The notes under the pieces were generated by a model. It saw nothing but the letters and a program-made list of their open reading frames with translations. It did not search any database and had not been told where the DNA came from. Positions 1 through 64,000 of a DNA stretch of 64,000 bases are shown one piece after another (position 1 is the first letter of the stretch; every line of letters begins with the position of its first letter). The stretch lies in the sequence record PZ445498.1. One strand, given 5' to 3'. The translations under genes were made by a program, and so were the position numbers. Source of the stretch: a phage.

Positions 1-1512
1 TAGCTGTTGCAGGTTCAGCTTACCAGAAGAACTCAGACGACCAGAAGTAGTCATATGTTCATGGAAACCAGTACGAATGCAACCATCTGCATCAATGCTC
101 AGAAGAATCTTCTCAACATAAGTAGAGATCAGCTTAGTCAGCTTACGAATCTCTAGCAGAGTCTTAGCAATTGGATGCTGAGTAGCCAGTTCGTTCAGAG
201 CTTCTGCGTTTGTAGAATCTGCACCTGTATCCGTCAGTTTACCAGTTGGAGTCAAACCAACATAATCAAACAGAAGAACACGGAGTTGCTTAACAGAGTT
301 AGGGTTAAATGCTTCGTTCTGGTCTTTTTCTAGCTGAACGACTTCTGGATAAGTATACAGTTTCTCACGAGCCTTGTTCAGATTGTGAGTTAGCTGATAC
401 TGAGCTTCTTTCAAGCGATCAACAGAAATCGGTACACCACGATCTTCCACACGTTGCAAGAATACACAACCAGGCATCAGAACGTCATAGTATAGACTGC
501 AAAGCTTTTCATTCTTCTCAATTTTCGGTAAGAAGAAGTTATGCAGACGCAGAGTAGCATCGGTATCTTTTGCAGCATAAGGCCACATAATATCAAATGG
601 AATCAGATCATAGCTGAAATCCTCTTTTTTGATCTTATGTGCCTTGCAATAATCATCCTTGAACTTATCCAGTTCAAAGTCATAATCGCCCATGTCAGTA
701 TACTTCATAGCCAGAGATTTCAAGCCGTGAGTACCACGACGTTCATCAAGAACATAGTGTTGCAACATGGTATCATGAAGTCTACGCTCTTTATGTGCTT
801 TCTCGAAGGAAAGTCCTAGATGATAGGAGTAAAAGTGCATATCGAACTTCAAGTTATGAAAAACGATCTGATGATTCTTGCTATCCAGAATTTTCTGGAG
901 ATAATGTACAGCTACTTCGGTGATGCTATCAGAGTCAATATAAACACCCTGATACTCTTGGTGAGACATAGAAACACCAAGAAGATAACCATCACGAGCA
1001 TACAGAGCTGAGGTTTCGGAGTCGAATGCGATAGGTCCGATAACCATATTATACACCATCTTGATGTATTCTTCAGCTTCATCTGGATCAGTAATAGGGC
1101 GATAATCACCAGCTTTTGCAATCTTCTCACGACCATTAATAATGTCATGAATACTTTCTACAGTTGCATCGAAAACTGGTTTCATTTCAGGTTTAAAGTG
1201 TAACTGAGCTGGACTAATACTTGCAATCCAATTGGCATAGCCACCATGCTCTACACGTTTACCAGTATAATCACCGATACCTTTCTTACCTGCGAAATAC
1301 AGGAAAGGTTCAGCACCGACTAGCACAACAAAATCGTAATCATTCGGATCAAACGGGTTATCTGGAGTTCCGATTGTAATATGCTTTTTCAGCAAACGAC
1401 CAGATAACTTCTCGTTACACATATGGAATACATCAACTTCCTCCCCATAAAGCTGGAAGTGTTTATCATAACGAGTGTTATTTAGAGCTTTATCAACTAC
1501 TGCAATTTTCAA
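1..1512 (-). CDS. DNA polymerase, family A (T5-type), 5' part of gene; C-terminus lies beyond window start
   Basis: Minus-strand frame from TTG ~1510-1512 with AGGAG RBS reads MKIAVVDKALNN...; 3'-5' exonuclease motifs FDSETSALY and HNLKFDMHF, pol motif LLEIRKLTKL. Confidence 0.85.
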   Translation of the reverse strand, partial: MKIAVVDKALNNTRYDKHFQLYGEEVDVFHMCNEKLSGRLLKKHITIGTPDNPFDPNDYDFVVLVGAEPFLYFAGKKGIGDYTGKRVEHGGYANWIASISPAQLHFKPEMKPVFDATVESIHDIINGREKIAKAGDYRPITDPDEAEEYIKMVYNMVIGPIAFDSETSALYARDGYLLGVSMSHQEYQGVYIDSDSITEVAVHYLQKILDSKNHQIVFHNLKFDMHFYSYHLGLSFEKAHKERRLHDTMLQHYVLDERRGTHGLKSLAMKYTDMGDYDFELDKFKDDYCKAHKIKKEDFSYDLIPFDIMWPYAAKDTDATLRLHNFFLPKIEKNEKLCSLYYDVLMPGCVFLQRVEDRGVPISVDRLKEAQYQLTHNLNKAREKLYTYPEVVQLEKDQNEAFNPNSVKQLRVLLFDYVGLTPTGKLTDTGADSTNAEALNELATQHPIAKTLLEIRKLTKLISTYVEKILLSIDADGCIRTGFHEHMTTSGRLSSSGKLNLQQL

Positions 1513-1574
1513 ATTTAGTCTCCTTTTGGTAAGTAAGTATAACTTCAGTGTTTCTTCTCTAACTTACCAATATA

Positions 1575-2465
1575 TTATACCAAATCTTTGAGCGATTCGG
1601 CAACTAAAATTTCAATACGTTGAGCCAACATATCGATCTCTTCTTTATTTAAGTCACCTGGGTCTTTGCCTTCTGGAAGAAGGAAGTTACCAACTACAGG
1701 TGTTAAACGCGTTTTTGTACGAATTAGCTTCGCTAGTGCTTGTGCGGCTTTATTACCAGAGGCATCATTATCTAATAGGATAACTACTACTCTTACTCCA
1801 GCAATAATGTAAGGACTGAACTTATCGGCAATGTTATCAGATGTAAACTGATGTGTACCAAAGCAGCAAGAAGCATAATCCACACCGTTATCTTCTAGAT
1901 TTAACATATCAAAGATACCTTCAACTAGAACAAGAACTGGTGTATTATATCGTACAGGAAAAATCGGTGGTGAAACTTGTTTTGGTTTTACTAAGTATTT
2001 AGGAGGGGCAGAACTGTTTATAGAACGTCCCAGGAATAGGATATTGCGTCCAACAGCATCTGTTATTGGGAATACAATTCTGCCTTCCCAGTCTGCTTGA
2101 TGTTGGAAAGCAAAATATTTCTTCAAGGTCTTAGAACTGATACCTCGGAAATCACCTTCGAAAAGGTAAGCAGATTCAGGAATTGCAAGATTCGTAGATC
2201 CATTCCTAATCTCTGAAATCTTTTTACGTACTTGTGACAATCTTGGGGACTGTCTGTACTGAGTCTCATTAAAATAATGGTAAATGCTCGGTATTCCTCT
2301 ACCGAAGCCACAGCTCAAGCAATGCATAATACCTGATTCAGGATCAATACGCAAGCTTGGGTGTTTATCATCATGATCTGGATTGAGACAACAGATGAGG
2401 ATGTCCCCACCTGTGTCTTTGTATTCAATGCCTTTCAGATCAAGTAGTTCTGTTATTCTACTCAT
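1575..2465 (-). CDS. DNA primase (DnaG-like: zinc-binding plus TOPRIM)
   Basis: 296 aa ORF; Cys/His cluster CCLNPDH...CLSCGFG and acidic TOPRIM-like VLVEG / LLDNDASG motifs. Confidence 0.7.
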   Translation of the reverse strand: MSRITELLDLKGIEYKDTGGDILICCLNPDHDDKHPSLRIDPESGIMHCLSCGFGRGIPSIYHYFNETQYRQSPRLSQVRKKISEIRNGSTNLAIPESAYLFEGDFRGISSKTLKKYFAFQHQADWEGRIVFPITDAVGRNILFLGRSINSSAPPKYLVKPKQVSPPIFPVRYNTPVLVLVEGIFDMLNLEDNGVDYASCCFGTHQFTSDNIADKFSPYIIAGVRVVVILLDNDASGNKAAQALAKLIRTKTRLTPVVGNFLLPEGKDPGDLNKEEIDMLAQRIEILVAESLKDLV

Positions 2466-3934
2466 ATATCGCTGGCCTGTTCACCTGTTGAATTTTCAGC
2501 TTTGTCTTTCTTAGCACGTTTAGGTTGAGCTGGTTTATCCTTTTCAATAGGAATAACGAACTCAGCTTCCATTTGCGCAATATCTTCCATTGCTAGGTTG
2601 GTAGTGTTATCCATTCGCAGAGTTTCCCAGTTCATCTTAGGCATAAACTTCACACTATCAGAGGAACGAGTCTTAACGAAGTCAAACATAATAGCACCTT
2701 GACCATTATCAGCTTTTGCAGCATTAAGATTAGCAGCCATATCTGCGGAATCAAGAATCCCTTTAGACATACGCGTTCTACCATCTTGGTCAATCTGATA
2801 AGGAGCAACACCAGCCACGTTATGTTTCTGGCAGATAGATTTGAAAGACGAACTAACAACCATCTGTTCTTTCCAGTCATACATGTCAATGGTCTTTGAA
2901 TCTGGAAGTCTTGTTTGGTTAATATAGTCTAGAAGAGCTACAGTAACCTTATCACCATACTTAGCAACTAGTTTATTTAATTCTACGTCAACCGTCGTAA
3001 TAGACAGTTCAGGATCGTAAACGATGATCATAGGAGTGTGAAGCTCATAGCCTTCAAGGAGTTTACTTTCCATATCATAGAAGTCACTCATTTTAGCCAT
3101 AGTGTATTGCTTAACGAAGTTATCGAAAAGCTCTTCACCACCATTAAACATCCTAGCCCTAGTTCTGGCTAATCTCAACAGAGCAGCACCTTCAAGAGTG
3201 TTGTTACGCATTGCTAATGCAGATACTCCAGCTAACATAGCCAGATTACGTCTAAACACTTCGTGCTCTTTCATCTCAATTGAGAAATATGGAGCAATGT
3301 CTCCATTCAAATATTGCTGAACCTGTATGTTTGAGCAGATAATGGATTTACCAGTACCACGCCAACCACCAAGCAGTAACGTTTCTGTGCGAGCTAAACC
3401 AATTTGAGCGTCGAACTCATTACAAATACCAAGAGCGATCAAGTTCAGTTTGGTATCTTCTTCTCTCTGGAAAATACGCATTGTGTCTGCGTTGAATACC
3501 TTTCCAGTATTCGTTACTTTCTCTTCTAATTTTAAGTGAAGGGAGGCAACTCGGTTGAGAATTTCTCCCTGATCCAGCATTGTTAAATCTTGAAGCACGT
3601 CTGTTTCTAGAAGTTTCAGGAATAGATCCTGTGTATATTCGGCTTCTAGGACTTCAAGCGCCTGTTCCATGCTCACTTCTGGAATTTGAGTGTTAGCTAA
3701 GACGACAAGAGCTTGAGAAAGGCGGGCGTTCCTATTGGCCTCAAGCATCAGTGCGTCAATGGACGGCATTGCGTTATATTTCTTATAATAATTCTGGACG
3801 GCTTGGTAAATTGAGGAGAAAGCGTCATTAAAATGATCTTTATGCAGTTTTGAGAATGTTTCCAATGCTATTTGCTTCTGTTCAGAAGCGAGAAGCATCT
3901 TCAACACTACAGCTTGCACGTTAAACAAGGTCAT
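2462..3934 (-). CDS. replicative DNA helicase (DnaB-like)
   Basis: Walker A GGWRGTGKS; start placed at ATG 3934 with AAGGAGA RBS; track start 3985 would run through a terminator hairpin. Confidence 0.75.
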   Translation of the reverse strand: MTLFNVQAVVLKMLLASEQKQIALETFSKLHKDHFNDAFSSIYQAVQNYYKKYNAMPSIDALMLEANRNARLSQALVVLANTQIPEVSMEQALEVLEAEYTQDLFLKLLETDVLQDLTMLDQGEILNRVASLHLKLEEKVTNTGKVFNADTMRIFQREEDTKLNLIALGICNEFDAQIGLARTETLLLGGWRGTGKSIICSNIQVQQYLNGDIAPYFSIEMKEHEVFRRNLAMLAGVSALAMRNNTLEGAALLRLARTRARMFNGGEELFDNFVKQYTMAKMSDFYDMESKLLEGYELHTPMIIVYDPELSITTVDVELNKLVAKYGDKVTVALLDYINQTRLPDSKTIDMYDWKEQMVVSSSFKSICQKHNVAGVAPYQIDQDGRTRMSKGILDSADMAANLNAAKADNGQGAIMFDFVKTRSSDSVKFMPKMNWETLRMDNTTNLAMEDIAQMEAEFVIPIEKDKPAQPKRAKKDKAENSTGEQASDI

Positions 3935-3965
3935 TCTCCTTTGCACGCTTTCGTGCCTTCTAAAT

Positions 3966-4005
3966 GCAAAAAGGGGAAGGAGCATAGCCCCCTCCCCTTA
4001 GGTTT
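3966..4005 (-). terminator. rho-independent terminator (minus)
   Basis: G/C-rich hairpin GGGGAAGGAG...CCCCTCCCC with T-run on minus strand downstream of gene 4017-4784. Confidence 0.55.
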
Positions 4006-4016
4006 AATTTACCAGA

Positions 4017-4784
4017 TTATTCAGCAGCCGCAGCTTTTGCATCCAGTTTAGCACGCTTAGCGGCACCATCATAGTCCTTAGCAACCAGACCACGACGAGA
4101 CAGCATAGATTTAACACCGCGCTCAGACTTACCAGTTTTCTCAGCGATCTCAGCAACAGTCATGTTAGCCAGATCCAGACCTTCTAACAGATCTTCACGA
4201 GTTTTAGCACTTGAAGTTTCCTGTACCGGCATAGCAGCGATACGACCTTCACGAAGCAGGCTCAGAGCTTTACCACGGATCTGCTTAATATTGCGACCGA
4301 AGTGAGCAGCGATAGCTTCAATAGTAGCACCAGCAACAACCTGATTAACGAAATCAGTTTCTTCGTCAGGAGTGAAGGAACGAACAGCAGCAGCTTTTTC
4401 AGTTGGCTTAACAGAAGCGGTCATTTCCAGACTCAGGATCTTACCCTGTACCTGCTTAGCACCGAACTGACCACCAGCTACAGCAGCAGCGATTTCAGCG
4501 TAAGTATACTGACCAGCATGAGCGTTCAGGAAATCAACCAGTTCAGCTTCTTGTTCAGGAGTCCACGGGGATTTCTGTACTTCGTTAGCTTTCTGTACTT
4601 CGAAACCTTCTTTACGCAGCTTAGAGCCAACAGAGCGAGCGGTAACGTCTTTACCAGTCTCGGTAGCCAGTTCAGCAGCGATAGCAGCTACTTGTTCTTG
4701 AGAGATTACAGCAACACCCAGAGCAGTGGCTTTTGCTTTCAGAGACTCGGTTACACCTTCTACGTTCCAGTTCAGTTTAGACAT
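4017..4784 (-). CDS. Ala/Lys-rich putative DNA-binding protein (possibly T5 D5-like)
   Basis: 255 aa ORF with highly expressed-type codon usage and GGAG RBS; product assignment is a guess. Confidence 0.45.
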   Translation of the reverse strand: MSKLNWNVEGVTESLKAKATALGVAVISQEQVAAIAAELATETGKDVTARSVGSKLRKEGFEVQKANEVQKSPWTPEQEAELVDFLNAHAGQYTYAEIAAAVAGGQFGAKQVQGKILSLEMTASVKPTEKAAAVRSFTPDEETDFVNQVVAGATIEAIAAHFGRNIKQIRGKALSLLREGRIAAMPVQETSSAKTREDLLEGLDLANMTVAEIAEKTGKSERGVKSMLSRRGLVAKDYDGAAKRAKLDAKAAAAE

Positions 4785-5559
4785 TATTATTTTTCTCCAA
4801 TAGTTCTTTAATCGACAGGATTTCTATCCCATTCGTTTCGGCTTTCTTATAAGATGAGGAAGAACGTTTTGATTCATCCTCACAGATTAGGTATTTGACG
4901 TCTTTGGTAACGGACTTCTTAACCGTATATCCTAGACTTTCTAAATAGTTTGTTGCATCCGTTCGATTTGCAAAATCTTGCAAAGATCCGGTAATACAGA
5001 CCGTGATTCCATTTGGCTGGGCAACTAAATCATCAGTAATGATGATATCAGCTTTAGCACCTCGAATACCAGTTGAGAATTTCCACGGTAATTCAATAAC
5101 ATCCTTGCCTTGTGGGGAATTTAGCCAGGTTTTGTAATTTTCTCCAGCCTTGCCGTCAGCCTTCACATCGTGGAAGCTAGTGCAATTTTGGGACAGTTTC
5201 TTTGCTGCAACCTCTCCAATAAGAGGAATTCCTAAAGAACCGAGAACTGAACCAAAGTCAATGTCTCCGCGAACCTTAGTATTTAACTCGCTAATCAACT
5301 TAGTGGCAACCTTGCTACCCACAGCTCCGACCAAATCTTCTTCGGTCAGGTAAAACAGTTCTGAGATCTTAGTCAGTTCCAGCTTCTCAATAGTTTTTGG
5401 GCCAAAGCCCTTTAACTTCATTTTTGTGCAGAAGTTCTCGATTAACTTACTTGATTGCGCTGGACAGTTGGACTTATTCCTACAGAATAATTGCCCGTTG
5501 ACAAGATCTAGCTTAGAACCACAAGAGGGACATTGTGTTGGAATTTCGATTTTCATCAA
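4777..5559 (-). CDS. NAD-dependent DNA ligase, C-terminal fragment (Zn-finger, HhH, BRCT-like)
   Basis: CPSCGSKL...C..C zinc ribbon, helix-hairpin-helix and BRCT-like tail; own promoter and RBS upstream. Confidence 0.75.
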   Translation of the reverse strand: MMKIEIPTQCPSCGSKLDLVNGQLFCRNKSNCPAQSSKLIENFCTKMKLKGFGPKTIEKLELTKISELFYLTEEDLVGAVGSKVATKLISELNTKVRGDIDFGSVLGSLGIPLIGEVAAKKLSQNCTSFHDVKADGKAGENYKTWLNSPQGKDVIELPWKFSTGIRGAKADIIITDDLVAQPNGITVCITGSLQDFANRTDATNYLESLGYTVKKSVTKDVKYLICEDESKRSSSSYKKAETNGIEILSIKELLEKNNNV

Positions 5560-5586
5560 ATTTCTTCCTTATCAATTTATATAAAT

Positions 5587-5615
5587 ATTATAGCAAGTAT
5601 TTAAGCATTTAGCAA
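5587..5615 (-). promoter_or_regulatory. early promoter (minus) for ligase C-terminal fragment
   Basis: Reverse complement reads TTGCTA-17-TATAAT followed by ATTTATATAAATTGATAAGGAAG leader and ATG 5559. Confidence 0.7.
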
Positions 5616-5758
5616 CTACAATTTTAACTAACTTTGCTTACCCTCGCCATAACTTTCTATCCCTCAACTGAATGATAATAGTATATACCTAAGCGGCGAA
5701 AATGTCAATAACCACTTTATAATTCCGACATGGTAAACGGGTAGCAAAGGGTTACGAA

Positions 5759-6733
5759 TTAGTCGTATACTCGCTCTACTATACAAGGGATTACACCACC
5801 AGCACGAATCACTCGAATCTGGCAACCGATCTCTAAATCGAGAGCGTTAATATAATCAACGTTATTAAGAGTTGCTTTAACGATTGTGGCATCATCAATA
5901 ATCACCGGCTCGAAATAACCAACTGGAGTTACTTTACCAGAAGCCCCTACTTGCCATTCAACTTTAACAAGTGTGGTAATTTCGCCTTCTTCATCCTCTT
6001 TAATAGCAAATGCACCACGAGGAAATTTATTAGTCCAACCTTCACGGAAGAATTTATTGTTGTCGTTAATACGAACAACTTTACCGTCCGTCGGAATCCA
6101 TTTAAAAAAGGAACGAACATTAACAACTGTCAAGAAGTTCTCATTCTCTAGCCAAAGCATATCTTTTAAATAGGCTTCTGTAATACCGACTGTTTCCGCT
6201 GAACACTGTATACCATATGCAACGAAGATTAAACCACCTTCACCAATACGTTGCATGAAATCATCGCTGTCTTTCAGGTTAATAGCACCCGAAGCGTAGT
6301 TACGTTTGTTCTCTACTTCTTTAGTAATGAGAACTTCACCAGTGATTTGAGTTGGTACTTTTTGGGAAATAGTTTTGGGGATGTTCAGCATTTTAACATT
6401 ATGCGTTACATCATTCCCTAGAATACCGTTACCACGAGTTAACGCTTGAACAAACTCACCATTAATATATAATAGAGAAATCGCACAACCATCTAACTTA
6501 TCAGTTTCAACCTGACCAAGTGGGTTGAATGGAGCTTTATCACCACGATCGTAATAGACTTTCTGCAAAGAATACATACGATACAAATGAGGGATATCAC
6601 CTTTCGGTCCGATTTCTTCCTCTAGTGGGAATCTTTTAATCAGACGATCATATTCTTCATCGGAAATAAGACTCATTCCCTGGTAGTACGCTTCTTGACA
6701 ACGTTTAATAAAGTCTTTTACATTATTCATCAT
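5759..6733 (-). CDS. NAD-dependent DNA ligase, N-terminal adenylation-domain fragment
   Basis: KLDG adenylation lysine motif and OB-fold region; ends ~200 bp upstream of the C-terminal fragment ORF. Confidence 0.75.
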   Translation of the reverse strand: MMNNVKDFIKRCQEAYYQGMSLISDEEYDRLIKRFPLEEEIGPKGDIPHLYRMYSLQKVYYDRGDKAPFNPLGQVETDKLDGCAISLLYINGEFVQALTRGNGILGNDVTHNVKMLNIPKTISQKVPTQITGEVLITKEVENKRNYASGAINLKDSDDFMQRIGEGGLIFVAYGIQCSAETVGITEAYLKDMLWLENENFLTVVNVRSFFKWIPTDGKVVRINDNNKFFREGWTNKFPRGAFAIKEDEEGEITTLVKVEWQVGASGKVTPVGYFEPVIIDDATIVKATLNNVDYINALDLEIGCQIRVIRAGGVIPCIVERVYD

Positions 6734-6923
6734 CTGCGATTTCCATTTTGAGTTCTTTACTATACTGCGCAGCCATACCAGCTAAATCAGCAGCTTCTTT
6801 CAACCACGCATCTTTGTACGCTTTCTGGTTTGGAGTGCCGATACTATCCTGGTAATTGATTCTTGCTATGGAGAGCAAATTAAGTTTTGCTTGAATCTTT
6901 GGAAGTGTTATTATCATTGCCAT
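6723..6923 (-). CDS. hypothetical small protein
   Basis: ORF after minus-strand early promoter; start moved to ATG 6923 because track start lies in the conserved promoter leader box. Confidence 0.45.
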   Translation of the reverse strand: MAMIITLPKIQAKLNLLSIARINYQDSIGTPNQKAYKDAWLKEAADLAGMAAQYSKELKMEIADDE

Positions 6924-6952
6924 AATTGATCCTCTCATCAATTTATATAAAT

Positions 6953-6981
6953 ATTATATATGAAAACTGAGTCGAAAGCAA
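6953..6981 (-). promoter_or_regulatory. early promoter (minus)
   Basis: Reverse complement TTGCTT-17-TATAAT plus conserved ATAAATTGATGAGAGGA leader. Confidence 0.7.
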
Positions 6982-7008
6982 GTACATTTATAAAGAAAAA
7001 GCCAAGAA

Positions 7009-7317
7009 CTAGGCATTCTTGGCTTTGAGTTCTTCAGCTCGTTTCTGTACTTCATGCAAGACCTCTGATTCACTGAGGATTTGCGTAAAAGCGTAGAATA
7101 GCTGTGATGTAGTTTCTAGGGTATAAGGAAAAGAGAAGCCGGATTTCGTTGGAAACCACTCTCCAGTAATATCTTGGAGCCAGTAACGAATTCCCATGTA
7201 TAGATTCCCACGAAATTCAGATACGGTTAGTCTTACTTGTTCCCCCTCCTTCTCCCAAAGCATGATGGACTGGTCGTCAACGTGTCCTTCATAGTTTTGA
7301 TTTACTTGATCGCTCAT
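7009..7317 (-). CDS. hypothetical protein
   Basis: 102 aa ORF; terminator hairpin of upstream gene just 5' of it. Confidence 0.5.
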   Translation of the reverse strand: MSDQVNQNYEGHVDDQSIMLWEKEGEQVRLTVSEFRGNLYMGIRYWLQDITGEWFPTKSGFSFPYTLETTSQLFYAFTQILSESEVLHEVQKRAEELKAKNA

Positions 7318-7337
7318 TTACATATCCCAAATACACA

Positions 7338-7366
7338 AAAAGCCCCATATAGGGGCTAATTGGTTT
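7338..7366 (-). terminator. rho-independent terminator (minus)
   Basis: Hairpin AGCCCCTATATGGGGCT followed by T-run on minus strand. Confidence 0.65.
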
Positions 7367-7367
7367 C

Positions 7368-7664
7368 TTATCGGCCTACTGGAGAAGCACGATCTAACTC
7401 TGACTGGAGGCTCGTCACACGGCGAACTTTCGCAACAGGAATGAAACGGAAGCTATCATTAGTACGAGAGAAAACGAGGATTTCATCCTCTTTCGGCTTA
7501 CGGATGCGCTCACGTTTAATACGCTCAGCCAGGTATTTATCCTGAGCTGGATCAAATTCCATCGTACCCTGAAGGTACGTGGTTCCTTTCTGACGAAGTT
7601 TTTCGTAATGAAGATAAAACTCACCAAATTTTTCGCATTGAGCAATAATTTCAGCTTTATTCAT
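7368..7664 (-). CDS. hypothetical protein
   Basis: 98 aa ORF in operon context. Confidence 0.5.
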   Translation of the reverse strand: MNKAEIIAQCEKFGEFYLHYEKLRQKGTTYLQGTMEFDPAQDKYLAERIKRERIRKPKEDEILVFSRTNDSFRFIPVAKVRRVTSLQSELDRASPVGR

Positions 7665-7700
7665 AACTGTATTCCTTGTGTTGGTGGATTTATCTAAGAA

Positions 7701-8111
7701 TTACTTAGTAATAGCTCTGATAGCTTCTGCCAGATGAGCAGCTGCTTTACCGGTCAGCTTGTCGACGATCGTGTCGTCCAGGAAGTCCGGTGCTAAGCCA
7801 GCATCAGAGAATGCAGAGCGAAGATCGGAGTGAGCCTGAGCTTTGGAAGTACGAGAACCACCAGAAGCTTTTTCTCCAGTAGATGCGCTTGATTTAGAAG
7901 TAGAGCCAGCAGCTTTCTTGATATACAGACCTGCTTTGGTCAGCTTCATACGAAAACCGTTCGGAGTTACACCATTTTCCTGAGCAATTTCGCTAACAAT
8001 TTCCATGCTAACGCCCGGACGCTCATCTTCTGGGAATTGCTCCATACGAGCAACGTAGTCGGAAGACATTTTTTCGAACAGTTCATCAGTCCACTGAGTT
8101 GGAGTAGTCAT
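7701..8111 (-). CDS. hypothetical protein
   Basis: 136 aa ORF with AAGGAAA RBS and minus promoter at 8170-8198. Confidence 0.55.
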   Translation of the reverse strand: MTTPTQWTDELFEKMSSDYVARMEQFPEDERPGVSMEIVSEIAQENGVTPNGFRMKLTKAGLYIKKAAGSTSKSSASTGEKASGGSRTSKAQAHSDLRSAFSDAGLAPDFLDDTIVDKLTGKAAAHLAEAIRAITK

Positions 8112-8169
8112 ATTTTTCGATTTCCTTAATTAAGAATTAAACAGAATAGTTCTTTCAAACTATGAGAAT

Positions 8170-8198
8170 ATTATATCAAGAATTACAGGATTAAGCAA
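8170..8198 (-). promoter_or_regulatory. early promoter (minus) for gene 7701-8111
   Basis: Reverse complement TTGCTT-17-TATAAT. Confidence 0.65.
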
Positions 8199-8215
8199 CT
8201 GAAATTTTTCAGTAG

Positions 8216-8491
8216 TTACTCCACCAGGCCAACAGCAAGCATATCATCAATGCTGGCAATCTCCCAATCGTCGGCAATAGCTTCGCACACTGTTAACGTA
8301 ACAACCTCACTATAGGGATAATTACCAGCTACCCAGATATGTTGGGTAACTACATCTGAGTCAGCGTCTAAAGTTATTAACACTAAGCCATTATTGTCAT
8401 TATCCCAGCTTCTACGATATAGAGTTTTTACTTCCCCATCTTTAAGCAAATCTGTTAATTTACTCACTGCGTCTTCCTTTTTCTTTATCAA
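8216..8491 (-). CDS. hypothetical protein
   Basis: 91 aa ORF overlapping upstream gene end. Confidence 0.45.
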   Translation of the reverse strand: MIKKKEDAVSKLTDLLKDGEVKTLYRRSWDNDNNGLVLITLDADSDVVTQHIWVAGNYPYSEVVTLTVCEAIADDWEIASIDDMLAVGLVE

Positions 8492-9164
8492 GTTTCAGGG
8501 CAGCTTTAACAGCTTCATTGACTAATGTGATTACTTCTTCACGGCTATACTTGAATCCTAAAGCCTTAACATCGACTCCCAGCTCTTGAAGGTGTTTTAC
8601 AGAAGCTAACTCGTAATTCATATAGTGAACGTTCTGTTGTTTACCTTCTGATAACAACCAAACACGGTAGCAGCCAACTGGGTTAGTCATTGCTTTCTTG
8701 ATTTCACCAATACACTGATAGCCAGGAACCCAAACAAGTTCACCAACTTCAAATTCTTCCGCCATTGCATCATCTGGAATCAACGGAGGATTCAATGGAT
8801 CAACGATATCGTTAATTCGAAGCAGGGCACCATAACGTTCAAGAACAGATTTAACCATAGCTACGGAACGATAGTTACGATCGGCAATTTCTTCAAAAGA
8901 ATCGCCAGATAAATACTGTTCAATTACGTTTGCAAGCTCAACACCTTCAATCAGTGTTCCGCGCTTCTTCTTTTTCATTTCCGCAACCTGAACCTGACGA
9001 TCTCTCCATTCTTCGATCATTCGTTCCATAGTTGGGTTAGAAGAAACACCGAGCATTTCACATGCTGCTTTCTTAGTACCACCATTCTCCAGATGTTCAA
9101 TGACCTTTTTAAAGGTTTCATCAGGGATTTCATGGATAAGTTTCTTTCTACGAGAACCAGCCAT
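8460..9164 (-). CDS. HTH-domain protein, putative transcriptional regulator
   Basis: 234 aa; helix-turn-helix-like segment KKAACEMLGVSSNPTMERMIEEW; preceded by minus early promoter. Confidence 0.5.
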   Translation of the reverse strand: MAGSRRKKLIHEIPDETFKKVIEHLENGGTKKAACEMLGVSSNPTMERMIEEWRDRQVQVAEMKKKKRGTLIEGVELANVIEQYLSGDSFEEIADRNYRSVAMVKSVLERYGALLRINDIVDPLNPPLIPDDAMAEEFEVGELVWVPGYQCIGEIKKAMTNPVGCYRVWLLSEGKQQNVHYMNYELASVKHLQELGVDVKALGFKYSREEVITLVNEAVKAALKLDKEKGRRSE

Positions 9165-9196
9165 ATTTAAAACTCCTCTCTCAAATTTATGAATCT

Positions 9197-9225
9197 ATTA
9201 TACAGAAAATTTTTGCAAGATGCAA
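9197..9225 (-). promoter_or_regulatory. early promoter (minus) for HTH gene
   Basis: Reverse complement TTGCAT-17-TATAAT then ATTCATAAATTTGAGAGAGGAG leader, near-identical to the classic T5 early promoter leader. Confidence 0.75.
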
Positions 9226-9233
9226 GTAAATTT

Positions 9234-9467
9234 TTAGGATTCTTTGAGCAAAGAAGCAAGCTCAGCATAGACTTTATCTAACTCAAAGCCAATGCGAAGA
9301 GACACACGAGTCTTCCGTTGTTTAAGTAACCATATGGAGACGTTAGGGATGCCAGCGAGACGAGGTGGTACAACCCTACATAGTTTCTCCGCGGTATCGT
9401 AAACAGAAGTTTTACGTTCTTTTACTGGAAACTTCCTTGTTTCCCACTTTTTATTCTTCACTGTCAT
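9234..9467 (-). CDS. hypothetical small basic protein
   Basis: Start placed at ATG 9467 (GGAG RBS) just after the helicase stop. Confidence 0.4.
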   Translation of the reverse strand: MTVKNKKWETRKFPVKERKTSVYDTAEKLCRVVPPRLAGIPNVSIWLLKQRKTRVSLRIGFELDKVYAELASLLKES

Positions 9468-12240
9468 TTCTAGCTCCCAATTCAGCAAGAGCTTCCTCAT
9501 GCATCTGACGTTCTTCATCTGTCATAAACTTAACTGGAATCGGCATACATTCGATCTTACAGTAAGTTCTGTACCAGTCCACAATCTTTTCCGTATCCAG
9601 ATCTTTACCGATACCCATCATGCCAAGATACATACGGGCATATTTTGGGTTAGCGCTCTGACCTGTCTTAAGGAAGAAATCCTTCTTCTTATTCTTAAGA
9701 GCTTCGATAAACGGTTTGATTGTTACATTTGAACACTTCTTGATATCTTCCCAAAACATGTCGTGCATCTTATGGAAGAATGCAGCTCTATCGTTTGGTT
9801 TATCCTTGATATACTGTTCAACGTGTTCCACTGTTACATCTTTAATAGAATCCAGATGATAATAGCGAACCAGAAGTAACTTGGCTTCATAGGCATCTGC
9901 ATGACGTGGTGCGCAATATTCAGGAGTTGAGTACAAAATAGCTTTGATTCGCTCTTCTGTATACTCTTTGCCTGCACCTTCGATAGTTCCCCAGCTTTCA
10001 CTGAAAATATCAATAGTTGCACCCTGATCAAGTAGATAATAACGCAAAGTACTAGTATAGTTTCTAGATTCCAGCTCACGACGACGTGCGTACAGTTGTT
10101 GGGCTAACTCAATCCAACCTTCGTCAATATTATACTGCTCGGAACCGGCAGAAAATCCACTCGTAGATTTATCAATAAAATAATAAATGTTCTGAGCACC
10201 ACGGTCGCGCCTGATTGCTTGAAAACGCATGTTTGGCGCTTGGTTTGAGGTTCTAGTGATTACGAATACGTTATCAAAATAGTTAAAGTCAACACCACTC
10301 GTTACAGATGGACTACATAATAAACAATCAATCTGTTGATCAATTAGCTCATTAGTTGTATAATCCAGAATACGTCGGATATCTACATCAGACGTAGAGT
10401 TTGAGTGAATTTCTTTAACTAACGCACCAGTATTACGACGTAATGCCATTCCCTTCTCATTCAGTTCATCCGGGCCACAGTCAGATACTAGGATTGATTT
10501 CTCCCCCATCTCTAAAGATGTTTGAAGTGCAACCCAAATACTGGATTCATCAGGGAATTCATAAGCATGAGCTTTCGCCAGCATTTTACGGTGGTGATTA
10601 TAAAATGCGACTGGTTTATCAAAATCAATCAAAGAACCATAGGCTTCAATCGTTTCTGCACTGATATCACCATCGGATAAGATAACAGTTTTAGCAGTAA
10701 TAAGGATATCACGAAGAACCTGAATACATTCACGACGGTTTTTAACAACCGGAGCGAATAACAGATCATTCATTACTGCGTCACATTCATCAATAAAGAT
10801 CGTATCAATCTGACCCACAAAGCTCTTGAACTTATGGATAGAGTGAATAGTTGAAGACATACGATCAATGGCACCACGTTTGAAGTTCAGCATATCAACT
10901 GACTTATCATACTGACCAGCACCGAATTTCTTCGCGTTAGAAGATACAAGTGCCCTAGTATTTGTGATTGCAATAAAGTTTCCTGGAAGAACACCTGCAT
11001 CTAGCCACTTAGTTACTGCGGTAGTTTTACCCGTACCAAGACTTGCCTTAACAAATGTTAAATGTCCTTTTGGTGGTACAATGTTAATTTTCAGGTATGG
11101 AACTTCTGGTGGAGAATCTGTGTCTAGACGTTTTAATGGTACACCTTTTAAGTTTGGTGGAATCTCACGTTTGGAGTTATTTACAAAGGCTTTGAGAGCC
11201 TGCTTACGACCGTTATTAAAGTAATCTTGAATATTACGACTATTATCTTTAGTCGTAATATACTCAGATAAAGCTGGTTTAATCTCACGTTCTAACCACG
11301 TAAAGTCAACACCATCTTCTAACGCTCTGTGATAAAGTTTTGGGATAATACGCAGGTACACTCCATCCTCAGCTTCTTCTAGTTCGCTGATGGTTTCTTC
11401 CACTTTATCAGATGCAGCCTTCTTGCCTTTAATTTGATCAAGTAAGGAGTAGAACTCTTCTTTAAACTCACCTCTAGTTGTCTCAAAGTCAACTAGGTTA
11501 TTAGGTAGATTCACCTTCGAACCCTTAACATACACAAGGCGTGGTTTATTCTCCGCTTTAAACGGATCGACTATACCATCATCAAATAAGGGATCTGCGA
11601 AATAGTGAAGCTGAACAGAAGAATAATAAGCTAAGTCAGCAATATCAAAGCCATACTTTTGCTTACTACTGTCATTGATAGATGTAAATAAGAACTTTAA
11701 CTGTCCCTGCGTTACCTTGACATTAGATTCTAGCATTAAGTGCATTCGGATACCTGGTTTTAATCCAGCCGAAGACGATGCATGGGCAATAAACCCTGCA
11801 TCAAGAGGAAACATATCCTCACTAATACTATTCAACATCTTAATAATATGACGTGCCATGCCAACAAGATTAAACTTGTCATAGCCACCAGTATCTACAA
11901 TACCATCCACGTCCATAGCAATAATATGACTAGGATTGGATACGTTAAAGTTTCCCCTGGTACGACGCACATTATCTTTTGGAGCTAAACATTTACCACG
12001 AATAGCTACAATATGCGGGTCTTTGGTAAGACGACGCATGATAGGTAACATTTCAGCAAGGTTTTGCGGGTCAAGTTCTTCAAGTACATCAAATTTGAAG
12101 GGCATGGAAGCTGGTTTACCTTCTGGATGCTCTTTAGAGAATCGCTTTGCAAAGGTGTAATCTTCCACTTTGATCTCTTTCCAGATGCCAGTGGCTTTAT
12201 CTCTGGAAAATCCTGCGTGACCTTGTAGGATTGAGAACAC
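9451..12240 (-). CDS. SF2 helicase-like protein, putative replication origin-binding helicase
   Basis: Walker A LGTGKTT and Walker B FIDECD; start placed at GTG 12240 with AGGAGT RBS; track N-terminal extension looks non-coding. Confidence 0.7.
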   Translation of the reverse strand: MFSILQGHAGFSRDKATGIWKEIKVEDYTFAKRFSKEHPEGKPASMPFKFDVLEELDPQNLAEMLPIMRRLTKDPHIVAIRGKCLAPKDNVRRTRGNFNVSNPSHIIAMDVDGIVDTGGYDKFNLVGMARHIIKMLNSISEDMFPLDAGFIAHASSSAGLKPGIRMHLMLESNVKVTQGQLKFLFTSINDSSKQKYGFDIADLAYYSSVQLHYFADPLFDDGIVDPFKAENKPRLVYVKGSKVNLPNNLVDFETTRGEFKEEFYSLLDQIKGKKAASDKVEETISELEEAEDGVYLRIIPKLYHRALEDGVDFTWLEREIKPALSEYITTKDNSRNIQDYFNNGRKQALKAFVNNSKREIPPNLKGVPLKRLDTDSPPEVPYLKINIVPPKGHLTFVKASLGTGKTTAVTKWLDAGVLPGNFIAITNTRALVSSNAKKFGAGQYDKSVDMLNFKRGAIDRMSSTIHSIHKFKSFVGQIDTIFIDECDAVMNDLLFAPVVKNRRECIQVLRDILITAKTVILSDGDISAETIEAYGSLIDFDKPVAFYNHHRKMLAKAHAYEFPDESSIWVALQTSLEMGEKSILVSDCGPDELNEKGMALRRNTGALVKEIHSNSTSDVDIRRILDYTTNELIDQQIDCLLCSPSVTSGVDFNYFDNVFVITRTSNQAPNMRFQAIRRDRGAQNIYYFIDKSTSGFSAGSEQYNIDEGWIELAQQLYARRRELESRNYTSTLRYYLLDQGATIDIFSESWGTIEGAGKEYTEERIKAILYSTPEYCAPRHADAYEAKLLLVRYYHLDSIKDVTVEHVEQYIKDKPNDRAAFFHKMHDMFWEDIKKCSNVTIKPFIEALKNKKKDFFLKTGQSANPKYARMYLGMMGIGKDLDTEKIVDWYRTYCKIECMPIPVKFMTDEERQMHEEALAELGARNDSEE

Positions 12241-12736
12241 AACAATACTCCTATGTTGGTTATTCGGATATCTTTCTTTAGGACTATTCAAAAGAATAGA
12301 ACAACTATTACTACCATTTACACAAACATTAATCATCATCAAGCAGTATGAATAAGTTATCATACCTCAGTGCTGCGCTCTCTTAACTCTTATCCAGATC
12401 AGAACCTAGGTCATTGGCCGCTAAGCCGATTCTGATTGCCCTCACTATCCTATTGGTAGGTGGCTACTGGACGTGTCACCATTCGCTGCTCTTTTCGTTC
12501 GCACCCCCATATAAAGCTCTGCCTATATAACGAGCTAAATATGCACGGTTTGGATTTACCTTTCCGAATTCAGGGTACGCAGATCACTTAATTGATAATT
12601 AACTAATGCAGTATAAACACTAGTAATAGTTAAAACAACCCTTAATGGGGCAGCCTAACTGTTCCGTATTGCGGATTGTAAACAAGAAAAATTAGCAAAA
12701 TCAATTTTTACTAATGTCTCTCAATTCAATATAAAT

Positions 12737-12765
12737 ATTATATCAAGATTTTGAGCATCCTGCAA
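12737..12765 (-). promoter_or_regulatory. early promoter (minus) with ~490 nt leader before SF2 helicase gene
   Basis: Reverse complement TTGCAG-17-TATAAT plus ATTTATATTGAATTGAGAGA leader. Confidence 0.65.
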
Positions 12766-12856
12766 GTAAAATTTTTCCGAAGGTGCTATCAGTGTCTTTG
12801 AGCACAGAGAAAACCGAGCCAAAATGACTCGGTAATCAGGATTGGGCTAACGAAAA

Positions 12857-13252
12857 TCAATCATCATTTAGACCTGGGACATAGATCCCAATGCGATTTA
12901 ATTGACCTTTAGCTTCTTCGAGAATATCTTCGGTGTACTCCCAAATATCATCTTCTACTTGCAAAAGATAAGGGGATTCACCAGTTTCGGGGTCACGTGT
13001 AATGGCTAAGCCACGTGAATGGAATATAGAGAAGTTGAGGGCAACAATCAAGCCCATGCTGGACAATTCATTCCAGTCAGCTTCCCAACCATCATCTTCA
13101 TCTTCGTCCACAAATACACCTACACTAGGGTCTGTTACAGAAGTAAACGGAAATGTTACACTAACCTTGTCAACCCCCAACCAACGTGCAAGGAGCCCCT
13201 CAGCACGCTCTACCAAACTAGGATCTATCTGACGCCAAAATACTTGTTCCAT
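12857..13252 (-). CDS. hypothetical acidic protein (paralog 1 of tandem pair)
   Basis: 131 aa; shares C-terminal ...GxY(V/M)IPGL motif with the next ORF. Confidence 0.5.
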   Translation of the reverse strand: MEQVFWRQIDPSLVERAEGLLARWLGVDKVSVTFPFTSVTDPSVGVFVDEDEDDGWEADWNELSSMGLIVALNFSIFHSRGLAITRDPETGESPYLLQVEDDIWEYTEDILEEAKGQLNRIGIYVPGLNDD

Positions 13253-13261
13253 TCTGCCTCC

Positions 13262-13690
13262 TTAAGCAGTTAAACCTGGGATCATATACCCGAAACGACG
13301 AAGTTTCTGAATCCCCTCATTTACTTCCTCGGGCGAATATGACCAGCCATCACGTTCATTTACCTGGAAAGCAGGAGCTTCACCAGTGCGATAATTTACA
13401 ATAAGACGGTGATTTGCAGGCATAAACAGCTTATGATTCAAGGCAAAAACCAGACCCATTTCATCGAGTTCTTTCCAGTCTACAATCTCTTCTACTCCCT
13501 CCCCTAAATCCACGCTAACTCCAATACACGGAGCTTCCTCTAGCGGGCCTTTAAAGGATAAGAAGATATCGTTATTCTCACACCAAATCTTGAGCAGATT
13601 GATGGTTTCATTATACATACCATTAGGGAGAGAGCGCCAGAAGTTGAGAAGCATAGGATTTACCTCTTTCATGAAAATATTATTGAACAT
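13262..13690 (-). CDS. hypothetical acidic protein (paralog 2 of tandem pair)
   Basis: 142 aa; similar to 12857-13252 over the C-terminal half. Confidence 0.5.
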   Translation of the reverse strand: MFNNIFMKEVNPMLLNFWRSLPNGMYNETINLLKIWCENNDIFLSFKGPLEEAPCIGVSVDLGEGVEEIVDWKELDEMGLVFALNHKLFMPANHRLIVNYRTGEAPAFQVNERDGWSYSPEEVNEGIQKLRRFGYMIPGLTA

Positions 13691-13692
13691 GC

Positions 13693-14232
13693 TTATACCT
13701 TAAGTTTCTGAAGAGCCTTACACATTTCAAGATTTGGACTAAACTCCAGCATATAGCTGATAGCGTTTAAATCTTGAAGGTTTATTCCAGTCCTGCCGTT
13801 TACAATAACAGAAGGAAATTGATACATCATAGCACCAGCATCATCTAGGACACACCAATGCTTGAGCTTATATTTTTCTACAAAACGTAAAACAGAATTA
13901 CCCCGAGATAAACCACCTCCAGTAAAGTCTGTTGTACCAAGAAAACGATCGATCAAACCGAGTCCGGTCATAATCTGAACGTTCTCCATTTCATTTCGTA
14001 CAGAAAACCATGAAGATACCCCAACAATCATTATTGGGGGTGGCTTAAGAAAGTTCTGAAAAGCCTGGAGTAATGGCTTGTAAACCCAATCACCACCAAA
14101 GAATAGCTTCTCACTATCTGGAGCATGATGGTGAGAGATGCTCGAATTGAGCACCCCATCAATATCCAGGAAAATCACAGGAGTATTACTTATTTCCACC
14201 AGTAGCATCCCACGTCCAGACTTTAACTTCAT
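13693..14232 (-). CDS. HAD-superfamily phosphatase-like protein
   Basis: HAD motif I FLDIDGVL near the N-terminus. Confidence 0.55.
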   Translation of the reverse strand: MKLKSGRGMLLVEISNTPVIFLDIDGVLNSSISHHHAPDSEKLFFGGDWVYKPLLQAFQNFLKPPPIMIVGVSSWFSVRNEMENVQIMTGLGLIDRFLGTTDFTGGGLSRGNSVLRFVEKYKLKHWCVLDDAGAMMYQFPSVIVNGRTGINLQDLNAISYMLEFSPNLEMCKALQKLKV

Positions 14233-14371
14233 CAGTAAAAGGAACTGGAACCTTCAATTCACCTTTACCCCACATAACAGATAGGAACAGAGAATAAATG
14301 GTAATCATACCGATTAGGTTGACAAACCATACTAGACCTTTCCAGATACCCTTAAAAATCTTCTTCACCAT
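14186..14371 (-). CDS. hypothetical small membrane protein
   Basis: Start at ATG 14371 with AGGAGGG RBS; hydrophobic segment LVWFVNLIGMITIYSLFL. Confidence 0.4.
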   Translation of the reverse strand: MVKKIFKGIWKGLVWFVNLIGMITIYSLFLSVMWGKGELKVPVPFTDEVKVWTWDATGGNK

Positions 14372-14534
14372 ATTCTCCCTCCTTAATAAGGAACTCTTTC
14401 CATTCTGCTGTATCCTCATAGATAACGCAGAAATCATCACTCTTCCATGAGAAGTCATCAGTAGCAAATTCGAAACGGTAGCACCAACTACCATCTGGCC
14501 ATATTAAAAGATCACACATGCTTTTCTGGGACAT
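14352..14534 (-). CDS. hypothetical small protein
   Basis: Start at ATG 14534 with GGAGGG RBS; overlaps Sir2-like gene 3' end. Confidence 0.4.
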   Translation of the reverse strand: MSQKSMCDLLIWPDGSWCYRFEFATDDFSWKSDDFCVIYEDTAEWKEFLIKEGEYGEEDF

Positions 14535-15363
14535 AAATATTTCCCTCCATAAAAGCTTCAACTTGATCAATAAAGTGTTTATTACCAAAAACTTCGGCAG
14601 CTCCAGCACGCCATACAGTAACACCACGTTTCTCATACTCAAGCTGTTCGTCATAACGAACTTGTGGGTTAACAACCATCATCTTAGTTCCACGACATAC
14701 AGCAGGAAATAATTCCCAGTTGAAGTTGATAACTTGGTTACTACAACCCACCACAATAACCATGTCATTGCTAGTAAGAGTATCAAACAGGTTGATTTGA
14801 CCCATGTACCACGGAGCTGTCTCACCAAAGAACACCACGTTTGGTTTTACCCATTCGTAATCTTCAGGGGCAATCGCAGTATACCCAACATCTTCGATGA
14901 TTTGATTGCGACCCTGACGATAGATCACCTCTTTCAAGTACCCGTGAGCGTGAATTATTTCATCACGAGGGATACCAGCACGTTCCAGAAGGTCATCAAC
15001 GTTAGTAGTGAAGTTCTTCACGCTATCCGCACCATAACGCTGGAACCATTCTGCAATTCGCAGATGGGCAATGTTAGGCTCAACAGTCTGTAGTTCCTGA
15101 CGACGCATGTTGTAGAACTCATGAGTCTTGAGATACAGATCGTTACCATCTTCATCAATGCCAGGGAAACGAGCACTGAAGTAGTTAGGATCATCTTCAC
15201 CACAGAAGCGACGGAAGCCAGCTTCAAAGTTAGGCAAGCTACATACTTCCTCTAGATCGTACTCATCCCACAAGGATTTCCCACTAGCAGTATCAGTACG
15301 GAAAGCACGAACACCACTATCTACACTCAAACCTGCACCACTAACAACGATTAGTCTACGCAT
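14512..15363 (-). CDS. Sir2-family (sirtuin-like) NAD-dependent protein
   Basis: Sirtuin motifs GAGLSVDSGVRAFR, FTTNVDDL and HG. Confidence 0.65.
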   Translation of the reverse strand: MRRLIVVSGAGLSVDSGVRAFRTDTASGKSLWDEYDLEEVCSLPNFEAGFRRFCGEDDPNYFSARFPGIDEDGNDLYLKTHEFYNMRRQELQTVEPNIAHLRIAEWFQRYGADSVKNFTTNVDDLLERAGIPRDEIIHAHGYLKEVIYRQGRNQIIEDVGYTAIAPEDYEWVKPNVVFFGETAPWYMGQINLFDTLTSNDMVIVVGCSNQVINFNWELFPAVCRGTKMMVVNPQVRYDEQLEYEKRGVTVWRAGAAEVFGNKHFIDQVEAFMEGNIYVPEKHV

Positions 15364-15557
15364 TATACGATTCCTTGCTTGAATCCTTCGATGATATTTT
15401 GGAGCAGAATTGCTTCTTCTGGGCGAACCTTCTCTTGCTTAATAAGCATATCCAAACCAGCAATACAGGTAGCTACTCCAGCATTATACCCAGCATTCCA
15501 CTGCTCCATAAGCATATTTTCTAAATTACTTTTTAGATTCTGATTCAAGAAGTCCAT
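15363..15557 (-). CDS. hypothetical small protein
   Basis: Start placed at ATG 15557 with GGAGG RBS. Confidence 0.4.
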   Translation of the reverse strand: MDFLNQNLKSNLENMLMEQWNAGYNAGVATCIAGLDMLIKQEKVRPEEAILLQNIIEGFKQGIV

Positions 15558-15729
15558 AAAGTTTTTCCTCCAATTCCATAATACGATTTTCGTAAGAAGC
15601 ACGCAGCTTCTCGATGGACAAAGCACGAACTGTAACTTCATCTGAATTGATCGCTAGCTGAGCTAGATCTTCTGTTTCCATACGTCCGTTGTAAATTAAG
15701 CGATATTTAAGATGTTTTACGTTTTTCAT
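15526..15729 (-). CDS. hypothetical small protein
   Basis: 67 aa ORF in operon context. Confidence 0.4.
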   Translation of the reverse strand: MKNVKHLKYRLIYNGRMETEDLAQLAINSDEVTVRALSIEKLRASYENRIMELEEKLYGLLESESKK

Positions 15730-15738
15730 TCTTGTTCC

Positions 15739-16020
15739 TTAGTTCTGTACTGTAAATTCATTCTTATCACAGTGAGCATAATAATACCCATACATACGAT
15801 AAATTTTCACAGCCTTAGTAGACCCCTTCGATTCTTCATAATCAATCCAGAGCCACTTGTCTTTACCTACATAATGTACCCGAAACTTCTTAACTTTCTT
15901 ATCATTCCATGTTGCAACAACACGACGATAATCAAATCCGCCCAACCAATCTAGAGCCTTACGTTCTTCACTAGGCTCTCCAAGATAGGAAACATCTACT
16001 TTCGGAAGCAATTCGCTCAT
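15739..16020 (-). CDS. hypothetical protein
   Basis: 93 aa ORF directly downstream of minus early promoter at 16049-16077. Confidence 0.5.
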   Translation of the reverse strand: MSELLPKVDVSYLGEPSEERKALDWLGGFDYRRVVATWNDKKVKKFRVHYVGKDKWLWIDYEESKGSTKAVKIYRMYGYYYAHCDKNEFTVQN

Positions 16021-16048
16021 AGCTTTCTCCTCTCAAATTTATAAATCA

Positions 16049-16077
16049 ATTATACATAAGTTTTAGCTCGAAAGCAA
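16049..16077 (-). promoter_or_regulatory. early promoter (minus) for gene 15739-16020
   Basis: Reverse complement TTGCTT-17-TATAAT plus CATAAATTTGAGAGGAG leader. Confidence 0.7.
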
Positions 16078-16083
16078 ATAAAA

Positions 16084-16114
16084 TAAAAGCCAGATCGACT
16101 AGCGACCTGGCTGA
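16084..16114 (-). terminator. rho-independent terminator (minus) after nrdD
   Basis: Hairpin AGCCAGGTCGCTAGTCGATCTGGCT plus T-run on minus strand. Confidence 0.65.
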
Positions 16115-16118
16115 TTCA

Positions 16119-17993
16119 TTATTTAGCTCTTACATCTGCATGCTTGATTCGTCCCATAACCTCATGCTGTTTACCTGGGTTAAATGGGCGTGCACCTGGA
16201 TTACCAAGGTACCCACAAACACGACGTGTTACCTCAAGAGTCTCAGGATCATGGTTGCCACAAATTGGGCATTTAAATCCATCTTCAGAAGCAATTGTTT
16301 CGCCTAAGAATCCACACTCACCACAAGAATCAACTGGAGTATTAATACCAAAGTAGTGAACTTTACTTGCAGCATAGTTAATTACCCATTCTAGGGCATC
16401 TGGGAATTTCTTCATGTCAGGTAATTCCACGTAGGAAATGCACCCACCAGAAGCAATAGGAGTAAAGTTAGACTCATAATCAAATTTCACATTTGGAGCA
16501 ACCTTACGTTCTACATCAAGGTGATGGGAGTTAGTGTAATATCCTTTAGCCAGAATATCCTCATGCTCTGGGAAGTACTCACGGTCTAGACGACAGAAGC
16601 GATCACACAGAGATTCAGATGGTGTAGCATACAGACTATAACCTAACTGAGTCTCTTCCTTCTTCTGATCAGCACGATCACGCATATATTGTAGCACACG
16701 TTGAACGAACTTGATACAAGACTCAGACATTGTATCTACATCTTTACCAAACATGAGCTGCAACATTTCGTGGCAACCAATATATCCTAGAGATACGGAA
16801 GCACGCTTGTAGAAATGATCAAATACATATTCATCTGGCCCCAGACGTAATCCAAAGGCTCCTGACATATAGAGGATGGGCGCAGCTTTAGCTTGAATGT
16901 ATTTTAAGCGATCAACCCTCCACTCCAATGCTTTTAACGCGGTATCCACACGCAGCTCAAGCAGATCGAAGAATAGATCAATATTTCCTTCCGCTTCGAT
17001 AGCGATTCGAGGAAGGTTTACGGAAACAACGCCTAAGTTGTTACGACCAGAAGTTTCACCATCTTCCGCAGCAGCCAGGAATGAACGACAGCCCATAGAG
17101 ACTTTGTAGTCTCCCGTAACTTCTACAACCTTATCATAACTGATGTAGTCAGGATACATACGTTCAGCAGTACATTTCATAGCTAACTTCTTGATATCAT
17201 AGTTAACATCACCAGGTTTCATGTTTACGCCATCACGCAAAACAAATACCAGTTTAGGGAAGATAGCTGTACGTTTATTGATACCCAAACCATCCATACG
17301 CACTTCTAGGATTGCTTTCTGTACAAGACGTGCTTCCCAAGAAGTTCCTAGACCAAACCCAAAGGTAATAAACGGACTTTGACCATTAGAGTTGAACATC
17401 GTATTGATTTCATACTCCAGGCCCTGACAGGCATCGTAAACTTCTTTCTCAGTCATTTCCGTAGCCATTACAGATGCTTTGGCTTCATCCTTAGTCCAAC
17501 GTTTTGCAAACGCATGATTCTTATCATAAGACTTACGAACATAAGGAGCCAGTACTTCATCTAATCGGTCTACAGAAGTACCACCATATTGATGGGAGCT
17601 AACCTGAGTAATAATCTGAGCTGTAATAGCAGCCGCAGTAGTAATGGAGTTTGGCGTACTGATTTCAGCATTACCAACCTTCATACCGTTTTTCAACATA
17701 TCTTCCAAAGCAACCAGGCAACAGTTAGTCATACCTAATGCAGCGTAATCAGCATCATGGAAGTGAATATCACCAATCATGTGAGCATTTCGAATCTGGA
17801 TTGGCATTTCTTCCAGAATCAGATATTTACTCAATTCCCCTGCAAGCATATCCCTTTGTGTAGGGAAACGTTCTGAGGGCTTATTGGCATTATTAAACAG
17901 CAGCTCTTCATCTGCTGAACCTTCGATAATTTCTTTGCAGTTTCGAATTAAGGACTGCATTCCTTTATATTTTAGTTCTTCATTGCGATTCAT
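16119..17993 (-). CDS. nrdD: anaerobic ribonucleoside-triphosphate reductase
   Basis: 624 aa; C-terminal glycine-radical motif RVCGYLG and Cys cluster CGECGF...CPICG. Confidence 0.85.
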   Translation of the reverse strand: MNRNEELKYKGMQSLIRNCKEIIEGSADEELLFNNANKPSERFPTQRDMLAGELSKYLILEEMPIQIRNAHMIGDIHFHDADYAALGMTNCCLVALEDMLKNGMKVGNAEISTPNSITTAAAITAQIITQVSSHQYGGTSVDRLDEVLAPYVRKSYDKNHAFAKRWTKDEAKASVMATEMTEKEVYDACQGLEYEINTMFNSNGQSPFITFGFGLGTSWEARLVQKAILEVRMDGLGINKRTAIFPKLVFVLRDGVNMKPGDVNYDIKKLAMKCTAERMYPDYISYDKVVEVTGDYKVSMGCRSFLAAAEDGETSGRNNLGVVSVNLPRIAIEAEGNIDLFFDLLELRVDTALKALEWRVDRLKYIQAKAAPILYMSGAFGLRLGPDEYVFDHFYKRASVSLGYIGCHEMLQLMFGKDVDTMSESCIKFVQRVLQYMRDRADQKKEETQLGYSLYATPSESLCDRFCRLDREYFPEHEDILAKGYYTNSHHLDVERKVAPNVKFDYESNFTPIASGGCISYVELPDMKKFPDALEWVINYAASKVHYFGINTPVDSCGECGFLGETIASEDGFKCPICGNHDPETLEVTRRVCGYLGNPGARPFNPGKQHEVMGRIKHADVRAK

Positions 17994-18024
17994 TATACCC
18001 TCCTTCTCTAACTAAGACTACTAT

Positions 18025-18053
18025 TATAACTCATTAGAAGGCGGATGTCAACA
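18025..18053 (-). promoter_or_regulatory. sigma70 consensus promoter (minus) for nrdD
   Basis: Reverse complement TTGACA-17-TATAAT, then GGAGG RBS and ATG 17993. Confidence 0.7.
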
Positions 18054-18102
18054 ATATTTTACTATAAAGTTCTGTAACATGATCTGAGTCAAAAAATTTT
18101 AT

Positions 18103-18131
18103 TTGCCAACCTCTATTAAAAATAGTATAAT
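18103..18131 (+). promoter_or_regulatory. promoter (plus), distal of two upstream of phoH
   Basis: TTGCCA-17-TATAAT with AT-rich upstream tract. Confidence 0.6.
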
Positions 18132-18243
18132 CACGCGCCCGTGTACGCGATATAAAATGATTATCTAGTACCATACATCTCCCAATAAAAGCAAGCAAAT
18201 TTTTTATTTAAATGCAATATCATAGGCTTATTTAAAATTGTAG

Positions 18244-18272
18244 TTGCTTTCTCCCGTATATATTGGTATAAT
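18244..18272 (+). promoter_or_regulatory. promoter (plus), proximal to phoH
   Basis: TTGCTT-17-TATAAT. Confidence 0.65.
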
Positions 18273-18345
18273 ATATTTGTAAGTTGATAAACAAGATCTT
18301 TTTGTTGATCCTCTGTTAGCGAAGTACACTATAGGAGTGTTATTT

Positions 18346-19098
18346 ATGGGAAAAGCACGTCAAAAAAGAGAGAACCGCAATGGTTCAAGAAAGCGTGGCA
18401 ACAAGTATGAGAGTAACGTAATTCAAGCAGATTTCTCTGGTGATTACGCCAATCCAGTTGCTAAATCCCTAGTTGGTAAAAACCGTGAGCAAAAATCATA
18501 TATCAATATGATCAAGAACAACACAGTGACTGTGGGTATTGGTGAACCAGGTACTGGTAAAACCTTTATTCCGTCCGTTCTTGCAGCTCAGGAACTCGTA
18601 GACATTCACTCAGATATTGAGCAAGTGATCCTCGTGCGTCCGAACGAACCTCTAGGTAAATCTCTTGGTATGCTCCCAGGTGATCTGGCAGAAAAGCTAG
18701 AGCCTTGGTTGGAACCAATAGCCGATGGCATGAAATGGTCAATCGGTGATCACGCCTACAAAGGATATGTCGAACGTCAGAAAATTAAATTCCTGGCTAT
18801 CGAACATGCCCGTGGCCGAACTTTCAACAACTCCTATGTAATTGTCGATGAAGCTCAGAATATCTCCGTTGAAGCAATGATCTGTCTCTTGACTCGTGTA
18901 GGACAAGATTGTCGTTTAATTATCTGTGGGGATATAGCTCAGAAAGACATCAAGGGTGATTCAGGTCTAGCACTTCTTATGGAAGTCTATGAGAAGTACG
19001 AAAACTCTCCTTTCTCTATGATCGAACTGATCGACAACGTTCGCTCACCAGAGTCTAAAGCATTCTACGATATCTTTAAGGATATGGGGAAGGTGTAA
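18346..19098 (+). CDS. phoH: PhoH-like ATPase
   Basis: Walker A GEPGTGKT and Walker B VIVDEAQN; ATG 18346 with AGGAG RBS. Confidence 0.85.
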   Translation: MGKARQKRENRNGSRKRGNKYESNVIQADFSGDYANPVAKSLVGKNREQKSYINMIKNNTVTVGIGEPGTGKTFIPSVLAAQELVDIHSDIEQVILVRPNEPLGKSLGMLPGDLAEKLEPWLEPIADGMKWSIGDHAYKGYVERQKIKFLAIEHARGRTFNNSYVIVDEAQNISVEAMICLLTRVGQDCRLIICGDIAQKDIKGDSGLALLMEVYEKYENSPFSMIELIDNVRSPESKAFYDIFKDMGKV

Positions 19099-19099
19099 T

Positions 19100-19342
19100 A
19101 TGGGAAACGTCGTACATCTGCACCGCAAAACTAAGATCCACCGTACTTCATTGAGTGCTGCTAATATGATTACACGTAAGGAAGGGGAAGAAAGTCCTAA
19201 GACTACCCTAGCGTGGAAAATTGTAGCCTCTAATCCAAATCGGCCTTTCAACTATAATGAACTGAGTACTTCTATAGACATTCTTATGGCTAAGGAAATA
19301 CGACAGAAACTAACTGATATGACCGATAAACTTAAATGGTAA
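19100..19342 (+). CDS. hypothetical protein
   Basis: 80 aa ORF followed by terminator hairpin. Confidence 0.5.
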   Translation: MGNVVHLHRKTKIHRTSLSAANMITRKEGEESPKTTLAWKIVASNPNRPFNYNELSTSIDILMAKEIRQKLTDMTDKLKW

Positions 19343-19349
19343 GACAGAC

Positions 19350-19385
19350 GAGCCTGGGTATGAAAATATCCGGGCTCTTTTTATC
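19350..19385 (+). terminator. rho-independent terminator
   Basis: Hairpin GAGCCTGGG...CCGGGCTC followed by TTTTT. Confidence 0.6.
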
Positions 19386-19398
19386 TGTAAAATTGTAC

Positions 19399-19427
19399 TT
19401 GCAAAATGACTCAAAACAAAGTAGAAT
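19399..19427 (+). promoter_or_regulatory. promoter for nrdA
   Basis: TTGCAA-17-TAGAAT directly after terminator hairpin. Confidence 0.6.
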
Positions 19428-19465
19428 ATCTCCTAAATCCTGATAACTACAAAAAGGAAAGCCAA

Positions 19466-21799
19466 ATGAGCCATCGTATAGAAAAAGTAATTAAACGTGA
19501 CGGTACTGTTCAGGACTTTGCTCCTGAAAAACTCAATGATTGGGCTGCATGGGCATGTAAAGATACTGACGTAAGTTGGTCTGCCGTAGTTATGGCTGCC
19601 CTGAAAAATCTACCCAAAGGTGTTGTAGACTCCGATACACTCCAAGATGTGTTAATTAAAGCCGCTGAAGGTCTTATAAAAGACAATCCAGCATATGATA
19701 CTGTAGCAAAGGAATTACGTCTTGCGCAGATGCGTAAACGCCTATATGATTCCTTCGAACCACCTTCTCTGCGTTTCTTCCACGATCATATGGTTCGTGT
19801 TGGCGCTTGGGAAGACATGAGTGCATGGATTAGCGATGATCAGTTTGATGCTCTGAATCAAGTTATTGATCATGATCGCGATCGTTTATTCACTAGTGGT
19901 GGACTGAAACAGTTCTTCGACAAGTATTCCCGTCGTAATATTGCAACTGGTGAAATTTATGAAACTCCGCAGTTTGCCTACATGGGTATGGCAATGGCGA
20001 TGTTATCTCAACCTAACTGGACAATTCTAGATGCAATCGACCTCTACAATGCAATGTCGCTCCACAAAATCAACGTTCCTACGCCGCCACTGGTTGGTCT
20101 GCGCTCTAGTGACCGTGGATTTGCTAGTTGCTGCCTCGTGGATTCCACTGACACGCTGGATTCAATCGACACAGCCGAGCACATCGTCTTCAAAATGGTC
20201 GCAGCCAGAGCGGGAATCGGGTATCATCTTGAAAGCCGATCAATTGCTGATCCGGTGCGAAATGGGGCATTCCCGCATTCCGGAAAACTGCCATATTATC
20301 GACACATTGACCGATCAGTAAAAGCTAACACTCAGCAAACCCGTGGCGGTTCTGCTACTGTGTCTTATCCATACTTCGATCCTGAAATCATTCAGTTGAT
20401 GCAGGTTAAGCAGCAACGTGCTACAGACGAGAATAAAATCGATAAGATGGATTACTCTCTGAGCTTTAACAACCTTCTATTAAAACGTTACCTGAAAAAC
20501 GAAGATATTACGCTAATGTCCTACTTCTACGCACCAGAAGTTCATGAAGCGTTTTATGGCGAAGATGAGGCTAAGTTTGAAGAAATCTACGTGGCAGCGG
20601 AGAAACGTGTGGCTTCTCTTACAAAGATCGACCACGAAGGAAAAACAATTCCAGCAGCTCCTAGAATCTCTGCAAAAGAAATCCTAGATACTTGGTTACG
20701 TATCCGTATGGAAACAGGGCGTATGTATGCTCATCACATTGGTGAATCTAACCGTCATGGTAACTTCCTTGACCCGATTCGTATGACCAACCTATGTGTT
20801 GAAATTACTCAGCCAACCAGGCCATTCCATCACATTACGGAGCTGTATAAGACCCAAGATCAGTTAGATGATATGCGTCCAGAAGATATTGGCGAAGTAT
20901 CTCTGTGTAACTTAGGTGGAGTTGTACTAGGACGCATGGAATCTCTGGCTGAATGGGAAAAAACTTGCTACATTCTTCTGAAATTCGTTGATACCATCAT
21001 TGAAATTCAGGACTATCCGTTCCCTACTATGGAATACACGGCTAAGAAGCGTCGTAACGTAGGTATTGGTCTGATGAACGCAGCAGGTGCAATGGCAGCA
21101 GAAGGTCTGGCTTACGAAGGTGAAGAAGCCCGTAACTGGATTCACCGTGAAGCTGAGAAACTTTCTTACTTCCTGCATAAAGCCTCTGTACGTCTGGCTA
21201 AAGAACAAGGTGCATGTGACTGGTTTAATCGTACTAAACCATCCAAGGGGACTCTGGTAATCGACACGTATAAGAAAACTGTTGATGAACTGGTAACTGT
21301 AGATCTAGAAATGGATTGGGAATCTCTGCGTGCAGATATTCTGAAATATGGTATGCGTAACTCTGTTCTGACTGCTCAGATGCCCGGTGAAAGTTCCTCT
21401 GTACTGCTAGGTGTTACTAACTCTATCGAACCGCCTCGTAAGATTGTATCTATCAAGGGTAGTGCAGTGAATAAAGTAATTGCAATTGCTCCAGGTGCAA
21501 CTGATTGGGATACATTAATGAGTTATAAACTGGCTTATGATGTAGATCGTATCGAGTGGGTCAAATGGGTAGCAACCATGCAGAAATTCTTCAGTCAGTC
21601 TATAAGTACGAATATGTACTATGACTACACCAAGTTTGAGAATGAAATTATTCCTGGCCCAGTAGTAGTTCGTGATTTCATGACTGCTGTTAAGTACGGT
21701 TGGAAAACTTTCTACTATGCAAACTTTAACACCGAGAATGGTGGTGGTGCAGGGGAAGAAACTGCTGCTGGATGCGCATCTGGTGGTTGTCAATTATAA
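19466..21799 (+). CDS. nrdA: ribonucleoside-diphosphate reductase large subunit
   Basis: ATP-cone start MSHRIEKVIKRDG; start ATG 19466 after promoter 19399-19427 (track ATG 19406 lies inside the promoter spacer). Confidence 0.85.
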   Translation: MSHRIEKVIKRDGTVQDFAPEKLNDWAAWACKDTDVSWSAVVMAALKNLPKGVVDSDTLQDVLIKAAEGLIKDNPAYDTVAKELRLAQMRKRLYDSFEPPSLRFFHDHMVRVGAWEDMSAWISDDQFDALNQVIDHDRDRLFTSGGLKQFFDKYSRRNIATGEIYETPQFAYMGMAMAMLSQPNWTILDAIDLYNAMSLHKINVPTPPLVGLRSSDRGFASCCLVDSTDTLDSIDTAEHIVFKMVAARAGIGYHLESRSIADPVRNGAFPHSGKLPYYRHIDRSVKANTQQTRGGSATVSYPYFDPEIIQLMQVKQQRATDENKIDKMDYSLSFNNLLLKRYLKNEDITLMSYFYAPEVHEAFYGEDEAKFEEIYVAAEKRVASLTKIDHEGKTIPAAPRISAKEILDTWLRIRMETGRMYAHHIGESNRHGNFLDPIRMTNLCVEITQPTRPFHHITELYKTQDQLDDMRPEDIGEVSLCNLGGVVLGRMESLAEWEKTCYILLKFVDTIIEIQDYPFPTMEYTAKKRRNVGIGLMNAAGAMAAEGLAYEGEEARNWIHREAEKLSYFLHKASVRLAKEQGACDWFNRTKPSKGTLVIDTYKKTVDELVTVDLEMDWESLRADILKYGMRNSVLTAQMPGESSSVLLGVTNSIEPPRKIVSIKGSAVNKVIAIAPGATDWDTLMSYKLAYDVDRIEWVKWVATMQKFFSQSISTNMYYDYTKFENEIIPGPVVVRDFMTAVKYGWKTFYYANFNTENGGGAGEETAAGCASGGCQL

Positions 21800-21807
21800 T
21801 AAAAACA

Positions 21808-21838
21808 AGGAGATCTTCGGGTCTCCTTTTTCTTTGAA
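21808..21838 (+). terminator. rho-independent terminator after nrdA
   Basis: Hairpin AGGAGATC-TTCG-GGTCTCCT followed by TTTTTCTTT. Confidence 0.7.
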
Positions 21839-21845
21839 ATTTTAC

Positions 21846-21874
21846 TTGCTAATCGCTACCAGATTTGCTATAAT
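21846..21874 (+). promoter_or_regulatory. early promoter for HNH/nrdB unit
   Basis: TTGCTA-17-TATAAT; AAGGAGA RBS and GTG 21899 follow. Confidence 0.7.
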
Positions 21875-21898
21875 ATCTCTATATTAAGGAGATATACT

Positions 21899-22417
21899 GT
21901 GAAACCTCAACTAACAAAAGAATTTCTAGAGAAATATCTAGAACTCAGAGAAGATACTCTCTATTGGAAGCCAAGAGAGACTAATAAAGGTGGATTTAAT
22001 ACTAGATTTGCTGGAAAACCTGTAGGAGCCGTCAATGGAAATGGCTACCTATGCTTCCGACTTAACGTGGAAGGTTATAGATGGGAATTAAGAAATCATG
22101 TAGTAATCTTCTGTCTCTATTATGGATATTACCCAACTAAGACAGTAGACCATAAAGATACAAATAAACTTAATAACCATCCTTTAAATCTACGAGAATC
22201 AACCGATGCTGGTAATGCCCAAAATAGGGGAGCCGGTAAAAACAATACCCATGGACATAAAAACCTAGAGCCTCTTAGTTCAGGAAACTGGAGGGTTAGG
22301 ATAACACACAACGGTACTGTTTACAGATCTTCCGCAATGCCTCTAGAAAAAGCTCTAGAACATAGAGATATTAAACTTAAAGAATTTCATGGCGAATACG
22401 CTAATAATGGAGAATAA
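21899..22417 (+). CDS. HNH homing endonuclease with AP2-like DNA-binding domain
   Basis: GTG start after AAGGAGA RBS; HNH-like VDHKDTNKLNNH; wedged between nrdA and nrdB; paralogs at 36897 and 55342. Confidence 0.7.
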   Translation: MKPQLTKEFLEKYLELREDTLYWKPRETNKGGFNTRFAGKPVGAVNGNGYLCFRLNVEGYRWELRNHVVIFCLYYGYYPTKTVDHKDTNKLNNHPLNLRESTDAGNAQNRGAGKNNTHGHKNLEPLSSGNWRVRITHNGTVYRSSAMPLEKALEHRDIKLKEFHGEYANNGE

Positions 22418-22420
22418 TTA

Positions 22421-23566
22421 ATGACAACCTTACTAAATCTGAACTGGAATCCTGATTCTGAAGAGCTATTTCTCGGAGATGCCCTGGGAGTAGCAGACTA
22501 TGTTCGTGTTGCTCATCCAGAGCTAGAACGACTCGCACTATTACAGAGGAGCCAGTTTTGGACTGAAACTGAAATCAGTCTAGAAAGTGACAAAAAGCAA
22601 TGGCCTAATCTTCCAAGAGAAATACAAGAAATCACTCTGCTGAACTTAGCTTGGCAGGTTCAAACAGATTCTTTCATTAGTCGTGCTCCTGAGGCAGCTA
22701 TTATGCCACTTGTAAGCCGTCCTGAATTGGAAGGTATGCTCAAGCAGTGGAGCTACTTCGAAGATCTGCATAGCCGTGCATATAGTAACATTATTCGTAA
22801 CGTTCTGACTGATCCAGCAGAATTTATTGATTCTGTAACTAAAAACCAAGAAGCATTTGCACGTATCGCAGATTCTGTTGAACTGTTTGATGAATTGTAT
22901 CTGTTAGGCCAGTATTTCCTTGCAGTACGTGATCATCGTGGTGATAATACTTATCCAGAAACTGAGTTCCCTGAAGTTAAACGTGAAACTCAGGCTAAAC
23001 TGTTAGACGCTTACTTTGCAATCTACGGTCTGGAAGCAATGCAGTTCTACGCATCCTTTGCATGTACCTTTGCTCTAGCAGAGAACGATATTCTGCAAGG
23101 TATTGCTAAGAACCTGCAATTAATCGCTAAAGATGAAGCTCTACATACTCAAATGTCTAAAGCTATCATCCAGATTATGTTCCAGCAGTTTGATAAAGAT
23201 CTGGTAGATGAAGCATTAGCTAAAGCACCAACACAACTCCTAAAAACTCTGAAAACTGAGATTGAATGGGGTCACTTTATCTTTAAAGGCCGTAGTCTGA
23301 TTGGTTTGAACGCAGAACTGCTTGAAGAATACCTTTACTTTGTAGGACGTAACGCATTTATGCACATTGGTGTAGAATGGCCAAGCCACTTACCTGTAAT
23401 TACTAAGAACCCTATTCCGTGGATTATGAACTGGCTGGATACTACTTCCTTACAGCCTGCCCCACAAGAAATCCAGATTGGTGCAGCATATCGTGTGGGT
23501 CAGGTAACTGAAACTTCTGCTGATACCCTGAAAGATCTGGGTAACGAATTTGAGGGCATGTTCTAA
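22421..23566 (+). CDS. nrdB: ribonucleoside-diphosphate reductase small subunit
   Basis: 381 aa, R2 family iron-ligand and tyrosyl radical region; immediately after the HNH gene. Confidence 0.85.
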   Translation: MTTLLNLNWNPDSEELFLGDALGVADYVRVAHPELERLALLQRSQFWTETEISLESDKKQWPNLPREIQEITLLNLAWQVQTDSFISRAPEAAIMPLVSRPELEGMLKQWSYFEDLHSRAYSNIIRNVLTDPAEFIDSVTKNQEAFARIADSVELFDELYLLGQYFLAVRDHRGDNTYPETEFPEVKRETQAKLLDAYFAIYGLEAMQFYASFACTFALAENDILQGIAKNLQLIAKDEALHTQMSKAIIQIMFQQFDKDLVDEALAKAPTQLLKTLKTEIEWGHFIFKGRSLIGLNAELLEEYLYFVGRNAFMHIGVEWPSHLPVITKNPIPWIMNWLDTTSLQPAPQEIQIGAAYRVGQVTETSADTLKDLGNEFEGMF

Positions 23567-24096
23567 TGATAGCAGCAATCTATGCAACTGGGCCGAATGG
23601 GGAGTTCGGCCTCAATGGTAAACTCCCTTGGGGTTCTTTCAAAGAAGAACTAAATACTTTCTATGCTACTTTGGATTCTCTAGCACCTGATAATATTATT
23701 GTAGGAGCAGGAACTTGGTTAGCCTTCCCTGAGACTCTGCAAAAAAGAATACTAGGAGATTCTGACCTATTTATTTATGCAAATAGACCACTACCTAACT
23801 CTGTAGGATCAGCTACACGCATAAGCAACATTGGATACCGTCTGCCTGATTTTCTCAAGGAAGAGGTAACTGTAGTATTAGGGGGAGCAACTCTGCTTCT
23901 TGAAATGTATGTCAAAAATCATCTAGATATGGCGTATATCTCTACTATTACTTCAGCCACACCATTATCTGCTGATGTACATCTGCATCATCATATTACT
24001 TTAACTAATTCAATGGCAACTAGAATGGACTATGTGGCAGGACAGAATGCAGATAAAACGCTTTCATTCTTACAAGAATTGGTGATATTTAAATGA
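23566..24096 (+). CDS. frd: dihydrofolate reductase
   Basis: N-terminal [25 protein letters not shown] signature. Confidence 0.8.
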
Positions 24097-24947
24097 AGCA
24101 ATATATTGAAACTGGAAAACGTATTCTTGAAGAGGGTGTATGGGTAACGAATCCTAGAACAGGGGTTCGTTGCCTAACCATTATTGATGCAGACTTTACC
24201 TTTAACGTAGGAGCAGGAGAACTGCCGCTAGTAACTACTCGTAAAGCATTTGCTAAACAAGCAATAATGGAAATGATCGGATATCTCCGTGGGTACGACT
24301 CAGCAGCACAATTCCGCGCTATTGGTGTTAATACATGGAATGCTAATGCAAATGAAAATATTGCCTGGCTAGGTAATCCATTCCGTAAAGGCGAGGATGA
24401 TATGGGACGAGTTTATGGTGTTCAAGGACGTCATTGGACTAATTCTGATGGTATGGTATTTGATCAGTTAGCCAAAGTCTATCATAATTTGAAAAGAGGG
24501 ATTGACGATCGTGGAGAAATTTTAACTTTTTGGAACCCTGGGGAATTTCGTAAAGGATGCCTACGTCCATGTATGCATACCCATCAATTCTCTATTTTAG
24601 GTGATACACTATACCTAAACTCTTTCCAGAGGTCTAATGATTTCTTGCTGGGCCAAGTATTTAATATGGTGCAATGCTATGCACTTCTAGCTATTATGGC
24701 ACAGATTACAGGTCTTAAGCCAGGTATTGCTCGTCAAAAGATTATTAATCTTCATATCTATGAAGATCAGTATAATGTTCTGATGGAGCACAAGCAATTC
24801 GATCGTGAACCTTTTGCACCTCCTACTTTAGAAATCAATCCAAATATTAGAACTTTGGATGATGTATTAACGTGGGTAAGTAAGGATGATTTTACTGTTC
24901 GTGGCTATGAACACCATCCTGCTATTGCATATCCATTTACGGTGTAA
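24093..24947 (+). CDS. thyA: thymidylate synthase
   Basis: 284 aa; ThyA-like catalytic Cys region [10 protein letters not shown] and conserved flanks. Confidence 0.85.
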
Positions 24948-24950
24948 CAT

Positions 24951-25304
24951 ATGTTAATTATACTATTATTTGTCATATTCTTTCTAAAACATTTTATGGC
25001 CGATTATCCACTCCAAACACCATATATGCTAAGAAAGACGCATAAAATAGGGTGGAAACTTCCATTATTAACCCATTCGCTAGTACATGCTGGATTAACA
25101 TTTGCAATTCTAATCCTATTCACATCACCAGGAATGTCTATAGCTTTAGCTATTATGGAATTAATTCTACACTTTATTATAGATTATTGGAAAGCACAAC
25201 GCTGTAAATACGCTATAAGCGATGCTAAGTTTTGGATAGCTTTAGGATTTGATCAGTTACTACATTATCTGACATACGCCCTAATAATCTTGATTATAAT
25301 CTAA
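24951..25304 (+). CDS. hypothetical membrane protein
   Basis: 117 aa with three hydrophobic segments; terminator follows. Confidence 0.5.
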   Translation: MLIILLFVIFFLKHFMADYPLQTPYMLRKTHKIGWKLPLLTHSLVHAGLTFAILILFTSPGMSIALAIMELILHFIIDYWKAQRCKYAISDAKFWIALGFDQLLHYLTYALIILIII

Positions 25305-25332
25305 TTCAAATAGCCCTTCGGGGCTATTATAT
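25305..25332 (+). terminator. rho-independent terminator
   Basis: Hairpin TAGCCC-TTCG-GGGCTA followed by T-rich tract. Confidence 0.65.
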
Positions 25333-25343
25333 TTAAATTTCAT

Positions 25344-25372
25344 TTGCTTACTGAGTGAAATTCAAATATAAT
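25344..25372 (+). promoter_or_regulatory. early promoter
   Basis: TTGCTT-17-TATAAT after terminator. Confidence 0.7.
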
Positions 25373-25402
25373 ATACTTCTAATTTGACAGAAGGATTTAA
25401 TA

Positions 25403-25981
25403 ATGACAGCCATAGTAGCATTTAAATATAAAGATAAAGTATACTTAGCTGGTGATCGTATGGGTTCTAATGGCTATACGAAACTGCTGGTTAAAAATCC
25501 GAAAGTATTCAAAATCTCTGATGATTTGTACTTCGGATACACTAGTTCCTTCTACATGGGACAATTACTAGAGCATAGCTTTACTGTACCACCACGTTTA
25601 GCAGATATTTCTGATGATAAATATTTATACACGGAAATAGTACCTAAATTACGTGATATGTTTAACCAGAAAGATTTTGGCGAAAAGAAAAATGAAAAAT
25701 ATGCTGAACCTAATCTGGGACAATTTATTATGCTCTACAAAGGAAGAATCTTTATTTTCCAATCTAATGCTTCTATTCTAGAAGTTGAATATGCCGGTGT
25801 AGGCTGTGGAGGAGAAGATGTACTTTCCAGTATTCGTACAGGTTTAGCTATTGCGGATTGTCGAGCCACAGATTTAGATGTAGATGATATATTTGAAATC
25901 ATTGATCTGGCTTTTACGCATTGTGCAGATTATATGTGTGGTGTATCTTCTCAACATGATGTTTTAGTAATTGGAGAATAA
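25403..25981 (+). CDS. hypothetical protein, possibly Ntn-hydrolase (HslV/proteasome-like)
   Basis: N-terminus MTAIVAF... resembles Thr-1 nucleophile start of HslV-type peptidases; weak. Confidence 0.4.
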   Translation: MTAIVAFKYKDKVYLAGDRMGSNGYTKLLVKNPKVFKISDDLYFGYTSSFYMGQLLEHSFTVPPRLADISDDKYLYTEIVPKLRDMFNQKDFGEKKNEKYAEPNLGQFIMLYKGRIFIFQSNASILEVEYAGVGCGGEDVLSSIRTGLAIADCRATDLDVDDIFEIIDLAFTHCADYMCGVSSQHDVLVIGE

Positions 25982-25983
25982 AT

Positions 25984-26253
25984 ATGTCTATTCTTTTATC
26001 TGCTCTAGAAGCAAAACAAAATACTATTGCTAGCATTAAAAAGGAAGTAATTGACCTAGAATCACTTATTGCCGTAGAGATTGACAAAGCTATTAAAGAT
26101 AAAGAATTTAATTGTCACATCCAGGGATTAACTGAATACTCAGAAAACGCTAGAAATAGCGTCATGCAAAAACTTAGCAAACTAGGTTATGTTGTGGAAG
26201 CTAAGTATGAGCAACGTGAAGGTTTTTGGCTTGAAATTGATTGGAGCAAATAA
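25984..26253 (+). CDS. hypothetical protein
   Basis: 89 aa ORF. Confidence 0.5.
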   Translation: MSILLSALEAKQNTIASIKKEVIDLESLIAVEIDKAIKDKEFNCHIQGLTEYSENARNSVMQKLSKLGYVVEAKYEQREGFWLEIDWSK

Positions 26254-26729
26254 TGTCGGTTTTCCACATATATACAGATGGTGCATGTAAAGGCAATCCT
26301 GGTTTAGGTGCGTGGGGATTCGTTGTCTATAATGATAATGATGATCGTATTGGCTCTAAATCTGGCTTCAGCCCTAAAACTACTAATAACGAAATGGAAC
26401 TTACTGCAATTGTAGAAGTTCTTCGTTGGTCTACTAAGAAAGATAATCGTCCAGTAATTATCTACACTGATTCTGCTTACTGCAAAAATGGTATGGAAAG
26501 CTGGATGTGGTCTTGGCAGAAGAAAGGCTGGAAGAAGGGAGATGGTGAAACTCCTCTTAATCTAGAACTCTGGCAAGAAGCATTTAAACTAACTCAACAG
26601 TATATTAACTTCCATGATACCAATCCAACCTTTGTTAAGGTTAAAGGTCACTCAGGTATTCGTGGTAATGAAGAAGTTGATGCTCTATGCAATACTGTAA
26701 TTACTGAGCAAGAACTTGCTGAGATGTAA
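26253..26729 (+). CDS. rnhA: ribonuclease H
   Basis: RNase H motifs YTDGACKGNPG, TDSAY, GHSGIRGNEEVD; ATG 26253 with GGAG RBS. Confidence 0.8.
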   Translation: MSVFHIYTDGACKGNPGLGAWGFVVYNDNDDRIGSKSGFSPKTTNNEMELTAIVEVLRWSTKKDNRPVIIYTDSAYCKNGMESWMWSWQKKGWKKGDGETPLNLELWQEAFKLTQQYINFHDTNPTFVKVKGHSGIRGNEEVDALCNTVITEQELAEM

Positions 26730-26749
26730 TAAATAATTTAAAAATTCAC

Positions 26750-26778
26750 TTGCTTAAAGCCCTCGAATTTAGTATAAT
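26750..26778 (+). promoter_or_regulatory. early promoter
   Basis: AAAAATTCAC-TTGCTT-17-TATAAT. Confidence 0.7.
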
Positions 26779-26805
26779 ATTCGTATTGAAAGTGAGGAGG
26801 GCTTT

Positions 26806-27084
26806 ATGCGAATTTACAACTCAAATTCATTAGGATTTAAACCTTTGAGAAAACGCGCACAATCTCCGCGTCAGATCAGAAAGGCAAATATTGGTGAGCC
26901 AGAAACTAGGCTTCCACCACCTCCGGAGCAGCGTCTAGTTTATCTAGATGAAGAATTAGCCGAAAGGGAACGCAAAGCTCAAGAAGAAATTGAGCGCAAG
27001 AAACTGTGTACTGCTCCTGCATATAACAAGGGTGGTTATCAGTACGTTTCCAGTGAGGAACAAGCTAAGATGATCGGCAGATAA
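26806..27084 (+). CDS. hypothetical protein
   Basis: 92 aa ORF after early promoter. Confidence 0.5.
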   Translation: MRIYNSNSLGFKPLRKRAQSPRQIRKANIGEPETRLPPPPEQRLVYLDEELAERERKAQEEIERKKLCTAPAYNKGGYQYVSSEEQAKMIGR

Positions 27085-27100
27085 TTTTTAAAAAATTCAT

Positions 27101-27129
27101 TTGCTAAACGCTTCAAAATTTCGTATAAT
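27101..27129 (+). promoter_or_regulatory. early promoter
   Basis: TTGCTA-17-TATAAT plus CTCATAAATTGATCAAC leader. Confidence 0.75.
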
Positions 27130-27167
27130 ATATCTCATAAATTGATCAACAAAAAGGAAAACAAATA

Positions 27168-27683
27168 ATGGCTAAGCAGAAAAACGCAAAAACTCAGGCA
27201 GCTCCGGCAGTTAAAACTTTCGCTCAGACCGAAGCCAATCGTAAGGCTCGTCTGGAACGTCATCTGCGTAAGCATCCTACTGATGCTCAGGCTCAGACTG
27301 CCCTGAAGTCTGCGGCTCCGGTTCGCCAGAAGCCGAAGGCCAAGAACTCTACTCGCGCAACTGCTAAGCAGGTTGTGTTCATCAAGGGTGAAGGTCATAA
27401 GTCTGTACCTGTAACTCTGAGCTTTAACGGCGGTGCTGAGATGTTCGCCCGCAACGGTATGGCTCTGAAAGACTACGAAAAAGCAGTCAATCAGAAGCGT
27501 AAGCCAATGGCTGACGTAATGCGTGAATCCCGTGGACAGTTTGGCTCCGTTAAACCGAATATTTTCGGTGTAGAGTATAGCCGTGACAACGTTCGCGCTC
27601 TGTGCTACGGTATCGGTATTAAGTTTACTGGTGCTTCTGATCGTAAATCCGCTAAACCTACTCGTAAGCGTAAAGCGAAGTAA
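27168..27683 (+). CDS. hypothetical basic (Lys/Arg-rich) protein
   Basis: 171 aa; promoter and RBS on plus strand; the overlapping 190 aa minus-strand ORF is taken as shadow. Confidence 0.55.
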   Translation: MAKQKNAKTQAAPAVKTFAQTEANRKARLERHLRKHPTDAQAQTALKSAAPVRQKPKAKNSTRATAKQVVFIKGEGHKSVPVTLSFNGGAEMFARNGMALKDYEKAVNQKRKPMADVMRESRGQFGSVKPNIFGVEYSRDNVRALCYGIGIKFTGASDRKSAKPTRKRKAK

Positions 27684-27690
27684 TGATTGA

Positions 27691-27705
27691 GGGGGCGAAA
27701 GCCCC
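27691..27705 (+). terminator. GNRA-loop hairpin, possible terminator/attenuator (copy 1)
   Basis: GGGGGCGAAAGCCCC; identical copy at 27970-27984; weak T-run. Confidence 0.4.
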
Positions 27706-27744
27706 ATATACTAACTCTTTCTCTGACTAATCAAGGATATTTTT

Positions 27745-27960
27745 ATGTTCTCTAAGAAACCACGTTCCGTTACTGAAATCGTTGCTTCCTTTACCACTAT
27801 TACTGATGAACTTCAAGCTCGTATTGAAGCTGACCAGAAAACTGCTGCTGATATTCAGAAACAGCAGGAAGAACTCGCTCTGAAACTGGCTGAAACCAAT
27901 AAGAGTGAAAAATCTGCTCAAACTATTAAGGAAAATATCCTTAAACTGCTGGGCAAGTAA
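27745..27960 (+). CDS. hypothetical small coiled-coil protein
   Basis: 71 aa ORF flanked by two identical GGGGGCGAAAGCCCC hairpins. Confidence 0.5.
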   Translation: MFSKKPRSVTEIVASFTTITDELQARIEADQKTAADIQKQQEELALKLAETNKSEKSAQTIKENILKLLGK

Positions 27961-27969
27961 TTTAAATCA

Positions 27970-27984
27970 GGGGGCGAAAGCCCC
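27970..27984 (+). terminator. GNRA-loop hairpin, possible terminator/attenuator (copy 2)
   Basis: GGGGGCGAAAGCCCC followed by TCTTATTT. Confidence 0.45.
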
Positions 27985-28001
27985 TCTTATTTGGAGAAAC
28001 T

Positions 28002-28214
28002 ATGCGTAACTTCGTTGCAAAGAATGATTTTAACCGTGCTAGCACTCACAAGTCTGCTAGAGACTACACTCGTCTTTCTAAACATGAGCTTCTAGAAGAG
28101 ATCATGGAAGAAAACTGGGATGTTAACGAAAATGGAACAGACCTGTTTGAAGAAGAGGAACTTCCTCTGAAAGACCCCAAACAGTGGGAGTCTATTAAAG
28201 AGACAGCTCTTTAA
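28002..28214 (+). CDS. hypothetical small acidic protein
   Basis: 70 aa ORF. Confidence 0.45.
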   Translation: MRNFVAKNDFNRASTHKSARDYTRLSKHELLEEIMEENWDVNENGTDLFEEEELPLKDPKQWESIKETAL

Positions 28215-28244
28215 TAGTTTTCTACAACAATAAAGGACATAATT

Positions 28245-28946
28245 ATGAAATTCAAGCCCTTTGGTATGCTGGACATTGAATCTCTAGGTACTCCAGGAAA
28301 TTGCGGTACTACTCATATTGCAATGCCTTCTTTCGCTTTTGTAGCTATGCACGGAATTGATAAAGATCCTGATCTGGTATTCGTTACTCTAGACGTTCAA
28401 GATCAGCTTAATGCGGGTGCTAAGGTAACTGCCTCTACTATTGCATTCTGGATGGATCAAGCTAAAAACAGTCCATCTGCGCTCCATATTATGGAGGCTC
28501 TGAACGGTCGCAATCCAAAACTGATTGCCTTCCGTGATGGTAAGCATCACTGCACTAATGATGTAGGCTCCAATTACGCTGCCTTCTCTATGGCTCAGAA
28601 CATTATGGAATTGTCTCTAGGAGATAATGCTCTGTATTACGGCAATGGCCCAGAGTTTGATATGACTATCTACTCTGCAAATACGTTCCATGCCGGAACC
28701 CATGAAGAAATAGTTCCGTGGAAATTCTGGAACTTAGGTAACGTTCGATCTTTCCGTAATCAGTGGATGCAAGCTGGTTATACTTATAAAGATCTAGAAG
28801 CCGAAGGTGCTAGCTGGGCAAAAGCTAAAATGGAAAAGATGGACACCATTCGTTATGGAATCTATCCTGTGAAGCATGATCCAGCATTTGATGCTTTAGT
28901 TGAAAGTTATTGTGTAGCCGTCATGATCGAAAAAATCAAAATTTGA
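28245..28946 (+). CDS. hypothetical protein, possible DEDD-type 3'-5' exonuclease
   Basis: N-terminal LDIESLG and C-terminal H..D pattern; weak. Confidence 0.45.
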   Translation: MKFKPFGMLDIESLGTPGNCGTTHIAMPSFAFVAMHGIDKDPDLVFVTLDVQDQLNAGAKVTASTIAFWMDQAKNSPSALHIMEALNGRNPKLIAFRDGKHHCTNDVGSNYAAFSMAQNIMELSLGDNALYYGNGPEFDMTIYSANTFHAGTHEEIVPWKFWNLGNVRSFRNQWMQAGYTYKDLEAEGASWAKAKMEKMDTIRYGIYPVKHDPAFDALVESYCVAVMIEKIKI

Positions 28947-28947
28947 T

Positions 28948-28976
28948 TTGCTTTCAGCTCCAAAATTCTGTATAAT
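28948..28976 (+). promoter_or_regulatory. early promoter
   Basis: TTGCTT-17-TATAAT plus TCATAAATTTGAGAGAAC leader. Confidence 0.75.
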
Positions 28977-29016
28977 ATATTCATAAATTTGAGAGAACAA
29001 CAAAAGGAAAATAATT

Positions 29017-29199
29017 ATGCCAGTATCTAAAAACGTCCGTAAAAATGGTAAAGTAGCAAAACGTAACCTGGGTCTGCGTCGTATGGCTGAGCGTCAGTCC
29101 GGCATCCAGAAAATCTTTAATGTGCTGAATCGCGCCAACCCGAATATTGATAACAGTTCTGATACTGTTCTGCGCACTCTGCTGGCAATCGGTCTGTAA
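29017..29199 (+). CDS. hypothetical small basic protein
   Basis: 60 aa ORF after promoter 28948-28976. Confidence 0.45.
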   Translation: MPVSKNVRKNGKVAKRNLGLRRMAERQSGIQKIFNVLNRANPNIDNSSDTVLRTLLAIGL

Positions 29200-29251
29200 T
29201 AGACTGTTTTTTAAAACAAATTCAAATCTCAAACTTCATATAAGGAAGCAA

Positions 29252-29893
29252 ATGATGACTACTCGTATCTCTAAAACTCGTGCTCTGGCAACTATCAAGT
29301 CTCTGGAATCTAAAATCCGTAAAGCTACTGAACAACAGCTTTTGATTGCTGTTGGTGAAGGTAAAGACAAGAATCAAGTTGTCGTTGGTGCTGCAATCGA
29401 AGTAGATGCTCTGTCTACTCGTATTAAAACTGATTTCCAGTCTCTGCTGGATATGATGACCCAGCGTGATCAGCTGAAAGCAGCGCTGATCAAGAGCAAT
29501 GCTGAAACTGTTGTAGAGATCGGTTCCCGCTCTATGACTGTTGCGGAAGCAATCGAAGCTAAGCGTTCTATGGAACTCAAAGCTCAGTTGCTGGCTAACA
29601 TGCGTAAGCAGTTCCATGCTGCTACTGTTAAGTTTAACACTCAGAAGGCTCAGTTTGATGCCAAGTATGAGCGTTTGCAGGATACCATGGCTACCCGCGA
29701 CAAGAAGACTTCCGAGGATGAAGTTAAGATGCAGCTTAACCTGCTGGAACTCAAGAACACTCCATTCCTGATCGATCCGCTGGAGCTGGAAAAGCTGATC
29801 AAGCAACACGACGAAGAATACCAGGACTTTGCAACCAACGTTGACTTTGTTCTGTCTGAGTCCAACGCCTCTACTTTTATCGAAGTAGAGTAA
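29252..29893 (+). CDS. hypothetical coiled-coil protein
   Basis: Start ATG 29252 after TAAGGAAG RBS; highly expressed-type codon usage. Confidence 0.55.
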   Translation: MMTTRISKTRALATIKSLESKIRKATEQQLLIAVGEGKDKNQVVVGAAIEVDALSTRIKTDFQSLLDMMTQRDQLKAALIKSNAETVVEIGSRSMTVAEAIEAKRSMELKAQLLANMRKQFHAATVKFNTQKAQFDAKYERLQDTMATRDKKTSEDEVKMQLNLLELKNTPFLIDPLELEKLIKQHDEEYQDFATNVDFVLSESNASTFIEVE

Positions 29894-30273
29894 TAATTTA
29901 AAAGACTAGTAAATCGGTAGACGAAAGCCCAAGCATCTTACCTCGCAGCAGCGGTTGAAATACGAGGTTAAATAAGACCGCTGACCATACTATAAAGTAT
30001 AATCTATTGGAGATTATGTTTATTACACCAGCCTCTTAAGCTGAACTGTAAAAACGGTCGTTGGTAGTACCAACACAACTTCAAAGATCAACGCTCAAGT
30101 ATGAAAGCTGAAAAGTTAAAAGCACTCAAACTTCTAACCTTCTAAAGCTAAAAGATGCAAAGTATTCGTTGATGATTCAAACCCTAGATCAAAGGTACAT
30201 GGCTCATAAGATATGGCCTGTGGCGCCTCTAGGCTGTTTATCGGTTTACTAGTCTCTCAATTTAAAAATGTAT

Positions 30274-30302
30274 TTGCTAATTAGTTTAGTTTTCTATATA
30301 AT
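30274..30302 (+). promoter_or_regulatory. early promoter
   Basis: TTGCTA-17-TATAAT plus TAAATTGATGAGACGAGG leader. Confidence 0.7.
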
Positions 30303-30332
30303 ATATTTTTAAATTGATGAGACGAGGCTATT

Positions 30333-30650
30333 ATGATTTTTCATATTCTAATTGATGATGTTCGTGACCTACATGGGATGGATATTATCATTCGAACCCC
30401 CGAAGCCGCTATTGAGTTTCTGAATACAACCGATACCACCGGACATTTCGTTTATATGGATAACGATCTGGCTGTAGATGGTATGGAAGGTTATCAAATT
30501 CTTCGTTTACTCCTAAAATTTGGTCAGAGACCCAAGAAAGTGGTACTAGTAACCTCGAACCCAGTAGCTAAAGAGACCATGCGTAATGATCTCTTAGACG
30601 AAGGGTATCAAGAAAGCCCTAATCGTATTGAGTACGATTGGCCGGAGTAA
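30333..30650 (+). CDS. hypothetical protein
   Basis: 105 aa ORF after promoter 30274-30302. Confidence 0.5.
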   Translation: MIFHILIDDVRDLHGMDIIIRTPEAAIEFLNTTDTTGHFVYMDNDLAVDGMEGYQILRLLLKFGQRPKKVVLVTSNPVAKETMRNDLLDEGYQESPNRIEYDWPE

Positions 30651-30655
30651 ATAAA

Positions 30656-31105
30656 ATGAAGGCAGCTTTGCTTTTAATAGCTGCCCTAACCTATAGCTTC
30701 AATAGTCATGCGACCTACGACTCAAAGCAGATTGATTGCATTGCAAAAAATATCTACTTCGAAGCACGAGGTGAGGGCACTAAAGGAATGATCGCAGTTG
30801 CACAGGTTACTAAAAACCGTGTTAACTCTGGTACTTTTCCTGATTCTTACTGTAAAGTAGTATATCAGTCTAACCAGTTCTCTTGGGTGGCCAAGAGACC
30901 AAAAGTTGATAAAACCGATGAGGCTTGGCAAGTTGCTAAGAATTTAGCTAGAGTGATATACTACGTTGATTTACCACAAGATCCAACACATGGAGCGTTA
31001 TACTTCCATAGTGGTAAAGATAAACCGTACTGGACAAAGAAGTTTAAGAAAACAACGAAGATTCAAGGCCATACGTTTTACAAGCCTGTGGTTAAGAAAA
31101 CTTAA
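30656..31105 (+). CDS. secreted cell-wall hydrolase-like protein (SleB/Hydrolase_2-like)
   Basis: Signal peptide MKAALLLIAALTYSFNSHA; motif FEARGE...GMIAVAQVTKNR...QFSW typical of SleB-type hydrolases. Confidence 0.6.
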   Translation: MKAALLLIAALTYSFNSHATYDSKQIDCIAKNIYFEARGEGTKGMIAVAQVTKNRVNSGTFPDSYCKVVYQSNQFSWVAKRPKVDKTDEAWQVAKNLARVIYYVDLPQDPTHGALYFHSGKDKPYWTKKFKKTTKIQGHTFYKPVVKKT

Positions 31106-31114
31106 AAAATTCGA

Positions 31115-31143
31115 TTGCTTAAAGCCTTAAATTTCTGTATAAT
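31115..31143 (+). promoter_or_regulatory. early promoter
   Basis: TTGCTT-17-TATAAT plus TATAAATTGATGAGAGGAAAG leader. Confidence 0.75.
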
Positions 31144-31175
31144 AACTGTATAAATTGATGAGAGGAAAGCGAACA

Positions 31176-31346
31176 ATGAAAACCTTAGTAATTATTGGTG
31201 TTAACACTCACGGTATTCGTACTACGAAAACAGTTAAAACTACTAACGTTGCTGAAATTACTACAAATCCTAAGAAGTTTGATTTCGCCAAAGTCTCAGC
31301 AGTTATGACAGAACAATCTTTTAACCAAGCACTGGGAATTAAATAA
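31176..31346 (+). CDS. hypothetical small protein
   Basis: 56 aa from ATG 31176 after GAGAGGA RBS. Confidence 0.4.
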   Translation: MKTLVIIGVNTHGIRTTKTVKTTNVAEITTNPKKFDFAKVSAVMTEQSFNQALGIK

Positions 31347-31789
31347 TGGAAGAGAATATTCTAGATGTTTTGCGTAGGGCTTTGCAGGAATCCAAGTTTA
31401 ATGGTTCTGATAAAGAAGTAGCTAAAAGCTACCAGACCATAATCGGAGATCTTCAGCGTGTTGATAAAGACTTCATTACTTCTGAACAGTTTGTATCTTA
31501 TCTAAAAGCTCAACTGAAAAGCATTAATCAGACGAAAGCTAAACTTCACGGTCAAGACCTTGATAATTATAGCTTGCAGTCTGCTCAGTATGAATATATA
31601 CTGAACAAATGGTTACAGCAGTATCTGCCGCCTCAGTTATCTGATTCTGAGATTCGCAAATACTTTGCAGAATTAGTTAAGTTGAATCCTGGGATTACAA
31701 AAGGTATGCTGATGAAAGCGATTAAGGAAGAGTTTCCTGGTCGTTACGACGGTGGCATTGCTGCTCAGGTTGCTGGCGAATTTAATTAA
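31346..31789 (+). CDS. hypothetical protein
   Basis: 147 aa ORF. Confidence 0.5.
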   Translation: MEENILDVLRRALQESKFNGSDKEVAKSYQTIIGDLQRVDKDFITSEQFVSYLKAQLKSINQTKAKLHGQDLDNYSLQSAQYEYILNKWLQQYLPPQLSDSEIRKYFAELVKLNPGITKGMLMKAIKEEFPGRYDGGIAAQVAGEFN

Positions 31790-31797
31790 AAATTGAT

Positions 31798-31826
31798 TTG
31801 CTAAACGCCTCAAAATTCTGTATAAT
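31798..31826 (+). promoter_or_regulatory. early promoter with no ORF downstream
   Basis: TTGCTA-17-TATAAT plus TCATAAATTAGAGAACAG leader, but no RBS/ATG; drives the ORF-free 1 kb segment. Confidence 0.7.
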
Positions 31827-31832
31827 AGATTC

Positions 31833-32854
31833 ATAAATTAGAGAACAGCGAGCCGATTACGCTGAGTGAGTTTAGTGATTCCTACTAGGATAGCTATTCC
31901 ACTGAATAGAGTCGGTGAGTTTAGAATGATCACCTGTTAGAGTTCCGAGTCCAGTCCGGTATATCCGGCCAAGTGACTAGAGTAACGAATATAGGTTCGA
32001 GACTTCTTGTAAAACTCGGGAGCTGTCCCGAAACCTCGTAAACTCTTCTCTAATTTATACAAAACGATGGTTCTCAACATGAGCTAGGCACAGTGTGAAA
32101 TACGGTGCGTGTCCCAGAGGTAGAAGACTGAAGGTTGGGCTTGAGAAAACCATGTAACTTTCAACGCTGACCCGTCTAGGATGCAAGTCAAGACGTATGT
32201 ATACCACAATGCGGCGATTGTCCATCGAATAGTGGGGTGTCGAACCGACTTATGTGATAACACTGCCAGATGCTCACAGGCTGACATTGAGCTTCGCTGC
32301 TCCTTCTGGAAAGAATCGGATAACTCGGGCTTATACCGGATAAGCATTCGCTGCTGGAGTACATACTATGACGGTTCAGGAGGTACGCCGCCTGATCAGT
32401 ATTAGGTTAGAATCGAAACAGCTAAACCACGAAAGGACTGGGATGCTTGCTGAGCTACCCCTACCTGATACATGCCTCAGCTAACTTCGCATCGAAAATC
32501 GGAGGTGCGATTTAACCAGACCGCGTAACTATGAGAGTGGGAAATGGTAAACTGTATAGCTTGACTCTAACTTAGTTAGGTGGCTACAGAGCCTTAATGG
32601 GACAGTCTAGATACTTAGTGAACCGCGGATAACGCTAAGAATACTGTGAAAATACTATGGGAGTCATGACCCGGATGTTGCCCGATCGCTATAGTGGCGA
32701 ATAACCACGAAGTCACCTTGACTTAAACTGGAAGATATTGTTCGACGGAAGGGCTGAAGAGCTTAATCTGAGGGGGCTGACCCTACCTACCGCCGGGTAT
32801 CTTTAAGAGTTCTTACGAGAGTTCTTAAACATACCTAAACATTAAGGAATACTA
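31833..32854 (+). ncRNA. candidate large non-coding RNA (promoter-driven ORF-free segment)
   Basis: Consensus early promoter at 31798-31826 with no RBS or ORF for ~1 kb; stops in all frames; G+C higher than flanks. Confidence 0.3.
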
Positions 32855-33364
32855 ATGAATCTAGGAACTACTTGTATATTTGATCACAGAGAAATGTGTT
32901 GCCCACATATCCTCTACGTAGTTCACTTTGCAGAGCGTCTTACGCTGGATGAAGCTCGTGAGAAAATGAGTGGAATTACTGGATATGACTTCCGTGAAGG
33001 TGAATACTTTAGCGTTGCTCTTGATTACATTGACAATACCCGTCTTTATCATCTAGTGCAGCTAGGGGAAGAAACTGATGAAGTGAAAATGGCGAAAGAT
33101 ACTTTACGTCGTTATCGTCCTCAGATTCTAGAACGTACACTTCGTGGTGAGTTCAGTGACCCATTCTTTTTGAAGTGTTATGATGCAGACGCTAATGAGT
33201 ACTTGGGGCGACAAAGGTTTTACAAAGAAATCAAAGAGTTTGTGGGTGAAAAATACGAAGCACTACTCGTTGATTCTAGAGCACGACGTGCAGCTAAAAA
33301 TGCTGAGAAATCAGCTAAAGCAGCACTAGAAAGTCAAACCAAACTGAACGAAATCGTTAAGTGA
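32855..33364 (+). CDS. hypothetical protein
   Basis: 169 aa ORF with AAGGAAT RBS. Confidence 0.5.
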   Translation: MNLGTTCIFDHREMCCPHILYVVHFAERLTLDEAREKMSGITGYDFREGEYFSVALDYIDNTRLYHLVQLGEETDEVKMAKDTLRRYRPQILERTLRGEFSDPFFLKCYDADANEYLGRQRFYKEIKEFVGEKYEALLVDSRARRAAKNAEKSAKAALESQTKLNEIVK

Positions 33365-33372
33365 TCTAATTT

Positions 33373-33447
33373 CGGGGTGTAGTCTAAGGGATAGGCAGGA
33401 GTCTTCTAAATTCCTTTATGCAGGTTCGAATCCTGTCACCTCGGCCA
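33373..33447 (+). tRNA. tRNA-Arg (anticodon TCT)
   Basis: Acceptor CGGGGTG/CACCTCG, D stem GTCT/AGGC, anticodon arm GGAGT-CTTCTAA-ATTCC, T arm GCAGG-TTCGAAT-CCTGT, GCCA 3' end. Confidence 0.8.
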
Positions 33448-33480
33448 ACTTTAATAACTGTAACTAAACAAAGGAAATAT

Positions 33481-34425
33481 ATGTTTACTAAAAACACTAA
33501 AGAACTAACTTCTGAGCAAAAAGTAATTCGTACTATTAAACGTTGGGGTGTTGGTGCTGCTGTTGGTCTTGGTGCTCTTATTCTGGCTCTCAATTCCTAT
33601 ACAGTTGTTCAGGATGGTACTGTTAAGACCCAAACCTTCCTGGGTAAAGTTAGCCCTAATCCTGTATTGCCAGGCTTCCATATTGTTAACCCATTTGCTT
33701 CTTTTGATACTTTTAGTACGAAAGATATTTCCATGAAACTGGATAAACTTCAGGTGCCTAGCCAGGATAAGTTTAAGTCTACTGTTGACATTACCGTTAT
33801 GTTGCAGTTTGATGGTGCTAAAGCTCCTATGAACCGTGTTAACGCAGGTACTCAGGATCAAGCTCTGAACAAGTACGTTGAAGAGAAGATGCTGTCTACG
33901 ATTCGTGAGTTTGGTAAGTCTGTACCAAAAGCACAAGATCTGTTCGACGCTAAGATTCAGGCTCAACTGCAAACCGCTATTCAGCAAGAAGTAGAAGAGT
34001 ACGCGCGTCCTTATGGCTACACCGTTAAGCAAGTATTCCTTCAGGATATTACTCTGCCACCGGTAATCATGGAACAGGTACAGAACACTAAAGTTCGTGA
34101 AGAACAAGTTAACGCTGCAAAAGCTGAACTAGCTCGTGTTGAACAAGAAGCACAGCAGAAAGTTAAGCAAGCTGAAGCTGATCGTTCTGCTCGTGAAAAT
34201 ATGGCAGTAGCTAACGAACGTGACGCAGATGCTAAACTGTACGCAGCTAAGAAAGAAGCTGAAGCTAACGCCGCTCTGCAACGTACCATTACTCCTGAAA
34301 TGATTCGTTGGAAGCAGCTGGAAGTTGAAATGCTTCGTGCTGAAAAATACCAAGGTGGTGTACCGCAGACTGTTGTTGGTACTGGCTACGATGGTCAAAT
34401 GATCATGGATATGCGTAACAAGTAA
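33481..34425 (+). CDS. SPFH/band-7 (prohibitin/HflK-like) membrane protein
   Basis: N-terminal TM anchor then PHB-like domain and long coiled-coil; start ATG 33481 (track ATG 33418 lies inside the tRNA). Confidence 0.7.
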   Translation: MFTKNTKELTSEQKVIRTIKRWGVGAAVGLGALILALNSYTVVQDGTVKTQTFLGKVSPNPVLPGFHIVNPFASFDTFSTKDISMKLDKLQVPSQDKFKSTVDITVMLQFDGAKAPMNRVNAGTQDQALNKYVEEKMLSTIREFGKSVPKAQDLFDAKIQAQLQTAIQQEVEEYARPYGYTVKQVFLQDITLPPVIMEQVQNTKVREEQVNAAKAELARVEQEAQQKVKQAEADRSARENMAVANERDADAKLYAAKKEAEANAALQRTITPEMIRWKQLEVEMLRAEKYQGGVPQTVVGTGYDGQMIMDMRNK

Positions 34426-34448
34426 TAGTTACACGTAATCTTCGAACC

Positions 34449-34485
34449 AAGCCCGCGTTCCCTCCGAGAGCGCGGGCTTTTCTGT
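34449..34485 (+). terminator. rho-independent terminator after SPFH gene
   Basis: Hairpin AAGCCCGCG...CGCGGGCTT followed by TTTCTG. Confidence 0.65.
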
Positions 34486-34629
34486 ATTTAAGGCAAAAGA
34501 AAAGCCCATAAGTTATTCAACTAAGGTCTTTAGTATTTAATTCTTTAGAATCGCATACTATTGTTGCTGCAACAACGTGCTACCATTAAATGCCCTGAGA
34601 TTTTTCCACTAAAAAGTTTAAAAATTCGT

Positions 34630-34658
34630 TTGCTTGAATGCTAAATTCTCTGTATAAT
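34630..34658 (+). promoter_or_regulatory. early promoter for nadR-pnuC
   Basis: TTGCTT-17-TATAAT plus TTATAAATTTGAGAGAGGAATC leader. Confidence 0.75.
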
Positions 34659-34688
34659 ATATTTATAAATTTGAGAGAGGAATCAAAC

Positions 34689-35744
34689 ATGATTAAGACT
34701 GGTCTAGTAATTGGTAAGTTCGCACCCTTAACGCGTGGCCATATTAACCTAATAAATACAGCAGCAACTATGTGTGAACGAGTTATTATTGTAGTTAGTC
34801 ATGATAATCGTTGGCTGGATAAGCAGAACACACGTGATCAGGAAGTATTACAGTTAAAGAATCGTCTTCGTTGGTTAGAACAAACTTACGCGGATATTGA
34901 GCACGTTTCGGTAGAGTATATTATTGAAGATGATATTCCTGAATATCCGAATGGTTGGCCGGAATATGCTAGAATCCTTAATGAAAATTACGGACATTTA
35001 CCTGAGATCACCATTTTCTCTAGCGAACTAGACTATGATGCAGAATATAAGAAATATCTGCCGAAGTTTGGTCATTATATTGTAGATTCTGATCGGACTC
35101 GTGTTCCAATCTCAGCTACAATGATTCGTAATGATCTTATGAAGTATTGGGAGTTTCTTCCTAGCGTAGTTCGTAAAGATTACGTGCGTAGGGTTGTAAT
35201 CATTGGGACTGAAAGCTCAGGAAAGACTACTTTAACAAAATACCTTGCGAAGCTATACAACACTTCGTGGGTAGAAGAATATGGTCGAACGTATTGTGAA
35301 GTTGATCTAGTTGGTAACGAAAATCTGCTTACCAGCGAAGATTATAGTAAAATTGCGTTCAGACACAAAGAGCTAGAGTTTGAGGCAGAACGTACTGCAA
35401 ATAAGATCATGTTTGTGGATACAAATGCTTTTATTACTGAGTTCTACCACAGACTTTATGAACATCGTAAGAACCCTGTGGTTACAGCAATTGCAAAAGA
35501 AGAACATTACGATTTAGTAATTGTTCTAGCGCCCACTGTCAAGTGGGTAGATGATGGTTTACGTATTAACTCCGATCGTTCAATTACTTCTGAACTGTTC
35601 GAGCAGATGAAGAAAGAATTTCCAAATCAGTTCCCTGAAGGGCGTACTGTGTACATCGACTCCCCGGACTACAAAGTTCGTATGGACGAAGCAGTAAACG
35701 CAGTAGACTGGCTGATTCATCACTTTAACGTTGGAGAGTTTTAA
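34689..35744 (+). CDS. nadR: NadR-like bifunctional NMN adenylyltransferase / ribosylnicotinamide kinase
   Basis: Nucleotidyltransferase motif GKFAPLTRGH, ISATMIR motif, C-terminal P-loop GTESSGKTT. Confidence 0.8.
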   Translation: MIKTGLVIGKFAPLTRGHINLINTAATMCERVIIVVSHDNRWLDKQNTRDQEVLQLKNRLRWLEQTYADIEHVSVEYIIEDDIPEYPNGWPEYARILNENYGHLPEITIFSSELDYDAEYKKYLPKFGHYIVDSDRTRVPISATMIRNDLMKYWEFLPSVVRKDYVRRVVIIGTESSGKTTLTKYLAKLYNTSWVEEYGRTYCEVDLVGNENLLTSEDYSKIAFRHKELEFEAERTANKIMFVDTNAFITEFYHRLYEHRKNPVVTAIAKEEHYDLVIVLAPTVKWVDDGLRINSDRSITSELFEQMKKEFPNQFPEGRTVYIDSPDYKVRMDEAVNAVDWLIHHFNVGEF

Positions 35745-35745
35745 T

Positions 35746-36423
35746 ATGACTAACTATCTCGTAAATGACTTTAAAAACTGGAAACCTCTGGAATATCTGT
35801 GGCTGTTCATAGCGGTTGCCTTCATTAGTTTAGCTAACTATAATGGTACACCTCTAGATTGGGCTACTGCGATAACCAACGTAGTTTGTGTTATTTTGGT
35901 TGCTAAAGGACGTGTTTCTAACTATATTTGGGGCTTAGTTGGTGTTCTTACCTATGGTATTACAGCTTTAAACGCAGATCTTTATGGTAACGCTGCACTA
36001 AACCTGCTATACTACGTTCCTATGCAGTTTTATGGAATGTACTTATGGCATAAAAATAAGCCAAGTAATCTGCCAGATGTTCCAACTAAGATTCTGACTA
36101 AAGTCCAAGCTCTGCTGACTCTAGGGATTCTAGCAGTAGCCACGTTAGGGTATGGTAGTTTCTTAGCTACTACGGCTGATCCATTCCCAATGTTGGATGC
36201 ATTTACTGCGGTAGGTAGTGTGATCGCTATGTGGCTTATGGTTAAGCAGTATGCCGAGCAGTGGCTGATCTGGATTGCTATTAACATTGGTACTGTGTAC
36301 ATTTGGCTTGTAACTACTCAATCTACAGGTGCATCTTATGCAATCCTAGCAATGTGGCTAGTATTCTTAGGTAACTCTATTATGGGAGCCTATAAAGGAT
36401 ACTTTGTACGCGTTAACAAATAA
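35746..36423 (+). CDS. pnuC: PnuC-like nicotinamide riboside transporter
   Basis: Multi-pass membrane protein with PnuC-like ...LYYVPMQFYGMYLW... region; translationally coupled to nadR. Confidence 0.75.
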   Translation: MTNYLVNDFKNWKPLEYLWLFIAVAFISLANYNGTPLDWATAITNVVCVILVAKGRVSNYIWGLVGVLTYGITALNADLYGNAALNLLYYVPMQFYGMYLWHKNKPSNLPDVPTKILTKVQALLTLGILAVATLGYGSFLATTADPFPMLDAFTAVGSVIAMWLMVKQYAEQWLIWIAINIGTVYIWLVTTQSTGASYAILAMWLVFLGNSIMGAYKGYFVRVNK

Positions 36424-36431
36424 AGTAGTTA

Positions 36432-36458
36432 TAGCCCTCTAAGCGAGGGCTATTATAC
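36432..36458 (+). terminator. rho-independent terminator after pnuC
   Basis: Hairpin AGCCCTC-TAAGC-GAGGGCT followed by ATTATA; T-run weak. Confidence 0.55.
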
Positions 36459-36470
36459 AGAAATTTTCAC

Positions 36471-36499
36471 TTGCTTAATATAGAAAATTTCTATATAAT
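36471..36499 (+). promoter_or_regulatory. early promoter
   Basis: TTGCTT-17-TATAAT plus TTATAAATTCGAGAGAGGAATC leader. Confidence 0.75.
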
Positions 36500-36529
36500 A
36501 TATTTATAAATTCGAGAGAGGAATCAAAC

Positions 36530-36826
36530 ATGAAACGCATTGTACTTGCACTGACTCTAGTATCTACTTCTGTATTTGCTGCTCCGCAACAGGAACTTTG
36601 TCAAGTTCAGGTTTGTAATAAGTTAGAACGATTTACTTTGGATATTTGGTCACACATTAAAGATAATATGGGTGAACAGTGTTTTGATATTGTTCTGCCA
36701 AAAGAGCAGGCTGTTCCTGGTGCTATTCTTAGCTCAGAGTCACGTTGGTGGCAGGGTTCTTCTATCAATCCAACTAAGAAGTCAGTGACACGTATCAAAC
36801 AAGTATATCAGTGCAAGGTTCAGTAA
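36530..36826 (+). CDS. hypothetical secreted protein
   Basis: Signal peptide MKRIVLALTLVSTSVFA; 98 aa. Confidence 0.5.
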   Translation: MKRIVLALTLVSTSVFAAPQQELCQVQVCNKLERFTLDIWSHIKDNMGEQCFDIVLPKEQAVPGAILSSESRWWQGSSINPTKKSVTRIKQVYQCKVQ

Positions 36827-36834
36827 AATTTCAC

Positions 36835-36863
36835 TTGCTTAATGTCGAAATTTTCTGTATAAT
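36835..36863 (+). promoter_or_regulatory. early promoter for HNH gene and first tRNAs
   Basis: TTGCTT-17-TATAAT plus TCATAAATTCGGAAGATTAGG leader. Confidence 0.7.
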
Positions 36864-36896
36864 ATATTCATAAATTCGGAAGATTAGGAACTATTT

Positions 36897-37406
36897 ATGC
36901 TAGACTATGAGTCTATACTTTATAGATTCCGTTTAGAAGATGGTGTGCTGGTGTGGAATCCGCTCTCCGGAAACTCCAGAGAGGAGAAGATATTTAATAC
37001 TAAGTTTGCCAATAAACCTGCGGGATCTTTGCACAAAAGCTCTGGGTATATCAGAGTTAACGTTGATCACCAAGATTACTTAGCTCATATCATAGTATTT
37101 ATACTATATTATGGGTATAGGCCGGAAATGATTGATCATAAAGACTGCAATAAGTTAAACATACATCCTTTAAATTTAAGAGCAGCGGATAGTACCACTA
37201 ATACTCATAATGCTAGTAAATCTTCTAGGAATACTAGCGGATTTAAGGGAGTATCCTACCACAAAGCATCTGGTCAGTGGCAGGGTAGAATAATGTTTAA
37301 AGGTAAGTCATACTCCGCAGGGCTGCACAGTACTCCTGAAGCAGCAAATGAAGCTCTAATTCAACTGAGAGAGAAACTTCATGGGGAATACGCCCGAAAT
37401 AATTAA
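36897..37406 (+). CDS. HNH homing endonuclease with AP2-like domain
   Basis: Paralog of 21899-22417 (IDHKDCNKLN, GEYARNN tail); directly upstream of the tRNA cluster. Confidence 0.7.
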   Translation: MLDYESILYRFRLEDGVLVWNPLSGNSREEKIFNTKFANKPAGSLHKSSGYIRVNVDHQDYLAHIIVFILYYGYRPEMIDHKDCNKLNIHPLNLRAADSTTNTHNASKSSRNTSGFKGVSYHKASGQWQGRIMFKGKSYSAGLHSTPEAANEALIQLREKLHGEYARNN

Positions 37407-37495
37407 GGAAGAATAGCATAACGGTATTGCAGCAGATTGCTAATCTGTCGGTTTGAAACATAGCCTTGTGGGTTCGAATCCCACTTCTTCCTCCA
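37407..37495 (+). tRNA. tRNA-Ser (anticodon GCT)
   Basis: Acceptor GGAAGAA/TTCTTCC, anticodon arm GCAGA-TTGCTAA-TCTGT, long variable arm, T arm GGGTTCGAATCCC, CCA. Confidence 0.8.
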
Positions 37496-37500
37496 AATTT

Positions 37501-37578
37501 GGTTCTCAAGCTCATTTGGTATGAGCCGTCGCCTCATAAGCGAAAGGTAGGTAGGTTCGAATCCTCCGGGAGCCACCA
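37501..37578 (+). tRNA. tRNA with CAT anticodon (Met or Ile-lysidine type)
   Basis: Acceptor GGTTCTC/GGGAGCC, D stem GCTC/GAGC, anticodon loop CTCATAA, T loop TTCGAAT, CCA; one T-stem mismatch. Confidence 0.6.
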
Positions 37579-37595
37579 ATTAACTAGGAGACTAT

Positions 37596-37781
37596 ATGTC
37601 TAAGTTTCAAGAGCTTAAACAAGAACTAGAAGAGTGCATGTGTACTCACTGCCAAGGAACAGGTACTATTAATGATGCTGAACCTGGCGATATGCGTTTT
37701 GAAGAGTGGGAATGCGCAGCATGTAATGGTTCTGGTATTAATCCAGAATTTGGAATTTCTCTAGATATTGATCGAGGTTAA
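37596..37781 (+). CDS. hypothetical small Zn-ribbon protein
   Basis: 61 aa with CTHCQGTG and CAACNGSG Cys pairs. Confidence 0.5.
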   Translation: MSKFQELKQELEECMCTHCQGTGTINDAEPGDMRFEEWECAACNGSGINPEFGISLDIDRG

Positions 37782-37782
37782 C

Positions 37783-38115
37783 ATGGATATTTACACTACT
37801 CCAGCAGTAAATCTGATTGGCTCTTGCCTTGTGCATTTCCGCTTCTTCCAAACGGATGATAGCAAAGAGGAATATACTTATCCTCTGATGGATTTTCAGA
37901 TTGAGGATTTCTTTCGTGAAGTTCGTAATATTTCTGGAAACTTCTTCTATGGTATGGATAAGGAAGATTTTGACATTGAGTTCCCTATAATCTCTCGTTA
38001 TTTCCTAGAACAGTCTGACGCTCATTTTAGTAAGATTGAGCATATGGAAGTAGCATGGGCAATTCAGTTCGAGATTACTGGTTTTGCTCGATATATTCAG
38101 GGTTACGAACTCTAA
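37783..38115 (+). CDS. hypothetical protein
   Basis: Start ATG 37783 overlapping upstream stop. Confidence 0.45.
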   Translation: MDIYTTPAVNLIGSCLVHFRFFQTDDSKEEYTYPLMDFQIEDFFREVRNISGNFFYGMDKEDFDIEFPIISRYFLEQSDAHFSKIEHMEVAWAIQFEITGFARYIQGYEL

Positions 38116-38124
38116 AGATTACAT

Positions 38125-38201
38125 GGGGGTGTAATCGAATTGGCATAGGTACTGGACTTAAAATTCAGGTTTTGTGGGTTCGAATCCCACCACCCCTACC
38201 A
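38125..38201 (+). tRNA. tRNA, class-I length, anticodon TAA (Leu-type anticodon)
   Basis: Acceptor GGGGGTG/CACCCCT, anticodon arm CTGGA-CTTAAAA-TTCAG, T arm GTGGG-TTCGAAT-CCCAC, A73, CCA; imperfect D stem. Confidence 0.5.
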
Positions 38202-38216
38202 AATTAAGGAAATAAA

Positions 38217-38339
38217 ATGAAAGCTATTAAGAAAGCACTACGTAAATTTATGTACTGTCGTTTTCATAGCATCAAGACTTCAACTAATGGTACGACTTAT
38301 GATCGCTATGATCCTAAGTTTGGCTTACATTCTAAATAA
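38217..38339 (+). CDS. hypothetical small basic peptide
   Basis: 40 aa ORF with AAGGAAATAAA RBS right after the tRNA; speculative. Confidence 0.3.
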   Translation: MKAIKKALRKFMYCRFHSIKTSTNGTTYDRYDPKFGLHSK

Positions 38340-38352
38340 CTGGAGAAAACAA

Positions 38353-38559
38353 ATGGCTAATCCTGAAATTACGGCACAACGCTTTATGCTGAAAGGAATT
38401 ATTGCTGAAGCAGGCATGACAGAAGAAGTTACAGATTTTCAAAAGCAATTCCTCAATATTCTCACTCAAGCTAAAGAGCTAGGAGAGAAGGAACATGGCG
38501 CGGCTATTATGGCAATCACGTTGGTTGGGCTTGATCTGGCTGAAGAATCAGGAGTTTAA
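38353..38559 (+). CDS. hypothetical small protein
   Basis: ATG 38353 after GGAG RBS; track ORF 38287 is an in-frame upstream extension. Confidence 0.45.
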   Translation: MANPEITAQRFMLKGIIAEAGMTEEVTDFQKQFLNILTQAKELGEKEHGAAIMAITLVGLDLAEESGV

Positions 38560-38589
38560 CTCCTCCAAGCAGAAATTTTAAAAATGTAC

Positions 38590-38619
38590 TTGCTTTTTAC
38601 TTAAGATTTCTGTTATAAT
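38590..38619 (+). promoter_or_regulatory. early promoter
   Basis: TTGCTT-18-TATAAT plus TATAAATTGATGAAGGAG leader. Confidence 0.65.
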
Positions 38620-38649
38620 AGTTATATAAATTGATGAAGGAGTTAACGA

Positions 38650-38925
38650 ATGCAAAATCGTGTTATAACAACTGGTATTGAAAGTGCAATCTGTAAATCC
38701 TGGGAAGGCTGGGAAGGTGAGATTGAATGGCTTTATTTCTATGATGTAGAACTTCTGCCGGAAATTAAAGCTAAATGTGTTGAAGCTGGCATGGCTCCAG
38801 ATGCTACGGCTGATGTTGAGATTAGCATGAATAAGTTAGAGGGTCGGGTAATCACTGTTAGTGATGAGGGTGAAGAAGTTTTTGAACTTCCGTTCTCCTT
38901 AACTGTCACTCCTAAGTTCGACTAA
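38650..38925 (+). CDS. hypothetical protein
   Basis: 91 aa ORF after promoter 38590-38619. Confidence 0.5.
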   Translation: MQNRVITTGIESAICKSWEGWEGEIEWLYFYDVELLPEIKAKCVEAGMAPDATADVEISMNKLEGRVITVSDEGEEVFELPFSLTVTPKFD

Positions 38926-38961
38926 CTGATACAGCACTGAGCAAGTTCTTTAAAGTTTGAC

Positions 38962-38991
38962 TTGCTCAAGTGCCTTAAAACTTGATATAAT
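38962..38991 (+). promoter_or_regulatory. promoter for tRNA operon (Tyr-Glu-Trp-Phe)
   Basis: TTGCTC-18-TATAAT; ~120 nt leader then tRNA-Tyr. Confidence 0.6.
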
Positions 38992-39115
38992 ATTTATCTA
39001 ATTTGGAAACATATCTGAATGAGAAGTAATTAAGCGAGTTGCTTTTAGGGGTAAAGTCAGGAAATCCTGAAATATTCCACCTTGAGTTTAACCGACTTAC
39101 TTTTCATTCAAATAT

Positions 39116-39196
39116 GGGGGATTGGCTCAGTGGCGACGGCGCCTGGCTGTAGACCGGGTATATCACGCGGAGGTTCGAGTCCTCCATCCCCCACCA
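39116..39196 (+). tRNA. tRNA-Tyr (anticodon GTA)
   Basis: Acceptor GGGGGAT/ATCCCCC, anticodon arm CCTGG-CTGTAGA-CCGGG, 10 nt variable region, T arm GGAGG-TTCGAGT-CCTCC, CCA. Confidence 0.65.
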
Positions 39197-39204
39197 AATT
39201 TAAT

Positions 39205-39279
39205 GCACCTATCGTCTAATGGTTAGGACATCAGGATTTCAATCTGAGAATCGGAGTTCAATTCTCCGTGGGTGTGCCA
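39205..39279 (+). tRNA. tRNA-Glu (anticodon TTC)
   Basis: Acceptor GCACCTA/TGGGTGT, D stem GTCT/GGAC, anticodon arm TCAGG-ATTTCAA-TCTGA, T arm CGGAG-TTCAATT-CTCCG, CCA. Confidence 0.8.
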
Positions 39280-39288
39280 ATTAATAAT

Positions 39289-39359
39289 TGGGGTACGCAT
39301 AGGTTGCTAGTGGGCCTCCAAAACCCATGAAAAGGTTTCGAATACCTTTACCCCTGCCA
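39289..39359 (+). tRNA. tRNA-Trp (anticodon CCA), short form
   Basis: Anticodon loop CTCCAAA, T arm AAGGT-TTCGAAT-ACCTT, 3' end TACCCCT-G-CCA; 1-72 is U-U and D arm short. Confidence 0.55.
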
Positions 39360-39365
39360 ATATTT

Positions 39366-39440
39366 GCACCTTTAGCTGAGATGGATTAGCGCTTGCCTGA
39401 AGAGCTTGAGAGGTTCGTTCAATTCGAACAGGGTGCACCA
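39366..39440 (+). tRNA. tRNA-Phe (anticodon GAA)
   Basis: Acceptor GCACCTT/AGGGTGC, D stem GCTG/TAGC, anticodon loop CTGAAGA, T arm GTTCG-TTCAATT-CGAAC, CCA. Confidence 0.75.
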
Positions 39441-39457
39441 ATTTGAAGGAGATGCTG

Positions 39458-39730
39458 ATGCATCCTGAAAACTTCTTTATATACTGTACTAGTCTTTTGC
39501 TTAAACGCCGGATTAATAAAGTATATCACTACAGAGCTAGTCAACAGCCTTATGTTTATGATTCTAGTGGAGATCATATTCCACTTGAGCAACTAGGGAC
39601 TGATTATATGGTTTTGAAGCACTTTAATGAGGCGAATATCTCTAGCGTTCATAACCGACAAAACTCTAAAACGTGGTGGCATAAGAAGCGTAAGAAAGGC
39701 ATCAAATTTCTTAAAAATGTAGTTGCTTAA
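39458..39730 (+). CDS. hypothetical protein
   Basis: ATG 39458 after AAGGAG RBS. Confidence 0.45.
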   Translation: MHPENFFIYCTSLLLKRRINKVYHYRASQQPYVYDSSGDHIPLEQLGTDYMVLKHFNEANISSVHNRQNSKTWWHKKRKKGIKFLKNVVA

Positions 39731-39751
39731 ATCCTTAAAGTTCTGTATAAT
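39724..39751 (+). promoter_or_regulatory. early promoter
   Basis: TTGCTT-16-TATAAT plus CATAAATTGAACTGGAG leader; -35 overlaps upstream ORF end. Confidence 0.6.
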
Positions 39752-39779
39752 TATTACATAAATTGAACTGGAGAACTAG

Positions 39780-39968
39780 ATGAAAGCACCTAAACCGAAA
39801 TTAGTTAAGTTCGACTGCTGTGATACTGAAATCTTATTTACTAAGTTTGGTGAATTTAAGATGTGTGAATGTGGAACATGTGGTTACGATCATGGTGATG
39901 GATATTATTGCAGAACCCTAGGGCCTTCTGAACTAATCCACTTCTCATGGCCGGAAAGTAAAGAATAA
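39780..39968 (+). CDS. hypothetical small Zn-ribbon protein
   Basis: 62 aa with CC...CEC..C Cys cluster. Confidence 0.5.
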   Translation: MKAPKPKLVKFDCCDTEILFTKFGEFKMCECGTCGYDHGDGYYCRTLGPSELIHFSWPESKE

Positions 39969-39970
39969 TA

Positions 39971-40046
39971 CGACCGTTGGCTGAATGGCTTAGGCGGAGG
40001 CCTGCAAAACCTCCTTATGTGAGTTCGAATCTCATGCGGTCGTCCA
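39971..40046 (+). tRNA. tRNA-Cys (anticodon GCA)
   Basis: Acceptor CGACCGT/GCGGTCG, anticodon loop CTGCAAA, T arm GTGAG-TTCGAAT-CTCAT, U73 discriminator, CCA. Confidence 0.75.
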
Positions 40047-40053
40047 AATTTTA

Positions 40054-40136
40054 GGGTCGTTAGCCAAGCGGTTTGGCGGGGGACTGTTAATCCATGTCGA
40101 AAGACAACGTAGGTTCGAATCCTACACGGCCCGCCA
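40054..40136 (+). tRNA. tRNA with Asn-type anticodon arm (GTT) but 13 nt variable arm
   Basis: Acceptor GGGTCGT/ACGGCCC, D stem GCCA/TGGC, anticodon arm GGGGA-CTGTTAA-TCCAT, variable hairpin GTCGAAAGAC, T arm GTAGG-TTCGAAT-CCTAC, CCA. Confidence 0.6.
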
Positions 40137-40163
40137 ATTTCATTAACAACTGAGGAAATAGAT

Positions 40164-40349
40164 ATGACAACTCGTGCAATTGCTCGACTAGAAGCTGATC
40201 GTGATAATCTGATTAATAATATTAAGGTTCGTGATAATATTATTAAGGCTCTGAAAGCTGAACTTCTTGAAGAACTTCAAGGTCAAGTAGAGCGTCGTGA
40301 AGCTCTAAAAGAGGTTGAGGAAGCTATCGAAAAACTCAAGGCTGAATAA
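40164..40349 (+). CDS. hypothetical small coiled-coil protein
   Basis: 61 aa ORF. Confidence 0.45.
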   Translation: MTTRAIARLEADRDNLINNIKVRDNIIKALKAELLEELQGQVERREALKEVEEAIEKLKAE

Positions 40350-40352
40350 ATT

Positions 40353-40934
40353 ATGCACGGAATATCCTTACCCATTCCAGGGTTTGAGGAGTACTTAGTA
40401 AGTTTGGATGGGTTAGTATTTAGTATCAAATCAAACAAAATACTAACCCCAATAACCAGTAATTACGGATACTTATCTATACGTCTCCATAAAAATGGTC
40501 AACAGAGAAATACCGGTGTACATAGGATTTTAGCATGTGCATTTAAGAAATTACCAAGTCTAGACTCTGAACTAGAAGTTGACCATATTAACACAGACAT
40601 TACTTATTGGGGTCTTAATAACTTACAAGTGCTCACAAAAGAGCAGCATCTAGAAAAGACTTTAAAAGACAAAGGATTTAGTAAACTAAACCATGATAAT
40701 TGTTGTAAGGATTGTGGTAAAGCTATTTCTTTAAAAGCTGAAAAATGTCAGGAGTGCTCTTCATATAAACCAAAAGATATCTCTATAACTAAAGAAATAA
40801 TCGAGGTTACAGTAAGAGAGCTAGGCTGGTCAGGTGCAGGGAGAAAGTTAAGTTATTCAGATAATGGGTTGCGTAAAAGATACACTTCTTTAGGAGGCAA
40901 TCCTAAAGAACTTAAAAAGTTAAAGGTACTATAG
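40353..40934 (+). CDS. HNH homing endonuclease
   Basis: HNH core ELEVDHINTD and C-terminal Cys4 CCKDCGK...CQEC; stop codon lies in first bases of tRNA-Asp. Confidence 0.7.
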   Translation: MHGISLPIPGFEEYLVSLDGLVFSIKSNKILTPITSNYGYLSIRLHKNGQQRNTGVHRILACAFKKLPSLDSELEVDHINTDITYWGLNNLQVLTKEQHLEKTLKDKGFSKLNHDNCCKDCGKAISLKAEKCQECSSYKPKDISITKEIIEVTVRELGWSGAGRKLSYSDNGLRKRYTSLGGNPKELKKLKVL

Positions 40935-40999
40935 TCTAACGGTTAGGATACTCCCCTGTCACGGGAGAGGTAGGGTTTCGATTACCCTTAGTACCGCCA
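40925..40999 (+). tRNA. tRNA-Asp (anticodon GTC)
   Basis: Acceptor GGTACTA/TAGTACC, anticodon arm CTCCC-CTGTCAC-GGGAG, T arm AGGGT-TTCGATT-ACCCT, G73, CCA. Confidence 0.85.
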
Positions 41000-41005
41000 A
41001 ATTAT

Positions 41006-41081
41006 ACATCCATAGCTCAATTGGTTAGAGCTACCGCCTCTTAAGCGGTAGGTTCTAGGTTCAAGTCCTAGTGGGTGTACC
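41006..41081 (+). tRNA. tRNA-Lys (anticodon CTT)
   Basis: Acceptor ACATCCA/TGGGTGT, D stem GCTC/GAGC, anticodon arm ACCGC-CTCTTAA-GCGGT, T arm CTAGG-TTCAAGT-CCTAG, CCA. Confidence 0.8.
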
Positions 41082-41295
41082 AAACATCAGAGCAGCGTGA
41101 TGTACTGCAAAGACCCAAAGTCCGGGGTGGACTTCTTGATTCAAAGGAGCAGGCATTAATTATCATTCTAGCGTGGTGGAGAGGGGACACCAGCTTGCCG
41201 AGGGTAGAAGCTCGTTCGATTCGAGTGAAAGAATGGTTCTCGTAAATCCGCACAAGTGATAGTAGGTTCAAGTCCTACCTAGATTGACTCATTAT

Positions 41296-41369
41296 GCGTT
41301 CGTAGTTAAAAGGTATAATTTTTGGTTGCCAACCAGAAGTTGAGGGTTCGATTCCCTCCGACCGCACCA
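41296..41369 (+). tRNA. tRNA-Gly (anticodon GCC)
   Basis: Acceptor GCGTTCG/CGACCGC (one mismatch), D stem GTTA/TAAT, anticodon arm TTTGG-TTGCCAA-CCAGA, T arm GAGGG-TTCGATT-CCCTC, CCA. Confidence 0.7.
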
Positions 41370-41624
41370 AATCTTTGTAGGTCGCGTCACTTATAATGGG
41401 ACTACAGGGTAAACAAGGCGATGAGTTTCCGGCCGGTTCTAGTCGCTGAAAATCCTCCCGACCAGGTAGGTGTAGGTAAACGAAAGTTTACTTATTGAGT
41501 AGGTTCCGATAGATCGGCGAGTCTATTCTGGCATTTAAGAGAAGTCTCGCAAACTTCTTTGTCAGCCGTGGGGCTTGAACCCTCCAGGTGGCCTACGCAA
41601 TAAGTAAATTTATTAAAAATTCAT

Positions 41625-41653
41625 TTGCTATTTTGCTTAATTCTCTGTATAAT
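41625..41653 (+). promoter_or_regulatory. early promoter
   Basis: TTGCTA-17-TATAAT plus TTATAAAGTGTTGAGAAGGAAAG leader. Confidence 0.7.
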
Positions 41654-41685
41654 ATATCTTATAAAGTGTTGAGAAGGAAAGCAAA

Positions 41686-41883
41686 ATGAAAAAAGTTATG
41701 TTACTATCTGTATTCTTACTCACTGGTTGCTTTAAATTTGATTCAACCATTAACAAGGAGTATGAATTTGCAAAAAATTTCTGTGGTGGAGAGAGTAAAA
41801 TACAAAACTTCAGTATACACTCTACAATTCCTAGTACCATTTACTGCGTAGATGGACGGAATATTAATATTCCACCACAATAA
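41686..41883 (+). CDS. hypothetical lipoprotein
   Basis: Signal peptide with lipobox LLTGC. Confidence 0.5.
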   Translation: MKKVMLLSVFLLTGCFKFDSTINKEYEFAKNFCGGESKIQNFSIHSTIPSTIYCVDGRNINIPPQ

Positions 41884-41892
41884 AAGAATATT

Positions 41893-41969
41893 CTCCGATT
41901 AGCTCAATTGGCTAGAGTACACCGTTTGGGGCGGTGGGGTTGAAGGTTCGAGTCCTTCATTGGAGACCA
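41893..41969 (+). tRNA. tRNA-Pro (anticodon TGG)
   Basis: Acceptor CTCCGAT/ATTGGAG, anticodon arm CACCG-TTTGGGG-CGGTG, T arm GAAGG-TTCGAGT-CCTTC, CCA. Confidence 0.85.
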
Positions 41970-41975
41970 AACAAT

Positions 41976-42053
41976 TGCGGGTTAGATCTTTGGTAGAGAT
42001 CGCTAGTCTCATAAGCTAGAAAGAGGTAGGTTCGATTCCTACACCCGCTTCCA
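41976..42053 (+). tRNA. tRNA with CAT anticodon (Met or Ile-lysidine type)
   Basis: D stem GATC/GATC, anticodon arm CTAGT-CTCATAA-GCTAG, T arm GTAGG-TTCGATT-CCTAC, CCA; 1-72 is U-U. Confidence 0.7.
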
Positions 42054-42074
42054 ATTTAATAGAAGGATTTCGAA

Positions 42075-42239
42075 ATGAAATTATTTCGTTTAAAGGTAAG
42101 TGATCTACGATCTAGCAAAGATCGTAAGAAGTATCCACTAGCCCATTACGGTAAAGATAAAAACGAAGTGATGGCGGAATTAGGAATCAATCATCCTTAC
42201 TTGAAAGTCTACTCTATTAAGGAAGTCTATGCTAATTAA
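42075..42239 (+). CDS. hypothetical small basic protein
   Basis: 54 aa ORF with AAGGA RBS between tRNA and endonuclease gene; below track size cutoff. Confidence 0.4.
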   Translation: MKLFRLKVSDLRSSKDRKKYPLAHYGKDKNEVMAELGINHPYLKVYSIKEVYAN

Positions 42240-42702
42240 TAAAGTTTTAGCTGCCTTAAACCTTCCTGATAACTTCATTATAGATGATAAGCTCATAAGA
42301 GCTTATATGAGCAAATATAACGAAATTTCGGGTAAAGAAGGTAAGTTAAAAACTTCAGAGTTTAGATTCTGTTATCGAATGGCAGCCTTAAATCTCTTAA
42401 AGTATAAAAGGGAGCATAAAATACCTATAACGGAAGGTTTTGTATATGTAATTGGTAATCCAGCATGGCCAGGCATGTATAAAATAGGTATGACTATAGA
42501 TGTGAATGAGAGGTTAGCAAGTTATCAAACTTATTCACCTAATAGAGACTACAAGCTATACCATTTCAGATTTTCGTCGGATAAAAGACGTACAGAGAAA
42601 GAATTACATAATCTTCTTAAAGATTATAGAGTATCTGGAGAGTGGTTTGAAGTACCTGTACTAGATGCTTTTAAATTATTAGTAGAAAAATTGGATTGCT
42701 AG
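42229..42702 (+). CDS. T5orf172 / GIY-YIG-like domain protein, putative homing endonuclease
   Basis: Motif GFVYVIGN...YKIGMT...ERLASY characteristic of the T5orf172 family; stop codon lies in tRNA-Lys 5' end. Confidence 0.65.
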   Translation: MLINKVLAALNLPDNFIIDDKLIRAYMSKYNEISGKEGKLKTSEFRFCYRMAALNLLKYKREHKIPITEGFVYVIGNPAWPGMYKIGMTIDVNERLASYQTYSPNRDYKLYHFRFSSDKRRTEKELHNLLKDYRVSGEWFEVPVLDAFKLLVEKLDC

Positions 42703-42770
42703 CTCAACTGGATAAGAGTAGCGGACCTTTAATCCGTCAGTTCTGGGTTCGAATCCCAGGCAATCCACCA
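42693..42770 (+). tRNA. tRNA-Lys (anticodon TTT)
   Basis: Acceptor GGATTGC/GCAATCC, anticodon arm GCGGA-CCTTTAA-TCCGT, T arm CTGGG-TTCGAAT-CCCAG, CCA. Confidence 0.85.
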
Positions 42771-42774
42771 AATT

Positions 42775-42848
42775 GCTCGGTTAGTTTAATGGTAGAACCC
42801 CGTCTTTACACGGCGGTTGCGATAGTTCGATTCTATCACCGAGTACCA
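42775..42848 (+). tRNA. tRNA-Val (anticodon TAC)
   Basis: Acceptor GCTCGGT/ACCGAGT, anticodon arm CCGTC-TTTACAC-GGCGG, T arm GATAG-TTCGATT-CTATC, CCA. Confidence 0.8.
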
Positions 42849-42874
42849 ATTAACTCAAAATAAGGAATTGCAAA

Positions 42875-43228
42875 TGCAATTATCAAGCAAGGTTCAAGGC
42901 TATTTCGGTCATGTAACAATGGAGTTCGCTATCTCTTAAAGGTTGGGACTTCGAACAAGATCTAGCTGAATTCTACAAAGATATTGATCTGAACGTACCA
43001 TACATAGGACTCTCCACTGGTCAAGAGATTACAGAAGCCGATGTATTCAAGGCAAGTCAAGGTGAGGTAACACCTAGTTTTGCCGAGTTCTGGTTAGGTA
43101 TCACACTGAAAGAAGATGCACCGGATGGTGGTGTGGTTATGCAGAGTATGCACTCTGGAAGCTCTGATTACCTTTTCGTTAGCGACGTTAAGGAACTACA
43201 AGAAATCGCTAAAAATGTACTTGCTTGA
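42875..43228 (+). pseudogene. ORF interrupted by in-frame TAA (21 codons, stop at 42938-42940, then ~95 more codons)
   Basis: ATG 42875 with AAGGA RBS; in-frame TAA; downstream frame stays open to TGA 43226-43228 with no ATG near its start. Confidence 0.35.
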
Positions 43229-43239
43229 TGCTTAATTTC
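43211..43239 (+). promoter_or_regulatory. early promoter ahead of ORF-free leader and tRNA-Ala/Leu
   Basis: TTGCTT-17-TATAAT plus TATAAATTGATGTGAAAATAG leader. Confidence 0.7.
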
Positions 43240-43604
43240 TTGTTATAATATTTATATAAATTGATGTGAAAATAGCTGCCTAGATATCAGGTGTATGACG
43301 TCTACACTAGCAGAGCTACCGAAAAAGAGATCCTCAGGATAAACGCCGTAGCAAAATTAGTCTGATATCCATCAATTTAGTTCACTAAGGTATTAGCTCG
43401 ACCTAGGACTGGCTGCCAAAAAGCACAGTTGCAATTAGACCCCCTAATGGCGGGGGATGCTTTGCAATAAGTTCTAGATTAGTCCACTAGATTCAGCGGC
43501 TACTGAATAGTGTATTGGGTTTGCGAGATGACGCGGTTCCTTCCGCTCGAAGCGAAGGTGCTGTAGTTACGCCGAGCTAATAGCCTTAGTAAACTAAAGA
43601 ATTT

Positions 43605-43679
43605 GGGCGGTTAGTTTATCTGGGAAAATACCTGACTTGCACTCAGGAGTGAGGAGTTCGACTCTCCTACTGTCCACCA
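43605..43679 (+). tRNA. tRNA-Ala (anticodon TGC)
   Basis: Acceptor GGGCGGT/ACTGTCC with G3-U70 wobble, anticodon arm CCTGA-CTTGCAC-TCAGG, T arm AGGAG-TTCGACT-CTCCT, CCA. Confidence 0.85.
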
Positions 43680-43684
43680 AATTC

Positions 43685-43769
43685 GGGGCTATGCTGGAAC
43701 TGGTAGACAATACGGCCTTAGATTCCGTAGCTTAAATGCGTGGGAGTTCGAGTCTCCCTAGCCCCACCA
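43685..43769 (+). tRNA. tRNA-Leu (anticodon TAG)
   Basis: Acceptor GGGGCTA/TAGCCCC, anticodon loop CTTAGAT, long variable arm, T arm GGGAG-TTCGAGT-CTCCC, A73, CCA. Confidence 0.7.
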
Positions 43770-43785
43770 ACTTATAGGATAATGT

Positions 43786-44370
43786 ATGCAGTTTGTACCA
43801 ATAAAAGATGCACCAGGGTATTTAGTAAATGAAACAGGGGATGTGTTATCTACATTTACTAATAAAATTTTATCAAGATATATAGTTGATGGATACCCTG
43901 CTGTAAAATTACAGATAAATGGTAAGCAAACTTCGGTACTTATACACCGAATTATTTCCCATGTATTTGGGGACTTATATAATCTATTTGATCCTGAATT
44001 AGAAGTAGATCACAAGGATAGAGATAGGCTGAATCTATCTAAAGATAATCTTCAAGTTTTATCAAAAATAGAACATCAGAAGAAAACTAATAAAGATAAT
44101 GGATGGTCTGATAGTAGAGTACCTTGCCCCTTATGTGGAAATCTAATGCTTCAGAGATCAGTAACATGTACAAATTGTAAGCCAAAACCTACAGGAAAGT
44201 TAATAAAACCAGAATTGTCCTTAGAAGACATAACTGAAAAGGTTTTATTAATGGGGTGGGTTAAGGCAGCTAAAGATCTAGAAGTATCAGAGTCCACTTT
44301 ACGTAGACGATATACTAAACTAACCGGATTAAGCCCAAAAGTATTAACAGAACAACGGAAAAGCAAATAG
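43786..44370 (+). CDS. HNH homing endonuclease
   Basis: Paralog of 40353-40934 (ELEVDHKDRDRLN, Cys4 cluster); 3' end overlaps tRNA-Ser. Confidence 0.7.
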   Translation: MQFVPIKDAPGYLVNETGDVLSTFTNKILSRYIVDGYPAVKLQINGKQTSVLIHRIISHVFGDLYNLFDPELEVDHKDRDRLNLSKDNLQVLSKIEHQKKTNKDNGWSDSRVPCPLCGNLMLQRSVTCTNCKPKPTGKLIKPELSLEDITEKVLLMGWVKAAKDLEVSESTLRRRYTKLTGLSPKVLTEQRKSK

Positions 44371-44450
44371 ACTGGTGACTAAACCCGATTGGAAATCGGT
44401 TGAGGGGTAGCAATACCGCCTTATGGGTTCAACTCCCATCTTTTCCGCCA
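44357..44450 (+). tRNA. tRNA-Ser (anticodon GGA)
   Basis: Acceptor GGAAAAG/CTTTTCC, anticodon arm CCGA-TTGGAAA-TCGG, long variable arm, T arm ATGGG-TTCAACT-CCCAT, G73, CCA; overlaps HNH stop. Confidence 0.7.
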
Positions 44451-44462
44451 AACAATTTATAT

Positions 44463-44557
44463 GGTAGGTCAATCCAATGGCTGGCGCTGGACTCCGACTT
44501 GAAATCGGTTGATCGTAGTGATACGGTGTAAGGGTTCGATCCCCTTACCTACCTCCA
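44463..44557 (+). tRNA. tRNA-Ser (anticodon TGA)
   Basis: Acceptor GGTAGGT/ACCTACC, anticodon arm CCGA-CTTGAAA-TCGG, long variable arm, T arm AAGGG-TTCGATC-CCCTT, CCA. Confidence 0.7.
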
Positions 44558-44938
44558 AATCTTGAAGTATGCCGGAATCGGTAGACGGGGCTTCCTAAAG
44601 GGCGTAAGGGGAACATCCACTCCTCATAAGATACCCGAAAATGAGGCTGAGATAAATGGTCTATCTCATGAAGGTTCAAGTCCTTCTGCTTCTTGATACA
44701 TTAATGGCTCAAAGTGTAACGGTGCTATTTGATGTTCTTAGTAAGACTTTCCCGACATGCGTTCGGGAGTAAGCTGCTAAGGCTAGAGTAGAAGAGTTTC
44801 GGAGAGCCGCCACAATTGAGTATTATTAGAGAGCATTCGCAAGAAAGAATCAGGAGAAAAACCTGTGCGCAGAATGACTAACTTTGGTACCTTAGACGGC
44901 CAAATGGAGGACTGATCATCCCCTAATAGTATTCAATT

Positions 44939-45015
44939 GTGGCTATATCATAATTGGTTAATGATCCTGATTGTGAATCAGGCCTATGTGGATTCGAATT
45001 CTACTAGCCACCCCC
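44939..45015 (+). tRNA. tRNA-His (anticodon GTG)
   Basis: Acceptor GTGGCTA/TAGCCAC, D stem TCAT/ATGA, anticodon arm CCTGA-TTGTGAA-TCAGG, T arm GTGGA-TTCGAAT-TCTAC, C73; 3' tail reads CCCA. Confidence 0.8.
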
Positions 45016-45022
45016 AAATATA

Positions 45023-45097
45023 GCGTCCTTATTTCAACGGAAAGAATGTAAAGCTACGAACTTTACGATCGGGGTTCGATTCCCTGAGGATGCACCA
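45023..45097 (+). tRNA. tRNA-Arg (anticodon ACG)
   Basis: Acceptor GCGTCCT/AGGATGC, anticodon arm TAAAG-CTACGAA-CTTTA, T arm CGGGG-TTCGATT-CCCTG, A73, CCA. Confidence 0.8.
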
Positions 45098-45121
45098 ATT
45101 AACTTAAACAGGAAATAAAAT

Positions 45122-45322
45122 ATGGCTGATTTCTGCAAAGAATGCTCTATTGATATGTGGGGAAGAGATACTGGTGATCTTTCTGGTCTGATTACAGAAG
45201 CCGAAGTTAAAGAAGGCTATGGTGCTGTTGTAATCTGTGAAGGTTGTGGCATTATCCGTGTTGATCATAATGGTAAACGTCTAGAAGAACCTGATCCAAT
45301 CGCCACGGTTCCTGTAGAATAA
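45122..45322 (+). CDS. hypothetical small Zn-binding protein
   Basis: 66 aa with CKEC and CEGC Cys pairs. Confidence 0.5.
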   Translation: MADFCKECSIDMWGRDTGDLSGLITEAEVKEGYGAVVICEGCGIIRVDHNGKRLEEPDPIATVPVE

Positions 45323-45330
45323 AAAATTAT

Positions 45331-45406
45331 TGGAGTGTAGCTCAACTGGCAGAGCGACGGTTTCTGACACCGTAGGTTTCTAGTTCGATCCTAGACATTC
45401 CAGCCA
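45331..45406 (+). tRNA. tRNA-Gln (anticodon CTG)
   Basis: Acceptor TGGAGTG/CATTCCA (U1-A72), D stem GCTC/GAGC, anticodon arm ACGGT-TTCTGAC-ACCGT, T arm TCTAG-TTCGATC-CTAGA, G73, CCA. Confidence 0.85.
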
Positions 45407-45412
45407 AACAAT

Positions 45413-45490
45413 TGGGGATTAGCTTAGCTTGGCCTAAAGCTTCGGCCTTTGAAGTCGAGATCATTGGTTCAAATCCAATATCCCCTGCCA
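45413..45490 (+). tRNA. tRNA-Gln (anticodon TTG)
   Basis: Anticodon arm TCGGC-CTTTGAA-GTCGA, T arm ATTGG-TTCAAAT-CCAAT, CCA; 1-72 is U-U and D loop is long. Confidence 0.7.
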
Positions 45491-45498
45491 AACAATAA

Positions 45499-45574
45499 GC
45501 GGTTAAGCACACGGGTTGTGCCGCAGGCCTTCCAAGCCCCGCTGAGTAGGGTTCGATTCCCTCTAGCCGCTCCA
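45499..45574 (+). tRNA. tRNA-Gly (anticodon TCC)
   Basis: Acceptor GCGGTTA/TAGCCGC, anticodon loop CTTCCAA on a weak stem, T loop TTCGATT, U73, CCA. Confidence 0.6.
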
Positions 45575-45591
45575 ACTTTAAGGAAACATTT

Positions 45592-45813
45592 ATGCACGTT
45601 TTTGAGTTTCGTGATAAAAGTAACAATAAACGAGTTATTGTTATTGGAGAAACATACCTAGCATACGAACAAACTGACGGCTCTGTTATCTTGAATGATG
45701 AGAAAGCAAATTTTAGCTTTTATCCAGAAGAACCTTATGAAGAGTTTCGTACTAAGTTTCTTTTACCAGACTGGCTAGCAGTAGCCGAGCAACTAGAATC
45801 CGAAGATGGCTGA
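45592..45813 (+). CDS. hypothetical protein
   Basis: 73 aa ORF right after tRNA-Gly. Confidence 0.5.
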   Translation: MHVFEFRDKSNNKRVIVIGETYLAYEQTDGSVILNDEKANFSFYPEEPYEEFRTKFLLPDWLAVAEQLESEDG

Positions 45814-45970
45814 TAACCTGAGACTAAAGGTTGACAAACAAAAGAAACGTGTAGAGATTGAGCTTGGTGACGAACGCCTAGCACTATCCTTCGAGTTTCT
45901 TCAGCAGTTGGCGATGACAGTAATGTCTGATAAGTCTCCTGTATTTGAAAAAGAAATCCCGTTGAAATGA
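45806..45970 (+). CDS. hypothetical small protein
   Basis: 54 aa ORF with ATGGCTGA start-stop overlap; below track cutoff. Confidence 0.35.
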   Translation: MADNLRLKVDKQKKRVEIELGDERLALSFEFLQQLAMTVMSDKSPVFEKEIPLK

Positions 45971-45980
45971 CGGGTTTATT

Positions 45981-46055
45981 GCTCCTAAAGCATTGCTGGC
46001 GATGCAGTTGCCTTGTAAGCATCTGAACTGGGTTCGACTCCTGGTGGGAGCACCA
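45981..46055 (+). tRNA. tRNA-Thr (anticodon TGT)
   Basis: Acceptor GCTCCTA/TGGGAGC, D stem GCAT/ATGC, anticodon loop CTTGTAA, T arm CTGGG-TTCGACT-CCTGG, CCA. Confidence 0.8.
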
Positions 46056-46070
46056 AATTTAAAAATTCAT

Positions 46071-46099
46071 TTGCCTTCTCTCTTATTTCTTGTTATAAT
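46071..46099 (+). promoter_or_regulatory. early promoter
   Basis: TTGCCT-17-TATAAT plus TATAAATTAATGAGAGGGAAACC leader. Confidence 0.7.
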
Positions 46100-46129
46100 A
46101 TTTATATAAATTAATGAGAGGGAAACCAA

Positions 46130-46423
46130 ATGAAACGTTATCTTTCTGTCGTGTTCCAAACTGGTGGTCAACGCTACACTTATGAATTTCCTGAGTCCTG
46201 GAAAATTAAAGAAGGTGATCAAGTTGTTGTATTAACACCTCGTGAAGGCTTCAAAGTAGTAACGGTTAAACAAGTCTTTCCAAAAGATCACGAACCATCT
46301 AAGTCTATTCAGTACAAGATGATTCACGGTCTGGTACGAAAAGTACCTAGAACAGAAGTCGAAGTAGATAAAACTGGGGAAGCTAAATACCAGTATACTT
46401 CTTACTTGGATGAAATGATGTAA
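46130..46423 (+). CDS. hypothetical protein
   Basis: 97 aa ORF after promoter 46071-46099; stop abuts tRNA-Ile. Confidence 0.55.
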   Translation: MKRYLSVVFQTGGQRYTYEFPESWKIKEGDQVVVLTPREGFKVVTVKQVFPKDHEPSKSIQYKMIHGLVRKVPRTEVEVDKTGEAKYQYTSYLDEMM

Positions 46424-46424
46424 T

Positions 46425-46500
46425 GCTCTGATAGTTCAACAGGTTAGAACAGGCGACCGATAATCGTCAAATCTTGGTTCGATCCCAAGTCGGAGTACCA
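46425..46500 (+). tRNA. tRNA-Ile (anticodon GAT)
   Basis: Acceptor GCTCTGA/TCGGAGT, D stem GTTC/GAAC, anticodon arm GGCGA-CCGATAA-TCGTC, T arm CTTGG-TTCGATC-CCAAG, CCA. Confidence 0.75.
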
Positions 46501-46506
46501 AATTAT

Positions 46507-46582
46507 AGTTAGTTGGCAGAGTGGTTATGCACCTCCTTCATACGGAGCGACTACAGTGGTTCAACTCCACTACTAACTACCA
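46507..46582 (+). tRNA. tRNA with CAT anticodon (Met or Ile-lysidine type)
   Basis: Acceptor AGTTAGT/ACTAACT, anticodon arm CTCC-TTCATAC-GGAG, T arm AGTGG-TTCAACT-CCACT, CCA. Confidence 0.7.
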
Positions 46583-46765
46583 AAGATAAGATCAGGCCTT
46601 TGTGCCAGATCTCTGTGTTTATTAAACTGAATGGGACTATCAATCCACAAGCCGGACTACGAGCGATTATCGGGTATTCACTTAATAAACAGCCTGCCTC
46701 CCAGTTTTTATCTTGCTTCTGGGTTAACAAAAAGCTGAGCCAAATTCTAACATCAGGGAGATCTA

Positions 46766-47134
46766 ATGAAAGCATATCAAAGTCTTAAGTCTGGCGTAAT
46801 TAACCTTGTTCATGATAACCAGATCATTCAGCTATATTCTAAAGATGGTGAACTTAAACAAAAGGTTCTAGTTGAAGATCTAGAGGGTATCACACCTCAT
46901 TTTGACCCTGAGGCCTTCCGCATTGTAGATGTAGAAGTGGTTCCTCAAGTCGAGGGTGGTCAGCACCTAAATGTCAATGTGTTAAGCCGTGATCAGCTTT
47001 TGGATGCACAGAAACATCTTGAAAAATATCCTCAGTTGACCATCCGTGTCTCTGGCTATGCTGTTCGATTTAACGCATTGACGCGTGAACAACAGAACGA
47101 CGTTATTAGTCGTACATTTACTCAGGCGATATAA
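46766..47134 (+). CDS. hypothetical protein
   Basis: 122 aa ORF with GGGAG RBS. Confidence 0.5.
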
Positions 47135-47215
47135 TGGGGTTTGGATACGATTTCTCCCAACTACGCAAGGTAGTCGAGCAAACTCCATTTATCTCCCAAG
47201 TTTTAGGAGAAATGT

Positions 47216-47515
47216 GTGGATCGAGCAGTAAGACGCCATCACCGGCAACGTGTGAAAAACAATCGCAAGAAGTATTGGACAGTCTTCCCACATGAAGAAA
47301 GCCCTAAGAGGTTAGGCATTATCACTACCACTCCTTGCATCTGTTCTTGTTGGATGTGTGGGAATCCTCGCAAATACTATAAGAATAGTAAAGCAGGCAT
47401 GAAAATTTCGGAGATTAAAAAGATGGATGCAATGATTATGGGCATCACCTTTACAGGTGGTATCTCTGATGAATTCGACGGTTTTGTAACTCAGGATATT
47501 GTCGAAATTATCTAA
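47216..47515 (+). CDS. hypothetical protein
   Basis: 99 aa ORF; terminator hairpin follows. Confidence 0.5.
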   Translation: MDRAVRRHHRQRVKNNRKKYWTVFPHEESPKRLGIITTTPCICSCWMCGNPRKYYKNSKAGMKISEIKKMDAMIMGITFTGGISDEFDGFVTQDIVEII

Positions 47516-47525
47516 TTAATAATAA

Positions 47526-47560
47526 ACCCCAGCTATTGAATACGTAGTCTGGGGTTTTCT
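47526..47560 (+). terminator. rho-independent terminator
   Basis: Hairpin CCCCAG...CTGGGG followed by TTTTCTT. Confidence 0.65.
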
Positions 47561-47579
47561 TGTATATAGGATTTTCGAA

Positions 47580-47765
47580 ATGAAAATTTTTAAAGTGAAC
47601 TATAGCGGCCTGTGGTTAGGTGGTACAGCTATTGTTGTTGCGGAAACTGCGGAAGAAGCAATCGAACTGGCTAGAAATCATAGAAGTTCTATAGAATTCG
47701 AGAATGTGACAGCAGAAGAACTCCCTAGCAGTGGGGTAGTATACAACGATAACGGAGACTACTAA
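47580..47765 (+). CDS. hypothetical small protein
   Basis: 61 aa ORF. Confidence 0.45.
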   Translation: MKIFKVNYSGLWLGGTAIVVAETAEEAIELARNHRSSIEFENVTAEELPSSGVVYNDNGDY

Positions 47766-47824
47766 ATGTTATATTTTGAAGTTAGACCACATTAAGTTAC
47801 TTTAACAGACTTAATGGAGGTATT

Positions 47825-48178
47825 ATGAGCCGTACATATCGTAAACAATCGGGAAATCGTCACTGGCGTGATGCACATCGTTCTAAATTCAACTTTACTC
47901 TTGGGTACAATCGTCGTTTCTTTGCTTTGAAGGAGCCAGCAGTCCCGTATACTAGAGAAGAAGTTGAAAAGGAATTACAAGACCATATCATTAAATATGA
48001 GAAGAAGGATGGTTACAACTGGGATTCTATCAGCCAAGCCGTCAAGTGGCACTCTAACAAAATGGTTCGTCAAGGAAACCGTATGGAACTGCATCGTGTT
48101 ATGCAAGATCCGGAAAATTACGACTACAACTGCGATCATGACCTACGTAAGCGTGGGTTATGGTGGTGCTACGACTAA
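47825..48178 (+). CDS. hypothetical protein
   Basis: 117 aa ORF with GGAGG RBS. Confidence 0.5.
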   Translation: MSRTYRKQSGNRHWRDAHRSKFNFTLGYNRRFFALKEPAVPYTREEVEKELQDHIIKYEKKDGYNWDSISQAVKWHSNKMVRQGNRMELHRVMQDPENYDYNCDHDLRKRGLWWCYD

Positions 48179-48195
48179 TTTCGTAAATAATTCAT

Positions 48196-48224
48196 TTGCT
48201 AAAACCCTCTCCTTTTGATATAAT
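48196..48224 (+). promoter_or_regulatory. early promoter
   Basis: TTGCTA-17-TATAAT plus TATAAATTGATGAGAGGGC leader. Confidence 0.75.
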
Positions 48225-48254
48225 ATTTATATAAATTGATGAGAGGGCTTTGAA

Positions 48255-48536
48255 ATGAAAACTCGCCTAGACTGTGCTGTTCACGTACTTGAGCATGATG
48301 TTGTTGGGACTTGTATGTCTTATCATGAAGCAGGTAAAATGATTGTTAAACGTGTTGCTGATGTTTGTAGTTTGAAAATCACCGAAGATGAAGCAGACGA
48401 ACTGCTTGGACAGGCAATAGAGAAAACAGAAATTTTCTTGTGCGATTCTTGTTCTTGGTGGTGTGAAGCTCACGAACATTCTTTCAATGATTATGATGTA
48501 TGCCGTGACTGTAAAGAGGACGATGAAGATGAATAA
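48255..48536 (+). CDS. hypothetical Cys-rich protein
   Basis: 93 aa after promoter 48196-48224; CDSCSWWC and CRDC motifs. Confidence 0.5.
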   Translation: MKTRLDCAVHVLEHDVVGTCMSYHEAGKMIVKRVADVCSLKITEDEADELLGQAIEKTEIFLCDSCSWWCEAHEHSFNDYDVCRDCKEDDEDE

Positions 48537-48828
48537 GTTTATTATTGCTCTGGTAATTTCAGCAGTCAGTTTCGGTTCTCTGGCATCTACCAAAGTTTCT
48601 ATGAAGAATGGTAATGTTAAAGTTCAGCAGAATGGCATTACCACCGAATATGGTAAAGTACGTGGTGTAAAAGAACGTAATGGCAAAGTAGAAATATATA
48701 CTAATAAAAACTTCTCTACTCCGGCTGTTACTGTTAGTAAACGTGGTGAAATCACTACTCAACGTACTAATAGTTCTGATTCTTTTACTTGCCGTTATGA
48801 CTGCGGCTTTGAAGGTGAAGATGAGTAA
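48523..48828 (+). CDS. hypothetical secreted protein
   Basis: Signal peptide MKMNKFIIALVISAVSFGSLAS; start placed at ATG 48523. Confidence 0.5.
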   Translation: MKMNKFIIALVISAVSFGSLASTKVSMKNGNVKVQQNGITTEYGKVRGVKERNGKVEIYTNKNFSTPAVTVSKRGEITTQRTNSSDSFTCRYDCGFEGEDE

Positions 48829-49240
48829 TTTAGACCCTAGAATTAAACATGCAGTTGAAGAAATCCAAGATCAAATCGATGAGGATTTCACTGTTTGGTC
48901 AAGATTTGGTAATGGTGAAGGTTGTCAGCTTTATAGCATGAAAATGGGTATCTCGATTGAACTTAGTATCAATCCCGAGGGTAACGTAGAAGCCCAACCC
49001 CTGTTCAGTGTTCCAGGCTTCTCTGGATTTGTTATGGGCATGAAACTATGTCTACCAAATAAACATCTTTACCGTGTTATCTGTCAGCTAGAAACAATTA
49101 AACATTTCTTGCCAGAAGATAACATTAATGACTACTATCATGAAGTTGTAGCAGCTTACATGATGAAAGAACGCAAACGTCGGAGAGCAGAACGTGAAAG
49201 AGCTAAATCTCAACAGTCTAGTACAGATTCCAGCAACTGA
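48821..49240 (+). CDS. hypothetical protein
   Basis: Start ATG 48821 overlapping upstream stop. Confidence 0.5.
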   Translation: MSNLDPRIKHAVEEIQDQIDEDFTVWSRFGNGEGCQLYSMKMGISIELSINPEGNVEAQPLFSVPGFSGFVMGMKLCLPNKHLYRVICQLETIKHFLPEDNINDYYHEVVAAYMMKERKRRRAERERAKSQQSSTDSSN

Positions 49241-49487
49241 TGCTGTACTAGAATATCTTAGAAAGGATCATGTTAAATTCTGGACTGATTATAGCTACGA
49301 TCATAACTCAGATTTAGCTACTGATTTTGCAAATAAACGAATAGCTGAGTATAAAGATCCTAGAGTTAAAAATGGTATGATTACCTTACCACTTTGGGAT
49401 GTAATGGAAAAGTTTGGTAAAGATTTGTGCCCAGGTTGTATACCATTGTTTGTTACTATTCTAATTGACGAAAAGGATCTTAAATGA
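49194..49487 (+). CDS. hypothetical protein
   Basis: GTG start with GGAGAG RBS; overlaps upstream gene end. Confidence 0.4.
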   Translation: MKELNLNSLVQIPATDAVLEYLRKDHVKFWTDYSYDHNSDLATDFANKRIAEYKDPRVKNGMITLPLWDVMEKFGKDLCPGCIPLFVTILIDEKDLK

Positions 49488-49768
49488 TTATCTCTCCATT
49501 TGCTTTGTGGTTTGTTATTGGTGCAGTTGTCGCGATTTATAGCCTGATTGATGATCTGTATATCTCTAAAAATAAAGATGTTATTCTTTATGTTATAAAC
49601 AAATATCGTACACCAGAATTAGCAGAATTTGACGATGAAAAGATGTTCAAATTCATTATGTCAGGTATGCTTATTATGGACACCTTGTTCGGGCCAGTAG
49701 CTACTTATTTCTTCTTTCGTAAAACTCGTAAGATGAAAAAATTCCGTGCTGAAATGCAGAGCAAGTAA
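49484..49768 (+). CDS. hypothetical membrane protein
   Basis: Two hydrophobic helices. Confidence 0.5.
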   Translation: MIISPFALWFVIGAVVAIYSLIDDLYISKNKDVILYVINKYRTPELAEFDDEKMFKFIMSGMLIMDTLFGPVATYFFFRKTRKMKKFRAEMQSK

Positions 49769-49884
49769 AGAACTCGCGTAGGACCGAGTTGCGTCACCTG
49801 CAACTGTTACGGATAAGGGAGTCGTGCCCCTTAGTGCGGTAAGTGGTGAGTTGGTCGCGGACCTCAACTTTAACTGGAGATATC

Positions 49885-50232
49885 ATGAGCTTTATTTTAT
49901 TCATTGTAGCAGCATGGTTTATTATTGGTTTAGGCTATGCTATTGCAGTTATTCGTCATCTGGATGAATATTCTGCTGAATGGTTTATTAAGTACCTACG
50001 TTTAGACGATCAAGAATATGAGTTCGACAGTGATGAGGAAAGGCAGGCTGTCCAGTCAATGACTCCCAAAGAATGCTTGCTCTACATGCGTGTAATTGGT
50101 TTCTTTGGACTGTTGGTAGCAGGACCGCTAGGTCTTACTATTGCTCCTTACAAAGACGTTATTGACGACATTAAACTATGGAGAACCGCTGGATCGCTAC
50201 GTCGTGCTAGAGAATTAAGTAAACAAGAGTGA
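49885..50232 (+). CDS. hypothetical membrane protein
   Basis: Start ATG 49885 after GGAG RBS; hydrophobic N-terminus. Confidence 0.5.
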   Translation: MSFILFIVAAWFIIGLGYAIAVIRHLDEYSAEWFIKYLRLDDQEYEFDSDEERQAVQSMTPKECLLYMRVIGFFGLLVAGPLGLTIAPYKDVIDDIKLWRTAGSLRRARELSKQE

Positions 50233-50267
50233 TGATAATCACCTCCTAGCAAGAATAATAATGACAA

Positions 50268-50303
50268 AGCCCAGTCGCAAAATTGCAGGCTGGGCTATTT
50301 TTT
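50268..50303 (+). terminator. rho-independent terminator
   Basis: Hairpin AGCCCAG...CTGGGCT followed by ATTTTTTG. Confidence 0.65.
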
Positions 50304-50317
50304 GTAATAAAATTTCA

Positions 50318-50346
50318 GTTGCTCAGATGCCACAAGTATTATATAA
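50318..50346 (+). promoter_or_regulatory. early promoter
   Basis: TTGCTC-17-TATAAT plus TTTATAGATTGAGGCAAGAGG leader. Confidence 0.65.
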
Positions 50347-50378
50347 TATGTTTATAGATTGAGGCAAGAGGATTAAAT

Positions 50379-51059
50379 ATGAGAATTATTAGTAAATGGG
50401 CAGATGTATACGATTTGCAGAACAGCTTGTTTGACCCCGATCGTGCTTGGGAGCGTAAAACTGAAGAGCTAACAATAAAGGCTCCAGATGATGGCAACTA
50501 CATGATTATGCAAGAACGTATGATTGCTCGTGTTGGTGAAAAGAAAGGCTATTTTAAAATTCTACCGTTTTTCCTAGCAGGAGAGATTTATTGGATGTAC
50601 CATATTGATGTATTGGATACTCAAGTAAAAACTTTCAATCTAGACAAAGCATTAGAAGTTTTGAAAGAGAATGGATGGTCAACGGGATTTTCTCTACTAG
50701 ATATAAATAGAGGAAAGCCAAAAGAATCTATTCTATCCTGGCAAGAGGAAGTTACCTCTAAAGCTGAAGAGGCCTTAGCTGAGTTAAGAGTACCTTTAGC
50801 GGTTCTAGACTCAGTAGTTCCAAATGATAAAGATAGTAATAAGTATTTCAAGGTTATAACTAACCCACGCCTACATCTATCAGGTATTCCGTGGCAGGAA
50901 GTTGAAAGCAACTTATACCGATTACACCAGAGAATTGAACAATATATCTGGGGCGTACTTGGAACAGGAGAACCAGATATTATTACCATTTCTGATAAAG
51001 ACCGCCTAGCAGCACATGGATTTGATACGGTTACGTCATTCAGGAATATGAAAAGATGA
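50379..51059 (+). CDS. hypothetical protein
   Basis: 226 aa ORF after promoter 50318-50346. Confidence 0.55.
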   Translation: MRIISKWADVYDLQNSLFDPDRAWERKTEELTIKAPDDGNYMIMQERMIARVGEKKGYFKILPFFLAGEIYWMYHIDVLDTQVKTFNLDKALEVLKENGWSTGFSLLDINRGKPKESILSWQEEVTSKAEEALAELRVPLAVLDSVVPNDKDSNKYFKVITNPRLHLSGIPWQEVESNLYRLHQRIEQYIWGVLGTGEPDIITISDKDRLAAHGFDTVTSFRNMKR

Positions 51060-51499
51060 TAAAAAACTTTATTAGTTCTCTATGGCAAGGTAAGTGGTAT
51101 ATCCTGGGAGCTGGTCTTGCGATAGGTATCGGATTCGGTGCTTATCATTTAGTAAATAAGGTCGAAACTTTAGCGGGAGATCTTGCAGTTGCGACTAAAA
51201 AGATCTCCACTCTAGAGACTTCTCTTAATAAAGTGAAAACTGAGAGTGAACTTCGTGAGACTCGAATGAACCAGTATTTTACAATGAATAATATTTCGCA
51301 AGCAGATCTAGACAAAAAGATTAAGCAGTTAGATAAAGCTCTTAGTCGTCAAGATGTTATTGCTGCAAAGCCTGGATTGGTAACATTAATTGCTAAAAAG
51401 CAGAATAAAGAGTTCGAGGAAAGATTAGCATGTTTAACTGGAAACTTGGAGTACTGCTCGCAGCCGCAATCACAATCACAGGCTGTGCAGAAGAAATAA
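51056..51499 (+). CDS. hypothetical membrane-anchored coiled-coil protein
   Basis: N-terminal TM helix then coiled-coil. Confidence 0.5.
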   Translation: MIKNFISSLWQGKWYILGAGLAIGIGFGAYHLVNKVETLAGDLAVATKKISTLETSLNKVKTESELRETRMNQYFTMNNISQADLDKKIKQLDKALSRQDVIAAKPGLVTLIAKKQNKEFEERLACLTGNLEYCSQPQSQSQAVQKK

Positions 51500-51783
51500 A
51501 ACCGGAGCCATCCCATGAGTTAAAGCAAGCTCATGTAGATTGGCCTAAAGTACTTCAGCCGTGTAGCTTTGATTTCAAATTCGAAAAGAAATTAGCTACA
51601 AATGGTGAAGATGGCGTAGTAGTTGTTGTACCTTACAAAGATTGGAATGCAAAAGCAAAATGCGAGGAAGCAGTTTACTCTTACATTTCACGACTGACCG
51701 GTATGGTTTGCTTCTATCGTCAAGATTTACAAGAAAAACGTTGCTTAGTTTATTATCCACCCATTACAAATAGGAAAGATTAA
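51430..51783 (+). CDS. hypothetical lipoprotein
   Basis: Lipobox ITGC after signal peptide. Confidence 0.5.
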   Translation: MFNWKLGVLLAAAITITGCAEEIKPEPSHELKQAHVDWPKVLQPCSFDFKFEKKLATNGEDGVVVVVPYKDWNAKAKCEEAVYSYISRLTGMVCFYRQDLQEKRCLVYYPPITNRKD

Positions 51784-52535
51784 TGTCAGTATTAGTCGGT
51801 TTACATGGTGAGGCTGGTGCGGGAAAAGATACCGTTGCAGAATTAATGATTGACTGGTGTAATGACACGTTCCCAACGTGTTCATCCCGTCGTTATAGTT
51901 TTGCTAAACCCGTTTACGAACTTGCATCCGTAATCCTTGGGGTAACTCCAGAGTTTCTGGGAGAGCGCAGGGGAAAAGAGATTGACCAATGGTTTACAGT
52001 CACACAATCTCAATTGGAGCGAGCTAGAGACGTATGGTTTAAGTATGGTATCGATAAGTTTGAGGACTTCTCGTACGTTTGGCCGATATTTGAAGGAAAA
52101 TACCTTGATCCTCAGCAGTTAATTGGGCAAGCTGATGATGCGCTGTATAGCGTATTTATCTCCCCAAGAAAAATGCTACAGCTTGTAGGTACTGAGTTAG
52201 GAAGGCAGCTGGTGCATGAACGCATTTGGCTCATAATTCTGGAGCAATCCATCGATAAAGACGACCCAGACGTCGCAATAGTTACCGATGTGCGTTTCCC
52301 CAATGAGGGAGAACTAATCATGGAAACCAATACTCTAGATATGGATTCCATGCTTATTAAGGTTGAATCTGGTATTACTAATAAGTATCGCATCGAGACA
52401 GATCATCCGTCTGAAAGCGGTATTCCTGAAAAATACATTTCTCATAAATTTGAGAATACCTTCAACGGACTTGATGCACTTCGTACCGATGTGTACCACT
52501 TCTGTGACTTAGAGCTAGAACCACTAGTTGGATAA
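51783..52535 (+). CDS. dnk: deoxynucleoside monophosphate kinase
   Basis: P-loop GEAGAGKDT at N-terminus and VTDVRFPNE motif resembling phage dNMP kinases. Confidence 0.65.
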   Translation: MSVLVGLHGEAGAGKDTVAELMIDWCNDTFPTCSSRRYSFAKPVYELASVILGVTPEFLGERRGKEIDQWFTVTQSQLERARDVWFKYGIDKFEDFSYVWPIFEGKYLDPQQLIGQADDALYSVFISPRKMLQLVGTELGRQLVHERIWLIILEQSIDKDDPDVAIVTDVRFPNEGELIMETNTLDMDSMLIKVESGITNKYRIETDHPSESGIPEKYISHKFENTFNGLDALRTDVYHFCDLELEPLVG

Positions 52536-52547
52536 TTAAGGATCACT

Positions 52548-53147
52548 ATGACTAACAAGAAAGAAGAAAAGACTAACCTGTTTCACACTGTTCGCCAATC
52601 TAATGAGTATACCTTTTTCTTTGACGAAGAGTTAGGCTCACCGGATGAGTATCGTGATCTATCAATGATACTTATGCAGGCTGGTGAAGATGATGAAATT
52701 AATCTGATGATTAATGGGCCTGGTGGTTATGTTGATACTGCTGCACAGCTATCTAACCTAATCGCTAACTGTCGTGGAACGGTTATTGGACACCTGCTCG
52801 GTCCTAGTGCTTCTGCTTACTGCACAATCTTCCTATCTTGCCACGGTTGGGTTGTACATCCACATGCTACGCTTATGGGGCATACGTTCTCTGGCGGATT
52901 CTGTGAGAAAGGTCAAGAAATCAAGAAAGCCTATGAATCCTACAACCAGTTTGTAGAAGATATGATGCTAGATATTTACTTTCCGTTCTTCTCTGTAGAC
53001 GAAATCGAGGACATGGTAAAAGAGAATAAGAATATCTATCTCAACAGCAAAGAAATCAATAAGCGTATTGAAATTTTGGCGAATTATCGTAAAGAGCAGT
53101 GTAGTAAAGCTCAAGCCCCGCATCCAGAAGAACATGGAGAAGTGTAA
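52548..53147 (+). CDS. ClpP-like serine protease
   Basis: INGPGGY and GPSASAY(Ser) segments align with ClpP active-site region; His and Asp downstream. Confidence 0.55.
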   Translation: MTNKKEEKTNLFHTVRQSNEYTFFFDEELGSPDEYRDLSMILMQAGEDDEINLMINGPGGYVDTAAQLSNLIANCRGTVIGHLLGPSASAYCTIFLSCHGWVVHPHATLMGHTFSGGFCEKGQEIKKAYESYNQFVEDMMLDIYFPFFSVDEIEDMVKENKNIYLNSKEINKRIEILANYRKEQCSKAQAPHPEEHGEV

Positions 53148-53156
53148 GTAGTTTTA

Positions 53157-53190
53157 AGCCAGAGTTTAACGACTCTGGCTTTTCTTTTGC
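53157..53190 (+). terminator. rho-independent terminator after ClpP-like gene
   Basis: Hairpin AGCCAGAG-TTTAACGA-CTCTGGCT followed by TTTCTTTT. Confidence 0.7.
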
Positions 53191-53250
53191 CTAAAATTCT
53201 TCTTGACAACGACAAAAAATTGTGCTCCAGAAGTGATCTTAAAAAACACA

Positions 53251-53279
53251 TTGTAATTTTACTCTAGAATTAGTATAAT
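53251..53279 (+). promoter_or_regulatory. promoter
   Basis: TTGTAA-17-TATAAT, with an additional TTGACA at 53203-53208; GAGGAGG RBS and GTG 53304 follow. Confidence 0.55.
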
Positions 53280-53303
53280 GGTAGTGGTTAGAGGAGGTTA
53301 CAA

Positions 53304-53960
53304 GTGGAAAAGTTTATACAACTATTAACGATACTGCTACAAGAAGCGAAAGATCCAGCTTCGCTACTAAAACGTCTGCTAACTATCTTAGTTGCTGTCA
53401 TTATTTTCTTGTTTGTAAGTAACACTAGCGAGGTGATGTCATTTTTAAAGACTTTCTCCACGTCTTCGGTTTTACAGGATGTTCAAACCCAAAGGATAGA
53501 TAACTTTCCTAATGTAGCACGAGAAAAGAGTATGATTCTTTTCTCCCAGACTGGTGCGGATGCCGTTTTTGTAGTAAAATATAAACCAGATGCTATAAAT
53601 GATTATTCAAACATTATTGCATGGGAAAGCAATGCGCAATTGGATAGGGCTGACTTGGCCGATAAAGCAGTAAATAAGACGTCTGAACTTTATAGACGTC
53701 ACCTGGAAGGCTTTAACTACGCTGCGGATTTAAGTGTAAAAGTAAATAAATATACTGGGTCAAATATACCAGCATTTAAGAACATTACTTTTAATTACGT
53801 CTACACTTGTCCATATTTCAACCTAAATAATATCTATGCTGGATACATAGGTATTGCATGGAAGGATAAACCCGTAGATACAGCTGATTCGGAACAATTT
53901 AATGAGTACTTAGCAAAGCTCTGTTCCCCACAACGGAGATCATTAGGTAGATCTATATGA
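53304..53960 (+). CDS. hypothetical membrane-anchored protein
   Basis: GTG start after GAGGAGG RBS; N-terminal TM helix. Confidence 0.5.
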   Translation: MEKFIQLLTILLQEAKDPASLLKRLLTILVAVIIFLFVSNTSEVMSFLKTFSTSSVLQDVQTQRIDNFPNVAREKSMILFSQTGADAVFVVKYKPDAINDYSNIIAWESNAQLDRADLADKAVNKTSELYRRHLEGFNYAADLSVKVNKYTGSNIPAFKNITFNYVYTCPYFNLNNIYAGYIGIAWKDKPVDTADSEQFNEYLAKLCSPQRRSLGRSI

Positions 53961-54370
53961 GTTTTAAATTTGGTAAAAATAGCGAAAAACAATTAGCAAC
54001 TGTTAAGCCCGAGCTACAAAAGGTAGCTCGTAGGGCTTTAGAATTATCTCCATATGATTTCACAATCGTACAGGGTATTCGTACAGTAGCACAAAGTGCC
54101 CAAAACATTGCTAATGGTACTTCATTTTTGAAAGACCCTAGCAAGAGTAAGCATGTAACTGGAGACGCTATCGATTTTGCACCATATATTAATGGAAAGA
54201 TTGATTGGAAAGATCTGGAAGCATTTTGGGCTGTTAAGAAGGCTTTTGAACAAGCTGGTAAGGAACTTGGTATCAAACTTCGTTTTGGTGCCGACTGGAA
54301 TAGTTCTGGTGATTATCATGATGAGATCGATCGTGGTACTTACGACGGTGGTCACGTAGAATTAGCCTGA
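53957..54370 (+). CDS. lys: endolysin, L-alanyl-D-glutamate peptidase (peptidase M15 family)
   Basis: 137 aa; zinc-ligand motifs HVTGDAIDF and DGGHVE typical of M15 peptidases. Confidence 0.8.
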   Translation: MSFKFGKNSEKQLATVKPELQKVARRALELSPYDFTIVQGIRTVAQSAQNIANGTSFLKDPSKSKHVTGDAIDFAPYINGKIDWKDLEAFWAVKKAFEQAGKELGIKLRFGADWNSSGDYHDEIDRGTYDGGHVELA

Positions 54371-54376
54371 TAATAA

Positions 54377-54400
54377 ATCAAGGCGGGAGTTACCCCGCCT
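54377..54400 (+). terminator. rho-independent terminator after endolysin
   Basis: Hairpin GGCGGG-AGTTAC-CCCGCC followed by TTTT. Confidence 0.65.
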
Positions 54401-54445
54401 TTTAAAGCAAAGGGGGCTTTAAAAACTTAATGATAGGAGAAAGCC

Positions 54446-54862
54446 ATGTTTGCAGAACTATTCACCATGATGTTACTAGGAATATGGAAGATAAGCCTAG
54501 TAGTTTTCATTTTAATGATAATTCTTACGGTTGTCGCACTAGTTACCCAAAATGACACATTAAAGAAAGTCGTTCATGGGCTAGAGTATATAATTATGGG
54601 CACATTCGGCGTTTGCAAATGCAACTGCCAGAGAAATACGAAATATTGTTGGCTTTGGATGGAGTTAGAGAACTGCATCACAGTAGCCCTGGCTGTCTCA
54701 TTCGGTATGATTCTTATGGCCCTTACTCTAGCATTGATACCACTGATGTTAGCTGGGGGAGTCACGGCTTATTTCACCCTTTTCTCCCCTATACTTATGT
54801 ATTCAATATATCCAATAACAATGTACTTAGTTAGGAAGAGATTCCCACATCAAGCACATTAA
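54446..54862 (+). CDS. hypothetical multi-pass membrane protein, holin candidate
   Basis: Four predicted TM segments, adjacent to endolysin. Confidence 0.45.
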   Translation: MFAELFTMMLLGIWKISLVVFILMIILTVVALVTQNDTLKKVVHGLEYIIMGTFGVCKCNCQRNTKYCWLWMELENCITVALAVSFGMILMALTLALIPLMLAGGVTAYFTLFSPILMYSIYPITMYLVRKRFPHQAH

Positions 54863-54875
54863 TATAAAAAAGTGT

Positions 54876-54904
54876 TTGACTTTCCGCTGAAATTTTTATA
54901 TAAT
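54876..54904 (+). promoter_or_regulatory. early promoter
   Basis: TTGACT-17-TATAAT plus TGTATAAATTGAATCAGAGGAG leader. Confidence 0.7.
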
Positions 54905-54937
54905 ATTTGTATAAATTGAATCAGAGGAGTTTCACAA

Positions 54938-55345
54938 ATGTCAGATCGTTACTATACTCAGATGGCTAACCATTACAATATGGCTCCGTATGAATTGAAC
55001 ATCGCATTACGTGACCTCGATTCACCAGAGCGTGCAAAACTTGATAAAAAGGCGGGAATTCGTATGTCTAGCAAGGGCAAGAAACTTACTCGTATTGACT
55101 TAAATACCATGCTAATGGAAGAGCTTGGCGTGAATATTGAAGGTCAGAAGTTGCCTCTCAATGTTCTTGAAACGATGCTGGATAAAGTCAAAAAGAAAAC
55201 CTATAAGAAAGTACAAGTACCGGAAGGCAGGCTAAAAGCCCCTTATCAGGCTGCTGTATCTGAGTGCTTAGGTGCTACCTTAGATCTTAGCACTGCAACT
55301 GTTAAAGTGATGCGTGCGTTTTTAGAGGCAGTTAATAAATTGTGA
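54938..55345 (+). CDS. hypothetical protein
   Basis: 135 aa after promoter 54876-54904. Confidence 0.5.
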   Translation: MSDRYYTQMANHYNMAPYELNIALRDLDSPERAKLDKKAGIRMSSKGKKLTRIDLNTMLMEELGVNIEGQKLPLNVLETMLDKVKKKTYKKVQVPEGRLKAPYQAAVSECLGATLDLSTATVKVMRAFLEAVNKL

Positions 55346-55869
55346 TTACCCAAGAAAGATTGAAGGAGCTTCTAGAGTACAATCCAGATACAGGGATATT
55401 TATATGGAAGAGCCGAAAGATAGATAGAAGTGGTTTTAACAAGCAATTCGCAGGAAAAGTTGCTGGCAATCCTCAAAATAACGGTTATATCAATATTACT
55501 GTTGATTCCGAAGTTCATGGGGCACATAGATTAGCTTTTCTTTACATGGAAGGCTATATGCCTGCAAGGGTAGACCACGAAAACATGGTTAGGTCTGATA
55601 ACAAATGGCTTAACCTACGAGAAGCTACAGTCTCTCAAAATGGTGCTAATGCGTTAAAGTATTCGAATAATAGTTCTGGATATAAGAACGTATACTGGAC
55701 AAAGAAAACGTGTAAATGGCAAGTACAGGTTATGAAAGATGGTAAATCCTACTCGGGAGGATACTTCACAAACCTCAAAGATGCTGTAGAAACTGCCAAT
55801 GAGTTAAGATTTGAATTATTTGGGGAATTTGCCCTATATGAACCATTTAAAGGAGATAAACATGAGTAA
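55342..55869 (+). CDS. HNH homing endonuclease with AP2-like domain
   Basis: Third paralog of 21899 and 36897 genes (VDHENMVRSDNKWLNLREAT, GEFALYEPF tail). Confidence 0.7.
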   Translation: MITQERLKELLEYNPDTGIFIWKSRKIDRSGFNKQFAGKVAGNPQNNGYINITVDSEVHGAHRLAFLYMEGYMPARVDHENMVRSDNKWLNLREATVSQNGANALKYSNNSSGYKNVYWTKKTCKWQVQVMKDGKSYSGGYFTNLKDAVETANELRFELFGEFALYEPFKGDKHE

Positions 55870-56152
55870 ATTAGTATATCTATTAAAGGGATCTACCTGC
55901 AATCCTTGTAAACTTTTCGAGCCTGTATTCGATAAAGTAGTACAGGACTACAGTCTAGAAGTTCATAAAGAGACTGATAATACAGAACTTATGCAGAAAT
56001 TTGGCGTTCGTCAGGTTCCTGTAGTAGTTTTAGCAGATCGTCTCCCGAATGGTCGTGTGGAAGCCAACCACATTCTGATTGGTCGTCAACTTCGTAAAGA
56101 AACTATGCATGACGCAATCAAAAACTTCCTGGAAGATAATCCAGAAGATTAA
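55862..56152 (+). CDS. thioredoxin/glutaredoxin-like protein
   Basis: Start ATG 55862; N-terminal CNPC redox motif in thioredoxin-fold context. Confidence 0.55.
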   Translation: MSKLVYLLKGSTCNPCKLFEPVFDKVVQDYSLEVHKETDNTELMQKFGVRQVPVVVLADRLPNGRVEANHILIGRQLRKETMHDAIKNFLEDNPED

Positions 56153-56159
56153 TAAATCT

Positions 56160-56193
56160 AACCCAGATCTTAGCTGATCTGGGTTTTTCTTTA
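56160..56193 (+). terminator. rho-independent terminator
   Basis: Hairpin ACCCAGATC-TTAGCT-GATCTGGGT followed by TTTTCTTT. Confidence 0.7.
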
Positions 56194-56194
56194 T

Positions 56195-56223
56195 TTGCCA
56201 AACGCCTAAAATTTTGATATAAT
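56195..56223 (+). promoter_or_regulatory. early promoter
   Basis: TTGCCA-17-TATAAT plus TTATAAATTGATGAGAGGAG leader. Confidence 0.75.
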
Positions 56224-56254
56224 ATATTTATAAATTGATGAGAGGAGTATCACA

Positions 56255-56635
56255 TTGAATTACGCATATCTTATAATACATAATAACGTGGTCTGTGGTA
56301 CTCGTGCTGTAGAAATGGGAATCACAGAAGAAAAATATAAGTCACTGCCTGAAAAGGAGCAAGAATATTATGTTGAGCAAGCTGCTTGGGAATATGCTGA
56401 GGCTTATCCCGAAGAACGTGAAGGCCGTGTTACTATTGTTGTTACTTTGGGGCTGGTGGGCTGTGATACCGAAGTTGATACAGATATAGAAACACTTGAA
56501 GAATGGGAAGAGTTGGATATTGCAGAACAAAATGCTATCATCCATCAATCTTTCTGGGAAGCAGTAGACTGTCACGTTGTCTTTGAGCCAAACGATACAG
56601 AAGCTGAAAAACACACTAATTGGATGACTCGATAA
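56255..56635 (+). CDS. hypothetical acidic protein
   Basis: TTG start 6 nt after GAGAGGAG RBS. Confidence 0.45.
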   Translation: MNYAYLIIHNNVVCGTRAVEMGITEEKYKSLPEKEQEYYVEQAAWEYAEAYPEEREGRVTIVVTLGLVGCDTEVDTDIETLEEWEELDIAEQNAIIHQSFWEAVDCHVVFEPNDTEAEKHTNWMTR

Positions 56636-57498
56636 TGAAAAAAGAATTTAACCTGCACGAAATGTTAGTAGTACCAGACGATGTTAACCTGTTCTTCGTA
56701 GGAGATATTCACGGCTGTAATGATATGCTGGAAGATGCTCTTAAACTAGCAGGATATAAAGAAAAGCGTGACTATGTTGTCTGTGTTGGCGACTTAATTG
56801 ACCGTGGCCCGCAGAACTTACAGGTTCTAGCCAAATTCTTATATAACCCACGCTTCCGTAGCGTTCGTGGCAATCATGATCAGTTTATGATTGCCGGGGA
56901 TTATGCCAACTGGATGTATAATGGTGGAATGTGGGCAATGAATGATCTGGATACCAATACAATTAAAGGTATCGCAGAAGATATGGCAGTTAAAATGCCA
57001 GTATTCATGACTGTACTCCATCGTGGCATGAAATACGGTGTTGTTCATGGTGGAATACCCTTCCAGTATAAAGATGCGGGATTCGATGTACATACACCTA
57101 ATTGGGACGATATTATCGATCATATCGCTGCAAGTGAAAATGATCCTAATGATCATCCTAGTTATTACATTGAGCCATATCTATTGGATCGTGATGTAAT
57201 TCAGGAAATTGGTTTTCATCTGTCTAAGCAAGGTGCAGAGCACCCCTATTTCCAGCGTTATGCAGGATTTAAAGATGAATTGACTGTGGAAGTACCAGAA
57301 GTTGAGAGTGTGGATTTCGTATTCCACGGACACACTGGTGTTCCTTACCCAATTCTGTACAAGAACCGTGTTTATCTCGATACTGGCGGTGTTTTCAACG
57401 GGCAGTTGACGGTTGCGCAAGTTAATGATGAAGCCGGTAAGATCATGACATTTACCACAGATAAAAATGATAGCTGTGGTGTACAGAGGATTCTGTAA
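56635..57498 (+). CDS. serine/threonine protein phosphatase (PPP-family metallophosphoesterase)
   Basis: Motifs GDIHGC, GDLIDRG, RGNHD. Confidence 0.8.
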   Translation: MKKEFNLHEMLVVPDDVNLFFVGDIHGCNDMLEDALKLAGYKEKRDYVVCVGDLIDRGPQNLQVLAKFLYNPRFRSVRGNHDQFMIAGDYANWMYNGGMWAMNDLDTNTIKGIAEDMAVKMPVFMTVLHRGMKYGVVHGGIPFQYKDAGFDVHTPNWDDIIDHIAASENDPNDHPSYYIEPYLLDRDVIQEIGFHLSKQGAEHPYFQRYAGFKDELTVEVPEVESVDFVFHGHTGVPYPILYKNRVYLDTGGVFNGQLTVAQVNDEAGKIMTFTTDKNDSCGVQRIL

Positions 57499-57782
57499 TG
57501 GAAAAACCTATTATACCAACAATTACTAAGTATTGTAACTTTGAGTCTCTAGGCTGGGCTGGCTTTATTGATGTTGAGGGGATACGATCTATATCCCCCG
57601 CATTTGAAGAAGATAATAGGCTCTTTATTATTATCTCGTATGAGAAGGGAGAACCAGTAAAACTTTACGCTAAAACACTAGAGAATGCTAACGATTTAGC
57701 CAAACATATCTTTAATCATATGAATGAATTTAAAGATAAGTGGAATCGCTATCAATATGAGCACCATATGTATTGGTTATAA
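57498..57782 (+). CDS. hypothetical protein
   Basis: 94 aa ORF, start overlaps upstream stop. Confidence 0.5.
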   Translation: MEKPIIPTITKYCNFESLGWAGFIDVEGIRSISPAFEEDNRLFIIISYEKGEPVKLYAKTLENANDLAKHIFNHMNEFKDKWNRYQYEHHMYWL

Positions 57783-57798
57783 CTAAAAAGAGGTATTA

Positions 57799-58005
57799 AT
57801 GAAAAAGCTGGTATTCTTATCTACATTGCTGTTAGCTGGATGTGATTCCTACGACGATAATATGAGATTTACTGCAGAAGATACAAAACACTTATGTGAT
57901 GTAGCTGGAGGTGAGCTAGATTATTCCAGTATTCAAATTGGACTCACAAAAGGTATATTCTACGATAGTTATACTATTACATCCACATGTGTAAGGGATA
58001 AATAA
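57799..58005 (+). CDS. hypothetical lipoprotein
   Basis: Lipobox LLAGC after signal peptide. Confidence 0.5.
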   Translation: MKKLVFLSTLLLAGCDSYDDNMRFTAEDTKHLCDVAGGELDYSSIQIGLTKGIFYDSYTITSTCVRDK

Positions 58006-58595
58006 TGAAAGTTAAATTCTGGTCGGATTTGCACTTAGACCACCCTGGAACTCTTCGCTTCCGTCCGTGGTTTAAGAATATGAAAGAACATGATGAATAT
58101 ATCCTAGATACTTTGTCCAAGCACATTGGCAAGCGTATTAAGCTCGTCTTGCTAGGGGATATTGCCGTGGGGCGTGAAGGGTTGGCTAAATTAAAGTCGG
58201 TTATCCACAATGTGCCTAACCAGTTAATCATGGGCAACCACGATGCTGAACGTCAGGGTCTGCGTATTAAAGATCTTGTAGACGTTTATGATGATATTCA
58301 GGCTCTAGGTAAGCAAACAGGTGGTGGCAAGAAGTTTTGGCTGTCACATTGTCCATTGCACGAAGCAGAACTTCGTGGTAGGCTAAACATTCACGGACAT
58401 GTGCACACTAATTCTGTGCGTGACCCACGTTATATCAACGTCTCTTTTGAGATGAGCAAGACTCCTATTCCTCTAGAGGATATTGTGTCTGGCAAATTCA
58501 CAAGCTATGATAAAGTGGTTAACTGCACTACTGGTGAAGTACTCCAAATCGATGAAGATGTGGCAGCGGTATTGAGTGGAGATATCAATGTTTGA
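58005..58595 (+). CDS. calcineurin-like metallophosphoesterase
   Basis: Motifs LGDIAVG, GNHD, GHVHT. Confidence 0.65.
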   Translation: MKVKFWSDLHLDHPGTLRFRPWFKNMKEHDEYILDTLSKHIGKRIKLVLLGDIAVGREGLAKLKSVIHNVPNQLIMGNHDAERQGLRIKDLVDVYDDIQALGKQTGGGKKFWLSHCPLHEAELRGRLNIHGHVHTNSVRDPRYINVSFEMSKTPIPLEDIVSGKFTSYDKVVNCTTGEVLQIDEDVAAVLSGDINV

Positions 58596-58654
58596 TTTTG
58601 ATGGAATGACTCGTGATATAGTTATAACAGCAGCAATAATTGTTGTTGTTTCTT

Positions 58655-58690
58655 TCTTACTTGGCCTAGGCTTAGGCCTTTTATTTTAAA
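58655..58690 (+). terminator. rho-independent terminator
   Basis: Hairpin GGCCTAGGCTTAGGCC followed by TTTTATTTT. Confidence 0.6.
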
Positions 58691-58697
58691 ACTTCAT

Positions 58698-58726
58698 TTG
58701 CTAAAACTCTTAGTTTTCTGTATAAT
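58698..58726 (+). promoter_or_regulatory. early promoter
   Basis: TTGCTA-17-TATAAT plus TTATAAATTGATGAGAAGGAATC leader. Confidence 0.75.
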
Positions 58727-58756
58727 TACTTTATAAATTGATGAGAAGGAATCAAA

Positions 58757-59188
58757 ATGCAAAAGATTGATAAAGCACTCTTAATCGCAACAGCTGATAA
58801 GTTTGAGCAAGTTAAAGCTACTTTTAAGGCAGTCTTTCAGTCCTATGTTCAAGACAAATCGAACCCTATTTCTGAGCGTTTGATGATGTGGGAATGTTTT
58901 GCTTGCAATGCTCTGCTAATTTCCGATTATAAGGGAGAAGTATCTGAGGAATTGCATGAGATCTTTATTAATGAGGATACTCCACGCTATCAGTTAGTGA
59001 ACTTCCAAGATTTAGCTGAGCAAGTTATTCCTGATGATCTTTGGGACAAGTATTACGGTGATCCTGAAGAAGATGGTATGGAACCTGAGAAGTGCATCGA
59101 ACTGATCTGTAAGGATCATCCTGAAATTGCTGAGAAATTTGAGTTAGTATTTGCTTCTGAGTTCTCAGGTTTCGTTAACGATTGGTAA
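58757..59188 (+). CDS. hypothetical acidic protein
   Basis: 143 aa after promoter 58698-58726. Confidence 0.5.
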   Translation: MQKIDKALLIATADKFEQVKATFKAVFQSYVQDKSNPISERLMMWECFACNALLISDYKGEVSEELHEIFINEDTPRYQLVNFQDLAEQVIPDDLWDKYYGDPEEDGMEPEKCIELICKDHPEIAEKFELVFASEFSGFVNDW

Positions 59189-59205
59189 GTAAATAAAAAA
59201 TTCAG

Positions 59206-59234
59206 TTGCTTTTAGCTTTAAAATTCTGTATAAT
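59206..59234 (+). promoter_or_regulatory. early promoter
   Basis: TTGCTT-17-TATAAT plus TCATAAATTAATGAGAGAGGAAATTC leader. Confidence 0.75.
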
Positions 59235-59266
59235 AAGTTCATAAATTAATGAGAGAGGAAATTCTA

Positions 59267-59518
59267 ATGGAAAACATGACTAAAACTGAAATGGCTAACG
59301 TTCTGGCAATTCTCCTCGATATGCAGGGTTTTGAAGGTCAGCTCATGAAGATGTCTATTCCGGCAATGAAAAAGATGTACGATTCTCTGAATAAGAATGC
59401 TATGGCATTCAACCTCGCAAAACAGGAAGCACGTTTTGCGAAAGAGCATCAAGCAACTGCCGAACGTCGTGCAGCATCTTTTGAGCGTGAAGTTAAGCAA
59501 CTAAAAGGTAAGAAATAA
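59267..59518 (+). CDS. hypothetical protein
   Basis: Start ATG 59267 after GAGAGAGGA RBS; track ATG 59249 is the ATG embedded in the promoter leader box. Confidence 0.5.
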   Translation: MENMTKTEMANVLAILLDMQGFEGQLMKMSIPAMKKMYDSLNKNAMAFNLAKQEARFAKEHQATAERRAASFEREVKQLKGKK

Positions 59519-59937
59519 TGACTAACGGAAAATTCTTACTTGTACTAGGGCTGAATGCCCTAGTTTCCCTGGCTATCACGCTTGGTGTTACCGATTTCAC
59601 GCTCAACCAGCGTGATAAAGTTGACGAAGACGCACCAGTATCAATTTCAGTAACTGAATATATCTATCCAGAAGTTAAAGAAAGGGCAGAACGTAATAAA
59701 GTGCTCGCAGAAGCAGAAGTTATACGCCAACAAGCTAATCTAGACGAAGCTCTTTCAAAATATTCCGGCGTAGAGGTTTTTGATGCGTATAAGCTAAATG
59801 ATATTATTGAAGCAAAACTTCAAATTGAAGAAGGTAAACGCTTTTGTAACGCAAGTGGTGCATCCCTAGTAAAGATTAAATTTTACCAAATGACAAGCCC
59901 CTACATTAAATGTAGTAATGGAGTAATAGATAAATGA
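59518..59937 (+). CDS. hypothetical membrane-anchored protein
   Basis: N-terminal TM helix. Confidence 0.5.
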   Translation: MTNGKFLLVLGLNALVSLAITLGVTDFTLNQRDKVDEDAPVSISVTEYIYPEVKERAERNKVLAEAEVIRQQANLDEALSKYSGVEVFDAYKLNDIIEAKLQIEEGKRFCNASGASLVKIKFYQMTSPYIKCSNGVIDK

Positions 59938-60215
59938 TAACGGAAATTCTAATTGGATTGCTAGTAATTACAACAATAGCAGCAATCGGTGGTATAATTG
60001 GCATCATTAATGCTAGTAAAAATATGGAAGCTATGAAGCTTACCAACGAAGGCTTACACAAACGTCTGGTCGAGCAAGAAGAAGCTATTGAAATGGCTCA
60101 ACGTAGATCAGATATTCTTAAAGATAAACTGACAACTATCGAATCAATAGCAGGGAATACGAAATTGCCTCCTAAAATCCTTCGTTCCCAGATAATTACG
60201 GAGATTAAGAAATGA
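59934..60215 (+). CDS. hypothetical membrane-anchored protein
   Basis: N-terminal TM helix, coiled-coil. Confidence 0.5.
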   Translation: MITEILIGLLVITTIAAIGGIIGIINASKNMEAMKLTNEGLHKRLVEQEEAIEMAQRRSDILKDKLTTIESIAGNTKLPPKILRSQIITEIKK

Positions 60216-60457
60216 TCATGTTTCTCTTAGCGATGTACATTGTAGTTATTGCAGTTTTGGTTCAAAAATATCATACTTGGTCAATTAAGAATGTTGCAAA
60301 AGTAGCACTATTCATTATTCCGGTTCCAGTTCTTATTATTGCTCTAGCCTTGACAATGATCGCAGGCAAGATCACTAAGACCAATGTTAAACGAATTATC
60401 GACGAAATCCAGCAATCTTCTGACCTAATTGAGGATATCCTGAAAGATGAAGCTTAA
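60212..60457 (+). CDS. hypothetical membrane protein
   Basis: Two TM helices. Confidence 0.5.
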   Translation: MIMFLLAMYIVVIAVLVQKYHTWSIKNVAKVALFIIPVPVLIIALALTMIAGKITKTNVKRIIDEIQQSSDLIEDILKDEA

Positions 60458-60776
60458 TCATTTAGAAGCAACTTTACTGCACGAGTTCTTGGGTTTTGTT
60501 ACAGATGGTTTCATTCAAACAGATACTCAAACTACTGAAGTTTTAACTCGGATTCGTGGAAAGCTAGAAGGCACATTGGAAGATTTCTGGAGACCACTGT
60601 CTGAACTGCCTCCACTTCATCTGAAAGTTATTGTTAAAGATATTGAGACTGGCGAAGAACGTGAAATGATCCGCAAAGAATATGCGGATAGTTATTCTCC
60701 AGCTTCTATGGTTATGCATCATGATGATGAAGCAGAAACTCTTTGGACAGCCCATTACAAATGGCGCCTCCCGTGA
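60447..60776 (+). CDS. hypothetical protein
   Basis: 109 aa ORF. Confidence 0.5.
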   Translation: MKLNHLEATLLHEFLGFVTDGFIQTDTQTTEVLTRIRGKLEGTLEDFWRPLSELPPLHLKVIVKDIETGEEREMIRKEYADSYSPASMVMHHDDEAETLWTAHYKWRLP

Positions 60777-60876
60777 TTGAATTATCAACTGTTACGGCAA
60801 TCCTAGTCTTCGGCTTAGTGGTTGCCGTTTTCATCATCGTGGAGCAAGCCAAAGTAATAAGGAGACTTAAAAATAA

Positions 60877-61074
60877 ATGTTAAGGTTATACACTCAGTTT
60901 CCCCAGCTATTGACCGAATACTTTGAGCTACTACCTCAAATTATGTTTTTAGCTAGTTTAGTGAATATCACGTTCAGACAACTAGGATTTGATGTTCCAC
61001 CATTCAATATTACCGAAGTTCTTCCAGTTATGTACGAAGGCATTATAGTAGCGTTTAACGGAGTTCGCAAATGA
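60877..61074 (+). CDS. hypothetical small protein
   Basis: 65 aa ORF. Confidence 0.4.
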   Translation: MLRLYTQFPQLLTEYFELLPQIMFLASLVNITFRQLGFDVPPFNITEVLPVMYEGIIVAFNGVRK

Positions 61075-61538
61075 CAGCACTGCAAAGATTACAGAATTAC
61101 TGGTTTGATGGACAATTTAATGATTTATTCATTCAGTTGTTTGTCGAAACAAATGGACGCTTCAATTATCGCTTCTTCAATACATTCCATGAGTCGAAAT
61201 ACTCCCACACAGAAATTAATGCAGCGATTCAAGACCTCACAGGTTCTAAGGTAATTCCTTATCGTGATGTAGATTTCGCACCTGACTGTTTTGGTTTTGA
61301 ATTGTTTAAGAAGGCATATAAATTCGGTAAGTTCGAAGATGCACGACATTGGGTTCATGACTTCTGGTATAATACTGATATCGTTCCTAGCCGTGTACTG
61401 ATCCTCAACTGGATTGCAAAACAACATCCGCCGAAGGCACAATCGGCATTCCTTCCAACTGATACAGGAAATCTTTACCATGACACAAAAGAAAAATCCA
61501 GTGCTAGAGCAGATGAAGCAGTTGGAGAAGCGGATTGA
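61071..61538 (+). CDS. hypothetical protein
   Basis: 155 aa ORF. Confidence 0.5.
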   Translation: MTALQRLQNYWFDGQFNDLFIQLFVETNGRFNYRFFNTFHESKYSHTEINAAIQDLTGSKVIPYRDVDFAPDCFGFELFKKAYKFGKFEDARHWVHDFWYNTDIVPSRVLILNWIAKQHPPKAQSAFLPTDTGNLYHDTKEKSSARADEAVGEAD

Positions 61539-61863
61539 GGAAGGTACTCTAGAAGGTCGAGATATTGTTAATCATGCCTTCGATCTTACTACAGACCATG
61601 CTGACCCAATCGTTGCAGGTGAAACAGCAGATCTTATTGGTCTCTTAATGGCAGTTGGCCAGTTAATGGACATTACTCAGGAAGAGATTGATAATGGTGA
61701 AGAAGTTACTGTTCAAGATGTTCTTGGTGCTGTAGATCTGGTTGTTAATGCCTATGCTTATAAACGTCGCCATGCAATTAATGAGTATTCAGTATCTCGT
61801 GAGATTACTGAATCTCTTCTAGAAACTGCTGATATGGCCTTAAACGGCAAGAAACTTCACTAA
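61480..61863 (+). CDS. hypothetical acidic protein
   Basis: Start tentatively ATG 61480; overlaps upstream gene end. Confidence 0.4.
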   Translation: MTQKKNPVLEQMKQLEKRIEEGTLEGRDIVNHAFDLTTDHADPIVAGETADLIGLLMAVGQLMDITQEEIDNGEEVTVQDVLGAVDLVVNAYAYKRRHAINEYSVSREITESLLETADMALNGKKLH

Positions 61864-61873
61864 GGAAATAATT

Positions 61874-62296
61874 ATGCAATTTAACGTTATATCTGCTTTT
61901 CCAGGGTGTGGTAAGACTTACTTTACTAAGTGTTTTCCACGTGTACTAGATTCAGATTCTTCTAAGTTCCCGAAGGATAACTTTCCAGCGAACTATATTG
62001 AGCACATTTCACAAGCTATAGAAGAAGGTAAACTGATCTTAGTTTCTAGCCATAAAGAAGTACGGGATGCTCTTCATGCTGCTGGAATAAATTTTATTCT
62101 GCTTTATCCAGAACGAGAGCTAAAAGAAGAATATTTAGCTAGGTATAAAGAAAGAGGAAGTCCTGATAGCTTTATCTCTTTACTTGATAGTAAATGGGAT
62201 GAATGGATAACCTCCTGTGAATGTGACCCTGCGATCTCTATTCCTATGGAATCAGGTGAATTTATAACGGATTTAGTGAGCATTGATGCTACCTAA
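61874..62296 (+). CDS. P-loop NTPase-like protein
   Basis: N-terminal Walker A FPGCGKTY; terminator follows. Confidence 0.5.
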   Translation: MQFNVISAFPGCGKTYFTKCFPRVLDSDSSKFPKDNFPANYIEHISQAIEEGKLILVSSHKEVRDALHAAGINFILLYPERELKEEYLARYKERGSPDSFISLLDSKWDEWITSCECDPAISIPMESGEFITDLVSIDAT

Positions 62297-62299
62297 TTT

Positions 62300-62335
62300 C
62301 TAGAGGCCAGGACTTAATTGTTCTGGCCTTTCGTG
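62300..62335 (+). terminator. rho-independent terminator
   Basis: Hairpin GGCCAGGACTTAATTGTTCTGGCC followed by TTT. Confidence 0.6.
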
Positions 62336-62860
62336 TATATTATGAGAGATAAAATAAACGAATTACTTTATGAGGAAGCACTACAATTCCCCCTAAATAG
62401 GTTCACTAAATCAGATGGATCTATTAATAGAACTAAGCTCAAACAACTTCATCCAGACTTCCAGCAAGATGCACTTAATCTTATCTTTATTAGAAGAGCT
62501 GTTGAAGCACATGGTAAGTTCTTTGGGTATGAAAGAGTTAAATATAGAACGATGCAACAGCAGGTTGAGATATATTGTCCAGATCACGATGGTTACTTCT
62601 TGCAAACTGCACGGTCTCACTTAGAAGGACATGGTTGCCGATTATGTGCTCATAAAGTTGTGACACGCTTAACAGAATATGGAGTGTACACCGTACCAGC
62701 ACCTTTCCACAAATTTGTAGTTGACGGTGAGCACATAATTTGGTATAATAAAGATCAAAAGTTAAAACAGGAGTTAAAGAAAGATGGAGTACGTAGTCTG
62801 GTCAAACCCCTTAGCTCTACTCTCCCACAAACTATTCAAGACGACGTGGGGGAGGCATGA
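62318..62860 (+). CDS. hypothetical protein
   Basis: 180 aa ORF; Cys/His pairs CPDHDG and HGCRLC. Confidence 0.5.
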   Translation: MFWPFVYIMRDKINELLYEEALQFPLNRFTKSDGSINRTKLKQLHPDFQQDALNLIFIRRAVEAHGKFFGYERVKYRTMQQQVEIYCPDHDGYFLQTARSHLEGHGCRLCAHKVVTRLTEYGVYTVPAPFHKFVVDGEHIIWYNKDQKLKQELKKDGVRSLVKPLSSTLPQTIQDDVGEA

Positions 62861-63071
62861 GATAACTGTTAATGAGAATCCACTTAATCATCAACATCCT
62901 TTAGTCCCAACTCTCTATAAGATTATTATAAATGATACAGAATACTTATTAGATGATTTTGGTAAAGAGTTTGTACAAAAAGCCATAGACGACAATAATG
63001 TTTCTATGGGCGAATTAATTAATAGAGCATCTAATTTTGATAAGAGTTGGATGTTAATTTGGAGTAACTAA
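62784..63071 (+). CDS. hypothetical protein
   Basis: 95 aa ORF overlapping upstream gene end. Confidence 0.4.
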   Translation: MEYVVWSNPLALLSHKLFKTTWGRHEITVNENPLNHQHPLVPTLYKIIINDTEYLLDDFGKEFVQKAIDDNNVSMGELINRASNFDKSWMLIWSN

Positions 63072-63304
63072 TGGAAATTGTAGCAAGCGTCTTAGTAGTT
63101 ATGTTATTCATAGTAATACTCGTATCTTTCGTTATTATGCGTAGAGCCAGAGAATTAGCAGAGGATCTAACAAAGTTACGTGGAGAGGTGGCTACTCTTA
63201 AATTACAACGTGAATCTCTCAAGCTATTCGTGGCCCAAGGTAGCCTAGAACATACAGCAGAAGACTTCATAGTATATCTTAAACGTTACATGGGAATCAA
63301 ATAA
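63071..63304 (+). CDS. hypothetical membrane-anchored protein
   Basis: N-terminal TM helix then coiled-coil. Confidence 0.5.
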   Translation: MEIVASVLVVMLFIVILVSFVIMRRARELAEDLTKLRGEVATLKLQRESLKLFVAQGSLEHTAEDFIVYLKRYMGIK

Positions 63305-63489
63305 TGGAAACATTACTTCTTGTACTACTAGGCGGCTCACTCTTAACTATTCTAGGCTTGATAATTGTATGTAGTCGCCTCAATGTTAAGAATCTAGAAT
63401 TAGATAGTGAGAATCAGATTCTTAACCGAGAAATTAAACAACATAATATCGCAGCTCGTAAGCTGTTAGATAAACTGGAGAATAGATAA
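63304..63489 (+). CDS. hypothetical membrane-anchored protein
   Basis: N-terminal TM helix. Confidence 0.5.
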   Translation: METLLLVLLGGSLLTILGLIIVCSRLNVKNLELDSENQILNREIKQHNIAARKLLDKLENR

Positions 63490-64000
63490 TGTTTACACAA
63501 CAAACCATTAAAGTAGTTGCAGATCATGAACTCGACACATGGGATTATAGCTTTAAAGATCTGACTGCTACAGTACAGTTTAAATCTATGCAACTGTCGT
63601 TTTTGCACATTGATCTTCAGGCTTGCAAAGAGTTTCAGGCTAAGCTCATGAATGCTCGTAAGATCTTTGGCACAGCTCGCATCCCGGCTGATAATCTGAT
63701 TAATGCACTAATCGATGCAGGATACAAACTCGTGAAGACTGAGGTGAATCGCCCTAGTACTCCAGTGACTATTCGAGATCCGTGGCAGTCTGGACCAATC
63801 ACGATGTTAAATAATTCTGATAAAAGATTAATGTCGGATATGCACAATGTTCCTTGTGGTGGCGTGGTAAGCAATACGCAATCATATAAGTTTGGGGAGG
63901 ATTGCAGTCCTTCTGTACAATTGAAACATACTCAAGAAGCTCTTGAATCTGATATGCGAAGCGTAGCACCAGCGGATGCTGGAGTTTCTAGGAACTCATA
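63489..64000 (+). CDS. hypothetical protein, 3' end beyond window
   Basis: ATG 63489; frame open to window end. Confidence 0.5.
   Translation, partial: MFTQQTIKVVADHELDTWDYSFKDLTATVQFKSMQLSFLHIDLQACKEFQAKLMNARKIFGTARIPADNLINALIDAGYKLVKTEVNRPSTPVTIRDPWQSGPITMLNNSDKRLMSDMHNVPCGGVVSNTQSYKFGEDCSPSVQLKHTQEALESDMRSVAPADAGVSRNS

What the first reader, a model, noticed from the sequence alone, without database searches (positions are those of the whole stretch)
40054..40136. tRNA with Asn-type anticodon arm but a class-II-like 13 nt variable arm
Acceptor, D and T arms are canonical and the anticodon arm (GGGGA-CTGTTAA-TCCAT) closely matches bacterial tRNA-Asn, yet the variable region is 13 nt with its own small hairpin (GTC-GAAA-GAC), a feature normally restricted to Leu/Ser/Tyr tRNAs. 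It is either an insertion into a tRNA-Asn gene or a tRNA with altered identity.
Basis: seen in the sequence. Interest (0 to 1): 0.55.

Follow-up and report, generated by a model that had tools for sequence, protein, structure and literature searches.

The report
Phage asparagine tRNA with extra arm
This is a real asparagine tRNA gene of a T5-like phage carrying an extra hairpin normally seen only in leucine, serine and tyrosine tRNAs. The same feature is conserved in hundreds of unrelated phages, is almost absent from cellular genomes, and I found no published description of it.

Summary
Window 40054-40136 (+) is an 83-nt tRNA with anticodon GTT, discriminator G73 and an encoded CCA. Its 13-nt variable region forms a 3-bp stem capped by a GAAA tetraloop.

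It is not a one-off lesion. About 280 T5-like phages carry this allele. Homologues with compensatory changes in the extra stem occur in T4-like, rV5-like and jumbo phages.

In 185,579 cellular genomes the same pattern found 37 places. Only 17 of these are true long-arm tRNA-Asn genes, and 11 of those sit in dense tRNA arrays.

The Asn identity set (G34, U35, U36, G73) is kept across the family, so altered identity is unlikely, though aminoacylation was not tested. With the extra arm removed, the bodies resemble ordinary tRNA-Asn. The arm is therefore an insertion, gained or lost repeatedly.

Phage T5 itself carries a different, ordinary tRNA-Asn at this locus, so published T5 tRNA-Asn experiments do not test this allele.

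What the arm does is not shown. My favoured guess (about 0.3) is escape from host nucleases that cut tRNA-Asn. The window copy also has a private G28·A42 mismatch.

The parts
40054..40136 (+). Complete tRNA-Asn(GUU) gene, 83 nt, with encoded CCA
   Evidence: ARAGORN; Rfam RF00005 at 50.7 bits; sequence
40054..40060 (+). Acceptor stem 5' strand GGGTCGT. It pairs with 40126-40132 (ACGGCCC), giving G1-C72 and a U4·G69 wobble
   Evidence: Sequence; Rfam alignment
40063..40077 (+). D arm GCCA-AGCGGTT-TGGC: a 4-bp stem and 7-nt loop, which is class-I-like. It has C16 where E. coli tRNA-Asn has U16
   Evidence: Sequence; E. coli asnT for comparison
40079..40095 (+). Anticodon arm GGGGA-CTGTTAA-TCCAT, with a G27·U43 wobble and a G28·A42 mismatch
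   Evidence: Sequence; non-canonical pair flagged by Infernal
40080..40080 (+). Private substitution. The window has G where sequenced T5-like relatives have T (U28-A42). It creates the G28·A42 mismatch
   Evidence: All best phage hits are 82/83 and none is identical over the full length. The common IMG/VR variant reads GTGGA/TCCAT. The mismatch shifts the MFE away from the cloverleaf
40086..40088 (+). Anticodon GTT (Asn; reads AAC/AAU)
   Evidence: ARAGORN
40096..40108 (+). Variable region of 13 nt: a hairpin plus a 3-nt tail AAC. The final C (position 48) is the Levitt partner of G15
   Evidence: Sequence; covariation of nt 15 with the last variable nt across the family
40096..40105 (+). Variable-arm hairpin GTC-GAAA-GAC: a 3-bp stem with a GNRA tetraloop
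   Evidence: Present in the MFE fold; compensatory changes in homologues
40109..40125 (+). T arm GTAGG-TTCGAAT-CCTAC
   Evidence: Sequence; Rfam alignment
40133..40133 (+). Discriminator G73, an Asn identity element
   Evidence: Sequence; identity rules from PMC9976931
39971..40046 (+). Upstream neighbour tRNA-Cys(GCA), separated by 7 nt. The two genes are probably co-transcribed (inference)
   Evidence: ARAGORN

Best explanation
This is a functional phage tRNA-Asn(GUU). It belongs to a large lineage of tRNA-Asn genes, largely confined to viruses and to dense tRNA arrays, that carry a short class-II-like variable arm. That arm has 0-1 unpaired nt, a 3-4-bp stem, usually a GNRA tetraloop, and a 3-4-nt tail ending in the Levitt partner of nt 15.

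Inferred mechanism:
- The gene is transcribed with the neighbouring tRNAs of the phage cluster.
- It is aminoacylated with asparagine by the host AsnRS, which reads only G34, U35, U36 and G73.
- It decodes AAC/AAU during infection.

The extra hairpin is an insertion into an Asn-type body that selection keeps in phages.

Its most likely role (inference, about 0.3 on its own) is to make the phage's replacement tRNA differ in shape from the host's class-I tRNA-Asn. Host tRNA-Asn is a substrate of anticodon-stem nucleases of the OLD/Toprim family (AriB of PARIS, P2-OLD). In the T5-like allele the 28:42 pair has also changed, from C-G in E. coli to U-A, and to G·A in this window. That removes the paired CNG motif that P2-OLD cuts.

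What is shown: the gene, its fold, its conservation, the covariation, the retained Asn identity elements, and its concentration in viral contigs and tRNA arrays. What is not shown: expression, charging, and any nuclease resistance of this allele.
For: Gene and fold. With the common U28 the MFE is the full cloverleaf including the variable hairpin, at -30.5 kcal/mol.

Conservation:
- 642 phage records match; 524 of them cover at least 80% of the gene.
- About 280 T5-like records match at 95-99%.
- Homologues keep the hairpin through double changes. Examples are GTTC/GAAC, GTTC/GGAC, ATCC-GCAA-GGAT, GTCA/TGAC and GGC/GCC, in Demerecviridae, Straboviridae, Phapecoctavirus and a Pseudomonas jumbo phage.

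Family breadth:
- These gave 84 representatives below 88% identity, with 53 distinct stems. 44 of 84 loops are GNRA, and G73 is present in 82 of 84.

Covariation on an unfitted MAFFT alignment: all 4 variable-stem pairs show changes on both sides. For pair 50-63 the counts are GC 25, AU 14, UA 10, CG 4.

Tertiary register: nt 15 covaries with the last variable nt, G-C 22 and A-U 18.

Virus and tRNA-array linkage:
- 14 of 120 IMG/VR tRNA-Asn hits are long-arm.
- 185,579 cellular genomes gave 37 pattern hits. 17 are true long-arm tRNA-Asn, and 11 of those lie in arrays of 7-36 tRNAs.

Identity: anticodon plus G73 define bacterial Asn identity, and G73 is an antideterminant against TyrRS and LeuRS (PMC9976931).

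Defence context:
- E. coli tRNA-Asn(GUU) is cut by AriB at 40|41 (PMC12409363).
- It is a substrate of P2-OLD, which cuts after C28 and C40 of paired CNG motifs. Phage tRNA-Thr resists P2-OLD through CNG alteration plus a shorter anticodon stem (PMC12445682).
- E. coli asnT has CGG/CCG. The window has GGG/CCA.
- 16 loci encode both a short-arm and a long-arm tRNA-Asn. This fits diversification rather than redundancy.
Against: No data on expression, aminoacylation or nuclease resistance exist for this allele.

Published rescue experiments used phage T5's own tRNA-Asn, which is a different, class-I gene of 78 nt.

The arm is dispensable in nature:
- T5 and 152 related records use the class-I allele at the same locus.
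- Proteus phage PM2 has a 5-nt variable loop on a long-arm-type body.

Points against a general nuclease-shield role:
- Phage tRNA-Lys, the prime AriB and PrrC target, showed no long arm in 0 of 106 genes. Arg showed 0 of 145 and His 2 of 67.
- The 28:42 pair composition does not differ between long-arm and short-arm phage tRNA-Asn.
- The AriB site U36-A-A-U-C|C41 is unchanged in the window gene.

The window copy has a private G28·A42 mismatch. With it, the cloverleaf (-25.9 kcal/mol) is less stable than a competing fold (-30.6).

From general knowledge, not tested here: class II synthetases approach tRNA from the variable-loop side, so tolerance of the arm by AsnRS is assumed rather than shown.
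Confidence: 0.65

Rival explanations
1. The arm is neutral baggage. A small palindromic insertion arose in the variable loop. It persists only because AsnRS, EF-Tu and the ribosome ignore that region, and it does nothing useful.
For: AsnRS identity rests on the anticodon and G73 only. Long-arm and short-arm alleles replace each other at the same T5-like locus and within Bragavirus. Long arms also turn up sporadically in many other class-I isotypes of phages. A chromosomal Azoarcus tRNA-Asn has an 11-nt tandem duplication in its variable loop, which shows how such insertions can arise.
Against: A neutral insert should decay. Instead the stem is kept by compensatory changes in 53 distinct versions, and the loop is GNRA in 44 of 84. 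The tail keeps the Levitt partner. The form makes up about 12% of viral tRNA-Asn hits but is nearly absent from 185,579 cellular genomes. 16 loci keep both forms.
Confidence: 0.2
2. The arm is a folding or stability aid. The GNRA-capped hairpin stabilises the tRNA core. This could help a phage tRNA made quickly and perhaps under-modified, or could compensate for weak D or anticodon stems. It would have no role in defence evasion.
For: GNRA tetraloops, which are very stable, dominate at 44 of 84, with GAAA in 30. With U28 the cloverleaf including the hairpin is the MFE. Phage tRNAs in this window deviate from canonical arms in other ways too, for example a short tRNA-Leu and a reduced tRNA-Tyr arm.
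Against: This does not explain why Asn is so strongly favoured over other isotypes. No tertiary receptor for the tetraloop was identified. The class-I T5 allele works without the arm (PMC12409363).
Confidence: 0.15
3. The identity is altered. The long arm together with G73 and the G1-C72/G2-C71 pairs makes the tRNA a SerRS substrate, or a substrate of another enzyme. AAC/AAU would then be partly read as another amino acid, or the RNA would have a non-translational role.
For: [quoted passage not shown] G73 contributes, and G1-C72 and G2-C71 are conserved in E. coli tRNA-Ser (PMC9976931; PMC7609411). The window gene has G1-C72, G2-C71 and G73.
Against: The stem is only 3 bp. The tRNA-Ser genes in the same window are 89 and 94 nt long, with much larger variable arms. 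Most family members have U1-A72 (71 of 111), the typical bacterial tRNA-Asn pair, rather than Ser-type acceptor stems. GUU was fixed by the search pattern and so is not independent evidence, but G73 was free to vary and is kept in 82 of 84. Proteome-wide Asn-to-Ser misreading would be costly.
Confidence: 0.07
4. The gene is a remoulded class-II tRNA. It descends from a tRNA-Tyr(GUA), or a tRNA-Ser(GCU), that switched to Asn by one anticodon change plus A73G.
For: The variable-arm geometry (0-1 nt, 3-4 bp, then a 3-4-nt tail) matches bacterial tRNA-Tyr, where E. coli tyrV reads C-GUC-AUC-GAC-UUC. The window gene is 71% identical to a Tsukamurella chromosomal tRNA-Tyr, with an identical T arm. 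It is only 51% identical to E. coli asnT. Full-length nearest neighbours are enriched for Tyr.
Against: Full-length comparison is confounded by length. With the variable region and anticodon loop removed, the nearest body is a short-arm tRNA-Asn in 75 of 113 cases and a Tyr in 2. The best identity to 184 tRNA-Tyr genes sharing the same arm motif is at most 0.79, and none is in the same locus. The window D arm is class-I-like, with a 4-bp stem.
Confidence: 0.08
5. This particular copy is impaired or decaying. The private G at 40080 breaks the 28:42 pair, so the window's tRNA-Asn may be poorly functional, or the G may be a sequencing error.
For: No full-length identical copy exists among about 280 relatives. 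The mismatch makes a non-cloverleaf fold 4.7 kcal/mol more stable than the cloverleaf.
Against: Single mismatches in anticodon stems are common in working tRNAs. All other arms and identity elements are intact. Phage tRNA-Thr genes that resist P2-OLD combine motif loss with a shortened anticodon stem, so the change could even be adaptive.
Confidence: 0.1

Closest known systems
Bacterial class-I tRNA-Asn(GUU), e.g. E. coli asnT/U/V/W
   Same: Anticodon loop CUGUUAA, G73 and A37. The anticodon arm differs at only two positions (28 and 42). The expected synthetase is AsnRS and the codons read are the same.
   Different: E. coli has a 5-nt variable loop (AUGUC), U1-A72, a C28-G42 pair and U16. The phage gene has a 13-nt variable region with a hairpin, G1-C72, G28·A42 and C16. 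Overall identity is 51%.
Bacterial class-II tRNA-Tyr(GUA)
   Same: A 13-nt variable region with a 3-bp stem and 3-nt tail, and G1-C72. The anticodon differs by one base. There is 59-71% identity to the E. coli and Tsukamurella tRNA-Tyr genes.
   Different: Tyr has A73 and A36 plus a class-II D arm. The phage gene has G73 and U36, with a 4-bp class-I D stem. Body comparisons do not place the family with Tyr.
Phage T5 tRNA-Asn (T5t17), the allele used in PARIS rescue experiments
   Same: Same locus downstream of tRNA-Cys in T5-like genomes, and the same anticodon, G73 and G1-C72.
   Different: It is 78 nt with a 5-nt variable loop and an anticodon stem GCAUC/GUUGA. It is only 55% identical to the window gene and is followed by the 'RNA3' element. 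Experimental results for it cannot be transferred to the window gene.
Nuclease-resistant phage tRNA variants: T5 tRNA-Lys(UUU) against AriB, and phage tRNA-Thr(UGU) against P2-OLD
   Same: These are phage copies of host tRNAs that defence nucleases cut, with changes at the nuclease's recognition site. Like the C28U/G42A change described for tRNA-Thr21, the T5-like long-arm allele has U28-A42. The window has G28·A42, which also weakens the stem.
   Different: Those variants keep a class-I shape, and resistance maps to a few substitutions. No resistance has been measured for the long-arm tRNA-Asn, and no variable-arm effect has been reported. The word 'variable' does not occur in either paper.
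Nematode nev-tRNAs (PMC3333845): class-II tRNAs with anticodons that are neither Leu nor Ser
   Same: A long variable arm combined with an anticodon of a class-I amino acid (abstract).
   Different: By title and abstract, nev-tRNAs are class-II tRNAs that decode an alternative genetic code for leucine, so their body, not their anticodon, sets identity. The phage family keeps the identity elements of its anticodon's amino acid, has an Asn-type body, and has a much shorter arm.

Membership tests
tRNA (Rfam RF00005) | Cloverleaf scoring above the family's gathering threshold | tested here: met
   50.7 bits against 29, E = 2.2e-9. ARAGORN also calls it
Bacterial-type tRNA-Asn (AsnRS substrate) | Anticodon G34-U35-U36 | tested here: met
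   GTT at 40086-40088. Identity rule from PMC9976931
Bacterial-type tRNA-Asn (AsnRS substrate) | Discriminator G73 | tested here: met
   G at 40133. G73 is present in 82 of 84 family representatives
Bacterial-type tRNA-Asn (AsnRS substrate) | Class-I variable loop of 4-5 nt | tested here: not met
   13 nt with a hairpin. This is typical anatomy rather than a known identity element
Bacterial-type tRNA-Asn (AsnRS substrate) | Aminoacylation with asparagine | not testable with these tools
   Needs a charging assay or acid-gel/mass-spectrometry analysis. Published data concern the different T5 class-I allele
Class-II tRNAs (bacterial Leu, Ser, Tyr, Sec) | Variable region longer than 10 nt that forms a stem-loop | tested here: met
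   13 nt, GTC-GAAA-GAC. The stem covaries across homologues
Class-II tRNAs (bacterial Leu, Ser, Tyr, Sec) | Anticodon of Leu, Ser, Tyr or Sec | tested here: not met
   The anticodon is GTT, for Asn
Class-II tRNAs (bacterial Leu, Ser, Tyr, Sec) | A73 (Leu, Tyr), or a Ser-type long variable arm with G73 | tested here: not met
   The discriminator is G73, which argues against Leu and Tyr. The variable stem is only 3 bp, whereas the tRNA-Ser genes of the same window are 89 and 94 nt with much larger variable arms
Class-II tRNAs (bacterial Leu, Ser, Tyr, Sec) | Class-II type D arm (3-bp stem, non-Watson-Crick 13:22) | tested here: not met
   In the window gene A13-U22 pairs, giving a 4-bp stem with a 7-nt loop. 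Some other family members do have class-II-like D arms
Phage long-variable-arm tRNA-Asn lineage (defined here) | GUU anticodon, G73, and a variable arm with 0-1 nt, a 3-4-bp stem, a tetraloop and a 3-4-nt tail ending in the Levitt partner of nt 15 | tested here: met
   The window gene has 0 nt, 3 bp, GAAA and AAC, with G15/C48
Nuclease-resistant phage tRNA variants (counter-defence tRNAs) | Sequence change at the recognition or cleavage motif of a nuclease that cuts the host isoacceptor | tested here: met
   The paired CNG motif (C28-G-G30 / C40-C-G42 in E. coli asnT) is replaced by GGG/CCA in the window. The motif is defined in PMC12445682. The AriB site UAAUC|C is unchanged
Nuclease-resistant phage tRNA variants (counter-defence tRNAs) | Demonstrated resistance to cleavage and rescue of infection | not testable with these tools
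   No experiment exists on this allele. One indirect observation: Bas33 (HildyBeyeler) has a long-arm tRNA-Asn and escaped PARIS when given T5 tRNA-Lys alone

The most novel reading that the evidence does not exclude
The extra arm is a steric anti-determinant. Grafting a short, rigid, GNRA-capped helix next to the top of the anticodon stem would let phages hide their replacement tRNA-Asn from host anticodon-stem nucleases. It might do the same, less often, for tRNA-Cys, Trp, Thr and Ile. The relevant nucleases would be those of the OLD/Toprim family (AriB, P2-OLD) or others that dock across the anticodon stem and D region. Alternatively, the arm could mark phage tRNAs as 'self' for phage enzymes that destroy host tRNAs. 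In either case charging would still work, because AsnRS reads only the anticodon and G73. That would be a shape-based mode of tRNA counter-defence, distinct from the point-mutation mode described so far.
Probability: 0.3. Interest if true: 0.8.

Novelty: new variant of a known kind. Interest (0 to 1): 0.6.

Why it matters
The standard rule is that long variable arms belong to Leu, Ser and Tyr (in bacteria) and Sec tRNAs. That rule underlies how SerRS, TyrRS and LeuRS pick their substrates.

This finding shows a large, diverse family of tRNA-Asn genes, found mainly in viral contigs and dense tRNA arrays, that breaks the rule while keeping Asn identity elements. The extra stem is maintained by compensatory evolution, and the form is almost absent from cellular genomes.

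Host tRNA-Asn(GUU) has recently been shown to be cut by PARIS/AriB and P2-OLD. The family therefore offers a direct test of whether tRNA shape, and not only sequence at the cut site, is used in the phage-host contest over tRNAs.

It also gives synthetic biologists a natural example of a class-I identity carried on a class-II-like scaffold.

Practical points:
- Annotation pipelines already call these genes tRNA-Asn.
- Results obtained with 'T5 tRNA-Asn' should not be transferred to this allele, because T5 carries a different gene at the locus.

Tried and rejected
1. Transferring PARIS rescue data to this gene. Rejected. T5 proper has a 78-nt class-I tRNA-Asn at the locus, only 55% identical.

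2. Origin from tRNA-Tyr by A36U plus A73G. Full-length nearest neighbours and a Tsukamurella tRNA-Tyr hit suggested it. Body-only comparison and 184 extra tRNA-Tyr genes gave no support. I keep it only as a low-probability rival.

3. Long arm and loss of the CNG motif as alternative solutions. The 28:42 pair composition is the same in long-arm and short-arm phage tRNA-Asn, so there is no support.

4. BLAST against 5,426 E. coli genomes. Uninformative, because E-values are too high for an 83-nt query.

5. Promoter and terminator scan around the gene. No more hits than in shuffled sequence.

6. RNAalifold on the MAFFT alignment missed the variable stem, because indels misalign it. Explicit pair counting on the same alignment recovered it.

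7. Literature. Nine searches and ten papers were opened for 'variable arm', 'extra arm' or 'class II' together with phage tRNA-Asn. None describes this feature. Subscription-only literature, including the 1980s T5 tRNA sequencing papers, could not be searched.

8. Supplement of the P2-OLD paper, wanted to see whether class-II tRNAs are spared. It is not held.

9. The identity of Bas34 and its tRNA-Asn type was not resolved. I identified Bas26, Bas28, Bas32 and Bas33.
Full report
**Observation**

The window is the tRNA cluster of a T5-like phage (Demerecviridae). ARAGORN finds 26 tRNA genes between 33.3 and 46.6 kb, all on the + strand. The 38-44 kb stretch is 92-97% identical to T5-like Escherichia and Salmonella phages.

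At 40054-40136 ARAGORN calls tRNA-Asn(gtt). Rfam's tRNA model scores 50.7 bits against a threshold of 29, and places a 10-nt insertion in the variable region.

Read from the sequence, the gene is:
- acceptor GGGTCGT;
- TA;
- D arm GCCA-AGCGGTT-TGGC;
- G;
- anticodon arm GGGGA-CTGTTAA-TCCAT;
- variable region GTC-GAAA-GAC-AAC;
- T arm GTAGG-TTCGAAT-CCTAC;
- acceptor ACGGCCC;
- G73;
- CCA.

One point was missed: the anticodon stem has a G28·A42 mismatch.

**The gene is not peculiar to this phage**

The 83-nt gene matches 642 phage records. About 280 T5-like records are 95-99% identical.

More distant homologues keep the extra hairpin through changes on both strands:

| Phage | Group | Variable hairpin |
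|---|---|---|
| Proteus phage 1 | Demerecviridae | GTTC-GAAA-GAAC |
| Providencia PR1 | Demerecviridae | GTTC-GAAA-GGAC |
| HildyBeyeler | Tequintavirus | ATCC-GCAA-GGAT |
| Klebsiella Roth17 | not classified in the record | GTCA-GAAA-TGAC |
| Shigella SdyM_006 | Bragavirus | GTC-ATTT-GAC |
| ESCO25 | Phapecoctavirus | GTTC-GAAA-GAAC |
| Pseudomonas PA1C | 305-kb jumbo phage | GGC-GAAA-GCC |

A pattern scan of IMG/VR used the Asn anticodon arm, a gap too long for a class-I variable loop, then the T loop.

After de-duplication there are 84 representatives below 88% identity. Their typical plan is 0-1 unpaired nt, a 3-4-bp stem, a tetraloop and a 3-4-nt tail. The loop is GNRA in 44 of 84 and GAAA in 30. 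There are 53 distinct stem sequences, and G73 is present in 82 of 84.

On a plain MAFFT alignment of 70 representatives, all four variable-stem pairs show double changes. For pair 50-63 the counts are GC 25, AU 14, UA 10 and CG 4. This holds even though indels misalign a third of the rows.

The last variable nucleotide covaries with nt 15 (G-C 22, A-U 18). The hairpin therefore sits between positions 44/45 and 48, as in true class-II tRNAs.

**Where the form is found**

A scan that accepted both short and long gaps returned 14 long-arm and 106 short-arm loci among its first 120. That is about 12% of this sample. Eleven of the 14 long-arm loci hold at least 5 tRNA genes.

The long-gap pattern found only 37 places in one genome from each of 185,579 bacterial and archaeal species. 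Seventeen of these are ARAGORN tRNA-Asn genes of 83 nt or more. Eleven of those lie inside arrays of 7-36 tRNA genes, including Micromonospora and Verrucosispora arrays and several MAG contigs. Such arrays have been proposed in the literature to be anti-defence elements.

One further cellular case, in Azoarcus, is a plain 11-nt tandem duplication in the variable loop.

**Identity**

Bacterial Asn identity can be transplanted with the three anticodon bases plus G73. G73 in tRNA-Ser acts as an antideterminant against LeuRS and TyrRS (PMC9976931). The window gene has all four Asn elements.

SerRS relies mainly on a long variable arm and ignores the anticodon. G73 and the G1-C72/G2-C71 pairs also contribute. 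Mis-serylation therefore cannot be excluded from sequence alone.

Three points argue against it:
- The stem here is 3 bp, whereas the Ser tRNAs of the same window are 89 and 94 nt.
- Most family members carry the U1-A72 pair typical of bacterial tRNA-Asn, 71 of 111.
- G73, which the search pattern left free, is kept in 82 of 84 representatives.

I put altered identity at about 0.07.

**Origin**

Full-length comparison pointed to tRNA-Tyr. A Tsukamurella chromosomal tRNA-Tyr is 71% identical to the window gene, against 51% for E. coli asnT.

That signal is largely due to shared length. With the variable region and anticodon loop removed, the nearest body is an ordinary short-arm tRNA-Asn in 75 of 113 cases, against about 6 expected, and a Tyr in 2. 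The shared search motif biases this test a little.

Against 184 further tRNA-Tyr genes, identity never exceeds 0.79, and no Tyr/Asn pair shares a locus.

Long-arm and short-arm forms occur on near-identical bodies. SdyM_006 versus PM2 is 92%, and several other pairs are 85-88%. The arm is therefore an insertion into Asn-type bodies that has been gained or lost repeatedly.

**A correction that matters**

Phage T5 itself carries a different gene at this locus. It is a 78-nt class-I tRNA-Asn with a 5-nt variable loop and stem GCAUC/GUUGA, followed by the 'RNA3' element. This allele is present in 152 records.

One published result is that T5 tRNA-Lys, Thr and Asn together rescue cells and phages from PARIS (PMC12409363). 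That result concerns the class-I allele, not the long-arm one.

BASEL phages Bas26, Bas28, Bas32 and Bas33 carry long-arm alleles. Bas33 escaped PARIS when given T5 tRNA-Lys alone. This is compatible with its own long-arm tRNA-Asn being adequate, but it proves nothing, because T4 and T7 needed no tRNA-Asn either.

A NUMOD4/HNH homing-endonuclease gene lies just downstream in the window, at 40353-40934. This fits cassette exchange at the locus (inference).

**What the arm may do**

Host tRNA-Asn(GUU) is a secondary target of AriB, cut between 40 and 41. AriB's second subunit is modelled on D-loop U16-U17.

It is also a substrate of P2-OLD. That enzyme cuts after C28 and C40 of paired CNG motifs. 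Phage tRNA-Thr evades it by altering the motif (C28U/G42A in one case) and shortening the stem.

E. coli asnT has CGG/CCG. The common T5-like long-arm allele has U28-A42. The window has G28·A42, which removes the motif on both strands and weakens the stem. The window also has C16 where E. coli has U16. A U16C change impaired AriB cleavage of tRNA-Lys.

A helix emerging next to the 27-43 pair could plausibly hinder such enzymes. Sixteen loci carry both arm types.

The case is weak:
- Phage tRNA-Lys never shows the arm (0 of 106).
- 80% of aligned family representatives keep C28-G42. Pair composition does not differ between long-arm and short-arm genes.
- The AriB site itself is unchanged.
- T5 and PM2 do without the arm.

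I give the shield idea about 0.3, a stability role 0.15, and neutrality 0.2.

**The window copy**

Its G at 40080 has no full-length identical counterpart in about 280 relatives. With it, the cloverleaf (-25.9 kcal/mol) loses to a competing fold (-30.6). With U28, the cloverleaf including the extra hairpin is the MFE at -30.5.

The G could be a slightly deleterious private mutation, a sequencing error, or an adaptive weakening of the stem.

**Known or new**

The gene is routinely annotated as tRNA-Asn. I found no paper in the searchable library that mentions its long variable arm. The PARIS, P2-OLD, retron and anticodon-loop papers do not discuss it, and a review of non-canonical tRNAs does not mention phages. 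Older subscription literature on T5 tRNA sequences could not be checked.

I classify it as a new variant of a known kind: a functional class-I-identity tRNA on a class-II-like scaffold, typical of phages.

Noticed in passing
IMG/VR loci L009-L128 and L168-L273: Long variable arms, often GNRA-capped hairpins, also occur in phage tRNAs of other class-I isotypes. Counts in the long-arm-Asn loci are Cys 9/47, Trp 7/46, Thr 8/58 and Ile 12/71, with a few Glu, Gly, Ala, Met, Asp, Pro and Phe. Lys and Arg show none. They are commoner in loci that also hold a long-arm tRNA-Asn (62/999) than in short-arm-Asn clusters (10/436); odds ratio 2.8, p = 0.0014.
   Followed up: partly
window 38125-38201; phage loci in general: The window's tRNA-Leu(UAA) is only 77 nt with a 4-nt variable loop, so it is a class-I-like tRNA-Leu. 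In phage tRNA clusters about half of tRNA-Leu genes are under 79 nt (61/136 and 22/45). Phages therefore break the class-I/class-II rule in both directions.
   Followed up: partly
window 39116-39196: The window's tRNA-Tyr(GUA) is 81 nt. Its variable region is reduced to about 10 nt with no clear stem, and it has G37 in the loop CUGUAGA. T5's tRNA-Tyr is 88 nt. T5-like tRNA-Tyr is the published counter to retron-Eco7 PtuAB.
   Followed up: no
L274 (phage T5 NC_005859) 13878-14030, compared with window 40054-40163: Two alternative tRNA-Asn alleles occupy the same locus in T5-like phages. T5 has an ORF, a class-I tRNA-Asn and the 73-nt 'RNA3' tRNA-like element. The window has tRNA-Cys, a 7-nt spacer and the long-arm tRNA-Asn. 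Sequence similarity resumes at '...TTTCATTAA(T/C)AACTGAG'.
   Followed up: partly
window 40164-40349 and 40353-40934: Directly downstream of the tRNA-Asn lie a DUF7337 ORF (104 bits) and a NUMOD4/HNH homing-endonuclease-like ORF. The endonuclease may drive cassette exchange in the tRNA region.
   Followed up: no
window 31346-31789: This ORF of 147 aa has a weak YqeY-like match (PF09424, 24.9 bits, just below the cutoff of 27). From its position it is probably the counterpart of T5.081, which is annotated 'tRNA amidotransferase'. The YqeY name is shared with the GatB_Yqey tail domain of tRNA-dependent amidotransferases (from memory). No link to the tRNA-Asn was tested.
   Followed up: no
L166 114-200 (Azoarcus sp. 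L1K30 chromosome): This is an otherwise ordinary chromosomal tRNA-Asn with an 11-nt tandem duplication (CCGTAGGTCAT CCGTAGGTC) in the anticodon-stem/variable-loop region. It shows one way variable-region insertions can arise.
   Followed up: no
L132, L142, L145, L152, L160 (Saprospiraceae MAGs): The long-gap Asn pattern matches repeated units next to a normal 75-nt tRNA-Asn. In L142 there are three copies 128 bp apart. ARAGORN does not call them tRNAs. They may be tandem tRNA-Asn-derived repeats or pseudogenes.
   Followed up: no
L134, L135, L139, L163 (Micromonospora/Verrucosispora): Arrays of 23-36 tRNA genes within 8 kb on actinomycete chromosomes each include a long-arm tRNA-Asn of 89-90 nt with a 5-6-bp variable stem.
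   Followed up: no
window 39205-39277, 39366-39438, 41006-41080, minus strand: Rfam 'Plastid-ycf2' and 'Plastid-psbI-rps4' hits lie below their thresholds on the antisense strand of tRNA genes. They are artefacts of tRNA-derived models.
   Followed up: yes

What the first reader, a model, noticed from the sequence alone, without database searches (positions are those of the whole stretch)
41082..41295. ORF-free spacer with tRNA-like hairpins lacking CCA
About 215 bp between tRNA-Lys and tRNA-Gly has no ORF but contains two T-arm-like hairpins (GCTCG-TTCGATT-CGAGT near 41230 and GTAGG-TTCAAGT-CCTAC near 41262) without matching acceptor stems or CCA. These could be decayed tRNA genes or processed small stable RNAs.
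Basis: seen in the sequence. Interest (0 to 1): 0.5.

Follow-up and report, generated by a model that had tools for sequence, protein, structure and literature searches.

The report
Phage T5 RNA2: anticodon-less tRNA mimic
The "empty" gap between two phage tRNA genes holds the counterpart of phage T5's RNA2, a tRNA-shaped RNA in which a conserved 55-base module replaces the anticodon loop; the gene is already annotated in T5, but what it does is unknown.

Summary
The window is a T5-like phage (99.5% identical to Escherichia phage IrmaTschudi). The 213-bp spacer has two parts. Bases 41083-41163 are an 81-nt optional cassette of unknown role. Bases 41164-41288 are the ortholog of T5 gene rna2 (T5s06, "tRNA-like stable RNA with unknown functions"), which is also annotated in BF23.

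The second (41262-41278) is its T-arm. The first (41210-41226) lies inside a conserved 55-nt module (41198-41252) that takes the place of the anticodon loop.

A covariance model finds the same module in differently sequenced tRNA scaffolds: T5-like phages, T4-like Acinetobacter phages and three uncultured phage contigs. In that alignment 97% of cells are paired and 23 of 33 pairs show compensatory changes. It is therefore a conserved structured RNA, not a decayed tRNA. It is not coding, and the evidence is against an intron-containing tRNA.

The most likely biogenesis is excision from the tRNA precursor by RNase P. The most likely role is as a non-decoding tRNA mimic, but that is inferred. A viable T5 deletion strain lacks it, so it is an accessory gene. 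The element is already known; its function is open.

The parts
41083..41163 (+). Module A: an 81-nt ORF-free cassette between the CCA end of tRNA-Lys(CUU) and the 5' end of RNA2. Its role is unknown. It is probably released as a by-product of processing or as a separate small RNA.
   Evidence: It is an indel: in L016 and L009, tRNA-Lys(CUU) is followed by RNA2 after 5-6 nt. A 95-97% identical copy lies in Klebsiella Sugarlandvirus phages, between another CCA-ending tRNA-like RNA and tRNA-Phe. It aligns weakly with the unannotated 125 nt upstream of rna2 in T5. Its fold is not significant (z = -0.5).
41164..41288 (+). Ortholog of phage T5 rna2 (RNA2), a 125-nt tRNA-shaped non-coding RNA.
   Evidence: It aligns with T5 NC_005859 32959-33083 (T5s06) with the same 5' end (C of CATTCTAG) and the same 3' end. 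BF23 rna2 lies in the same order: RNA2, tRNA-Gly, RNAIV. Covariance model R1 scores it 150.7 bits.
41164..41171 (+). Acceptor-like stem, 5' strand (CATTCTAG).
   Evidence: It pairs with 41279-41286 in 7 of 8 positions, with a U-U mismatch at 41166/41284. The stem is a perfect 8 bp in most T5-like phages. The sequences are completely different but still complementary in L029 (GACTTTG/CAAAGTC) and L166 (TACTGAC/GTCAGTA).
41174..41192 (+). D-arm-like hairpin TGGTG-GAGAGGGGA-CACCA, with a GG-containing loop.
   Evidence: Compensatory changes occur within T5-like phages (G-C to U-A at the inner pair; U-A to C-G in L009) and in L029 and L166. 96% of cells are paired.
41193..41197 (+). Anticodon-stem equivalent, 5' strand (GCTTG).
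   Evidence: It pairs with 41253-41257 (CAAGT). In 22 sequences, all cells with letters on both sides are paired and all 5 pairs have double-sided changes.
41198..41252 (+). Conserved 55-nt module that replaces the 7-nt anticodon loop: CCGAGGGTAGAA, then hairpin 1, then GAAAGAATGGTTCTCGTAAATCCGCA.
   Evidence: It is near-invariant in more than 400 T5-like phage records and 77-86% identical in Acinetobacter T4-like phages (Acj133, Acj9, AB1I1M-1), L029, L156 and L166.
41210..41226 (+). It is a T-arm-like hairpin inside the module.
   Evidence: 97% of cells are paired and 3 of 5 pairs have double-sided changes.
41202..41205 (+). Candidate inner helix 'Pi', 5' strand (GGGT). It pairs with 41246-41249 (ATCC).
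   Evidence: RNAalifold predicts it on the hand alignment. The Y-R pair covaries: C-G in 14 sequences, U-A in 7, one mismatch, arising in two separate clades. The competing helix ATGG/CCGC is only 77% paired. This helix is tentative.
41246..41249 (+). Candidate inner helix 'Pi', 3' strand (ATCC).
41253..41257 (+). Anticodon-stem equivalent, 3' strand (CAAGT).
41262..41278 (+). It abuts the acceptor 3' strand directly, as in a tRNA.
   Evidence: 98% of cells are paired and 3 of 5 pairs have double-sided changes. It is a perfect 5-bp stem here.
41279..41286 (+). Acceptor-like stem, 3' strand (CTAGATTG).
41287..41295 (+). 3' tail and trailer (ACTCATTAT) up to the 5' end of tRNA-Gly. No CCA is encoded.
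   Evidence: The tails in relatives read ACA, ACT or ACC(A).

Best explanation
The spacer is not empty DNA or tRNA wreckage. Its last 125 nt (41164-41288) encode the ortholog of phage T5 RNA2, a non-coding RNA built on a tRNA cloverleaf. It has an acceptor stem, a D-like arm with a GG loop, an anticodon-type stem and a T-arm. The 7-nt anticodon loop is replaced by a conserved 55-nt module that carries its own T-loop-type hairpin.

Shown here: homology to T5 and BF23 rna2; the cloverleaf and the module, both supported by covariation; the absence of a credible ORF; no promoter-like or terminator-like site on the + strand inside the spacer.

Inferred: it is transcribed with tRNA-Asp, tRNA-Lys and tRNA-Gly as one precursor. 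RNase P recognises the stacked acceptor stem and T-arm and cuts at 41163/41164. RNase P cutting at tRNA-Gly (41295/41296), followed by exonucleolytic trimming, sets the 3' end.

Because it has the tRNA body but no anticodon, it cannot decode. It most likely acts as a tRNA mimic that presents the conserved module to a tRNA-binding partner. The candidate I favour is a host tRNA-targeting defence nuclease or tRNA-handling enzyme, with RNA2 as decoy or inhibitor. That would make it an accessory, host-range-type function.

My confidence is about 0.9 in the identity and structure, about 0.7 in the processing route, and about 0.3 in the decoy or mimic function.
For: - **Identity.** The window is 99.5% identical to Escherichia phage IrmaTschudi, a T5-like phage. 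T5 annotates rna2 (T5s06) and BF23 annotates rna2 at the homologous place. The pairwise alignment gives identical ends.
- **Structure.** Covariance model R1 finds 22 members. On their alignment 97.3% of cells pair and 23 of 33 pairs have double-sided changes. None of 500 shuffles reaches this, and slid controls reach at most 41% paired.
- **Scaffold versus module.** The acceptor, D, anticodon-type and T stems have entirely different sequences in L029 and L166, while the module is kept.
- **tRNA likeness.** Real tRNAs score 13-27 bits end to end against R1 with the module deleted, so the scaffold is tRNA-like.
- **Transcription context.** No promoter-like or terminator-like site lies on the + strand within the spacer. 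The next promoter-like site (41625-41653) matches T5 promoter P13a, downstream of rnaIV.
- **Accessory status.** T5Mos carries the deletion 30661-38625, which removes rna2, and still grows (PMC11464382).
- **Precedent for the arms race.** T5 tRNA-Lys overcomes PARIS cleavage of host tRNA-Lys (PMC11464382).
Against: - 'Stable RNA' rests on the depositors' GenBank note.
- Single-sequence folding is no better than shuffles (z = -0.1). The covariation model (-26.6 kcal/mol) is not the minimum-free-energy fold (-32.1).
- The window copy has a U-U mismatch in the acceptor stem.
- No CCA is encoded, so a defined 3' end and any aminoacylation are uncertain.
- The Acinetobacter phage copies have no convincing acceptor stem. 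The module, rather than the tRNA body, may therefore be the functional part.
- The alignment used for the pair counts was fitted to the structure by Infernal, which leans towards it.
- No partner protein was identified. The decoy role is an inference from architecture and context only.
Confidence: 0.55

Rival explanations
1. Decayed tRNA gene(s): the hairpins are remnants of one or two dead tRNA genes, drifting without function.
For: There is no anticodon loop and no encoded CCA. ARAGORN and Rfam do not call it. The window copy has a mismatch in the acceptor stem. The region is dispensable in T5Mos.
Against: The 55-nt module is near-invariant in more than 400 T5-like phage records and is retained at 77-86% identity in unrelated T4-like Acinetobacter phages and uncultured phages. 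All five cloverleaf helices keep pairing through double-sided changes. Pseudogenes would accumulate disruptive changes.
Confidence: 0.06
2. An intron-containing tRNA gene: a 47-49-nt intervening sequence is removed to give a working tRNA. Relaxed ARAGORN proposes anticodon CCG (Arg) in T5, L166 and Acj133, and CCA (Trp) in AB1I1M-1.
For: ARAGORN with introns allowed and an 80% threshold calls such genes, with ends that match the acceptor stem. The residual loop would read N-U-CCG-C-A, with a U at position 33.
Against: The proposed anticodon and intron differ between members: Pro in the window, Phe in L029, Gln in L156, Ser in Acj9. Position 37 would be a pyrimidine. At 55 nt or less the insert is far too small for a group I intron, and no intron family matched in Rfam at E <= 10. 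From my own knowledge, no bulge-helix-bulge splicing system is known in these phages or hosts. The 'intron' is the most conserved part, and the depositors list the RNA at 125 nt. T5 and this window already carry tRNA-Trp and two tRNA-Arg genes.
Confidence: 0.04
3. A cis-acting processing or spacer element: the tRNA-like fold exists only to direct RNase P or RNase E cuts that mature the neighbouring tRNAs. The excised piece itself has no role in trans.
For: It lies between tRNA genes, 9 nt from tRNA-Gly, and in L016 and L009 only 5-6 nt after tRNA-Lys. tRNA-like 'punctuation' is an established principle in mitochondrial transcripts (my own knowledge).
Against: In L029 the element stands alone, with no tRNA gene anywhere in the 10-kb locus. 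A punctuation role does not explain a conserved 55-nt module. Neighbouring tRNAs elsewhere in the same array are 5-9 nt apart and need no such element.
Confidence: 0.12
4. The module is the functional unit and the tRNA scaffold is only a stabilising carrier. The module could be an aptamer-like or T-loop-based domain that docks on a tRNA elbow or a protein, possibly the phage YqeY-like protein.
For: The Acinetobacter phage copies keep the module, the anticodon-type stem and the T-arm but lack a convincing acceptor stem. The module contains two T-loop-like motifs (TTCGATT; GGTTCNCGTAAATCC). In L029 a YqeY-family ORF (Pfam E = 6.5e-16) ends about 200 nt upstream of the RNA, and T5-like phages all encode a YqeY-like protein, at window 31343-31786.
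Against: YqeY-like genes are common in many tRNA-rich phages. None was found in Acinetobacter phages with either query, so the co-occurrence is not specific. Nothing here tests T-loop docking.
Confidence: 0.2
5. A small protein-coding gene. Several GenBank records place a 'hypothetical protein' over this stretch.
For: Mechanical ORFs of 56 aa (+) and 67 aa (-) exist. Some records annotate a CDS here.
Against: There is no Pfam match. Close relatives differ by 1-nt indels in the D-loop. The only variable base in the most conserved stretch falls at a second codon position of the + frame (L, H or P), and stop positions are not conserved.
Confidence: 0.01

Closest known systems
Phage T5 RNA2 (gene rna2, T5s06; also annotated in BF23, AJ604530, and Salmonella phage 5, AJ604531)
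   Same: It is homologous over the full 125 nt, with the same ends and the same neighbourhood (RNA2, tRNA-Gly, RNAIV in BF23). The depositors already call it 'tRNA-like'.
   Different: The window copy belongs to a sequence subtype with GGGT...AAAT instead of GGGC...AAGT. It has a 9-nt D-loop and a U-U mismatch in the acceptor stem, and it is preceded by tRNA-Lys(CUU) and the 81-nt module A rather than by ORF T5.067.
Phage T4 RNA C and RNA D (species 1 and 2 stable RNAs in the T4 tRNA cluster)
   Same: These are also small RNAs co-located with phage tRNA genes. RNA C ends in a T-arm plus an imperfect acceptor-like stem. Their function is still unknown after decades.
   Different: There is no sequence or model similarity. 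Covariance model R1 finds nothing at rnaC or rnaD in the T4 locus at E <= 1, and the alignment shows no shared module.
Canonical tRNA (Rfam RF00005)
   Same: It shares the acceptor stem stacked on the T-arm, the TTCRANN T-loop, a D-type arm with GG, a 5-bp anticodon-type stem and a 4-nt variable region. Real tRNAs align end to end with the RNA2 model.
   Different: A 55-nt module replaces the 7-nt anticodon loop. There is no anticodon and no encoded CCA, and C8 replaces U8. ARAGORN and Rfam do not call it.
tmRNA tRNA-like domain and bacterial Y-RNA-like YrlA (RF02553)
   Same: These are also RNAs that keep the acceptor/T-arm half of a tRNA and replace the anticodon arm with another functional domain. 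This resemblance rests on my own knowledge of the two families.
   Different: There is no tag reading frame or pseudoknots, and no Ro-binding helix. The Rfam scores are negligible: tmRNA 5.8 bits on the T-loop only, and the YrlA hit lies on tRNA-Asp and tRNA-Lys, not on RNA2. The relaxed ARAGORN 'permuted tmRNA' call spans two real tRNAs and is spurious.

Membership tests
Phage T5 RNA2 (rna2, T5s06) | Full-length sequence homology with the same 5' and 3' ends | tested here: met
   The pairwise alignment with T5 32959-33083 places the ends at C41164 and about 41288. Model R1 scores it 150.7 bits over 1-124/124.
Phage T5 RNA2 (rna2, T5s06) | Position in the tRNA array, upstream of tRNA-Gly(GCC) and rnaIV | tested here: met
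   BF23 has the order RNA2, tRNA-Gly, RNAIV, promoter P13a, tRNA-Pro. The window has the same order.
Phage T5 RNA2 (rna2, T5s06) | Accumulates as a stable RNA in infected cells | not testable with these tools
   This rests only on the depositors' note. No paper with the data could be found in the library.
Canonical tRNA | Acceptor stem continuous with a 5-bp T-stem and a 7-nt T-loop | tested here: met
   41164-71/41279-86 plus 41262-78.
Canonical tRNA | 7-nt anticodon loop with U33 and an anticodon | tested here: not met
   The 5-bp stem 41193-97/41253-57 closes a 55-nt module. ARAGORN and Rfam make no call.
Canonical tRNA | 3' CCA, encoded or added | tested here: inconclusive
   It is not encoded here (G-ACT). 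L013 encodes G-ACCA. Post-transcriptional addition cannot be tested.
tRNA pseudogene | Loss of constraint: disrupted helices and no conservation beyond close relatives | tested here: not met
   97.3% of cells are paired and 23 of 33 pairs show compensatory change across T5-like, T4-like and uncultured phages.
Intron-containing bacterial tRNA (group I intron) | A self-splicing intron of 200 nt or more with a group I core in the anticodon loop | tested here: not met
   The insert is 55 nt and no intron family matches in Rfam at E <= 10. The relaxed ARAGORN intron calls disagree between members.
tmRNA (standard or permuted) | tRNA-like domain plus a tag reading frame and pseudoknots; match to an Rfam model | tested here: not met
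   RF00023 scores 5.8 bits on the T-loop only, and RF04321 scores 14.7 bits on tRNA-Gly. No reading frame is conserved.
T4 RNA C / RNA D | Sequence or structure homology to rnaC or rnaD | tested here: not met
   Model R1 gives no hit on T4 rnaC or rnaD, and MAFFT shows no shared blocks.

The most novel reading that the evidence does not exclude
RNA2 may define a previously undescribed, horizontally spread family of phage RNAs: a tRNA scaffold carrying a conserved 55-nt 'warhead' in place of the anticodon loop. It is found in T5-like siphoviruses, T4-like Acinetobacter myoviruses and uncultured phages of about 165 kb. In this reading it acts in trans as a tRNA-mimic inhibitor or decoy of a tRNA-targeting host defence or tRNA-handling factor, or as the RNA subunit of a phage ribonucleoprotein, for example with the YqeY-like protein. 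That would give a first function to the 'stable RNAs' of phage tRNA clusters.
Probability: 0.2. Interest if true: 0.75.

Novelty: already known. Interest (0 to 1): 0.42.

Why it matters
Phage tRNA clusters have been known since the 1970s to encode extra small stable RNAs, such as T4 RNA C and D and T5 RNA I to IV and RNA1 to 3. Their roles are still unknown. Phage tRNAs are now recognised as counter-measures against tRNA-cleaving defence systems, for example T5 tRNA-Lys against PARIS.

This work shows that RNA2 is one structured RNA with a tRNA body and a conserved module in place of the anticodon. It also shows that the same module sits in unrelated scaffolds in unrelated phage families. That turns an annotation note into a testable hypothesis with a defined target for mutagenesis.

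For genome annotation, it shows that this 'spacer' should not be called a hypothetical protein, as several GenBank records do.

Tried and rejected
- **Rfam.** Neither the gathering scan nor the scan at E <= 10 gave any family for the spacer other than trivial T-loop matches.
- **Single-sequence folding.** Neither strand of the whole spacer, nor any sub-part, folds better than shuffles. Thermodynamics alone neither supports nor refutes the structure.
- **RNA2 as the missing tRNA-Trp.** Rejected. The T5 tRNA-Trp homolog is present at 39290-39360 and the tools simply do not call it.
- **Relaxed ARAGORN.** The 'intron tRNA' calls disagree between family members, and the 'permuted tmRNA' call spans tRNA-Lys to tRNA-Gly. 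Both were rejected.
- **Homology to T4 RNA C and D.** None found.
- **Loose pattern scans.** 14-16 specified bases returned mostly chance hits: L030-L036, L037-L114, L155, L164 and L172. These were inspected and discarded.
- **A shared neighbouring protein.** Only a YqeY-like ORF next to the L029 copy emerged. Such genes are widespread in tRNA-rich phages and were not detected in the Acinetobacter phages, so this is a weak lead only.
- **Complementarity or homology of the module to E. coli genomes.** No blastn match at E <= 10. For a 65-nt query against 28 Gb this is an insensitive test.
- **Repeats within the window.** Neither module A nor RNA2 is repeated, apart from the 15-nt T-arm identity with tRNA-Lys.
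- **Literature.** No accessible paper describes RNA2.

Full report
**What the window is.** ARAGORN and Rfam find 26 and 25 tRNA genes respectively, all on the + strand between 33.3 and 46.6 kb. The stretch 40900-41700 is 99.5% identical to Escherichia phage IrmaTschudi and similar to hundreds of T5-like phages of the family Demerecviridae. The finding therefore sits in the well-known tRNA gene region of a T5-like phage.

**Checking the observation.** tRNA-Lys(CUU) ends at 41082 with an encoded CCA, and tRNA-Gly(GCC) starts at 41296.
- A scan for T-arm-type hairpins (5-bp stem, TTCRANN loop, G-C closing pair) finds 27 on the + strand and none on the - strand. Of these, 23 lie in called tRNAs and four outside, two of them here. 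Shuffled windows give 0.27 on average. The hairpins are not chance.
- Only mechanical ORFs cross the spacer (56 aa on +, 67 aa on -). They have no Pfam match. Close relatives differ by single-base indels inside them, so coding is excluded, although several GenBank records annotate a 'hypothetical protein' here.
- The statement that there is no acceptor stem is wrong. CTAGATTG (41279-86) follows the second hairpin directly and pairs with CATTCTAG (41164-71) in 7 of 8 positions. Most relatives read CTAGAATG, a perfect 8 bp.

**The spacer is composite.** BLAST of the spacer alone shows two independently distributed parts.
- Bases 82-213 of the spacer (41164-41295) occur in more than 400 T5-like phage records.
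- Bases 1-80 (41083-41162, 'module A') occur together with them in only about 54 records. They also occur on their own, at 95-97% identity, in Klebsiella Sugarlandvirus phages. There they lie between another CCA-ending tRNA-like RNA and tRNA-Phe.
- In two close relatives (L016, L009), tRNA-Lys(CUU) is followed by the second part after 5-6 nt, with no module A.
- Module A is therefore an optional 81-nt cassette. It aligns weakly with the unannotated 125 nt upstream of rna2 in T5 and has no significant fold. I cannot assign it a role.

**Identity of the second part.** The RefSeq record of T5 (NC_005859) annotates eight misc_RNA genes in its tRNA region. One is rna2 (T5s06, 32959-33083), described as a 'tRNA-like stable RNA with unknown functions'.
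- The window aligns with it from the C of CATTCTAG (41164) to about 41288.
- The BF23 tRNA-region record annotates the same gene in the order RNA2, tRNA-Gly(GCC), RNAIV, promoter P13a, tRNA-Pro. The window has the same order. Its 41497-41599 aligns with T5 rnaIV, and a promoter-like site at 41625-41653 corresponds to P13a.
- The element is thus already annotated in the type phage. I found no accessible paper that describes it.

**Anatomy.** Comparing unique T5-like variants with distant copies gives one consistent cloverleaf.
- **Window coordinates.**
  - Acceptor stem: 41164-71 / 41279-86.
  - Linker: CG.
  - D-like arm: TGGTG-GAGAGGGGA-CACCA (41174-92).
  - Anticodon-type stem: GCTTG / CAAGT (41193-97 / 41253-57).
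  - Variable region: GATA.
  - T-arm: 41262-78.
- **The module.** The anticodon-type stem closes a 55-nt module (41198-41252) instead of a 7-nt loop. The module reads CCGAGGGTAGAA, then the T-arm-like hairpin 41210-26, then GAAAGAATGGTTCTCGTAAATCCGCA.
- **Distant copies.** They carry the same module in scaffolds of unrelated sequence.
  - L029 is a 164-kb viral contig with acceptor GACTTTG/CAAAGTC, a canonical-looking D-arm and stem CCCAT/ATGGG.
  - L166 is a metagenome contig with TACTGAC/GTCAGTA and CAGACCA/TGGTCTG.
  - L156 is a 167-kb contig related to Acinetobacter phage Acj9, judged by shared ORFs.
  - Acinetobacter phages Acj133, Acj9 and AB1I1M-1 are T4-like (Acj133 and Acj9 are classified in Straboviridae).
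- **Context.** In the Acinetobacter phages the element again lies in the tRNA array. In L029 it stands alone, with no tRNA gene in the 10-kb locus.

**Formal test of the structure.** I built a covariance model from seven T5-like sequences with the cloverleaf and hairpin 1 as its structure.
- It recovers 22 distinct members. The window scores 150.7 bits, L029 105 bits and the others 59-71 bits.
- It also matches genuine tRNAs end to end at 13-27 bits with the module deleted. This shows independently that the scaffold is tRNA-like.
- On the resulting alignment 97.3% of cells form standard pairs and 23 of 33 pairs have changes on both sides. None of 500 shuffles reaches any of the five measures. 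Sliding the 3' partners by 1-3 columns drops pairing to 31-41%.
- In the anticodon-type stem all cells with letters on both sides are paired, and all five pairs covary.
- Inside the module, RNAalifold on my hand alignment proposes a helix GGGY/RUCC (41202-05 / 41246-49). Its Y-R pair switches between C-G (14 sequences) and U-A (7) in two separate clades, with one mismatch. The competing ATGG/CCGC hairpin is only 77% paired. I regard the inner fold as tentative.
- Two caveats apply. The alignment was fitted to the structure by Infernal, and the distant lineages are few.
- Single-sequence energies are uninformative: z = -0.1, and the covariation model sits at -26.6 kcal/mol against a minimum of -32.1.

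**How it most likely works.**
- **Shown.** It is a conserved, structured, non-coding element with a tRNA body and no anticodon loop. It has no promoter-like or terminator-like site of its own on the + strand.
- **Inferred from established tRNA biology.** It is transcribed within the polycistronic tRNA precursor. RNase P recognises the stacked acceptor stem and T-arm and cuts its 5' end. RNase P cutting at tRNA-Gly nine bases downstream, followed by exonucleolytic trimming, defines its 3' end. CCA might then be added by the host enzyme, as for T4 tRNAs that lack an encoded CCA.
- **Function.** It cannot decode. The most economical reading is a tRNA mimic that presents the conserved module to a tRNA-binding partner. 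Two facts point to an accessory, host-interaction role.
  - Phage tRNAs are now known to counter tRNA-cleaving defences. T5 tRNA-Lys against PARIS is the example.
  - The viable strain T5Mos lacks the region 30661-38625, which includes rna2 (PMC11464382).
  - I favour a decoy or inhibitor role, but I give that step only about 0.3.
- **Alternative emphasis.** The module may be the functional unit and the scaffold only a carrier. This is suggested by the Acinetobacter copies, which lack a convincing acceptor stem, and by the two T-loop-like motifs in the module.
- **A weak lead.** A YqeY-family ORF lies about 200 nt upstream of the L029 copy, and T5-like phages all encode a YqeY-like 'tRNA amidotransferase' homolog (window 31343-31786). 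Such genes are common in tRNA-rich phages and were not found in the Acinetobacter phages.

**Rivals.**
- **Decayed tRNA genes.** Conservation and covariation contradict this.
- **Intron-containing tRNA.** Relaxed ARAGORN suggests it. However, the proposed anticodons disagree between members, position 37 would be a pyrimidine, and the insert is too small for a group I intron, with no Rfam intron match. The 'intron' is also the most conserved part.
- **Pure processing 'punctuation'.** This does not explain the module or the stand-alone L029 copy.
- **tmRNA-like readings.** They fail on Rfam scores and on the lack of a conserved reading frame.
- **T4 RNA C and D.** These are functional analogues in context only. 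The model finds nothing at their loci. Their roles are likewise unknown.

**Verdict.**
- The 'processed small stable RNA' reading is essentially right, and the 'decayed tRNA' reading is not.
- The element is the already annotated T5 RNA2, so as a discovery it is not new.
- What this analysis adds is threefold: the one-RNA cloverleaf-plus-module architecture, its covariation support, and its presence in unrelated phage families. Together these make the old question of what these RNAs do directly testable.

Noticed in passing
window 39290-39360: This is the homolog of T5 tRNA-Trp(CCA) (T5t20). It has an unusual T-loop (TTTCGAATACC). Neither ARAGORN nor Rfam calls it, so the window's tRNA set is under-counted.
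   Followed up: partly
window 44464-44557: A tRNA-Ser(UGA)-like gene with a perfect acceptor stem GGTAGGT/ACCTACC, a discriminator base and CCA, a CTTGAAA anticodon loop and a long variable arm. ARAGORN and Rfam do not call it. It corresponds by position to T5 tRNA-Ser1.
   Followed up: partly
window ~44560-44935: Homologs of the T5 stable RNAs RNA1 (tRNA-like, T-arm at 44670-44686), RNAI and RNAIII, lying between tRNA-Ser and tRNA-His. RNA1 also looks like a tRNA scaffold with a large insertion.
   Followed up: partly
window 41497-41599: Homolog of T5 rnaIV (T5s05, 'stable RNA with unknown functions'). Its ends GTAGGTT/GGCCTAC can pair like an acceptor stem.
   Followed up: partly
window 41370-41496: A 127-nt ORF-free segment between tRNA-Gly and rnaIV that is absent from T5. 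Its fold is weakly better than shuffles (z = -1.6), and it contains a 10-bp hairpin at about 41472-41495.
   Followed up: no
L173 607-700 (Klebsiella phage AmPh_EK80): An unannotated RNA of about 94 nt that ends in CCA, with acceptor-like ends GGGACTT/AAGTTCC. It lies immediately upstream of the module A copy.
   Followed up: no
L168 668-769 and L169 685-764 (Acinetobacter phages Acj9, AB1I1M-1): Just downstream of the RNA2-like element lies another uncalled tRNA-like RNA that ends in CCA (GGAAAG... / ...CTTTCCGCCA).
   Followed up: no
L001 (T5) 8085-8210, - strand: The unannotated 125 nt upstream of T5 rna2 are enclosed by a perfect 10-bp long-range stem (TTTCAGTGCA / TGCACTGAAA). This suggests yet another structured RNA.
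   Followed up: no
window 40353-40934: An HNH-type homing endonuclease ORF (193 aa) whose 3' end overlaps the first 10 nt of tRNA-Asp (40925-40999).
   Followed up: no
L156 7053-7127: ARAGORN calls a tRNA with a CTA (amber-reading) anticodon in the tRNA array of an Acj9-like phage contig. The RNA2-like element follows it immediately.
   Followed up: no
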